Source: a virus (Duplodnaviria > Caudoviricetes). Taken from it: a DNA stretch of 35,506 nucleotides. Every line of letters starts with the position of its first letter. Positions within the stretch are counted from its first letter, which is position 1. Positions 1-35,506 of this stretch are shown piece by piece. Under the pieces are notes generated by a model that was given only the letters and a program-made list of their open reading frames with translations, had not been told where the DNA came from and searched no databases. The stretch lies in IMG/VR virus record IMGVR_UViG_3300042297_000090, positions 1-35,506 of that record, one strand, 5' to 3'. The position numbers and the translations under genes are program-made.

Positions 1-215
1 CCAAGTCCGAGGGGAAGTTAGTTGTTACAGTAAGCTGTCCGCTGCTGGAACCTAAAGACGGCATAAACACACTCGTCCCCAGCGTCGGGGTACGCATCGG
101 GCCGCGACGGATGGCGACGTAGATGTAGGTTTGCGATGCTTGCAAATCACCTTGGGCGACAAATCCAGTTGCTGTTGGATTGGCGGTATCACTAAAAAAT
201 TCTTGGCTGCTGAGG
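1..215. repeat. Terminal direct repeat, left copy (assembly circularisation overlap with 35292-35506)
   Basis: 1-215 aligns without gaps to 35292-35506; mismatches only at 74 (C vs T at 35365) and 92-94 (ACG vs CTT at 35383-35385). Confidence 0.95.
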
Positions 216-1759
216 TTTGGGAACAGTCGCGCATCACTTGATGCCCCAGCATTTGCAAACCCCCGCATATTGTCAACAATGCGCCAGTTGTCATTTGTAT
301 CTGATGCCTTAAATAAAACCCACTGCGGCTCCCAGCCCAGTGTCACCGTGGCACCGCCGCTCCCGCCATTCGCAAACGACCCACACTGAATGATCCCGTC
401 AGCAGAAGGATCGTGAGCAAAAAGATAAGCGACATAGGTGACGCCAGATGCGTTGACGTTAGATACTCCTGCGCCACCTGCTCCGATATTAAAAGTTGTG
501 CTGCTTGAGGAGGCGCAAAGCGCATAGCCGTTGTAGCCAAGATTTCCTTCCCCAAGAAAAACAGTTGAGGCTTCCGCACTATTTAGAAATGATGTTCCAT
601 ATCCAACATACGGCGCAGGCCCTAACATTCTGTGGTTAAAGACCCAATCTCCGCTTTGGCTGACCGATTTTACAATTATTGCACCGGGCTGAATGCCAAG
701 ATTATGGGGAATGTTTCTATCACCAGCACCATTCCCCGTATACGTCACCACATCAAAGAACTTAGGCGCTTCGCGGAATGTCCATGAGGCGTAGGTGACG
801 CCAGACTGGTTTGTTCCACTCGCGCCACCGTTTAATGAAAACCCGTTTCCGTTAAAAGAAGACAAAGTCGAAGTCGCAGAGATTTGACCGTTAGTAGCGT
901 TCGTCATTAGGCGAATGTTTGCGCCTCTATTTGTGTCGAACAAATAATGGTCAAACGCCGTAGAGCGAGTTTTAACCCAAACCAACCCGCCCTTACCTTT
1001 TGTGGCATCTGGAAACGGGCCGCCAAGAGTTGACGTTGGGATTGTCCCAACTTGCGTGAGGGTAAACGCATTTGTCGAATTATCTGCGGTAAGGTTGGGA
1101 GCCTGACAGGTAAGTAGCGACGTGCCAGACACAGCAGTGAGTGGCGTTGTGCTAGGCGTAAAGTTAGAGGTGTAAAGCGCTGTTCCCTTTACAATCCGAG
1201 CGTTTGAGATGCGGCCTATGAACTGTTGACCGGCCATATCGCCAGCGCCAGAACCAACAAACCCAAAAGTTGTTGTTTTGTCAGCGCTGTCAGTGCCAGT
1301 AGCAACTTGCACCCCGTTAAGAAAAATTCTAACGGTAGAACCAGATCGGCTACACGCAATGTGATACCAGTTGTCTACTGTGACTGTTCCACCTGAAATT
1401 GAGACGCCCGCATAGTAAAGAACAACGCCTGCGGATATACCAAAAAACGCTTGATTACTACCGCCACCGCCATCAACGCGCGTTGAGACGGCACCGGTTA
1501 TCCCACTCACGGAGGTGGGGTAAATCCACGCTTCCATCGTAAAGTTACCAGTGCCGAAGGCAAAAGCAGAAGAACTTGGTGATTTTAAGTAGTTTGTACC
1601 ATTAAGAGTAATATATCCACCTGACGATAATCCAGAGCCAAGCTCGATACCATTATCAATGGTCTGTGTGCTGCCGTTGCCCGTGTAAAGGTGGACGGAA
1701 AACAAATCCTCCACAAACATCCGGTCATCAGCCTGCTGCGGGAAAAGCCGTTCCAACAT
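1..1759 (-). CDS. Large fibre/receptor-binding protein, 5' part (continues across the contig junction into 35291-34480; 856 aa in total) with a LamG/ConA-like domain and YTGNG-type repeats
   Basis: Missing from the ORF track because it runs off the edge. ATG at 1759 overlaps the upstream TAA (TAATG). Read by hand: MLERLFPQQADDRMFVEDLFSVHLYTGNGSTQTI...FGTGNFTMEAWIYP...WYHIACSRSGSTVRIFLNG...GRISNARIVKGTALY...GGLVWVKTR...YIYVAIRRGPMRTP; open to base 1 and in frame with ORF 34480..35436. Confidence 0.85.
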   Translation of the reverse strand, partial: MLERLFPQQADDRMFVEDLFSVHLYTGNGSTQTIDNGIELGSGLSSGGYITLNGTNYLKSPSSSAFAFGTGNFTMEAWIYPTSVSGITGAVSTRVDGGGGSNQAFFGISAGVVLYYAGVSISGGTVTVDNWYHIACSRSGSTVRIFLNGVQVATGTDSADKTTTFGFVGSGAGDMAGQQFIGRISNARIVKGTALYTSNFTPSTTPLTAVSGTSLLTCQAPNLTADNSTNAFTLTQVGTIPTSTLGGPFPDATKGKGGLVWVKTRSTAFDHYLFDTNRGANIRLMTNATNGQISATSTLSSFNGNGFSLNGGASGTNQSGVTYASWTFREAPKFFDVVTYTGNGAGDRNIPHNLGIQPGAIIVKSVSQSGDWVFNHRMLGPAPYVGYGTSFLNSAEASTVFLGEGNLGYNGYALCASSSSTTFNIGAGGAGVSNVNASGVTYVAYLFAHDPSADGIIQCGSFANGGSGGATVTLGWEPQWVLFKASDTNDNWRIVDNMRGFANAGASSDARLFPNLSSQEFFSDTANPTATGFVAQGDLQASQTYIYVAIRRGPMRTPTLGTSVFMPSLGSSSGQLTVTTNFPSDL

Positions 1760-3573
1760 TATTTGCTGTCCCGGCTAATCAGCACGCCGCGCCAGTTAGA
1801 GCCGCCGTCGTCGGTCATAAAGCCCAGCAGATCAACGCCGCTGCTAGTCAGCGTCGGAGCCGTGCCACCAGCCCAGCGGGTGTTGGTGAACCACGTCTGC
1901 GTTCCGGTGCCGCCGTTCGTCAGTTCAAGGATAAAGCTGTAGGCGCGGCTGGCCGGGATATTGCTGAATGACCAGGATGCAGCGCCGCTTACCGTTCGGG
2001 TGAAGTAGTTGCCCGTTGCGCAGTCAATCGCTGTGCCAGCAAGTGCTACTACGTTGGATCGGAAAGAGCCGTTTACAAAAGGCAAGCCGGTTAGCTCAGG
2101 TGATGCAGACAGCACCACGTTGCCCGTGCCTGTGCTGGTTGTCACGCCCGTGCCGCCGTTGGCCACTGGCAATGTGCCGGTAACCGTTGCCGTTGAAAGA
2201 TCAACAGACAGCGTGCCGCCTAGCGTGAGGTTGCCCGATCCGGTGACGGTGCCGGTTAGCGTCAAACCGTTGACCGTGCCGGTGCCACCAACGCTAGTAA
2301 CGGTGCCGGTAAAAGCATCGTTAGAGGTGATCGTGAAGCTGGGATAGGTGCCGCTGATGCTAGTCGTGCCAGCGCCTGTCAGCGATACCGTTTGATCCGG
2401 TGCCGTGTTGGCGATCGTGATCGCGCCAGCAGCATTGGTGACGCTAATGCTGGTGCCAGCGGTTAGCGTGTTATTTTCCCACCGGGCTTGCGCAGCGTCA
2501 TAAATCAACACTTGCCCGCTAGCCAAGCCGGTGATCTGCACATCGTGCAATTCGCTTAAGCTTTCGCCAGTCTTGGCGCGCACAAACACGCTGCCACTGC
2601 TGGCGTTAACTGTTGTGACAACCGCAACGGGTGAATGCCAAGCCGGCGCAACTGGCTGCACCTTAGTCAGTTCACCAGGATATGCTGCATCAAAATACAG
2701 GAAGTCGCCAACGGCCCACGTTTCCGGCACAGTTTTGTTTGCGCCGGTTGTGTCAAACCCACGCACCGTGCCAAACTCAACAACGTAACCAAAGTCACCA
2801 CTGGCCACCGTTTGCGCGGCAATGCCCATAATATATTCATGGCTAACCGTGCCGTTAGAAACAGCGTTGGTATATTCCAGCTTGCTTGATCCGCCAACAA
2901 CGCCAGCAAACATGACGCCACGGCCCTTGGCCAAGCTGCCGCCGCTGTCATTCTTGGCGTGAAAAATAACATCTTGGCCGACGTGCAACGGAAACGCGCC
3001 GGTCAAACCCGCGTGAAACGTCTCAGTATCAGCATCCCAAGCAATGCGCCCTGTCGTCACCGCTGCCGCTGCGGCAATATCAAACGTCACAAAGTCCGCC
3101 GTGGCAATGCCGCCCGTTAGGCCGGTCATTGACGTAATGTCGGCATTTGCCCCCGATGCCGCCGCGCTCAGATTGGCGCGCGCCCCAGCGGCATCCGTGG
3201 CCCCCGTGCCGCCGTCTGCCACTCCCAGCGTGCCGATCAAATCGGCGCTGCTCAAATCAATCACATCACGCGGATTGATAGCAAAAACCCGCTTTGCGCC
3301 TGCGGCAAAATCAATGCGGCTTCCGGTGCTGCTGTCCCGCAGCGTGCCACGGGACAGCGTATCCGGTGCCGTAAACGTGGTGTCGCAAATCTCAAAAGCC
3401 CCGGTTGGCCGGCCCGCACTGTCAATTGCCTCAATGACGATTGTTGCAGTGTCAGCGTTTGCCAACTCAGCCGTAAATGCCAGATAACCAGCCACCGCGC
3501 CGGCTACGGTGATGTTCCCCGTGCCGGTCGTGGTGGAAGTTTCAGCTACACGGTAGGGCCGAAGATATGCCAT
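1759..3573 (-). CDS. Gly/Thr-rich fibre shaft/structural protein (604 aa)
   Basis: N-terminal RVAETSTTTGTG...TLSRG...FAAGAKRVF block, two GTL(G/P)VA(D/N)GGTG fibre motifs, GTVTSV low-complexity shaft, C-terminal IDCATGNYFTRT...WAGGTAPTLT...DGGSNWRG domain typical of phage fibres. Confidence 0.75.
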   Translation of the reverse strand: MAYLRPYRVAETSTTTGTGNITVAGAVAGYLAFTAELANADTATIVIEAIDSAGRPTGAFEICDTTFTAPDTLSRGTLRDSSTGSRIDFAAGAKRVFAINPRDVIDLSSADLIGTLGVADGGTGATDAAGARANLSAAASGANADITSMTGLTGGIATADFVTFDIAAAAAVTTGRIAWDADTETFHAGLTGAFPLHVGQDVIFHAKNDSGGSLAKGRGVMFAGVVGGSSKLEYTNAVSNGTVSHEYIMGIAAQTVASGDFGYVVEFGTVRGFDTTGANKTVPETWAVGDFLYFDAAYPGELTKVQPVAPAWHSPVAVVTTVNASSGSVFVRAKTGESLSELHDVQITGLASGQVLIYDAAQARWENNTLTAGTSISVTNAAGAITIANTAPDQTVSLTGAGTTSISGTYPSFTITSNDAFTGTVTSVGGTGTVNGLTLTGTVTGSGNLTLGGTLSVDLSTATVTGTLPVANGGTGVTTSTGTGNVVLSASPELTGLPFVNGSFRSNVVALAGTAIDCATGNYFTRTVSGAASWSFSNIPASRAYSFILELTNGGTGTQTWFTNTRWAGGTAPTLTSSGVDLLGFMTDDGGSNWRGVLISRDSK

Positions 3574-3576
3574 TTT

Positions 3577-3939
3577 TTACACCAGTGCAGTTGCTGTGAC
3601 CGTAAAGTTGGCAACAGTGATCGACGAACCACTGTTCGCCGTCTGCGCCGTGCCTGTGGTAACATACAGCAATGAGGAGCTAGTTGCTAGGGCAACGTGA
3701 TCAACGGTGCCAGTGCTGTTGGCCACCACGTTTTTGCCGGTCACAGTCAGCACGCGGTTGCCGGTGCTGGTGGTCTTGGCATAATCACCGCCAGCCATGA
3801 CAATGGCAGACGCATGACGAGCCTTGGCAATGGCATCAGCACGATCGGTCGGCTGACCGTTGCAGATATACATTTCCGTAGCTGTAGCGATAACATCAAG
3901 CGGCGCATCCTGCACAGCTTGGCTTGCGAATTTAGCCAT
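3577..3939 (-). CDS. Small beta-rich virion structural protein (120 aa), probable fibre subunit
   Basis: Tightly coupled in the late operon; Ala/Thr/Val-rich sequence that looks beta-rich (TGTVDHVAL...LLYVT). Confidence 0.6.
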   Translation of the reverse strand: MAKFASQAVQDAPLDVIATATEMYICNGQPTDRADAIAKARHASAIVMAGGDYAKTTSTGNRVLTVTGKNVVANSTGTVDHVALATSSSLLYVTTGTAQTANSGSSITVANFTVTATALV

Positions 3940-4669
3940 ATTTCAATTCCTTTTCCACCGGATCGGCTGGGCCGTCCAACTCTAGCACCTGGGACAAATC
4001 ACCTTTCCAAGCCCAACCGCCCCAGTGGTTAAGCTTAAGATTTGCGGCCATCCAAATACTGCCGCCTAATGCGCGCCAGCGTTCGCAAAAATTATAATCT
4101 TCGCTGAACTCTTGCCGGCCATACTTTGTATCACGAATTTCGAATTGAAAGAACGCATAGTTATCTTGAAACTGCCCGTCCTTGTTGTGAGCCAGATAAT
4201 GAATTTCCGGCATGGCATCACGCATTTGCTCAAACACGCGGCGGCGCAACAGCATAAAGCCGGTGCCTCCCCGCAAAACCTCTAGTGCGCCGGTCGTTTC
4301 ACAAACAGCCACTTTTTCGTTGTCATGTGGGACAAACTCAAAGTTATATTCATGCCGCTCATTCTTTTTGCGATATGGCCCAACGGCCACATCCTTGTGC
4401 AAATTAAGCAGCGCAATAATGTCCTTAACATCAAACTCAATGTCAGCATCAACAAACATCAAATGCGTGTAATCGTCGTTTTCCAAAAGCGCCTTAGCAG
4501 CCTGATTGCGCCCGCGATGCACTGCGCTATCTTTAAACAGTGCGGCTCCAAACGGGATATCCAACGCCGCAAGATTGGCCAAAGCCATTGCGTAGGATTG
4601 CGTAAACGCTGGCGTCACAGTGTCATGAACGTGACAAGCTACTAGCAACTTAATAGGAGTTTCAGACAC
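3932..4669 (-). CDS. GT-A fold (GT2/Anp1-like) glycosyltransferase
   Basis: RGRN...YTHLMFVDADI (DxD motif), GTGFMLLRR, SEDYNFCERW, L.HWG. Probable GTG start at 4669 after an AGGAG RBS. Confidence 0.8.
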   Translation of the reverse strand: MSETPIKLLVACHVHDTVTPAFTQSYAMALANLAALDIPFGAALFKDSAVHRGRNQAAKALLENDDYTHLMFVDADIEFDVKDIIALLNLHKDVAVGPYRKKNERHEYNFEFVPHDNEKVAVCETTGALEVLRGGTGFMLLRRRVFEQMRDAMPEIHYLAHNKDGQFQDNYAFFQFEIRDTKYGRQEFSEDYNFCERWRALGGSIWMAANLKLNHWGGWAWKGDLSQVLELDGPADPVEKELKYG

Positions 4670-4685
4670 GCATTCTCCTTTCGTT

Positions 4686-4722
4686 AAAAAAGTGGGGCAG
4701 ACCACTTCCAAGCCTGCCCCAC
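4686..4722 (-). terminator. Rho-independent terminator after the major capsid gene
   Basis: 9-bp stem GTGGGGCAG (4692-4700)/CTGCCCCAC (4714-4722), followed by T6 on the minus strand (A6 at 4686-4691). Confidence 0.75.
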
Positions 4723-4732
4723 CAATTCCGCA

Positions 4733-5953
4733 TTAGGTGCGGGTGCCGATCAGCTTGATCGCTTCGCTGTCGATCACCGTGCCGCCAACGCGCTTCAGAG
4801 CATAGAACTGCACGAAGGGCTTGTTGGTATACGGATCACGCAGCAGCGTGGTGTTGACACGATCAACGATCGTGTAACCGCGCTGGAAGTTGCCGAACGC
4901 CACCGGAAGGGTGTTGGTAGCCACATCCGGCATGTCAGGCATTTCGACCACAGCATAGCCAAGGATGGTGGCCGGCTGGCTATCCATCATGCCCGGACGC
5001 CAGATATAAGCGCCGTCATTATCCTTGAACTTGCGCACGGCAGCTTGGGTCAGGCTGTTCATGCCCCAAACCGCGCCCGCGCGCAGTTCAGACTTCATGG
5101 CCATGATCGTGTCAATGAACGTGTCAGCCGGATTGGCCGTGCTGGTGGTGGCAATGAAGCCGCCAGCAACGCCGGTTTTGATCATCTGAAGTTCACCGAA
5201 CAGGCGGGTTGCATCACCGCTGGTCGCAACCGTAGCGGACAGGAAGCCGCGCGGCTGGTTGGTGCCGTTGCCGCTGATGAAAGCAGAGCCTTCAGCCTTG
5301 GCAAATTCAGCAGCAATTTCAGAAGCAATCCACGCTTCGACGTTGAAGAAAGCATCGTCAAGCATACGCTGGGTTGCGGCGATGTTGGCGTAGATTTCAC
5401 CAACCGGCGGCGCAATTTCGCGCAGTTCCGGTGCAGTCGTCGTCGGACGCGAAGCGGTTTCACCCACCCAGCCCGAAGCGGTGCCACGGACGTTGACCAG
5501 CTTCTTGTAGTCAGGCGTCGAAACAGTCACGATGTTCGCCACCGAACGGAAAGGGCTGATTTGCTTGATCAGATCAAGAATCGCACGATCCAGTTCTTCC
5601 GGGACGGCCACGCCGCCTTCGTTGGCAGTGACAGTGTTCAGGGTTGCGCCCTTACGCTGCACTTCTTCCTCGTAACGCTCACCCTTGCGCGTCCAGTTAA
5701 GGAAGGCGGTCTTGTATTCCGACTGCGCTTCAGCAGCGGCGTCAACCACCTTGCCCGCCAGCAGTTCGCGCTTGGCCGACTTCACTTCTTCCTGCATGTC
5801 CGAAATGGCCGCGTTGATGCGGTCAACTTCTTCCTTGCGAACAACATCAGCGGTTGCGCCCTTGATTTCGGCGGCAATTACGGAGTCGTTCTTGCTCTTG
5901 AATTCTTCAAAGGCACGAGCGATGCCTTCAAGCTTTTCATTAATATCAGCCAT
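4733..5953 (-). CDS. Major capsid protein, HK97 family
   Basis: Coiled-coil delta domain, then EGGVAVPEEL, GWVGET, EIYANIAATQRMLDD, AFGNFQRGYTIVDR, RDPYTNKPFVQFYALKRVGG. Confidence 0.95.
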   Translation of the reverse strand: MADINEKLEGIARAFEEFKSKNDSVIAAEIKGATADVVRKEEVDRINAAISDMQEEVKSAKRELLAGKVVDAAAEAQSEYKTAFLNWTRKGERYEEEVQRKGATLNTVTANEGGVAVPEELDRAILDLIKQISPFRSVANIVTVSTPDYKKLVNVRGTASGWVGETASRPTTTAPELREIAPPVGEIYANIAATQRMLDDAFFNVEAWIASEIAAEFAKAEGSAFISGNGTNQPRGFLSATVATSGDATRLFGELQMIKTGVAGGFIATTSTANPADTFIDTIMAMKSELRAGAVWGMNSLTQAAVRKFKDNDGAYIWRPGMMDSQPATILGYAVVEMPDMPDVATNTLPVAFGNFQRGYTIVDRVNTTLLRDPYTNKPFVQFYALKRVGGTVIDSEAIKLIGTRT

Positions 5954-6743
5954 TTGAGTTTCCTTTCAGCATGGCAATGAGACGATCGGCAGCCTGGGCT
6001 GCCTGCTTCGCCGCTTCCGCCTCAGCATCCCGCCGATTGGATTTGGCTTCATAACGACTCGCAATGCGAGCCGACTCAGACTTAGAATATCCGGCATCCC
6101 GCAAGACATGCTCCAAGTCACGAATGGTATTAATATCATCAGCAGATTTGACTGACAACACGCGCGCCTTGTCATTGGCCGGAAAGCCAACAACAGACAC
6201 TTCCAACAGATCAACGCTTTTTAGCGTGCGGCGCGGCTCATCTGGTCGGCTGCGCAACGCATATTCCACCGGACGGAAGCCGATCGAAAGCCCCGTGATT
6301 GCGCCAGCCTTAAGCGCCTTGTAAGTGTCCATGCCTTGCGTGGTGTCCAGCAAGAAACCTTTGACGCGCAAGCCAGTGCTATCTTCGCTCATTTCCGTCC
6401 ACTTGCCCACCGGCAACGCTTCCGGGTTGTGCGCCAGCAACATGGCCGGCATTTGCTTCAGGCCGGCACGCATATCAGCCAGCGACTTTGCAAACGCGCC
6501 TGGCGCGATAACATCGCCGTAGCTGTCAATGTTGCCAAACACTGCGCCATAGCCGACAATCTCGCGCGTGGCCTCATTGCCCGCCTCAAACTTAAATTCC
6601 GCGTGCAGTGCTGCATTGCGGCGCTCTTCAATAAGCTCCCCAATGATCTGGCCCTTGCCTTGCAAGGCTTCCTCGGCAGCATCCCAGCTTTCAGCTTCAA
6701 TTTGGGTTAGGTCTGAATTGTCTTGCACAAGATAAATGGTCAT
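5946..6743 (-). CDS. HK97-family prohead protease (peptidase S78)
   Basis: GYGAVFGNIDSYGDVIAPGAF, MLLAH, GLSIGF, LLEVSVVGFPAN; lies between portal and MCP. Confidence 0.92.
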   Translation of the reverse strand: MTIYLVQDNSDLTQIEAESWDAAEEALQGKGQIIGELIEERRNAALHAEFKFEAGNEATREIVGYGAVFGNIDSYGDVIAPGAFAKSLADMRAGLKQMPAMLLAHNPEALPVGKWTEMSEDSTGLRVKGFLLDTTQGMDTYKALKAGAITGLSIGFRPVEYALRSRPDEPRRTLKSVDLLEVSVVGFPANDKARVLSVKSADDINTIRDLEHVLRDAGYSKSESARIASRYEAKSNRRDAEAEAAKQAAQAADRLIAMLKGNSNG

Positions 6744-8017
6744 TGGTTTCCACTCCCGCCAGTGTCACGCGGGCCAAACAAATTGGCCGCTGGCGTAAAC
6801 TCATTAAGAACCGCGTCAGGCAAACGCGGCAAATCCATCGCTTCGCGCATGTCGTTTCCAGTAATCGCGCCGTTTTGCCTAAGCACAGCAAGCATTTGCG
6901 CACGCTCTAGTGCGGTGCCGCGTGTCAAGCCATGCTCAACCAATTCAATTTCATATTCTTCACGCTCTTGATCATTAAGCAAAGCGCATTCTGCTGACTG
7001 TTCAAACCGCTCAAATTGCGGGCCAAGCGTATGCGTGCGATGCGCCAGAAACATCTGTTCCACGCTGCCATAGCTAGCAGTGCCATCCTGATGCCCGACC
7101 ATGATCGGCATAACGCGGAAAAACCGGCAAATCTCAGGAATCAAAAACTTGCGGGTTTCAATATATTGCGCCTCATCAGCTTTGATTTCATGCGGCTTAA
7201 ACGCAACACCACCAGCCAACAATGCCGTTTGCAGGCGGTTGCCAGCGCCTTGATGCACGCCGTTCCAAGTCTTGCGGATTGCGTCTAGCGTTTCAGGTGA
7301 CGGGGTGCCTTCCACTTCAAGGTGGCCAGACAACCGCACGCCATTAGCAAACATTTCGCTGCCAAAGCTTTCAGTTGCCATCGCCAAGCCGATCGCATCC
7401 CGCGACAGCCGCAAAACATCCATACCGCCATAACCGTTCCACGACGGCCCACGAATGTGCCACATCATGGCTTCTGGAATTTCAACTTCTTCAGTCTTTT
7501 CACCGCGCACCCAGTAGCGCATTGACCGATCGCGCAATTGTTCAAAGCGAACAAAGCCCGGCTCAAACGGCAGCAGTTCATTGATCCGCCCACGCGCATC
7601 GCGCATCACAACGATGAACGCATTGCCGGTTAGCAGCCAATGACTGGTGATCTGTTCCCGAAACTCAAACGCGGTTTGGTGCGCATTGGGCTTGCGATAC
7701 AACAAAGGCCACAGCGGATGGTTGCGCGCCTCTTCGCGGCCACCGTCTGGCGTCACGCGATAAATCTTGCACGGCACTTGCGCCAGGCCATCGGCAATAA
7801 CGCGAATGCACGCAAACACGGTAGAAACGCCAAGCGCCGTGCGCAGCGTTACATCAACGCCAGCCTTTGATCGGCCCGCCGTGATGCCCATAAGATAATT
7901 ATAATATTCTGGCGAACCGACAACCGGCAAAGAGCCAACGCCAGATTTGGCTTCCAGTTCAGCAGCCGGCAATGTCTCAGGCCAGACAAACTCACGAAGA
8001 TAAGAAAGCGCACCCAT
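6740..8017 (-). CDS. Portal protein, HK97 family
   Basis: VFACIRVIADGLAQVP, HPL..LL..KPN..QTAFEF, LLTGNAF, EICRFFRV, SVEQ, NDMREAMDLP. Confidence 0.95.
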   Translation of the reverse strand: MGALSYLREFVWPETLPAAELEAKSGVGSLPVVGSPEYYNYLMGITAGRSKAGVDVTLRTALGVSTVFACIRVIADGLAQVPCKIYRVTPDGGREEARNHPLWPLLYRKPNAHQTAFEFREQITSHWLLTGNAFIVVMRDARGRINELLPFEPGFVRFEQLRDRSMRYWVRGEKTEEVEIPEAMMWHIRGPSWNGYGGMDVLRLSRDAIGLAMATESFGSEMFANGVRLSGHLEVEGTPSPETLDAIRKTWNGVHQGAGNRLQTALLAGGVAFKPHEIKADEAQYIETRKFLIPEICRFFRVMPIMVGHQDGTASYGSVEQMFLAHRTHTLGPQFERFEQSAECALLNDQEREEYEIELVEHGLTRGTALERAQMLAVLRQNGAITGNDMREAMDLPRLPDAVLNEFTPAANLFGPRDTGGSGNQ

Positions 8018-9624
8018 TACAGCACATACACCATTGGAGCAGCGGTTTCAGCTTCAGTGTTCCGCATTGCCGCAACCCCCATCGCCATCGCCAAAGCTAC
8101 CATGCCATCAATGCGGCCAGTGCTGCGCGATTTGTCCAGCTTCCTATTGCCAGCCGGGTCGCGGATCGCCACCGCATTGCCGGCGCACATACTCAATACA
8201 GGATTTGCCCCGTGATTAATAGCCTCTTGCAACAACGCCTCTTCAAGCGCCGCAACAGCGGGCGACATGCTAGCATATCCCTGACCATATTCTTGCATCG
8301 GCAAAGATAAACCCAACCTGTCAAGTTCCAATAATAGCCCAGGCATACGCCATCGGTCAAATGCAATTGCTTTGATTGGCAAGCCCGTTGTTGACTCAGC
8401 TATTTTTGACGCCACCCAATCAAGCGCCACCACCTTGCCAGGCGTGCCAATGATATGGCCCTGCTTTTGCCAAATGTCATACGGCACGCGATCCGCCTTT
8501 GCCCGATCGGCAATAAGACCTTCAGCCATAAAGAAATAAGAGCGAACATTATAACGATTGTTATAACGCGCAACTAACACAAACGCGGTCAAGTCGGTGG
8601 TCTGCGACAGATCAAGCCCGCCGTAAACTTCGCCAAAACGAAACGCCTCATCATCTGGCTGTTCGCCGTTGGCCTGCCACACCGCGCGTGACACAAACGG
8701 GCTGAACGGATTGACGCGCTGGTTAAGGTGCAGCCAGCGAAATGTGTTTTCAGCTTCCGGCAACCGCGCCGCCTTAGCTGCGCCGTCAATCAGTTCCTGC
8801 CGTGACTTGAACAAGTCAAGCGCCGGATTGGCCGCCTGCCAAGCCGCCGTGTCATCAAGCTCACAATCTTCCGGTGCGCGATACACATGGCAAACCGTTG
8901 CCGGGTCTTTCGCCGTGTCAGCGTCATCAATAAGCCGGTTAAACAGATCACCGTCCGTGCGGGCTTGTGTGCTAATCCAAATCTCTAGCGGCTTTTCATA
9001 AGCGCCTTGGCTTGTCGTGATTGCTTCAAAGAACGCATTGTAAGGCCCGTCAACTTGCCCGGCCTCATCAAGAATAGCCACCAATGGGCTACCGCCGTGC
9101 GCAGTTTTACCTTCCGCCGCCAGCGCCCGATATTCAGTGTTCATTAGCAAGCCAATAAGTTTCTTGCTAGACGGCACAGCCCGCACCAGCCCATTCAGCG
9201 TTGGTGACATTAACGCCATCTTGCTGGCGTAGTTGTAGACTTCACCGGCTTGCTCACGACTTAACGCGCCAGAAACCAGCCTGCTGTTTTGGACAGATTC
9301 CGGCCCTACCAAAAACACCAGCAACAGAATTGCGATCGTTGCTGTTTTAGAGTTTTTGCGCGCAATTGACAGCACCGCCCGCCGCGTGTGAACGGCATTG
9401 TCTAGCACCGCATAAAAAAACTCTTCCTGAAATCGCGCAAGCCGAATGCGCTGCCCAACTAGCTTGCCTTCCGGCACAACTAAGTGGCGCTCCGCAAATC
9501 CCATTGCCTTTTCGGCACGGGTCATCTGGCCTTGTTCCAGCTTGCGCCAATCACGCACCACCGGCAGCGGGCCGGAAAGGATGGCCGGATTAGTTGACTG
9601 TCGGTCGCGCGATAAAATCATCAA
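8017..9624 (-). CDS. terL: Terminase large subunit
   Basis: Walker A-like IARKNSKT, Walker B AILDE, ISTQ coupling motif, nuclease GLDLSQTTDLTA, C-terminal RIDGMVALAMA. Exact start uncertain. Confidence 0.95.
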   Translation of the reverse strand: MMILSRDRQSTNPAILSGPLPVVRDWRKLEQGQMTRAEKAMGFAERHLVVPEGKLVGQRIRLARFQEEFFYAVLDNAVHTRRAVLSIARKNSKTATIAILLLVFLVGPESVQNSRLVSGALSREQAGEVYNYASKMALMSPTLNGLVRAVPSSKKLIGLLMNTEYRALAAEGKTAHGGSPLVAILDEAGQVDGPYNAFFEAITTSQGAYEKPLEIWISTQARTDGDLFNRLIDDADTAKDPATVCHVYRAPEDCELDDTAAWQAANPALDLFKSRQELIDGAAKAARLPEAENTFRWLHLNQRVNPFSPFVSRAVWQANGEQPDDEAFRFGEVYGGLDLSQTTDLTAFVLVARYNNRYNVRSYFFMAEGLIADRAKADRVPYDIWQKQGHIIGTPGKVVALDWVASKIAESTTGLPIKAIAFDRWRMPGLLLELDRLGLSLPMQEYGQGYASMSPAVAALEEALLQEAINHGANPVLSMCAGNAVAIRDPAGNRKLDKSRSTGRIDGMVALAMAMGVAAMRNTEAETAAPMVYVL

Positions 9625-10066
9625 GCCCCGCTGTCACCTCAGCTTCAACAGCTTTGGTTTGCGCCCGCCTCTTGCCAACGTCACGCGCCTCCCCATCTTT
9701 CGCGCGCGCGTGAACGCCAAGCGATCGACGATAGGCTAGCACATTCGTCATCTGCATACGCAAGGCAGCCAAGCGCGGATTAGGCACAGGTTGCCCGCGC
9801 TCAGTTACAACCACTTCACCTTCCGATCGCAGCAGCCGCTGGTTGCGTTCAACGTCTGACATTGTGCGGGCCAGCATCGCCGCCAGTTCAAGCTGGTGCG
9901 CCGTCCACTCGCTGCGCGCAAACTCGCCCAACACGCTATTCCAAAATGGCATGTCGTCAATTTCAAGCGGCAAGTGCGCTGGCGGCGCAATCGTTTTTAC
10001 CGACTCAGCGGCAATCACCTGATGCGCCTTGATGCTGTCAACTCGTTGCCTACGCGGCATCTGCAA
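9590..10066 (-). CDS. terS: Terminase small subunit (P27-like)
   Basis: PPAHL, L..EGEVVVTERGQPVPNP, RSLGV motifs; directly upstream of terL. Confidence 0.8.
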   Translation of the reverse strand: MQMPRRQRVDSIKAHQVIAAESVKTIAPPAHLPLEIDDMPFWNSVLGEFARSEWTAHQLELAAMLARTMSDVERNQRLLRSEGEVVVTERGQPVPNPRLAALRMQMTNVLAYRRSLGVHARAKDGEARDVGKRRAQTKAVEAEVTAGLDDFIARPTVN

Positions 10067-10153
10067 ACCTTCCGGTTTTTTGTATTAGCGGTAAAAAAGA
10101 GGCCCCCAACCGGCCCTGCGGCCTTGGCCCTCCAATGAATTTGCCCGCCCCCG
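10067..10153 (-). other. Putative cos/packaging region between HNH and terS
   Basis: Non-coding gap with GGGGGCGGGCAAA followed by GC-rich and T-rich tracts, in the position where HNH-terS-terL phages carry cos. Cut site not determinable. Confidence 0.45.
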
Positions 10154-10417
10154 TCAAATTGGCCACCCGTCAAGCCCGATCGCAGGCTTTGCTTTGTGTC
10201 CCATCTGCGCCCGCGTCACATCCTGGTGACACGGCACACACAATGGCCGGCAATTCATCGGATCAAGCAATGCACCACCTCTAGACGTTGGCACAATATG
10301 ATCCACATCCCTTGCCGCAGTAACGCGCCCAACCTCTAGGCATATGCGACAAAGCGGTTCTTCCTGCAATATGCGAAGCCTCAACTTGTCCCATGCCCAA
10401 GGTCGCTTGCGTGGCAT
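10154..10417 (-). CDS. HNH endonuclease, terminase-associated (HK97 gp74-like)
   Basis: PLCRIC...VDHIVP..RGG....N...LC..CH, C-terminal GLDGWP; adjacent to terS. Confidence 0.9.
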   Translation of the reverse strand: MPRKRPWAWDKLRLRILQEEPLCRICLEVGRVTAARDVDHIVPTSRGGALLDPMNCRPLCVPCHQDVTRAQMGHKAKPAIGLDGWPI

Positions 10418-10426
10418 GATCGCACC

Positions 10427-10660
10427 TTAAGTGATCTGCGGTGATGTAGCAACCACCTCACGCATCAGCCGTTCGATATACCACTTCGCCTTGCCCAAGT
10501 CTGTAGCGCCACCCTTCTCCCGCCAGCGCCAAAGATATTTGATCGCGTTGGCTGTGCAGATGGCCTCAATGCCGTAAAGGTTCGCCGTAGCAGCCGCCAG
10601 AGCGTCTATGCATTCAACATCGCCTTGGCGGTAGTGGTTTGGATTTATGTGATCTATCAT
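10427..10660 (-). CDS. DUF3310 / T7 gp1.7-like protein
   Basis: DHINPNHY..G.VECID...NAIKYLWR..EKGG..DL.KAKWY signature. Confidence 0.85.
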   Translation of the reverse strand: MIDHINPNHYRQGDVECIDALAAATANLYGIEAICTANAIKYLWRWREKGGATDLGKAKWYIERLMREVVATSPQIT

Positions 10661-10689
10661 TGCTCACCTCATTTAATGCCGCACCGCTA

Positions 10690-10804
10690 TCACCCTATCA
10701 CCCTGCACCTTAAGGTGCAGAGGGTGAGGGAGGGTGAGGTTAGCGGCTTTTTGCCCCCTTTTTCACCCTAACCCTCACCCTCACCCTAGGGTGACTTAGG
10801 GTGA
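10690..10804. repeat. TCACCCT/AGGGTGA iteron-like cluster with palindromes; candidate replication origin
   Basis: TCACCCT at 10690, 10698, 10763, 10775, 10781; AGGGTGA at 10721, 10731, 10788, 10798; perfect palindromes CTGCACCTTAAGGTGCAG (10703-10720) and TCACCCTAGGGTGA (10781-10794); at the 3' end of the primase gene. Confidence 0.65.
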
Positions 10805-12807
10805 CCATTTTTAGCCATTATCATCGCGCCACGGTGCGTTGGATCGGTGAAAATCCAGCCGTGTTCCGTTGTCTCAATCATGTCTGATATGATCAACGTT
10901 CCGATGATTTTGTCCGTATAAGACGGATTTAGCATGTTATCGACAGTGCGTTTTGCGTTGCCATCTTTTTCTAGCGCCGCGCGCAAAAATGAACGGGACA
11001 GGTAAGGCATCCCGTCACGTTCCTCTGCGCCGCTCTCCCACCAAGCTTTTTCCCAGCGTTTGCGAAATTGCGCCAGCTTACTGTCAGCCTTTGGCGTTTG
11101 TTCCGGCGCTTCGGCTGGCATGACCACAACGCTTTTTACCGGCTCACCATCCTCATCCATCCAGCCTGGAATGACCACTTCGACAAGATCAGCGTGCAGG
11201 AAATGATCGGGTTGCCCGTCCTTCATTTTCTTGTTTACGATCTTAAGCGGCTTGCCTGCTTGCACGCTATATTCCACGTCAAGCGCGCCCTTCCATGCGG
11301 ACGATCCGCGCGCCCGGTGCTGGGCTTCATCACTCACTCCAGTGTGGTGAACGAGAATGACAGTGCAGCCAAATTCTTCCTTTAGGCCGTCTGCGGCTTG
11401 GATCATGGTTCGCACGTCTTGTGCGCTGTTTTCGTCGCCGTTCATAAAGCGGTGGACGGTATCGACCACAATCAGTGATGGCGCTTCGCCAACACCGCGC
11501 ACGGCTTCCAGAACGCGGCTGTAGCCCTCTGGCGTGTTTAGATCACAGCCGGTCTTGCTAACCCACAGATTGATATCTTCCGGTCGGTAATGCGCTGCCC
11601 ATGCTGCTAATCGGCGCTTGATGCCGTAATGGCCTTCGCCGGCTAGATATATCACCGCGCCATGTCGTTTCACTTTGTTGCCGTGCCATTCCGGCAGGCT
11701 TGACGCGATGTGCAAACACCAATCTAGCACCACAAACGATTTGCCGGCACCGCTTGGCCCATGAACCATTGCCAGTGCGTGTTGTTCAAGCCAGCCTTTG
11801 ATGATCCATTTTGGCGGCGCTTGATCAGCCATTAGCGCATTGGCCTTTAACAGCCAGCCATCTTGTGTGGGCGGCAGCAATATGGCCTTTAGATCATTCC
11901 CAGCCGCCCGGTAATCGTTGGCATCCATGCCTTCAATCGGCACCCGCACAACCCTAACGCCATACTTAGCGGCGGCTTGATCGGCATATTTAAATCCAAT
12001 CCCGCCTTTGTCATGATCTGCAACGACCACGATGTCGGCCAAGCTGCCGCGCTTTTCCCGCAACGCCTTTGCTACGGCTGGCAGATTGCTGGCGCTGTAA
12101 GCAATCGCGCAAGCCTGCCCGGTTTCCTCTGTGATCGTGGCTGCGGTGGCAAAGCCTTCGGCAATATATATCGTGCCGCCGTTGTCATCACCGACGATCC
12201 ATTGCGCCTCAGTGGCCCGCCCGCTGGCGTGATAAAGTTTGCCGCCGTCGCCGTCGATGTATTGGAGACTAACCAAATGCCCGGCTGGATCATACATAGG
12301 CAGGGCCAAACGCCCGTCACCTGTCACCCGCGCACCGTTGGGGCTGACACCCTTTCGCACCAGATACGGATGCCAATCAGGCGCACCAGCAAGGCTGGCC
12401 CAGATGGTCTCCGCCACGTCTGCAACGGCCTCCTGAATTTTGGCCTTGGCAGCATCACGCGCCTTGACGGCTTCGGCCAGCCGTTTGGCCTCTGCCATGC
12501 GCTCTGGGATCGTCAATTCGCGGCCAATGTCTGCGCGGAATGCGTTATCTATGGCCGCCCGCCAGCACCCAAACCGCCCAGCCGGAACGCCATCAGGGAA
12601 AACGCAATACCAGCCCGATGTGTCATGGCCCGGCTTGCCTTTGGTGTAGCTGTCAAAGCGGTGCAGTTTGCCATCAAGTTTAATGTTAGCCGGTGGCCTG
12701 ATGCCCGCCTGTTCCATCGCGGCGGCAAGCTGGGCTTCTGGGGGGTCAAACTGCGGTTGGGCTGGTGGCGTCCACGGGCCATCTAGGATTTTGGTTAGGT
12801 CGCTCAC
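10786..12807 (-). CDS. TOPRIM primase fused to an AAA_25/RepA-type helicase
   Basis: DGKLHRF...GWY N-domain; TOPRIM IYIAEGFATA, VVADHD, DAND; Walker A GPSGAGKS, Walker B IVVDT, VHHTG, RARGSSA. Confidence 0.9.
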   Translation of the reverse strand: MSDLTKILDGPWTPPAQPQFDPPEAQLAAAMEQAGIRPPANIKLDGKLHRFDSYTKGKPGHDTSGWYCVFPDGVPAGRFGCWRAAIDNAFRADIGRELTIPERMAEAKRLAEAVKARDAAKAKIQEAVADVAETIWASLAGAPDWHPYLVRKGVSPNGARVTGDGRLALPMYDPAGHLVSLQYIDGDGGKLYHASGRATEAQWIVGDDNGGTIYIAEGFATAATITEETGQACAIAYSASNLPAVAKALREKRGSLADIVVVADHDKGGIGFKYADQAAAKYGVRVVRVPIEGMDANDYRAAGNDLKAILLPPTQDGWLLKANALMADQAPPKWIIKGWLEQHALAMVHGPSGAGKSFVVLDWCLHIASSLPEWHGNKVKRHGAVIYLAGEGHYGIKRRLAAWAAHYRPEDINLWVSKTGCDLNTPEGYSRVLEAVRGVGEAPSLIVVDTVHRFMNGDENSAQDVRTMIQAADGLKEEFGCTVILVHHTGVSDEAQHRARGSSAWKGALDVEYSVQAGKPLKIVNKKMKDGQPDHFLHADLVEVVIPGWMDEDGEPVKSVVVMPAEAPEQTPKADSKLAQFRKRWEKAWWESGAEERDGMPYLSRSFLRAALEKDGNAKRTVDNMLNPSYTDKIIGTLIISDMIETTEHGWIFTDPTHRGAMIMAKNGHPKSP

Positions 12808-12980
12808 GCTGCCACACCACCCATCAAATAATCTGACAGCGCCTTCATCACGTCATATGTCGGATTGGCTTTGCCAGTCTTGATCCGGGCAATCGTTGAC
12901 CGATGCAAGCCTGTTGCCTCTGCAACAATGTCCATGCGCCTATCCCGAAGCGCAACCGCAATCTCGTCTAGGGTTAACAT
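12804..12980 (-). CDS. Cro/Xre-like HTH regulator (58 aa; not in ORF track)
   Basis: Read by hand: MLTLDEIAVALRDRRMDIVAEATGLHRSTIARIKTGKANPTYDVMKALSDYLMGGVAA; AGGTGG RBS; stop overlaps the primase GTG. Confidence 0.85.
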   Translation of the reverse strand: MLTLDEIAVALRDRRMDIVAEATGLHRSTIARIKTGKANPTYDVMKALSDYLMGGVAA

Positions 12981-13013
12981 CAATCCACCTTTTCGCTGTT
13001 ATGTGCTTTTTAT

Positions 13014-13044
13014 GCTTTACAACCGCTTTCATGCCCTGTAAAGC
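13014..13044. promoter_or_regulatory. Inverted repeat GCTTTACA-N15-TGTAAAGC; overlapping divergent promoters or operator
   Basis: A TTTACA -35-like hexamer on each strand, in the gap between the divergent HTH/primase and AAA_24 operons. Confidence 0.55.
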
Positions 13045-13095
13045 CCTCAATCACACCGCGACCGGATTAGCCGACTGCGGTGTTGGAGAAAGACA

Positions 13096-13776
13096 ATGGC
13101 TATCAACTTAAAGAGGACAGGCGGCCTATCCGCCAATGGTGTTAAGCTGTGCGTATATGGCCAGGCAGGCGCTGGCAAAACCAGCCTGATTTCGACCTTG
13201 CCCAATGTCGTGGCAATCAGTGCGGAAGGCGGCTTGCTTTCTATTGCCGGCGCAGACGTGCCTTATATCGAAGTCAAAAGTTTGGCCGATCTGCACGATG
13301 CCTATGCGTGGCTTACCGGCAGTGAGGAAGCCAAAGGCTTTCAGTCGGTGGCTATCGACAGCTTGTCAGAAGTTGCCGAAGTGGTGCTGAACGCTGAACT
13401 CAAAGCCAACAAAGATGGCCGCGCGGCATACGGTGAACTCAGCACCAAAATGAACGAGCTAATCCGCGCGTTTCGTGATTTGCCGGGCAAGCATGTTTAC
13501 ATGAGCGCCAAGCTGGAAAAATCTCAGGATGAGATGGGGCGCATTCTTTACAATGCCTCCATGCCGGGCAAGAGCCTAACGCAAAGCTTGGCATATTTCT
13601 TCGACCTTGTGATGGCCCTGCGTGTTGAACGCGATGCCGATGGCAACGCTCACCGTGCGCTGCTTACCGACAGTGATGGGCTTTGGCAGGCTAAGGATCG
13701 TTCCGGCAGGCTGTCTCAGTGGGAAGCGCCAGACCTTGGCGCGATCATTGCTAAGATTGGGAGTGTGTCATGCTAA
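13096..13776 (+). CDS. AAA_24 / Sak4-like ATPase (phage recombination)
   Basis: YGQAGAGKT Walker A, AEGGLLS, VAIDSLSE Walker B, AKDRSG; same operon as SSB and exonuclease. Confidence 0.85.
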   Translation: MAINLKRTGGLSANGVKLCVYGQAGAGKTSLISTLPNVVAISAEGGLLSIAGADVPYIEVKSLADLHDAYAWLTGSEEAKGFQSVAIDSLSEVAEVVLNAELKANKDGRAAYGELSTKMNELIRAFRDLPGKHVYMSAKLEKSQDEMGRILYNASMPGKSLTQSLAYFFDLVMALRVERDADGNAHRALLTDSDGLWQAKDRSGRLSQWEAPDLGAIIAKIGSVSC

Positions 13777-13937
13777 TTGCCCTCGCCATCGCACAAGCGA
13801 TTTTCGCCATTGGCGCTCTGCCGGTGATCAATGGCAACATACGCGACAGGCACGTCAATGCAGCTTGGGGGAGCATATTTGCCTGCTTGCTGTTTAGCGT
13901 GACCGCCTACGTCCTTGCAATGGAGGGTATGCAGTGA
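13770..13937 (+). CDS. Small two-TM membrane protein (55 aa; not in ORF track)
   Basis: MLIALAIAQAIFAIGALPVINGNIRDRHVNAAWGSIFACLLFSVTAYVLAMEGMQ; overlaps both neighbours (GTGA coupling); GGGAG upstream. Confidence 0.6.
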   Translation: MLIALAIAQAIFAIGALPVINGNIRDRHVNAAWGSIFACLLFSVTAYVLAMEGMQ

Positions 13938-14314
13938 CCGTGCCAATTTATCAGCAATGGCTAAACGCCAAGGCAGTTGAGGAAGCCGCCATTAAGACGC
14001 GCCGTGATCTGGAAGATGCAATGGCGTTTGAGTTGGCTTTGCCGGCCAATCTTGACGGCACCAGCAACTTTGACCGTGATGGCTATGCGGTGAAGGTTGT
14101 TGGCCGCATCAATCGCAAGATTGATTCCGACAAGCTGCAAGCCTTGGCGGCAGAGCATGGTTTGGCCGATCACTTGCCCAGCCTTTTCCGGTGGAAGCCG
14201 GAAATCAATGCAACGGCATGGAAAGCTGCCGCTGCAACTATCACCCAGCCATTGCTTGACGCTATCACGTCAACGCCTGGCCGCCCTAGCTTCACCATCA
14301 CACGGAAGGATTGA
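13934..14314 (+). CDS. Conserved phage hypothetical protein
   Basis: GGAGG RBS; W..AK..E...R..LED and LFRWKPEIN...W...PGRPSF motifs common in AAA_24 operons. Confidence 0.75.
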   Translation: MTVPIYQQWLNAKAVEEAAIKTRRDLEDAMAFELALPANLDGTSNFDRDGYAVKVVGRINRKIDSDKLQALAAEHGLADHLPSLFRWKPEINATAWKAAAATITQPLLDAITSTPGRPSFTITRKD

Positions 14315-14318
14315 TACA

Positions 14319-14825
14319 ATGGCTCACCTCGGAGAAAGTTTCGCAGCCGATGAACTGCCCAGCGGCAATAGTGGCGAATATGAATTGCTGCCTGAAGGGC
14401 TTTATTCGGCCATGATCGCCAAGGCGGAAGTCGGACAGACGAAGTCAGGTACCGGCACGAAAATTGATCTGCGTCTCGACATCACCGGGCCGACACATCA
14501 AGGCCGGGTGATCTTTGCGGCGATCAACATCCGCAACCAATCGGCCAAGGCAGAGGAAATTGGCCGCCAGCAACTTGGCGAGATCATGCGCGCCATCGGC
14601 CTGCCACGCCTTGAAGATAGCGACCAGCTTGTCGGCGGGCAGTTGCAGATCAAGGTGAAGGTGCGCCAGCCATCACCGGATGATGTAGCGCGCGGCTACA
14701 GCCAAGCCCGTAACGATGTGAGTGGCTATCGCGCCTTGGCTGGCGGCGGGCTTCCTGCGCCGGCTGTTGCCAAAGCTGCCGCTGCACCGGCTGCATCTAG
14801 CGCCAAACCGCCCTGGGCAAAGTAA
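14319..14825 (+). CDS. DUF669-family single-stranded DNA-binding protein
   Basis: YELLPEGLY, TKSGTG, GRVIF...N.S.KAEEIGRQQL, C-terminal Ala-rich KPPWAK tail. True start is the ATG at 14319 (the track ORF is over-extended). Confidence 0.85.
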   Translation: MAHLGESFAADELPSGNSGEYELLPEGLYSAMIAKAEVGQTKSGTGTKIDLRLDITGPTHQGRVIFAAINIRNQSAKAEEIGRQQLGEIMRAIGLPRLEDSDQLVGGQLQIKVKVRQPSPDDVARGYSQARNDVSGYRALAGGGLPAPAVAKAAAAPAASSAKPPWAK

Positions 14826-14830
14826 CAACA

Positions 14831-14867
14831 AAAAATGGGGCTGGTGATGAGCCAGCCCCAAGTTGTT
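14831..14867. terminator. Hairpin after the SSB gene (terminator or attenuator)
   Basis: TGGGGCTGG-TGATGAG-CCAGCCCCA stem, preceded by an A-tract and followed by AGTTGTT. Confidence 0.55.
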
Positions 14868-14884
14868 CACGGGAGGAGACAAAC

Positions 14885-15871
14885 ATGGCAAAGCTGCCGG
14901 AAACCATTATAGCCGATCAAAGTGCCGTTGCAAGCATGATAGATGCTCACCACGCTGCCAAGCGGGAACGGCCACGCCAGCACCTTGGCGCAAGCCTCTT
15001 GGGCCATCACTGTGATCGGTGGCTTTGGCTATCGTTTCGCTGGGCTGTCATTGAGCAATTCGAAGGCCGCATCTTGCGCCTGTTCCGCCGTGGCCACAAT
15101 GAAGAATCCACCATCATCGCTGATCTGGAAGCCATTGGGATTACCGTGCGTGGCCAGCAAAACCGCGTCGATTTTGGCGCGCATGTTAGCGGCAGCATTG
15201 ACGGGATTGGCATTGGCATTCCTGAAGCGCCCAAGACAGAGCATCTGCTTGAGTTTAAGACTCACGGAAAAAAGAGCTTTGACGATCTGGCGGCTAAAGG
15301 TGTGCGTCTGTCCAAATGGCAACACTTTGTTCAAATGCAGGTTTATTTAGCCGGGCTTGACTTGACGCGGGCGCTTTATGTGGCGGTTTGCAAGGATGAT
15401 GATCGGCTGCACTGCGAACGGGTGCGCTTTGATAAAGATGTTGCCGATGCTGCCATTGCCAAAGGACGGGCCATCGCATTGGCCGACAGGATACCCCCCC
15501 CTATTTCAACCGATCCGACATGGTATCAATGCGGCTGGTGTCCCGCAAAAGCGATGTGCCACAAATCACAGCCGACGAAGGAAGTGAATTGCCGCACATG
15601 CGCCCATGCCACTCCAAAAGAAGATAGCACCTGGCACTGCGCCCGGTGGGACATGCCTATTCCGCCAGAAGCTCAGTATGACGGATGTAATGACCACGTT
15701 TTTCACCCTGACCTTGTGCCGTGGCAGATGGAAGGTTCCGACGATGGCTTATCAGTGACTTGGCTGATTGGGAAAAGCCGCCTGCGAAATGGCGTTGGCG
15801 GGCTGACATCACGGCAGTTGCTGGATGAGACTGTGCAGGCGTTGGCGGGTAAGTTTGAGGTGGTGGCGTGA
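14885..15871 (+). CDS. Cas4-like PD-(D/E)xK exonuclease
   Basis: HLGAS.LGHHCDR.LW, GSIDG, LLEFKT, QMQVY, C-terminal CGWC..C and CRTC..C..C clusters. Confidence 0.85.
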   Translation: MAKLPETIIADQSAVASMIDAHHAAKRERPRQHLGASLLGHHCDRWLWLSFRWAVIEQFEGRILRLFRRGHNEESTIIADLEAIGITVRGQQNRVDFGAHVSGSIDGIGIGIPEAPKTEHLLEFKTHGKKSFDDLAAKGVRLSKWQHFVQMQVYLAGLDLTRALYVAVCKDDDRLHCERVRFDKDVADAAIAKGRAIALADRIPPPISTDPTWYQCGWCPAKAMCHKSQPTKEVNCRTCAHATPKEDSTWHCARWDMPIPPEAQYDGCNDHVFHPDLVPWQMEGSDDGLSVTWLIGKSRLRNGVGGLTSRQLLDETVQALAGKFEVVA

Positions 15872-17184
15872 AATACGGATCCGTTTGCAGCGGCATTGAA
15901 GCCGCAACCGCCGCATGGCACCCGCTTGGCTGGCAGCCAGCCTTCTTTAGTGAAATTGAGCCATTTCCACGCGCCGTGTTGGCCCATCACTATCCAACTG
16001 TGCCACTGCACGGCGACTTCACCAGTATAGGAGCAGATCAATATGGAGCAATTGACCTTCTTGTCGGAGGAACCCCCTGTCAGTCGTTCAGCGTCGCTGG
16101 CCTGCGAGGCGGACTGGATGACGACCGTGGCAACCTGGCCCTTGAGTTTCTTAGGCTTGCTGACCGAAAGCGGCCCAGATGGGTGGTTTGGGAGAACGTC
16201 CCCGGCGTCTTGTCAAGCAACGAAGGACGGGACTTTGGTTCCATACTCGGGGGCTTGGGCGAACTCGGGTATGGGTGGGCCTACCGAGTGCTTGACGCTC
16301 AGTTCTTTGGAGTGGCCCAGCGCCGCCGCCGTGTGTTCGTTGTCGGATACCTTGGAGACTGGCGACGTGCCGCAGCGGTTCTTTTTGAGCGCCACAGCCT
16401 GTCAGGGCATCCTGCGCCGCGCCGAGAAACGGGGCAAAGTGTTGCCAGAAGCATTAGAGCGCAGTCTCAAAGCAGTCACCGCGAGGACAGCGACAACTTT
16501 GTAGCTGAATGGCCCGCAGACATAGCGCCCACGCTCAACGCAGCGTTTGGCAGCAAGCAGGGGCTAGAGGATCAGCACAATGGGGGGGGGCTGGATTATT
16601 TGTCCCTGGCTCAGTGCCTGACGACCGGAACGGGCCAGCGATACGATGCCGAGACGGAGACGTTAATCCCTACGCACGGAGGCGGGTTCGATGTGATTGC
16701 CTTCAGTAAAGGCGATCATGGCGCCGACGCGGGCATGAATGTCTGCCCGACCATCCGCAAGGGTGGCGACGGTGGTGGGAACATGCCGGCGATCGCGTTT
16801 GAATGGCAGCGTGGTGCAACGCAAAATTTAGAAGTGACGGATAACTTTTCACCCGCGCTGATCAAGTCACAGACGCCGGCGGTTGCGTTTGACACTTATA
16901 ATCAATCAGTCAGCAATGTTGGGCAAACATTGCAGCGAGGCACGGGACAAGATCAAATTGGCGCAGTTTGGGTTAATTCCGCCGTCCGCCGCCTGACCCC
17001 TGTGGAGTGCGAACGGCTTCAGGGCTTCCCCGACAACTTCACCGCCATCCCGTATCGCAACAAGCCCGCTGATCAATGCCCTGATGGCCCGCGATACAAG
17101 GCGCTGGGCAACAGTATGGCGGTGCCGGTGATGCGCTGGATAGGCGAACGTATTGCAGCGGTGGAGGCGTTCAATGCTTCGTGA
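15868..17184 (+). CDS. DNA (cytosine-5) methyltransferase with a long variable region
   Basis: Motif I SVCSGIEA, IV GGTPCQSFSVAG, VI WENVPG, VIII AQRRRRVFVVG, IX RRLTPVECERLQGFP, X YKALGNSMAVPV. Confidence 0.95.
   Translation: MKYGSVCSGIEAATAAWHPLGWQPAFFSEIEPFPRAVLAHHYPTVPLHGDFTSIGADQYGAIDLLVGGTPCQSFSVAGLRGGLDDDRGNLALEFLRLADRKRPRWVVWENVPGVLSSNEGRDFGSILGGLGELGYGWAYRVLDAQFFGVAQRRRRVFVVGYLGDWRRAAAVLFERHSLSGHPAPRRETGQSVARSIRAQSQSSHREDSDNFVAEWPADIAPTLNAAFGSKQGLEDQHNGGGLDYLSLAQCLTTGTGQRYDAETETLIPTHGGGFDVIAFSKGDHGADAGMNVCPTIRKGGDGGGNMPAIAFEWQRGATQNLEVTDNFSPALIKSQTPAVAFDTYNQSVSNVGQTLQRGTGQDQIGAVWVNSAVRRLTPVECERLQGFPDNFTAIPYRNKPADQCPDGPRYKALGNSMAVPVMRWIGERIAAVEAFNAS
16043..16504 (+). CDS. Nested +1-frame protein inside the methyltransferase gene (M.EcoHK31I polypeptide beta-like)
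   Basis: 153-aa ORF with AGGAG (16029-16033) before its ATG; C-terminal CSLSDTLETGDVPQRFFLSATACQGILRRAEKRGKVLPEALERSL matches my recollection of the beta-subunit signature. Confidence 0.75.
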   Translation: MEQLTFLSEEPPVSRSASLACEADWMTTVATWPLSFLGLLTESGPDGWFGRTSPASCQATKDGTLVPYSGAWANSGMGGPTECLTLSSLEWPSAAAVCSLSDTLETGDVPQRFFLSATACQGILRRAEKRGKVLPEALERSLKAVTARTATTL

Positions 17185-18754
17185 TTACCAGCGCCGCGCC
17201 ATTGACGATCTTTATGATTGGATGCGGTCACACGATGGGCATCCTTGCCTTGTGCTGCCAACCGGCGCGGGCAAGAGCCACATTGTAGCTACACTTTGCA
17301 AGGAAGGGCTGCAAAACTGGCCGGAAACGCGGGTGCTAATGCTTACCCACCAGAAGGAATTGATCGAACAGAACGCGGCCAAAATGCGCGAACATTGGCC
17401 CGGCGCACCGCTGGGCATCTACAGCGCCAGCATTGGCAAGCGTCAGCTTGGGGAGCCGATCACGTTTGCAGGCATCCAATCGGTGCGCGAAAAGGCTTCG
17501 CTGCTAGGCCATGTCGATCTTGTCATTATCGACGAGTGCCACCTTGTCAGCCACAAGGATGAGGGTGGGTATAGGACTTTGCTGAATGCCTTGCTGGCCA
17601 TCAATCCGGCGTTGCGTGTTATCGGACTGACAGCCACGCCATATCGCTTGGGGCATGGCCTTATCACTGACAAGCCGGCGCTGTTTGATGGTCTGATTGA
17701 TCCGGTGACGATTGAAGAACTGGTTTACAAGGGGTTTCTGACAACGCTGCGAAGCAAGGTGACGAAAGCCCGCTTTGATCTTGATGGCGTCCACAAACGT
17801 GGCGGCGAATTTATCGAAAGCGAGTTACAGAGGGCGGTTGATACCGACGACAACAACTCCGCCGTTGTGGCTGAAATCATGGCGCTGGGCGCGGATCGCA
17901 AGCATTGGCTGATGTTTTGCACTGGCGTTGACCATGCCCAGCACATCGCTGATCTGCTAAACGAACGCGGCATCATCGTTGATTGTGTGACGGGCGCAAC
18001 GCCAAAGGCGGAACGCGAACGGATGATCGGCGACTTTAAGGCTGGGCGCATTCAGGCGCTAACCAATGCCCAAGTCTTGACCACCGGATTCGACTTCCCG
18101 GCCATTGATCTGATTGCCATGCTGCGGCCCACTATGTCACCGGCACTCTATGTGCAGATGGCTGGGCGCGGGCTTCGCGTTGCGCCGGGCAAGGCTGATT
18201 GCTTAGTCTTAGACTTTGCCGGCGTTGTGGCCACGCATGGCCCGATCACTGCTGTGCAGCCGCCAACCAAAGCCGGCAAAGGCGACGGTGAAGCTCCGGT
18301 GAAAGTCTGCGAGTTTTGCGATGAGCTATGCCATCCCAGCGTGAAAATCTGCCCGGCTTGCGGCTCCGAGTTTCCAGCACCGGAGCCTAAAACCTACCGG
18401 CTGCACAACGATGACATCATGGGCTTTGCGCCGTCCGAAATGCCTGTCACGTCCTGGCGCTGGCGCAAACACACCAGCAAAACCAGCGGCAAAGACATGC
18501 TGGAAGTCACTTATTATGGCGCTCTGTCCGATCCTGGCGTCAAAGAATATTTGACCGTGACGCACGAAGGTTATGCCGGGGAGAAAGCAGTAGCTACGCT
18601 GGGCATCATTGCCAGCAATGCCGGCGTTGCGCTCAAGCCTAGCATGACGCTAGACGGTGTTGCGGCGATCCTAAGCGGTGGCAAGCCGCCAACTGGCATA
18701 ACATATAAACGCGATGGCAAATATTATCGCATCATTGGGAGATTATGGGGATGA
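17174..18754 (+). CDS. SF2 DEAD/ResIII-type helicase (RadD/YejH-like) with zinc finger
   Basis: LRDYQ, LPTGAGKS, IIDECH, GLTATP, LTTGFD, QMAGRGLR, CEFC..CPACG. Start at 17174 after GGAGG. Confidence 0.92.
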   Translation: MLRDYQRRAIDDLYDWMRSHDGHPCLVLPTGAGKSHIVATLCKEGLQNWPETRVLMLTHQKELIEQNAAKMREHWPGAPLGIYSASIGKRQLGEPITFAGIQSVREKASLLGHVDLVIIDECHLVSHKDEGGYRTLLNALLAINPALRVIGLTATPYRLGHGLITDKPALFDGLIDPVTIEELVYKGFLTTLRSKVTKARFDLDGVHKRGGEFIESELQRAVDTDDNNSAVVAEIMALGADRKHWLMFCTGVDHAQHIADLLNERGIIVDCVTGATPKAERERMIGDFKAGRIQALTNAQVLTTGFDFPAIDLIAMLRPTMSPALYVQMAGRGLRVAPGKADCLVLDFAGVVATHGPITAVQPPTKAGKGDGEAPVKVCEFCDELCHPSVKICPACGSEFPAPEPKTYRLHNDDIMGFAPSEMPVTSWRWRKHTSKTSGKDMLEVTYYGALSDPGVKEYLTVTHEGYAGEKAVATLGIIASNAGVALKPSMTLDGVAAILSGGKPPTGITYKRDGKYYRIIGRLWG

Positions 18755-18963
18755 GCATGGCAACAAAGCCTGCCGCACTAATTGACTGGGAAGCTGCCCG
18801 GCCTAAGCTGTGCTGGGATTGCAACTTTTTTCACCGGGAATCGAACCATTGCCACAAACACGCCGCAACGCCACCCGATCAGTTTCAGGGAACGCCAAGC
18901 GCATGTCGGGATTGGAAGGAACACGATCCATACGATGTGCAGGCAAGGGAAGTGCCGTTTTGA
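18751..18963 (+). CDS. Small Cys-rich hypothetical protein
   Basis: CWDC..C..H...P..F....AC..W...VPF; ATGA and TTGA coupling with neighbours. Confidence 0.7.
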   Translation: MSMATKPAALIDWEAARPKLCWDCNFFHRESNHCHKHAATPPDQFQGTPSACRDWKEHDPYDVQAREVPF

Positions 18964-19319
18964 AGGAGCGGGCGCAGCCACTGCCCACAGAACATGAAGA
19001 ACAGCGCGAAATCGTGTTCTGGTTCCGCCGCAAGTTTAGCGATGTTCGCATATTTGCTATCCCGAATGGCGGCTGGCGATCCCGCGCCACTGCGGCCAAG
19101 CTAAAGGCCGAAGGCGTTAGCCGTGGCGTTCCCGATCTATTTGTGCCTGGCTGGGGCTTGTGGATTGAGATGAAGCGATCACAAGGCGGGCGCTTGTCGC
19201 CAGACCAAAAAAGCTGGCATCTTTACCTAGCATCAATCGGCCAGACGGTGCTGGTTTGCTATGGTGCAGACGATGCCAAGCGCCAGATTGAAGCGCACAT
19301 AAAAGCGGCGGGTTTTTAG
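18960..19319 (+). CDS. VRR-NUC family nuclease (probable resolvase)
   Basis: EHEEQ, FAIPNGG.R, LKAEGV..GVPDL, IEMKR..GGRLSPDQK.W. Probable TTG start at 18960. Confidence 0.88.
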   Translation: MKERAQPLPTEHEEQREIVFWFRRKFSDVRIFAIPNGGWRSRATAAKLKAEGVSRGVPDLFVPGWGLWIEMKRSQGGRLSPDQKSWHLYLASIGQTVLVCYGADDAKRQIEAHIKAAGF

Positions 19320-19328
19320 GCCCGCCGC
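19301..19328. terminator. Terminator hairpin between convergent genes
   Basis: GCGGCGGG (19305-19312)/CCCGCCGC (19321-19328), with a T-run following on the minus strand. Confidence 0.65.
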
Positions 19329-19335
19329 AGTCATT

Positions 19336-19788
19336 TCATGCCGCATAGCTCCACACACGCCAGCCGCGCTTGGCCGCTACGGTGTGATAATGCCGCTCAA
19401 ATTCCGCCGTGGCATGTCTGGCGCTGCGCTCAATGGCAAGATCATTAGCAGCCCAGCCGGTGCCAATCGCGCGAGCCGCTGATTTGCGTGGCGGCAGATT
19501 GATGCGCTCAATGCGGCGGCGCACTGATGTGTGAGCCACGCCCAGCCGATCTGCAATCTCAATAATAGTCGCGCCATCAGACCACATCTGCCGCAGCGTG
19601 GCATCAGCCTTCCCATGCCACCGCCCATCAACGCGCGTATTGCTGCAATTGAGACGATAGGCGCGGCATTTGACCGCTGAAATATTCCGGCCCGGCAAAG
19701 CGGCTGTGACCTGTGCGTAGGTGTCACCAGCCTGCATCATGCGTGTCAGAATCGCATCTTCCTCTGGCGTCCAATTTTTTAGCGTCAT
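19336..19788 (-). CDS. Regulator with two tandem GcrA-N-terminal/Myb-like HTH domains
   Basis: WTPEEDAILTRMMQAG.TYAQV..AL.GRNISAVK.RAYRL and W....DATLRQMWSDGATIIEIADRLGV...SV.RRIERINL. Confidence 0.7.
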   Translation of the reverse strand: MTLKNWTPEEDAILTRMMQAGDTYAQVTAALPGRNISAVKCRAYRLNCSNTRVDGRWHGKADATLRQMWSDGATIIEIADRLGVAHTSVRRRIERINLPPRKSAARAIGTGWAANDLAIERSARHATAEFERHYHTVAAKRGWRVWSYAA

Positions 19789-19994
19789 GCGTTGTCCCTC
19801 TCTTTTTTGGTCAGTTCATCAGCCAAGCCCTGAACGCTCAAAGCGCGTTCGATAGCGTTGGCCATCACCCGTCGCGGCACCATTTTGCCGTTCCGAATCC
19901 GGTTGATATGCGACTGCGAACAGCCGATTAGCGCGGCCAGCGTGACATCATTCAAGCCAGCGGCGCGCATTGCATGGGTCATGATTTTGCTCAT
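19785..19994 (-). CDS. Cro/Xre-like HTH regulator
   Basis: MRAAGLNDVTLAALIGCSQSHINRIRNGKMVP...ANAIERAL. Start uncertain. Confidence 0.78.
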   Translation of the reverse strand: MSKIMTHAMRAAGLNDVTLAALIGCSQSHINRIRNGKMVPRRVMANAIERALSVQGLADELTKKERDNA

Positions 19995-20027
19995 GCCGCT
20001 GCCCATAAGCCCCAAAATAAAATGCTG

Positions 20028-20081
20028 CAAGCATATTTTCATGCTTGACGCATAGCCGGGAGATTGGCAGGGTGGCGTCAA
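20028..20081. promoter_or_regulatory. Divergent promoter/operator region
   Basis: CAAGCAT-N6-ATGCTTG (20028-20047) overlaps TTGACG (20045); second inverted repeat TTGACGC/GCGTCAA (20045-20051, 20075-20081). Confidence 0.55.
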
Positions 20082-20102
20082 CAACAACGGGAGACACACA
20101 CC

Positions 20103-20168
20103 ATGCTACGCGAAGCTCTACCAATGGCCTGCCTGTTTATCTGCCTCGCCTTGCTGGCAATGATCTAA
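20103..20168 (+). CDS. 21-aa hydrophobic peptide (not in ORF track)
   Basis: GGGAG RBS, MLREALPMACLFICLALLAMI; first ORF after the divergent promoter. Confidence 0.5.
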   Translation: MLREALPMACLFICLALLAMI

Positions 20169-20174
20169 GGGGGA

Positions 20175-20468
20175 ATGCAAATGTATAGCGCCAAGGAAGT
20201 TGCAAACTGGGTGATGAACGCGCCGGAAGGCAACATCGTCGCCAAGATTGTAAGCGATGCCACCCATTCAATTCCCGGTGATCTTGGCCGGTTTGTGAGG
20301 CTGCTAGATGAAGAAGGCTATATTTTCGCCATGTGGCATCGCGCCGTAACCAGCGAGGGCCAGCCAATTTACACATGGCAGTTGCAGCGCCGCCGCCGCC
20401 CAGCCAATCAAATCGTGCTCAACGCCTTGATCAAACACGCTGCCAACCGCCAGCCTGCGAGCCTGTGA
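20175..20468 (+). CDS. Hypothetical protein
   Basis: AAGGGGG RBS; 97-aa ORF in a tightly packed operon. Confidence 0.65.
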   Translation: MQMYSAKEVANWVMNAPEGNIVAKIVSDATHSIPGDLGRFVRLLDEEGYIFAMWHRAVTSEGQPIYTWQLQRRRRPANQIVLNALIKHAANRQPASL

Positions 20469-20469
20469 G

Positions 20470-20871
20470 ATGAAGCCAAAAGTTATCATTCATGATCGGC
20501 AATTTTGGAATCTCTATCCTGATGGGCGCATGGTTCGCATTTATGCTAACGAACGCATTAGGGCGCATCTATCACAGGCTAGATCGGTTGAAGTGCGGAT
20601 AGCCAAAGACGAAGCCCCGCCGAAGCGCACCAACCACCCGCCGCGCCCGCCCGGCACTATGCCCACGCTGCCCGCCGCAGATCGTGACATTGGCGACAAG
20701 ACGTTGACCGAATTGGCGTTCGACCACGGCTATGGCAGCGTCTACCGCTTTAGTGAGGCACTGCGAAAGCACCGCCGCGCTATCTATGATGCTGCCCGCG
20801 CCAATGGCCGAAAGCGCGCCGATGCTAACTTGATGACGCCAGTGCAAGGTAGCCAACATGACGCAATGTAA
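20470..20871 (+). CDS. Hypothetical protein with an AraC-like HTH segment
   Basis: KTLTELAFDHGYGSVYRFSEALRKH resembles the second HTH of AraC proteins. Confidence 0.6.
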   Translation: MKPKVIIHDRQFWNLYPDGRMVRIYANERIRAHLSQARSVEVRIAKDEAPPKRTNHPPRPPGTMPTLPAADRDIGDKTLTELAFDHGYGSVYRFSEALRKHRRAIYDAARANGRKRADANLMTPVQGSQHDAM

Positions 20872-21028
20872 CTGCGCAGCTTGCCGCCGTGACGTGCCGC
20901 CAGTGCCGCCGTCCGATCGCTACATGGCCGCATTTGATGCGCGGATGCGTGCCATACTGGGCAAGCCTGCTGTGCCTGCTTTAGATAGCCTGCCTGCCGA
21001 TGTGCAAGTGTTTGTCAGGCGGTTGTAA
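20858..21028 (+). CDS. Small hypothetical protein (56 aa; not in ORF track)
   Basis: MTQCNCAACRRDVPPVPPSDRYMAAFDARMRAILGKPAVPALDSLPADVQVFVRRL; AAGGT upstream; fills the gap to the spanin gene. Confidence 0.5.
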   Translation: MTQCNCAACRRDVPPVPPSDRYMAAFDARMRAILGKPAVPALDSLPADVQVFVRRL

Positions 21029-21038
21029 CTGCACCGCT

Positions 21039-21284
21039 TTAACGCGGCCAGCCTTGCACCAGCGCCGCCCGCTTGGCCTCACAGCGAGCAATCTCTGCAC
21101 CGCGTTCGATCAACGCCAACTCCACCGCTTCCGCCGATCCGCCAAGCAGTGCCGGGATGGCACAAGGCTGCAAAGCGTCACTTGGCGGCTGCGGGATTGC
21201 CAATGGCGGCGGCGTCACTTTGCGTGATGTGCTGCACCCGGCCATCATCAAGACAAGCAACATTGCTGCTAGGGTTCGCAACAT
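21039..21284 (-). CDS. o-spanin (Rz1-like lipoprotein)
   Basis: Signal peptide with lipobox MAGC, Pro-rich mature part with two further Cys; GAGGA RBS; overlaps the i-spanin 3' end in another frame. Confidence 0.8.
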   Translation of the reverse strand: MLRTLAAMLLVLMMAGCSTSRKVTPPPLAIPQPPSDALQPCAIPALLGGSAEAVELALIERGAEIARCEAKRAALVQGWPR

Positions 21285-21552
21285 AATATGTCCTCGTTAT
21301 GGTTTGCGCTTTTTCGCGGATGCGCTCAACGGCTGTTGATCGCTCAGACAGCGCCACGCCAGCAGCGTCAACTTGCGCCTGCAATGCCCGCTCTTTGGCC
21401 TGTGCGGCCTCTACAGCGGCGGCTTCACGCTTCTGCCACTTGGCGCGCTCTGCCTCTTTGCCATTGCCGTAGGCCCACGCATAGGCCGCCACAGCAAGCA
21501 GCAAGCCGCCGACATATGGCGCGACACGCAAGGCCCAGGCTGGCACGAACAT
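21178..21552 (-). CDS. i-spanin (Rz-like)
   Basis: N-terminal TM helix, Ala/Glu coiled coil, C-terminal Cys. Start at the ATG at 21552. Confidence 0.75.
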   Translation of the reverse strand: MFVPAWALRVAPYVGGLLLAVAAYAWAYGNGKEAERAKWQKREAAAVEAAQAKERALQAQVDAAGVALSERSTAVERIREKAQTITRTYYVANPSSNVACLDDGRVQHITQSDAAAIGNPAAAK

Positions 21553-21554
21553 GA

Positions 21555-21758
21555 TCAAATCTTCCGATGCCAGACAACGCCGCCCAGCCCGCCGACGAAC
21601 AGCGCGGTGATTAGCCATTGAACATTCTGGCTGGCCAGCGCCGCTGCATCAGCAGGCATGATTACCGGGATCACAAGCAGCGAGACAGCCAGCACGATTG
21701 CCAGCAAGCCGGCCCAAGTGGTTTTCTCGCGCAACCTAGCTTTGATATATTCGATCAT
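21555..21758 (-). CDS. Holin (2 TM)
   Basis: RLREKTTWAGL followed by two hydrophobic helices; between endolysin and spanins. Confidence 0.7.
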   Translation of the reverse strand: MIEYIKARLREKTTWAGLLAIVLAVSLLVIPVIMPADAAALASQNVQWLITALFVGGLGGVVWHRKI

Positions 21759-22255
21759 GCTTCACCTGTTGTGTTAGCGGCTGCGGTTGCTGCGATGCGC
21801 GCTGCCGGGCCAATGGGCTGCCCGGCTGGCCAGCGCAAAGCAATGAGCCTGTCTCGCGTAAACCGACGGACGTTGACGGCATCACCCTGATTGCCGCCCA
21901 AGATGTTTAGGCTGCTGCCATCAGCGTTGACGCTATTCACAAAGCCGACATGCCCGCCGCCCTGCCGATCAAACACGGCGATTGCGCCCATTGGTGGCGT
22001 GGCAGACAATGACAGCGGAATGCCCCAAGTCGCCCAAGCCTTGGCGCGGATGGCAATCTTGGGCGGTGCAATGCCAGCCTGATGAACGCACCAGGCGGCG
22101 AAAAGCCCGCACCACGGCACCGAATCCGCCCCGTATGCAATGCCCAGCACTCGCGCGCCAAGCCGGTTGCCCCATGACATGATCACCGGATTATTCCCAG
22201 CGCCGGGAAGTTCCCTTGTGCCAATTAATTGGCGCGCCTCTGTTAGCCATCGCAT
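21755..22255 (-). CDS. Endolysin, TIGR02594/CHAP-like cysteine peptidase
   Basis: W..EAR..IG.RE.PG..NNP.I, VPWCGLFAAW, GGHVGFV, ILGGNQGDAV, RWP. Start at 22255 after GGAGG. Confidence 0.88.
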   Translation of the reverse strand: MRWLTEARQLIGTRELPGAGNNPVIMSWGNRLGARVLGIAYGADSVPWCGLFAAWCVHQAGIAPPKIAIRAKAWATWGIPLSLSATPPMGAIAVFDRQGGGHVGFVNSVNADGSSLNILGGNQGDAVNVRRFTRDRLIALRWPAGQPIGPAARIAATAAANTTGEA

Positions 22256-22467
22256 TGCTCGACCTCCAAAGCTGCCAGCTTCAAAGCCCGCGCCATGACG
22301 GCGCGCGTTGCGCCTTGTAGCACATCGCTGCCAATTACGCCACGCAACCAGAACAATTCGCTTTTGGCGACATCCGCAAACTCGCGCGCCCACACCATCG
22401 CCACATCGTCGGCATAATCTGCAAACGTGTCAGCCTTAAGCATTTCCCAAGGAATACGCGCTTTCAC
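22243..22467 (-). CDS. Hypothetical protein (74 aa)
   Basis: GTGA-coupled to the upstream gene; overlaps the endolysin start. Confidence 0.55.
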   Translation of the reverse strand: MKARIPWEMLKADTFADYADDVAMVWAREFADVAKSELFWLRGVIGSDVLQGATRAVMARALKLAALEVEQCDG

Positions 22468-23630
22468 TCAAACATTTCCGGTTTGACGGTTAGCGTTGAA
22501 ACTTGCCCATATTTGGCGTGATAGGTGATTGCATAGGCCGCCCGTTCCGCATGATAACCGCCTCGCGCCGCATAGGCATCACGCGCCGCAAGTGTCGGGT
22601 GCTGCATCCATTTGATGCCGCTAAACTCTTTGACGACTTCGTGATGGTAGTGGCCGCTGTGGCCATAGGCCATTGTTGTTTGCCCCCACATCTCGCGGAA
22701 CTGGCTGGCAAACAACGCCGGCAAGCCGTCCATCTTGACCTTGTGGCCATGATGGAACGCTAGCATTACATTGCCATGCTGATAGGCATAGAACGGCAGC
22801 GGGCTATCTTCCACCGTAACGCGCGGCTCATTTTCAAACAGCGCCTTGAACATCACGCGAAGCCAAACGCTACTAGCCTCATCGTGATTGCCTTCGGCAT
22901 GTAACACGATCACCTGTTCATGGCGTTCTAGGGCCATGCCAACAATCCGCCGCAAGATGCGAACGCCAGCCTCAATCATCTTGGGAAACCGGCTGTCAGC
23001 GTCTAGCAAATGCCCGCTTGCAGGCGTTAGCGGCTTGAAGCTGTCATAATGGAACCAGTCGCCAAGCTGGCAGACGATGCCCACCTTAGCCGCTGGCGCG
23101 TTGTCGATCATATGGCGATATGCGTTTGTTATCAGTTTTTCAGCAATGGCCAAGTCCCAATCCTGCCCACCCTCGCGGTGCCACGCCAGCATCCCAACAT
23201 GGTAATCGGTGAACACATAGAGATTAAGCAGATCGGCCAGCGTTGCAGCCGGTGGCGTGACGGGTTCCGCTGGCGGTATGTTTTCGGCTAGCGCCTCAGC
23301 CGCCGCGCGGATCGCCTCTTGCCGCTGTTCGTCATCTAGCCGGGTTTTCACCCATTGAGCGCGTTGATTGCCGTCCGCATCAAAATAGGTCGAAACGCCT
23401 TTGATGATGTAGGGCGCATGTCCGTCGCGTTCGGCACCTTGCCCGATGCCGCCGGCCCCATAGGCTTCGCCTTGCGTTGCCTTGTGCCTCCGCACCGCTG
23501 ACAGGATGCCCATCTTGCCGCCATAGCGGCCCGTTCTGGCCAATGCCCGCCCACTGTTGCCAGCCTCTACATAAGCCGCATATATTTCGGCATCACGCGC
23601 CGGATCGATATCGTGTTGATTGCGCGGCAC
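22464..23630 (-). CDS. Calcineurin-like metallophosphoesterase-fold protein with N-terminal HTH-like region
   Basis: TDYHVG (DxH), LGDWFHYD (GD), EGNHD (GNHD), HHGH, GHYHH. Confidence 0.85.
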   Translation of the reverse strand: MPRNQHDIDPARDAEIYAAYVEAGNSGRALARTGRYGGKMGILSAVRRHKATQGEAYGAGGIGQGAERDGHAPYIIKGVSTYFDADGNQRAQWVKTRLDDEQRQEAIRAAAEALAENIPPAEPVTPPAATLADLLNLYVFTDYHVGMLAWHREGGQDWDLAIAEKLITNAYRHMIDNAPAAKVGIVCQLGDWFHYDSFKPLTPASGHLLDADSRFPKMIEAGVRILRRIVGMALERHEQVIVLHAEGNHDEASSVWLRVMFKALFENEPRVTVEDSPLPFYAYQHGNVMLAFHHGHKVKMDGLPALFASQFREMWGQTTMAYGHSGHYHHEVVKEFSGIKWMQHPTLAARDAYAARGGYHAERAAYAITYHAKYGQVSTLTVKPEMFE

Positions 23631-23677
23631 GTCTCACCCATTAGCTGCGACAGGACGGCCCTGCGACGATCAGCGGA

Positions 23678-23872
23678 TTATGTAGCCTTGCCTAGAAGTC
23701 GCTGCACCGTGCGCGTTTCATAAATGCGAATTAGCGTCCACACGATTGTAAGCAGCGCCGCCGCCGACGGCAGCCATGACGCCAGCGTGGCCAGCACAAC
23801 GCCGATCGACAAAATGTCACCCGCCGGCTTCATGGTTTCCATGATGCTATGCGTCGGGCTGGTCATTGTCAC
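23678..23872 (-). CDS. Small membrane protein (holin/antiholin-like)
   Basis: D.LSIGVVLATLASWLP..AALLTIVWTLIRIYET.TVQ; at the head of the lysis region. Confidence 0.6.
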   Translation of the reverse strand: MTMTSPTHSIMETMKPAGDILSIGVVLATLASWLPSAAALLTIVWTLIRIYETRTVQRLLGKAT

Positions 23873-24059
23873 TATCCTCTGGCGCTATCGGAACGATTTG
23901 CATTGTGTCCAAATCAACGCGGAACAAATCCGTGCGATAGAAATGGCTTACACTAATTATGCCCTCATTGCTATGCACTTGATTAGCCGCATCGCTTTCA
24001 GCGCACATGACGTTCTGGATAATATCACCCGTTTCGGTGCTGTAAACAATCCAAATCAC
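23847..24059 (-). CDS. Small tail-tip-associated hypothetical protein
   Basis: GTGA-coupled to the tip gene; VYS.ETG.I motif. Confidence 0.6.
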   Translation of the reverse strand: MIWIVYSTETGDIIQNVMCAESDAANQVHSNEGIISVSHFYRTDLFRVDLDTMQIVPIAPEDSDNDQPDA

Positions 24060-26236
24060 CGCTTTAGCTCCGTAATTGATAAGCTGCGATCGGCAGTCGT
24101 TGTCGCCGCGCCTAGCGTAAATGCGTTGTCAATTCTTGCATACACATAAAATGTGTAAGTGCCGGCGGCTGGCTGGCCAACAACTTGAATGCGGCAAACA
24201 TCAAAAAATTGAGGTGCTGCCGTGCCGTTTGCCATTTGCTGGCTAGAATAAAATTGGCTTGCCATGCCAGTAGCATTAGACGTTAGCACATACTGGATGC
24301 CGTAACGTGACGTTGATGAATTATTCGCCTGTGAGAAATTAAGAAATTGGCCTTCCGCAATTAGCGGCCCGCCGGTTGTTGTGAAACTTAACTGCTGAAT
24401 TAGCGCCCAAGTTGAAAAGTCAGTTGATGCCGAAAACGGAATGTTGATTGATGTTGTGCTGTTAGCGATTGCCACATTTGACACAGCGCCTGACACAATT
24501 GCAGTGGTTGCAACGCGGTTGGTGTTGATGTTGCCGCTGCCGTTGATAGCTGCTGACACGCGGCCATCTGTCAATTCAGTTGGACGGCTGACAAGGTTAG
24601 TTGTCCAATCAGCGCCATCTGTTGCGCCAGGCTCAATCTGGCCCATCACCCAGCTTGCAGCGTTGCGGCTGTCAAAAACCACAGGCGGCACGGGTGTCAC
24701 CTGTGCGCTCTCGTTGCGATCCCATGCGTAAATGCTGGCATCCTCTTCGCGCAATGTTAGCTCAATCGTGGCATCAGGGTTGAACGTCATTGCCCGAACG
24801 CGGAACAGCTTGCCCGTCCAGCCGCGCGCGTTTGACGTAACCGCAACCACCTGATTGCGCGTCAACTGCCAGCCGCGAACGCCAACTGTAACGTTAAACG
24901 TGCCTTGATACAGGTTGCGTTGTGCCGTTTGTTTGGCAATGCGTTCCGCCCGGCGTTGATCCTGCACAACAGACAATTCCAGCGTGTAGGGTCGCGGCGC
25001 AAGTGATGTGCGCGGAATGGACACCTCTGGATAATCCACCATGCTATACAATGACGTTGGGGTTGGCTCACTATAGCGGCCACGCACAACCGTAAATTGC
25101 TGGTCAATCGGCCCGGTTGGCTGCCATGAATAGCCGGAAACAAAATCATCATCAGTCAACGCCACCGGTGAAACCAAATCGTTTACCGAAACGCGCAGCG
25201 CAAGCCGCCCGCCGTCATCCACCAATTCGCCGTTCATGCCTTTCAGCAATTCGCCAATGACTGCAAGCGGATCATCTGCATCAGAGAATGCCCGCCCGGC
25301 TTCAAACCGGCGTTGCGTGCCACCGATCGAAAGAGCAATAGGCTCATCACACAAAGCCGCAGCAACCGCGAACGAAGCTAGATCAAGGGTATCTGCCGGC
25401 AATCCTACGCCAACAGAGATTTGCCCGCCAACTCGCCAGCCCAGAAGATACGACAGCATTTGCAGCGCGGGGTTGTTGCCGCGCGTCACGCCACTGGCGG
25501 TATAGAGCCACGTTGTTTGATCATTGGCGCGCTGGCTGCCGCTGCCGCCCGGAACCGTGCTATCACGCGCCGGATCATAGACAGGCATCCCAGTGCCAAT
25601 GACAGCCCAACGCCCTGCAATGCCGCTAGAAAATGGTGACTGGCTGCTTTTGCTGTTTGCTGAACGTTTGACACGCACCTTCATTGTGGTGCTGCCCGTC
25701 ATGCGCGTTGTGCTGCCCCAAGTGGTGCCAGCATTGACAGTGTGAAATGCGCTTGGGCCAGATTCAAGAATAACCTCAACAGTCAGATAGCCAACGTATT
25801 TGCCCTGCGCACCGCCGGCAGATGTCCATGCAAGATCATTTTCAATGTATATGGTGTCTACGCTGGTAGATTTGTGCGCGGCAAGCGCAAAGATATAATC
25901 AACAAACTCTTGATCGGTGCCGCTGGGTTCCGCATATTTTAGATCAACCGGAAATGCCGTTTGCCCTAGCAACAGCTTTCGCGGTGCCGCTGGATCAGCG
26001 TTAATCGCTTTAGGGTCAAAAGCTGATAGTGATGCGCCGGCACCACGCAAAGCGCCTAAGCCATAGATGCCAAGGCCCGCAGTTATTGCACCAACAGCAA
26101 TGGTGCCAATCAGCGCGGCACCACCAGCGGCAGCACTGCTGCCAATAATAAATGCACCAACAGCGTTGCCAACGCCCGGAACAAACATCAACGCTGCGGC
26201 GGCAATAAGCGCAATTATTCTTAGAGGTTTACCCAT
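24056..26236 (-). CDS. Tail tip / central fibre (J-like tip attachment protein)
   Basis: PRKLLLG, VYDPARDSTVPGGSGSQRANDQ.TW, NNPAL, AAALCDE, LREED.SIYAW, IEPGATDGADW. Start at 26236. Confidence 0.85.
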   Translation of the reverse strand: MGKPLRIIALIAAAALMFVPGVGNAVGAFIIGSSAAAGGAALIGTIAVGAITAGLGIYGLGALRGAGASLSAFDPKAINADPAAPRKLLLGQTAFPVDLKYAEPSGTDQEFVDYIFALAAHKSTSVDTIYIENDLAWTSAGGAQGKYVGYLTVEVILESGPSAFHTVNAGTTWGSTTRMTGSTTMKVRVKRSANSKSSQSPFSSGIAGRWAVIGTGMPVYDPARDSTVPGGSGSQRANDQTTWLYTASGVTRGNNPALQMLSYLLGWRVGGQISVGVGLPADTLDLASFAVAAALCDEPIALSIGGTQRRFEAGRAFSDADDPLAVIGELLKGMNGELVDDGGRLALRVSVNDLVSPVALTDDDFVSGYSWQPTGPIDQQFTVVRGRYSEPTPTSLYSMVDYPEVSIPRTSLAPRPYTLELSVVQDQRRAERIAKQTAQRNLYQGTFNVTVGVRGWQLTRNQVVAVTSNARGWTGKLFRVRAMTFNPDATIELTLREEDASIYAWDRNESAQVTPVPPVVFDSRNAASWVMGQIEPGATDGADWTTNLVSRPTELTDGRVSAAINGSGNINTNRVATTAIVSGAVSNVAIANSTTSINIPFSASTDFSTWALIQQLSFTTTGGPLIAEGQFLNFSQANNSSTSRYGIQYVLTSNATGMASQFYSSQQMANGTAAPQFFDVCRIQVVGQPAAGTYTFYVYARIDNAFTLGAATTTADRSLSITELKR

Positions 26237-26645
26237 CTGCGCGCCCCACTGGCCAAGCCATGACAGGCGCAATGCGTATCATGCCGTCGTGACTAAATGC
26301 AATTGCAGAGCCTATCATCATGACGCCCAGCACGCCACCATCACTAACTATATCACCACGCATGGCTTGCAATGGCGCTATGCGTTCACCAAGGCAAGCA
26401 TCCGCCGCATCTGTCAGCGATCGCCAGCCCATGTCTTTAAGCCACCGGCCTTGGCCTGCTTCACTGCGATACGGACGTGCGCCATCAAATGCTAGACGCT
26501 CACCGCTTACTGCTTCAATTGCATCTAGCACAAAGGCCACGCAATCCTTGCCCCAACCAAACGCATATTCGCGCTCTTGCCAATTTGCCAAAACGGCGTG
26601 CAAGCGCGGCTCCCATTCTGGGTGACGGGTAGTTAAGCGCATCAC
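26229..26645 (-). CDS. NlpC/P60-like tail assembly protein (DUF6950-like)
   Basis: R.PEWE.RL, F.WG.DC..F, A.RGDIV. Confidence 0.75.
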   Translation of the reverse strand: MMRLTTRHPEWEPRLHAVLANWQEREYAFGWGKDCVAFVLDAIEAVSGERLAFDGARPYRSEAGQGRWLKDMGWRSLTDAADACLGERIAPLQAMRGDIVSDGGVLGVMMIGSAIAFSHDGMIRIAPVMAWPVGRADG

Positions 26646-27283
26646 CGTTCCCTTGTAAAATCTTCAAGGCCAGGGTTGCGTGATCCGCCACCGCCGGGAA
26701 TAATGTTAGGCGTCCATCCGCCAGCCTTAATAACCGCGCTTGATGTGTCACCGGCATCATATAAAGTAGACTGCAAGTAGGTGCGATTTTGAGCATTGCT
26801 TAACAGGCTCAAATAGTTTTCCGACTGCATGGTGATAATGTAACTTTGCGCGTCTGCCTCTTGCGATGGCTGGGTCATATAACCGCGATATAATGGCCGC
26901 AGTTGCGTAACCGTTGCGCCGCCGCTTGTTACCGTTTCAATGTCATATATGGCAAGCCAAAGCCTAACGCGCCGGCCAACATAAAGCGCCGGGGTTTCAA
27001 TTGCGCTCATAAGCGCCGTATCTGCCGGATCGGCCAACAACCTAAACCCTAGCGCATCACCACCGCCCTGTTCCTGTGAAACAGGTTCGACAGATAGCAC
27101 ATCGCTATTGGCCACAGGGAATGTAATGTTGGCGCAATCAGCGTCACTGTCAGCAAGGCCGGTCGGAACGTGGATCGGGCATGGCGCAAACGCACCGCGC
27201 AATGGCAAATCTTGAAAATCTGCAAAAAACAAAATTGCGCCGGTAACGCCATCAGCCGATAGCGTAGCGTTATTAAGTGCCAT
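26642..27283 (-). CDS. Minor tail / hub protein
   Basis: GRRVRLWLA, YRGYM; between the distal tail and NlpC-like genes; TAATG coupling. Confidence 0.7.
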   Translation of the reverse strand: MALNNATLSADGVTGAILFFADFQDLPLRGAFAPCPIHVPTGLADSDADCANITFPVANSDVLSVEPVSQEQGGGDALGFRLLADPADTALMSAIETPALYVGRRVRLWLAIYDIETVTSGGATVTQLRPLYRGYMTQPSQEADAQSYIITMQSENYLSLLSNAQNRTYLQSTLYDAGDTSSAVIKAGGWTPNIIPGGGGSRNPGLEDFTRER

Positions 27284-27900
27284 TAGAACCATTCCTCTGC
27301 GCTAATGGTTCCAATTTCATACACGGTGCCAGGCGTTGCAGCCCATCTAATAGGATCACGCAAACGCATAACAGCAACCGGCGTATGCAGGCGCACCGTA
27401 GCGCCATTGGATGGTGATTGGCGCAATGGCGTTGCTAGTGTTGCAATGCCAACGCCGCTGCCGTCACCCGTCAACGGTGCCGCCAAAGCGCACAGTTGTT
27501 CATCACCATTGGGCAACGCAATGCTGATGAGCGAGCCGTTAGCGAGGTTTGTTACGCCAGTTGCCAAGCCGGTTAGCGACAGCGTAAATCCAAGCTGGCT
27601 GCCACCGTTAACGGTGCAAGTGGCTGGGACTGGTGCAGAGGCTTGCGCCACTTCAACCGCCGGCAAACGAAAGCCTACGGTTGTGGCGTAGCTAAAGGCT
27701 AGCCATTGCCGAATGTTCCGCAATTGCGCTTGGCTGGCAGTCGGCACAACTTCCAAATCGCAAAACCACCGGGCAGATGGGCCAATTCTGACAGCCCGCG
27801 TGCGGCCCGTAAATTCGCTGCGGTTATAAATAATGCCGCCTTGCTGCCGCCAGTTTGCGCTGCGGAAAACAACGCCAGCGGGAAGATCAACAATGCTCAT
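27283..27900 (-). CDS. Distal tail-like minor tail protein
   Basis: Immediately after the tape measure; RSEFTG, RW, PLRQSP motifs. Confidence 0.7.
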   Translation of the reverse strand: MSIVDLPAGVVFRSANWRQQGGIIYNRSEFTGRTRAVRIGPSARWFCDLEVVPTASQAQLRNIRQWLAFSYATTVGFRLPAVEVAQASAPVPATCTVNGGSQLGFTLSLTGLATGVTNLANGSLISIALPNGDEQLCALAAPLTGDGSGVGIATLATPLRQSPSNGATVRLHTPVAVMRLRDPIRWAATPGTVYEIGTISAEEWF

Positions 27901-27901
27901 C

Positions 27902-29737
27902 TTAAGCCCCTGCTGACATCATCATTCGTGGCCGCGCGGCCTTGCGCATTTGCTCACCTGCTGCCGCTGTTGCGCCTTGCACAACCGTTGTGACAAACAG
28001 CGGTGACGGCTCAACCATTACACGCACTTGCTGTTCACCGCCAGTGCCACCGCCAGACTTGTTGGCATTGATATAACCGGAAGAGTTTGGAACAAATAAT
28101 TCTGGCCCCCGCTCACCAACTAGATAGGCGTTGCCCATAGACACAGGCCCGCCATTAGCACGAGCGCCGCCAAAAACTTTGCCCAAGCCGCCAAGGCTAC
28201 TACCAAACCCAACGCCAAACGCGCCGCCAGATATGATGTTGAGCAAACCGCTGGTCAGGATTTGCGCGGCCAAGCCTTTAAGCACATCACCAAAGCTGCG
28301 GCCAAAAACAATTGCTTGCGCCAGCCCTTCCGTCAACGTGCGGGTGTAGTCCTCGGCCAGCGTGATCTGCTCTCGATCAACCAGATCAAGGCTAAAGTCA
28401 TATTGCTGCAAGTCGCGCATGGTTTCGGCCACGCCCTTTAATGCTTCATTGCTCAATTCAATGTTGGCAGGCGTTCCAGCGTCAAGCAATTGCCGCAATT
28501 CAAAGCCGCTCTCCATGTTGGCGGCGGTAAATTCTTTTGTAGTTTTGCCTTTTTTCTTTTTAGCAGTACTAGTTGAACGTGCCAATGGCCGCGCACCACC
28601 ATAACCTGGCACCATGTTTCCAAAACCGCCAAGCGCAATATCAGATGCGTTTGCACTTTCAAATTCGCCAAGCTGGCGCTGCGCTGCTCTTTCCGCCGCT
28701 TGAATATTGGCAAACGCCTGTGATGACATTGGGAAAATGCCCTCTTGCCGGCGTTGTGCAGCAATGCGCGCAAGCCGCGCTTCGTTGGCTTGACGCACCA
28801 ACCGATCACGCATTCCGCTTGGCGTGCCTGACATTGCGGCTTCATCAAAGCTTGTTGTCATCATCGCGCCAACGCCTTGCGTTTGACGAATGTTAGCCAA
28901 ACCCTGCGCAACACGCGAAAGATATTCAATGCTCTTAGTGGCCTTGTCTAACTGGCCCATAAACAAATTATTAAAACCCAATGCGCCAAGTGCAGTCGCA
29001 AACCGTGATGCGGCATCTTCAAGATTGGACAGTTTGCCGCCGATAGTGTCCATTTGCTTGGCCATGCTGCCAGCAAACACTCCGCTTTCATCACCAAGCC
29101 CGCGCAAGTATGCGGTAATTGCCTCTGCCGTGTTTTGAACGGTTGTTGTTACACCTTGGAAGGTAAACTTGACTTTGTCGCCTTCCTTGCTGGCCTTGAT
29201 GCCAAACTCCTTTAGGCGTTCAAATTCACCTGTTGCCGCATCTGCAACAGCCTCAATGAACTGCATCACATCTTTGCCCATCGCGGCAGACGTGTTGCCA
29301 AAGGAACGCATAGCGTCGATGCTGGGATCAAGACCTAGGTTTTTAAGTTTGATAAAACCCTCAACGACTTGAGTAAGCGTAAATGGCGTTTCGGCAGCAA
29401 ACCCTTGCAAGTCTTTCATTGCCGTAGCGGCAGCCGACGTGCTGCCTGTCGCTACTTCAAGCTGGGCTGACAGCCGCTGCATATCAGCATTGGCGCGCAC
29501 CATAAAAGATGCCGCTTGACCAACGGACAAAAACGCCGTCGCCATCGCGGCAATTTTTACCGTGGCCATACTAGCAGCCTTGCCCATCCCAGCAAAACCG
29601 TCGTCAATCTTTTTTAATTTGGTTGCGCCCTTGTCAGCAAACGCATCAATATCAGTCCGGGCTTTGGCCACTTCCTGCCGCAGCAATGTTGTGCTGGCGT
29701 CAATCTGCAACAGCAGCCTTTGCACATCTTCAGCCAT
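27902..29737 (-). CDS. Tape measure protein (611 aa)
   Basis: FAAETPF.L, GNTSAAMGK, AVADAATGEFERLKEFGI, SNLED, C-terminal RANGGPV....YLVGERGPELFVP. Confidence 0.92.
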   Translation of the reverse strand: MAEDVQRLLLQIDASTTLLRQEVAKARTDIDAFADKGATKLKKIDDGFAGMGKAASMATVKIAAMATAFLSVGQAASFMVRANADMQRLSAQLEVATGSTSAAATAMKDLQGFAAETPFTLTQVVEGFIKLKNLGLDPSIDAMRSFGNTSAAMGKDVMQFIEAVADAATGEFERLKEFGIKASKEGDKVKFTFQGVTTTVQNTAEAITAYLRGLGDESGVFAGSMAKQMDTIGGKLSNLEDAASRFATALGALGFNNLFMGQLDKATKSIEYLSRVAQGLANIRQTQGVGAMMTTSFDEAAMSGTPSGMRDRLVRQANEARLARIAAQRRQEGIFPMSSQAFANIQAAERAAQRQLGEFESANASDIALGGFGNMVPGYGGARPLARSTSTAKKKKGKTTKEFTAANMESGFELRQLLDAGTPANIELSNEALKGVAETMRDLQQYDFSLDLVDREQITLAEDYTRTLTEGLAQAIVFGRSFGDVLKGLAAQILTSGLLNIISGGAFGVGFGSSLGGLGKVFGGARANGGPVSMGNAYLVGERGPELFVPNSSGYINANKSGGGTGGEQQVRVMVEPSPLFVTTVVQGATAAAGEQMRKAARPRMMMSAGA

Positions 29738-29745
29738 TGTTCACC

Positions 29746-29913
29746 TCATTGCCGTTTGTTCATTTCCTTGTGAACTTCCAGCGCGGCCCAAACTTCATGC
29801 GGCGTGGCCTGCCAAAAGTTGGACGGAGGCAAATGAAACACCGCCGTCCATATACCCATCAGCCGGCGTCGGGGATCGCCGTCTCCGTCTCCATCGCCGG
29901 CTTCCACTCCCCC
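29746..29913 (-). CDS. Tail assembly chaperone C-terminal extension (lambda T-like, -1 frame)
   Basis: RRLMGIWTAVFHLPPSNFWQATPHEVWAA in the -1 frame relative to 29859..30281; could also start at the ATG at 29859. Confidence 0.7.
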   Translation of the reverse strand, partial: GGVEAGDGDGDGDPRRRLMGIWTAVFHLPPSNFWQATPHEVWAALEVHKEMNKRQ

Positions 29914-30281
29914 GATGACGTAACGCCGCCAGTCGCAGCAGCCATCAGCACAATCGCGCAACGCTCAGTTGCCCTAACGATCCCGCCTTCGTGGATTAGG
30001 CTGGCAACCTTTTTGACGTTAGCACCTGCTGCGCTTCGCGTGATTGGCGTTGCGTTGCCCTCTGCAACCTGCTGCTTGCCCCAAGATTTGATGCACTCGG
30101 TCACGATGATAGCCGCATCGCCAAGCTTCAATTCGCCCTGCGCTGCCATATTGACCAGCGCAACAATGCCGCGATTAGTTTGGCTTTCAATCTCTTCGAT
30201 CGCCTCATAACTGGGTCGCATCACATATGTCGCGTCAAGATCAATTGTGACCTCGCCACGGCTGTTAGGTTCATTCGCCAT
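29859..30281 (-). CDS. Tail assembly chaperone (GTA gp10-like)
   Basis: N..RGEV.IDL...YVMRPSYEAI.EIE; upstream of the tape measure. Confidence 0.8.
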   Translation of the reverse strand: MANEPNSRGEVTIDLDATYVMRPSYEAIEEIESQTNRGIVALVNMAAQGELKLGDAAIIVTECIKSWGKQQVAEGNATPITRSAAGANVKKVASLIHEGGIVRATERCAIVLMAAATGGVTSSGEWKPAMETETAIPDAG

Positions 30282-30531
30282 CAGTCACCTTTGGTTCGGG
30301 GTAGAATTCAAGCAACGCATTACGCCACACAAATTCATCACCGGCAAGCGCCATCGCCTGCGCTAGCACATCAGCCTGACGCTTATCACCTAGCATAGGC
30401 CCAGCAATAAGCGCCAGCACTGACCAACCGGGAGGCATAGGCCCGGTCAATGCTTCACGCGGAAAGCACCCGCAGCCCGCCAGCACAGCCACATCGTGAC
30501 CGGCTGGCGGCGCTTTGATCTTGTCCAGCAT
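30271..30531 (-). CDS. Hypothetical protein between tail tube and chaperone
   Basis: TAATG-coupled 86-aa ORF. Confidence 0.55.
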   Translation of the reverse strand: MLDKIKAPPAGHDVAVLAGCGCFPREALTGPMPPGWSVLALIAGPMLGDKRQADVLAQAMALAGDEFVWRNALLEFYPEPKVTDGE

Positions 30532-30953
30532 TAGGCCAGAAGATCAGTGGTAGGCGCTGCGGTCGGCGTCAGGCTAACCGTCGTCGCGTGAACGTCATTC
30601 AGCGGGCTGCTAGCGCCCATGCTGGCAACGCGCATAATGCAAGCAAACACCACGTCACCGGATGCGAAAGGCGACTTGCGCACCTGAACGCCAGCAGACG
30701 CGCCGCTAGCATAGATGGTTTCAAGCCGCGCGTGACCGTTGGCGTCGGGCAGATCGGGCCGATATTCCATCGACATTGCGTAGTTGCGCATGGCACGTTC
30801 CGTGACTTCAACCGTGCTGGCCTTGTCAACAGTGCTATACGAAACTTCGCCGCGATCAATGGTGTGGCTAATTTGACCAGCCACCACGTTGAACGAACCG
30901 GTTGTCGCGCTTTCGATAAAGACGCGGTAGTTGTTAGCTGAAAGTTTAGGCAT
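30531..30953 (-). CDS. Major tail (tube) protein
   Basis: 140 aa, strong AAGGAG RBS, follows the tail terminator; beta-rich. Confidence 0.8.
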   Translation of the reverse strand: MPKLSANNYRVFIESATTGSFNVVAGQISHTIDRGEVSYSTVDKASTVEVTERAMRNYAMSMEYRPDLPDANGHARLETIYASGASAGVQVRKSPFASGDVVFACIMRVASMGASSPLNDVHATTVSLTPTAAPTTDLLA

Positions 30954-30965
30954 TGATTGGACTCC

Positions 30966-31385
30966 TTACAAAACTATGACTTCAAACGTCTGGCGGCCAA
31001 CGTGAACCAAATTGGCCTCGGTCGCTTCTTCACCAACACCGGACGATTGAAGCCGGCACTCTCCCACCGCGAAGCCGGAAACGGTAAGAGAAACTTTTTC
31101 AAGCCGCGTATAAATAGCAGCAATGATAGCCTGTGCGCTAGCCTTTGATCGCCCGCGATAGACAGTCACAATGTTAATACTAACGCGCCGATCAAAGCCA
31201 GCTTTGGTTTCGGTCGGCCCTAGGTCTACGCCATCAACAACAATTACTGCCGGCACGGTTTCATCAGGCACGCGCTGATAGACCGGCACATTATAGCTAG
31301 TGCCGCCCTCCGTGTAGGTAATGGCCGGCGATGCCAGTGCGTTCAACACCGCCAACGCGATCGGCCCCGTTGGATCGTTCGCCAT
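30966..31385 (-). CDS. Tail terminator/completion protein (DUF3168-like)
   Basis: VYQRVP....P, I.AAIY.RL....L.V.GF, H.G.QTF. Confidence 0.75.
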   Translation of the reverse strand: MANDPTGPIALAVLNALASPAITYTEGGTSYNVPVYQRVPDETVPAVIVVDGVDLGPTETKAGFDRRVSINIVTVYRGRSKASAQAIIAAIYTRLEKVSLTVSGFAVGECRLQSSGVGEEATEANLVHVGRQTFEVIVL

Positions 31386-31387
31386 TA

Positions 31388-31873
31388 TCAGCCCCCGACA
31401 GACAGTCGTTTAACCGCACTGCCCAAAACTTTGCGAAGGTTTTCGCCTAGTGTCCGCTCCATAAACTGTTGGGTTCGGCCCCTAACAAAATCATATCGCC
31501 CGGCTGGTATAGCACGAATTTTCATTAAATACACGGCCACACCACCAGAAACAGGTTTGCGCCGCTTGACGGTGACAACCTTTGACTTGCGGCCATATTC
31601 CAAAATGCGCGCATACCAAACGCGGCGTTGCACTGCTTTAGTCAAAAGCCCTACGCGCAAGCGCAAGGTTTTGGGAAATACCTTAAACGCCAGCGCCGCC
31701 CTCAGCTTGCCTGAGCGCGATGGCGTCTCACTGCGCGCATAGGCCAGGATGGCAGGCGCATGTCGCTGATACGCGCTTACAATTTCCTTTTCGGTTTCCG
31801 GCCCGATGTTAGACAAGATGCGCCGAATGCGAACGCGATCGCGGGTTGCAAACTGGCTTTTGCCGCGCGCCAT
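31388..31873 (-). CDS. HK97 gp10-like neck protein
   Basis: P.RSGKLR, WYARILEYG; basic. Confidence 0.8.
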   Translation of the reverse strand: MARGKSQFATRDRVRIRRILSNIGPETEKEIVSAYQRHAPAILAYARSETPSRSGKLRAALAFKVFPKTLRLRVGLLTKAVQRRVWYARILEYGRKSKVVTVKRRKPVSGGVAVYLMKIRAIPAGRYDFVRGRTQQFMERTLGENLRKVLGSAVKRLSVGG

Positions 31874-32211
31874 TACGTTGGCACACCAGCCGTGGCCTGA
31901 ATGACTAAATGCGTCCTGCGCCCGTCAATGTCTGCCACGCTGTCAATGCGCAGCGGCGTTTGTTGGGTGCTATCAATCCACATTAGTCGGCAATCTGGCG
32001 TTACGTCGCGGCGATAACGCATGTGCAATTTGTAACGCTGTTGGCCAATCGAAATAAGATCAGCCTCATCAATTTTTGTGCCGCCTTGTGGCAGCAATTC
32101 AGCCCAAACCGTTGCTATGCTGGCCCAGGCTGTCACCTCACCACCAGCGCCATCGCTGATGTTGTTCGGTGCCTCAATGCGCACCAGATGACGCATTTTG
32201 CCAATGCGCAT
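31873..32211 (-). CDS. Head closure protein (SPP1 gp16-like)
   Basis: MRIGKMRHLVRIE, DGAGG....W....TVWA, MRYRRDV. Confidence 0.88.
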   Translation of the reverse strand: MRIGKMRHLVRIEAPNNISDGAGGEVTAWASIATVWAELLPQGGTKIDEADLISIGQQRYKLHMRYRRDVTPDCRLMWIDSTQQTPLRIDSVADIDGRRTHLVIQATAGVPT

Positions 32212-33101
32212 TAGGACACCCGCTTAACGCGATAGTGCGTGATCAAGCTGTCATAGGCCATTGGCACCGTCACTGGCGATCGGTCACTATTCACCGCCTC
32301 ACGGTTTTCATACCAGTGGCCGATCAACAATAGCGCCGCTTGCCGCAAGCTAGACGGCACAGCGTAATTGTTGGCATATCCAGCGTTATAGATGACGCGC
32401 ACGCAACCGCTTACATTTTCAAGCTCTGGCCATGATACACCATTGGCAGGCACAATTACCTTTGCGCCCCAATAGTCCCGCAGCCGATACTGATTGGCCG
32501 CCAGCGTTTGCTGCGCGCCGTTTGGATCATCATACACAATTGACGTAACGCTGTTTGCTGGCCCACGCCACAACGGCAGGCTGTGACCGTTCCAATTATC
32601 AAAGGCAATGGCCACGTCTCGCGCCCGCAAGACCAGCCCAGTGTCACCTTCCACCTTGTCCTGCGCCGCGCGGATGAGAGCAATGACAAAATCATCCTCT
32701 GCATCATCAACAATGCGAAGATGGGCCTTTGCTTCTGTAATGGTCACAGGTGCCGGCAGCGTATCAGACTGCTGCACGCGCACCAGAACCGATCGCTGGA
32801 ACGTGCGGGCTGGTGTGGCGCTTGTCGTAACGGTTGCGGTGACAACCGCCAAGACGCCAGCAACAAACGCGGTGTTGCTAGGCTGATTGCATGTCAGCCA
32901 GAACTTGACGTTTTTGACAGCGGCAATGGGCGCATAAGCACCAGAGCCAATGGCCAAGCCAACAGCCGTGGATGCCGCGTCAATCGAAACAGATTGCAGC
33001 GTAACAACCTCTGCCGTTTCTAGCAGATCATCAAACTTGATCAGATAATCAGCAACGTCAGCCGGATCATGGCTGCCAACGTATAGCGGTGCGTCACTCA
33101 T
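32211..33101 (-). CDS. Head-tail adaptor (HK97 gp6-like) with an extra N-terminal ~110-aa domain
   Basis: C-part PVTITEAKAHLRI...ED...LI.AA, VP.SLRQAALLLIGHWYENRE; N-part HDPADVADYLIKFDDLL...VKFWL...RTFQRSVLVRVQQ. Confidence 0.85.
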   Translation of the reverse strand: MSDAPLYVGSHDPADVADYLIKFDDLLETAEVVTLQSVSIDAASTAVGLAIGSGAYAPIAAVKNVKFWLTCNQPSNTAFVAGVLAVVTATVTTSATPARTFQRSVLVRVQQSDTLPAPVTITEAKAHLRIVDDAEDDFVIALIRAAQDKVEGDTGLVLRARDVAIAFDNWNGHSLPLWRGPANSVTSIVYDDPNGAQQTLAANQYRLRDYWGAKVIVPANGVSWPELENVSGCVRVIYNAGYANNYAVPSSLRQAALLLIGHWYENREAVNSDRSPVTVPMAYDSLITHYRVKRVS

Positions 33102-33958
33102 ATAGCTACCTCGCGCCGGTTGCCGGCCAGCTTCACAATGCGCCGTGCTGCATTGGTCAAGCCATCTGTCAATATATTAACATTACTGCCAACCAAACCC
33201 AACTGTCCATCGTTGGCAACCAAAATAACCGTCACGCCAAGCGTGGCTTGCTGGCCCACTAGGCCGATCACACCGGCATCAGCCAACACGCCCGCGTTGG
33301 CGCTTAGTGTAGCTTGCAAACCCGCCAGGCCAAACGTGCCATTGTCCGGTGCAATGGTAGCATCTGCGCCAAGTGTAGCTTGATCGCCAGCCAAACCGAT
33401 CGTGCTATTATCTGCACTAAACAGGATTGTTATGGCTAGCGTGGCCTCTTGGCCAACCAGCCCCAGTGTGCCAGCATCCGGTGCAATGGTGGCATCTGCG
33501 CCAACAGTGGCTTGCTGGCCTGACAAGCCAAGCGTGCCGGCATCTGGTGACAGAGTTGCAACGCCGGTAAAGCTTGCCTCCTCACCAACCAGCCCCAATG
33601 TGCCGGCATCTGCGGTGATAAAGGCAGCGGCTCCAAGGGTTGCGTTGCTGCCAACCAGGTCAAGCGTGCCAGCATCAGCCGTAACAGTGGCGTCTGCCGT
33701 GAATGACGTTGTGTCACCCAGCAGGCCAACCGTGCTAGCTTCAGCAACAATGTCAGCAACCGCGCCGATCGTTGCAGCGCCACCAACTAGGCCAAGCGTT
33801 CCCGCGTCCGCCGTGATAGCCGCATCAGCAGATAGCGTGGCCTCTTGCCCGACAAGCCCGATCGTGCCGCTGTCAGCAACAAAGTTTGTGTCAGGCGGTT
33901 GGACAAACGCAAACCCGCCGTCCGGTTGGCCGCCTAGCGGATATGCGCCAAGAAACAT
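33098..33958 (-). CDS. Structural protein with 11 tandem 22-aa repeats
   Basis: Consensus (A/P)DAGTLGLVGQ.ATLGADATI.; short unique N- and C-termini. Confidence 0.8.
   Translation of the reverse strand: MFLGAYPLGGQPDGGFAFVQPPDTNFVADSGTIGLVGQEATLSADAAITADAGTLGLVGGAATIGAVADIVAEASTVGLLGDTTSFTADATVTADAGTLDLVGSNATLGAAAFITADAGTLGLVGEEASFTGVATLSPDAGTLGLSGQQATVGADATIAPDAGTLGLVGQEATLAITILFSADNSTIGLAGDQATLGADATIAPDNGTFGLAGLQATLSANAGVLADAGVIGLVGQQATLGVTVILVANDGQLGLVGSNVNILTDGLTNAARRIVKLAGNRREVAI
33152..33877 (-). repeat. 11 x 66-bp degenerate coding tandem repeat
   Basis: Repeat units counted from the translation (aa 28-269). Confidence 0.8.
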
Positions 33959-33967
33959 GACGGTTCC

Positions 33968-34468
33968 TTAAACCGGAAGCGCCGGCCACTCAATGTGAAA
34001 TGGATCAGCTTGCGTAGTAATATCACGCAAAGCCTGCCGATACAAAGCCCATTGGCTTTTGTCCGTGTTGGCAATTGGCGTGTCGTCTAGCTGCGTCCAG
34101 TCGGTATCAGCCAGGCGCTTGTTGCGGTCGGTGCGGATGGCCTCCCACTGCGCGTCATCCTTCTGCGCCTTGTAAGCGGCTTCCTGCTCTGCCGCTGTGT
34201 GCGTCACACCTTCATCGTCGGTGTAATCAGCAAACACCGGGCCGATGGCATATTTGGTAAACCACTTGCCGTTGATCTCTTCAACGCCGTCGCGGAAGGC
34301 AAACTGATACACGGTTGTCGTCACAGGCTGCGGCCCTTCCAGCACCGGATCAACGCCCAGAAACTCCAAGTCTGCCGGCGTCAGCACAGCAGGCAAGCTG
34401 GCGTTGGGAAACGCGCCCTTTAGGTCGGTGATGATCTCGCCGGTTTCTTTGATACGGTATTCGGGCAT
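33968..34468 (-). CDS. Fibre assembly chaperone (Tfa / Phage_tail_APC-like)
   Basis: W.AIRTDRNKRLADTDWTQL.D.P, W..YRQALRDIT.Q, I.WP..P. Confidence 0.85.
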   Translation of the reverse strand: MPEYRIKETGEIITDLKGAFPNASLPAVLTPADLEFLGVDPVLEGPQPVTTTVYQFAFRDGVEEINGKWFTKYAIGPVFADYTDDEGVTHTAAEQEAAYKAQKDDAQWEAIRTDRNKRLADTDWTQLDDTPIANTDKSQWALYRQALRDITTQADPFHIEWPALPV

Positions 34469-34479
34469 GGTGTTAGTCC

Positions 34480-35506
34480 CTACGCAATGGACAAGAAAAT
34501 ATAGGTAGCACCGTTGACGTTGATGTTAGACGCCGCGACCTGATTGACGATGAAGCCGGTGCTGTCTGGGTCAACGCTGTCGTTGCTCGTGACTTCCGTT
34601 GCCGTGCTGTTCAGCGCCAGATACGGATCATTGCCAGAGACGATGCCGCGTGCGCTATCCCAGACGTACCAGTCGCCCGTGCTGTCCGTCCGCTTAATCA
34701 TGACAAACCGTGCGCCCGTTGTGAACGCGCAGTTGATCGTCTGGCTGCTGCCGTTGCCCGTATAAGTGCCGACCTTGCTCACGCCGGAGACGGAGGCGAA
34801 TAGGTAGGCAACGTAGGTGGAGCCAGAAGCATTTAGAGCAAGGCCGTTAACAGGGAAGCTATAGTTAACAGTGATTTGGGTTTGTGATACAGGGTAAACA
34901 AAAACATTTCCTACCGAAGCTGCTGAAGTATTTAAACGCATTTCTGCTACAGGAATGCTTCCGCTCATTCTCCCTGCATACCAATCTTCACTCGCACTTC
35001 TGCGCTTTACAATAACTAACTCAGGTATCACGCCAAGAGAATGATTTATAGCTTGGTTCGACGCACCATTCCCCGTGTAGCAAACCTCATCAAAGAAGCC
35101 GGGAGCGCGGCGGAAGTTCCAGAAAGCCCAGTTGGAGAAGTTGCCAGTGTCACCAGTGCGGAAGGTAGTGTTGCTGTCCCACACCGCGTTGCCAGTGCTT
35201 TCCGCATCGGTAGTCGTGATGAACAGAACCTGATTACCCCGTAGGCGGTCGTAATCGTATGTCTGCGAAGAGCCACGGCTATGAAACCATGCCAAGTCCG
35301 AGGGGAAGTTAGTTGTTACAGTAAGCTGTCCGCTGCTGGAACCTAAAGACGGCATAAACACACTTGTCCCCAGCGTCGGGGTCTTCATCGGGCCGCGACG
35401 GATGGCGACGTAGATGTAGGTTTGCGATGCTTGCAAATCACCTTGGGCGACAAATCCAGTTGCTGTTGGATTGGCGGTATCACTAAAAAATTCTTGGCTG
35501 CTGAGG
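34480..35506 (-). CDS. Large fibre/receptor-binding protein, 3' part (joins 1..1759)
   Basis: FRRAPGFFDEVCYTGNG, NASGSTYVAYLFA, KVGTYTGNGSSQTINC, WYVWDSARG, TYIFLSIA-stop. Confidence 0.85.
   Translation of the reverse strand, partial: LSSQEFFSDTANPTATGFVAQGDLQASQTYIYVAIRRGPMKTPTLGTSVFMPSLGSSSGQLTVTTNFPSDLAWFHSRGSSQTYDYDRLRGNQVLFITTTDAESTGNAVWDSNTTFRTGDTGNFSNWAFWNFRRAPGFFDEVCYTGNGASNQAINHSLGVIPELVIVKRRSASEDWYAGRMSGSIPVAEMRLNTSAASVGNVFVYPVSQTQITVNYSFPVNGLALNASGSTYVAYLFASVSGVSKVGTYTGNGSSQTINCAFTTGARFVMIKRTDSTGDWYVWDSARGIVSGNDPYLALNSTATEVTSNDSVDPDSTGFIVNQVAASNINVNGATYIFLSIA
35292..35506. repeat. Terminal direct repeat, right copy
   Basis: 211 of 215 bases identical to 1-215. Confidence 0.95.

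Follow-up and report, generated by a model that had tools for sequence, protein, structure and literature searches.

A conserved gene nested in the +1 frame of a phage C5 cytosine methyltransferase gene probably encodes a structural subunit that carries a displaced enzyme segment

The window, by which we mean the whole stretch of DNA analysed (35,506 nucleotides), is a 35.5-kb virus record that is rated complete and contains portal, capsid, terminase and tape-measure genes; a CHAP-domain protein encoded at 21755-22393 (-) is likely the endolysin. A rightward replication operon encodes an AAA protein, a DUF669 protein, a Cas4-like exonuclease, a C5 methyltransferase, a helicase and a VRR-NUC protein. 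The methyltransferase gene, here called alpha, contains a long open reading frame, beta, in its +1 frame, and the two have the following features.

15868..17184 (+): alpha, a C5 cytosine methyltransferase of 438 aa with motifs I-VIII, a long variable region, motif IX and motif X (PF00145, E 2.9e-53; phrog_116; alignment to M.HhaI)
16029..16033 (+): AGGAG, a ribosome-binding-site-like word 9 nt 5' of the beta ATG (read from the sequence)
16043..16504 (+): beta, a nested gene of 153 aa in the +1 frame relative to alpha, with an ATG start (ORF calling; phrog_16143, E 7.7e-10)
16049..16063 (+): QLTFL at the beta N-terminus, a putative motif resembling the clamp-binding QL(S/D)LF (selected in the beta frame)
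16256..16273 (+): beta 72-77 (WANSGM), common to EcoHK31I beta and predicted to pair with alpha 137-141 (complex model; alignment)
16334..16477 (+): the beta core, residues 98-145 (LSDTLE...FFLS...GILRRAEKRGK), a likely displaced post-motif-VIII segment (alignment, model, hhalign)
16501..16983 (+): the alpha variable region, about five short modules that are putative target-recognition modules (read by eye)
16987..17034 (+): alpha motif IX, RRLTPVECERLQGFPD (aligned to M.HhaI)
17095..17142 (+): alpha motif X, YKALGNSMAVPVMRWI (aligned to M.HhaI)

Alpha contains motifs I-X in order, the catalytic PC included, in keeping with its PF00145 membership; the PC of motif IV is at codons 70-71, the ENV of motif VI at 109-111, motif VIII at 151-155, motif IX at 374-389 and motif X at 410-425. 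The canonical motifs IX and X that the first-pass annotation of this DNA had ascribed to alpha are thus both in place. No restriction partner was found in the neighborhood of alpha, which lies between the Cas4-like exonuclease and the helicase, in a scan that took in part of the window's small ORFs, and the alpha product would, judging from its sequence, methylate cytosine C5 as an orphan enzyme of the phage replication operon. Across relatives, alpha varies in length from 285 to 956 aa. Some of its variable-region modules recur near-verbatim in different relatives (L008, L030, L022); multispecific phage methyltransferases are likewise built of target modules. A 112-codon reverse-strand ORF (15703-16041, -) that spans the exonuclease-methyltransferase junction is probably due to chance. 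None of the 24 RNA runs listed contains more than 0.07 of the words, and these runs give no evidence.

The beta ORF covers alpha codons 59-212, beginning just past motif III, running over motifs IV, VI and VIII, and stopping about 60 codons into the variable region. Beta matches no Pfam and no NCBIfam family. Its ATG is present in 35 of 41 non-redundant relatives and absent at that position in six, and an SD-like word lies 5' of beta in 27 of the 35 that have it (a raw count); P1-type and EcoHK31I genes have later beta starts. The alpha tyrosine codons that create the ATG are TAT in 34 of 40 instances, compared with 96 of 250 elsewhere in the 41 genes. Within the beta N-terminus, Q is kept in 36 of 41 relatives and F in 38 of 41, by means of codon choices that are silent or variable in alpha, and one site is CTT in 36 of 41, compared with 88 of 529 leucine codons elsewhere. 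These codon patterns indicate that the N-terminal peptide is under selection in the beta frame. The consensus of the clamp-binding pentapeptide is QL(S/D)LF (excerpts of PMC9690074), to which QLTFL is close, yet off consensus. A looser clamp-like pattern occurs in 25 of 73 close viral loci, 30 of 59 MM1-type loci, 11 of 75 genome loci, one of four Omega-type loci and none of 21 P1-type loci, with at most 0.4 expected by chance per group; the betas of P1-type genes and of EcoHK31I lack an N-terminal clamp-like peptide.

In this window by itself, the open frame is weak evidence, barely beyond chance (P = 0.032 for the lack of a stop by synonymous resampling, with 3.0 stops expected), and the case rests on the relatives. 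Of 320 parsed loci, 318 have no stop in the +1 frame between motif VI and a point 30 codons past motif VIII; ten more of the 330 given were dropped for an unparsable motif IV-VIII core, the two exceptions are contig ends, and the set holds near-identical or duplicate records and MM1-, P1- and Omega-type subsets seeded from records found via the nested ORF. Relatives for the selection tests were fetched with alpha as the query. In the stretch from motif VI to 45 codons past motif VIII, 66 viral relatives contain 0 stops in the +1 frame against 125.5 expected, and 72 genome loci contain one against 138.6, although these counts are not independent, and are inflated, because the relatives share ancestry. 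Controls without beta contain 23 stops against 31.8 expected (six Dcm-like enzymes) and 40 against 37.7 (seven plasmid enzymes), and the tails of the tested genes are rich in +1 stops (444 against 329 expected). The MM1 row of this test (89 against 409.7) is not clean, because the tested stretch extended beyond beta's own stop. Three genes initially classed as nested (L461, L462, L464) proved to have chance open frames; they were removed, and the comparisons of the beta core with one-chain enzymes, when repeated, gave the same result.

Substitution patterns in the 41 non-redundant genes point the same way. Divergence at four-fold sites is 0.65, 0.62 and 0.66 outside the overlap and falls to 0.43, 0.28, 0.21 and 0.17 inside it. 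These genes have a median DNA identity of 79% in the core and are close to saturation at synonymous sites outside it. Beyond motif VIII, conservation is highest in the +1 frame (72% identity), followed by alpha itself (63%) and the +2 frame (50%); over motifs IV-VIII, the +1 and +2 frames differ little in conservation (0.55-0.68 and 0.53-0.64). Homology of the beta protein spans Streptococcus, E. coli, P1-like and mycobacterial phages, and 6,754 clusters (50% identity) match the beta profile, a count that mixes nested and fused forms. The nested ORF is thus almost certainly a real gene. The first-pass annotation had described it as an ORF of 153 codons in the +1 frame with its own AGGAG and ATG over motifs IV-VIII, and had named suppressed synonymous variation and a conserved lack of +1 stops as the signs to look for; the relatives display both, in the drop of four-fold divergence from about 0.65 to 0.43-0.17 and in the empty stop count of the 66 viral genes.

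A nested beta has a precedent in M.EcoHK31I, an alpha/beta enzyme of E. coli with the target YGGCCR (excerpts of PMC2836561). With a primer from the supplement of that paper, we searched 5,426 complete E. coli genomes and located the EcoHK31I gene in 81 of them. Locus L374 encodes a 309-aa alpha, which adjoins a restriction gene, and a 176-aa nested beta (L374:3324-3854) that is unannotated in the RefSeq record. We take these chain lengths to be those of M.EcoHK31I. Like that of M.EcoHK31I, the phage beta is encoded wholly inside alpha in the +1 frame, and the kinship between the two betas that the first-pass annotation had suggested is borne out by 37% identity over 93 aa to EcoHK31I beta residues 11-102 (E 1e-14; hhalign 99%); the alphas are 42% identical over motifs I-VIII. 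In M.EcoHK31I, however, motif IX is carried on a C-terminal extension of beta of about 65 aa and is missing from alpha, whereas the phage alpha has its own; the phage beta ends before this stretch, and EcoHK31I beta lacks the first 45 or so residues of the phage beta. The EcoHK31I pair also sits beside a restriction gene, whereas the phage enzyme is an orphan in a replication operon. Because motif IX of EcoHK31I lies in the C-terminal stretch that is absent here, the part common to both betas is not motif IX.

That common part matters for function in the E. coli enzyme. According to excerpts of PMC2836561, EcoHK31I beta is a proven protein, functional as a separate gene; alpha is inactive alone once the internal beta starts are removed; N-terminal deletions of beta through the shared region weaken association; and activity falls markedly between deletions 65 and 70, which take out LSQVLE. 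The equivalent of LSQVLE in the phage beta is LSDTLE. A target module of EcoHK31I has 54% identity to one in a P1-like Dmt, a hint that M.EcoHK31I may descend from a phage-type gene.

The beta core looks like the segment that follows motif VIII in Dcm, and this resemblance was put to the test. Forty-five beta cores match the post-VIII segment of 15 Dcm-like enzymes, chosen by a downstream word independently of the beta score, at an hhalign probability of 96.4% (E 1.3e-9), with 0.5% for the next segment, 0.1% for the nested alphas in frame and 4.5% for the best of 100 column shuffles. A beta-core HMM scores at least 8 bits in frame in five of 92 one-chain enzymes (non-redundant genes without a nested frame, obtained by Pfam searches of four-phyla samples and plasmid records), in the adjacent segment of one of 92 and in none of 1,840 shuffles, and not one of 48 nested alphas reaches 3 bits in frame. 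A looser motif pattern, written after the sequences had been viewed, is found in 54 of 95 one-chain genes, 26 of 45 betas and one of 45 nested alphas. A first HMM of the beta C-terminus missed Dcm in frame (-3 to +3.4 bits), which was detected by profile-profile comparison only. Near the nested clade lie five one-chain genes (L378, L443, L447, L449, L477) that have neither a nested beta nor a beta match above 4.2 bits, and in L378 and L443 no obvious equivalent of the core is visible by eye.

The model of a database protein in which beta is joined to a TRD-IX-X half aligns weakly to many C5 enzymes, and places beta 94-98 onto M.HhaI 187-190, just after motif VIII; alignment Z is 3.2-3.6 for HhaI and up to 4.6 for others, with an unrelated helix match ranked first at 5.2. 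E. coli Dcm and other one-chain C5 enzymes (PF00145; PDB 3ME5/3LX6, M.HhaI) share motifs I-X with alpha, and their post-VIII segment matches the beta core. Dcm-like enzymes are single chains with the segment in frame and the +1 frame closed, whereas nested-type alphas lack the segment. The beta core is likely a displaced version of this segment. The first-pass annotation had reasoned that an alpha with its own motif IX should not need beta for the known reason; that beta is therefore dispensable is not supported by the shared core, which is not motif IX and matches a post-VIII segment that these alphas lack.

Other members of the family carry the core elsewhere. Two Bacteroidota-sample genes fall inside the nested clade of the tree with the +1 frame closed and the beta core in frame after motif X. 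The core has this position in all 120 best relatives of L482 (26.8-49.9 bits, from about beta profile position 90), as ranked by whole-length score, which favors tail-bearing proteins. All 25 parsed loci of this Bacteroidota family (26 fetched) have 4-9 stops in the +1 frame, and the fused core is recognized by hhalign at 96.9%; the N-terminal 90 residues of beta have no counterpart in the family. In a 55-row quick tree of motifs I-VIII, the fusion family is one group inside two SH-aLRT-100 branches of nested genes; the nested alphas are not one clade in it (3 changes), and MM1-type alphas group apart from the others. The Bacteroidota family, then, lost the nested gene but kept the core as a covalent part of the chain. 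Members of the fusion family include L482:1165-2523 (-), L476, L505-L529 and P0241-P0360; in L515, the gene upstream matches Pfam ICEA (E 1.4e-6) and possibly encodes a nuclease partner.

Among 120 longer beta homologues, 92 consist of beta joined to the TRD-IX-X half, and one cluster has 671 members (P0185), while most of these beta-plus-C-half proteins are singletons that may be frameshift errors. In a two-gene form (P0185, P0181, L040), beta continues into TRD-IX-X and alpha ends after motif VIII; three-part forms consist of a short alpha, its nested beta and a further ORF downstream with motifs IX-X (L003, L245-L248, L049, L058, L273, L316). The same core thus has four placements: behind motif VIII in the enzyme's own frame, in a nested gene, at the head of a C-terminal half, and as a fusion behind motif X.

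The predicted complex of alpha and beta has an ipSAE of 0.85 (0.86, 0.83, 0.85), compared with 0.00 for the best of three controls; the mark used for this score is reached by 116 of 157 solved complexes and two of 215 mismatched pairs. The runs share at least 60% of contacts, with a partner pLDDT of 68 or more. On the beta side, the confident contacts involve residues 21-120 and 138-148; on the alpha side, they involve 73-77, 112-154, 164-185, 370-384 and a few C-terminal residues. The predicted interface takes in motif IX (alpha 370-384). There is no confident contact with alpha 186-369, which is most of the variable region and is likely modelled poorly, so a role of beta in that region is still conceivable. 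The pass may stem from likeness to solved one-chain enzymes, the pair being two pieces of a known fold, and false covariation can arise because a single DNA underlies both alignments. Modelled alone, beta has a mean pLDDT of 60.6 and is confident only from about residue 100, with 86-95 in blocks 111-150. Foldseek against the PDB returned nothing at E <= 0.001 for this model or for that of the beta-plus-C-half protein, and the beta profile has no match among PDB sequences better than E 1.5.

We consider it probable that this conserved nested gene encodes a structural subunit which the enzyme requires and which supplies the displaced segment, and not a target-selecting regulator. Beta would be translated from its own ATG on the same mRNA as alpha. 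Residues 21-93 of beta are predicted to dock on the catalytic domain, near alpha 112-150 and 164-185; the core (residues 95-120, with L100, L104, L115 and S116 invariant) is predicted to replace the segment that normally follows motif VIII and to pack on motif IX. Alpha without beta would be unstable or inactive. The pair would act as an orphan enzyme, probably against restriction, and methylate the phage DNA as it replicates. Reading the core as a displaced segment would explain why beta persists although alpha has motif IX.

It is unlikely, in our judgment, that beta is made and binds alpha but serves as a dispensable regulator that tunes activity or picks target-recognition modules, which is close to the accessory, target-selecting scaffold of the first-pass annotation. 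Such a role would fit the full set of named motifs in alpha, its long, modular variable region, and the 90 N-terminal beta residues that the C-terminal fusion family does without. It would leave unexplained why alpha lacks the post-VIII segment that the beta core matches, why the core is held as a covalent tail once the frame is lost, and why the homologous region of EcoHK31I is needed for activity (excerpts of PMC2836561); beta is, moreover, the same across alphas of 285-956 residues. Of the earlier reading, then, the ORF, its homology and the motifs IX and X of alpha stand, and the dispensable, regulatory role is not supported.

More improbable still is a ribosomal frameshift near motif VIII as the main route into the +1 frame, which would yield not a free beta but an alpha(I-VIII)-beta-core fusion that complements full-length alpha. 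The most conserved part of beta does start at motif VIII, and a frameshift has been considered for genes 6/7 of mycobacteriophage Corndog (excerpts of PMC4351075), but selection begins about 90 codons earlier (as seen in the TAT that creates the ATG and in the Q and F kept in 36 and 38 of the 41 relatives), and EcoHK31I beta functions as a separate gene (excerpts of PMC2836561). It is very improbable that the open frame goes untranslated and results only from alpha conservation, codon bias or an RNA/DNA element: the marginal P of 0.032 for the window alone, the similar conservation of the +1 and +2 frames in motifs IV-VIII, and the three unrelated genes that had open frames by chance are outweighed by 0 stops against 125.5 expected, by protein-level homology from Streptococcus to E. 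coli, P1-like and mycobacterial phages, by the occurrence of the same peptide elsewhere in the gene, in frame 0, in the Bacteroidota family, and by the EcoHK31I homologue, a proven protein (excerpts of PMC2836561).

The nested beta of M.EcoHK31I and the annotation of Streptococcus phage MM1 are already known, and the phage copy would work like M.EcoHK31I, minus the motif-IX feature. MM1 orf13/orf14 (GenBank DQ113772) are annotated as C5 methyltransferase alpha and beta subunit and have the same layout, a nested +1 beta without motif IX in an alpha with IX and X; the betas are homologous (E 1e-8); identity is about 30%, and the MM1 beta is shorter at its C-terminus. Phage SpSL1 cds15 has this layout too, with beta unannotated; the DNA of this distant relative is C5-methylated at 102 of 113 sites, which the excerpts of PMC6755750 do not tie to beta. 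For Corndog genes 6/7, a split C5 methylase, excerpts of PMC4351075 note coding potential in an overlapping frame, and report that the gene 6/7 products were undetected by mass spectrometry in that study. Omega genes 127/128 are likewise a split phage C5 methylase, and Omega 127 contains a beta homologue; unlike here, motifs IX-X are in a separate gene in Corndog, compared by description only, and Omega. Our literature search, whose coverage of subscription and older work was poor, found no account of a widespread phage form or of a displaced segment, and the excerpts of PMC3483164, PMC8637289, PMC11855218, PMC3706429 and PMC4991695 added nothing on beta.

A wider proposal is conceivable, although we hold it to be doubtful: the cytosine methyltransferases of phages and prophages may include a very large class of hidden heterodimers, P1-like Dmt among them, in which the segment has moved to a nested +1 gene, freeing the alpha variable region to swap modules. 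In many lineages, a putative clamp-binding peptide at the N-terminus of beta could tether the enzyme to the host sliding clamp, resulting in methylation at the fork, a bacterial parallel to DNMT1-PCNA, and M.EcoHK31I would be a derived form in which motif IX slid into the beta frame. Apart from this proposal, the nested beta family turns M.EcoHK31I from a one-off curiosity into one example of a widespread architecture, and the four placements of the core illustrate well, in nature, how a segment of a protein can change both reading frame and position. Codon-optimizing or otherwise recoding such a gene would probably remove a subunit that had gone unnoticed and make the enzyme wrongly score as 'inactive'; models and annotations that treat these enzymes as single chains would be incomplete, and the P1-like dmt record, for example, lists no beta. 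In P1-like loci, the nested frame is open in 76 of 76 parsed. The dmt gene of P1-like phage SJ46 (L002:651-3074), with C5 and Dam-type domains, contains an unannotated nested beta of 165 aa, and unannotated nested betas are also present in 'dcm' genes of Listeria and Enterococcus plasmids (L376, L383, L384).
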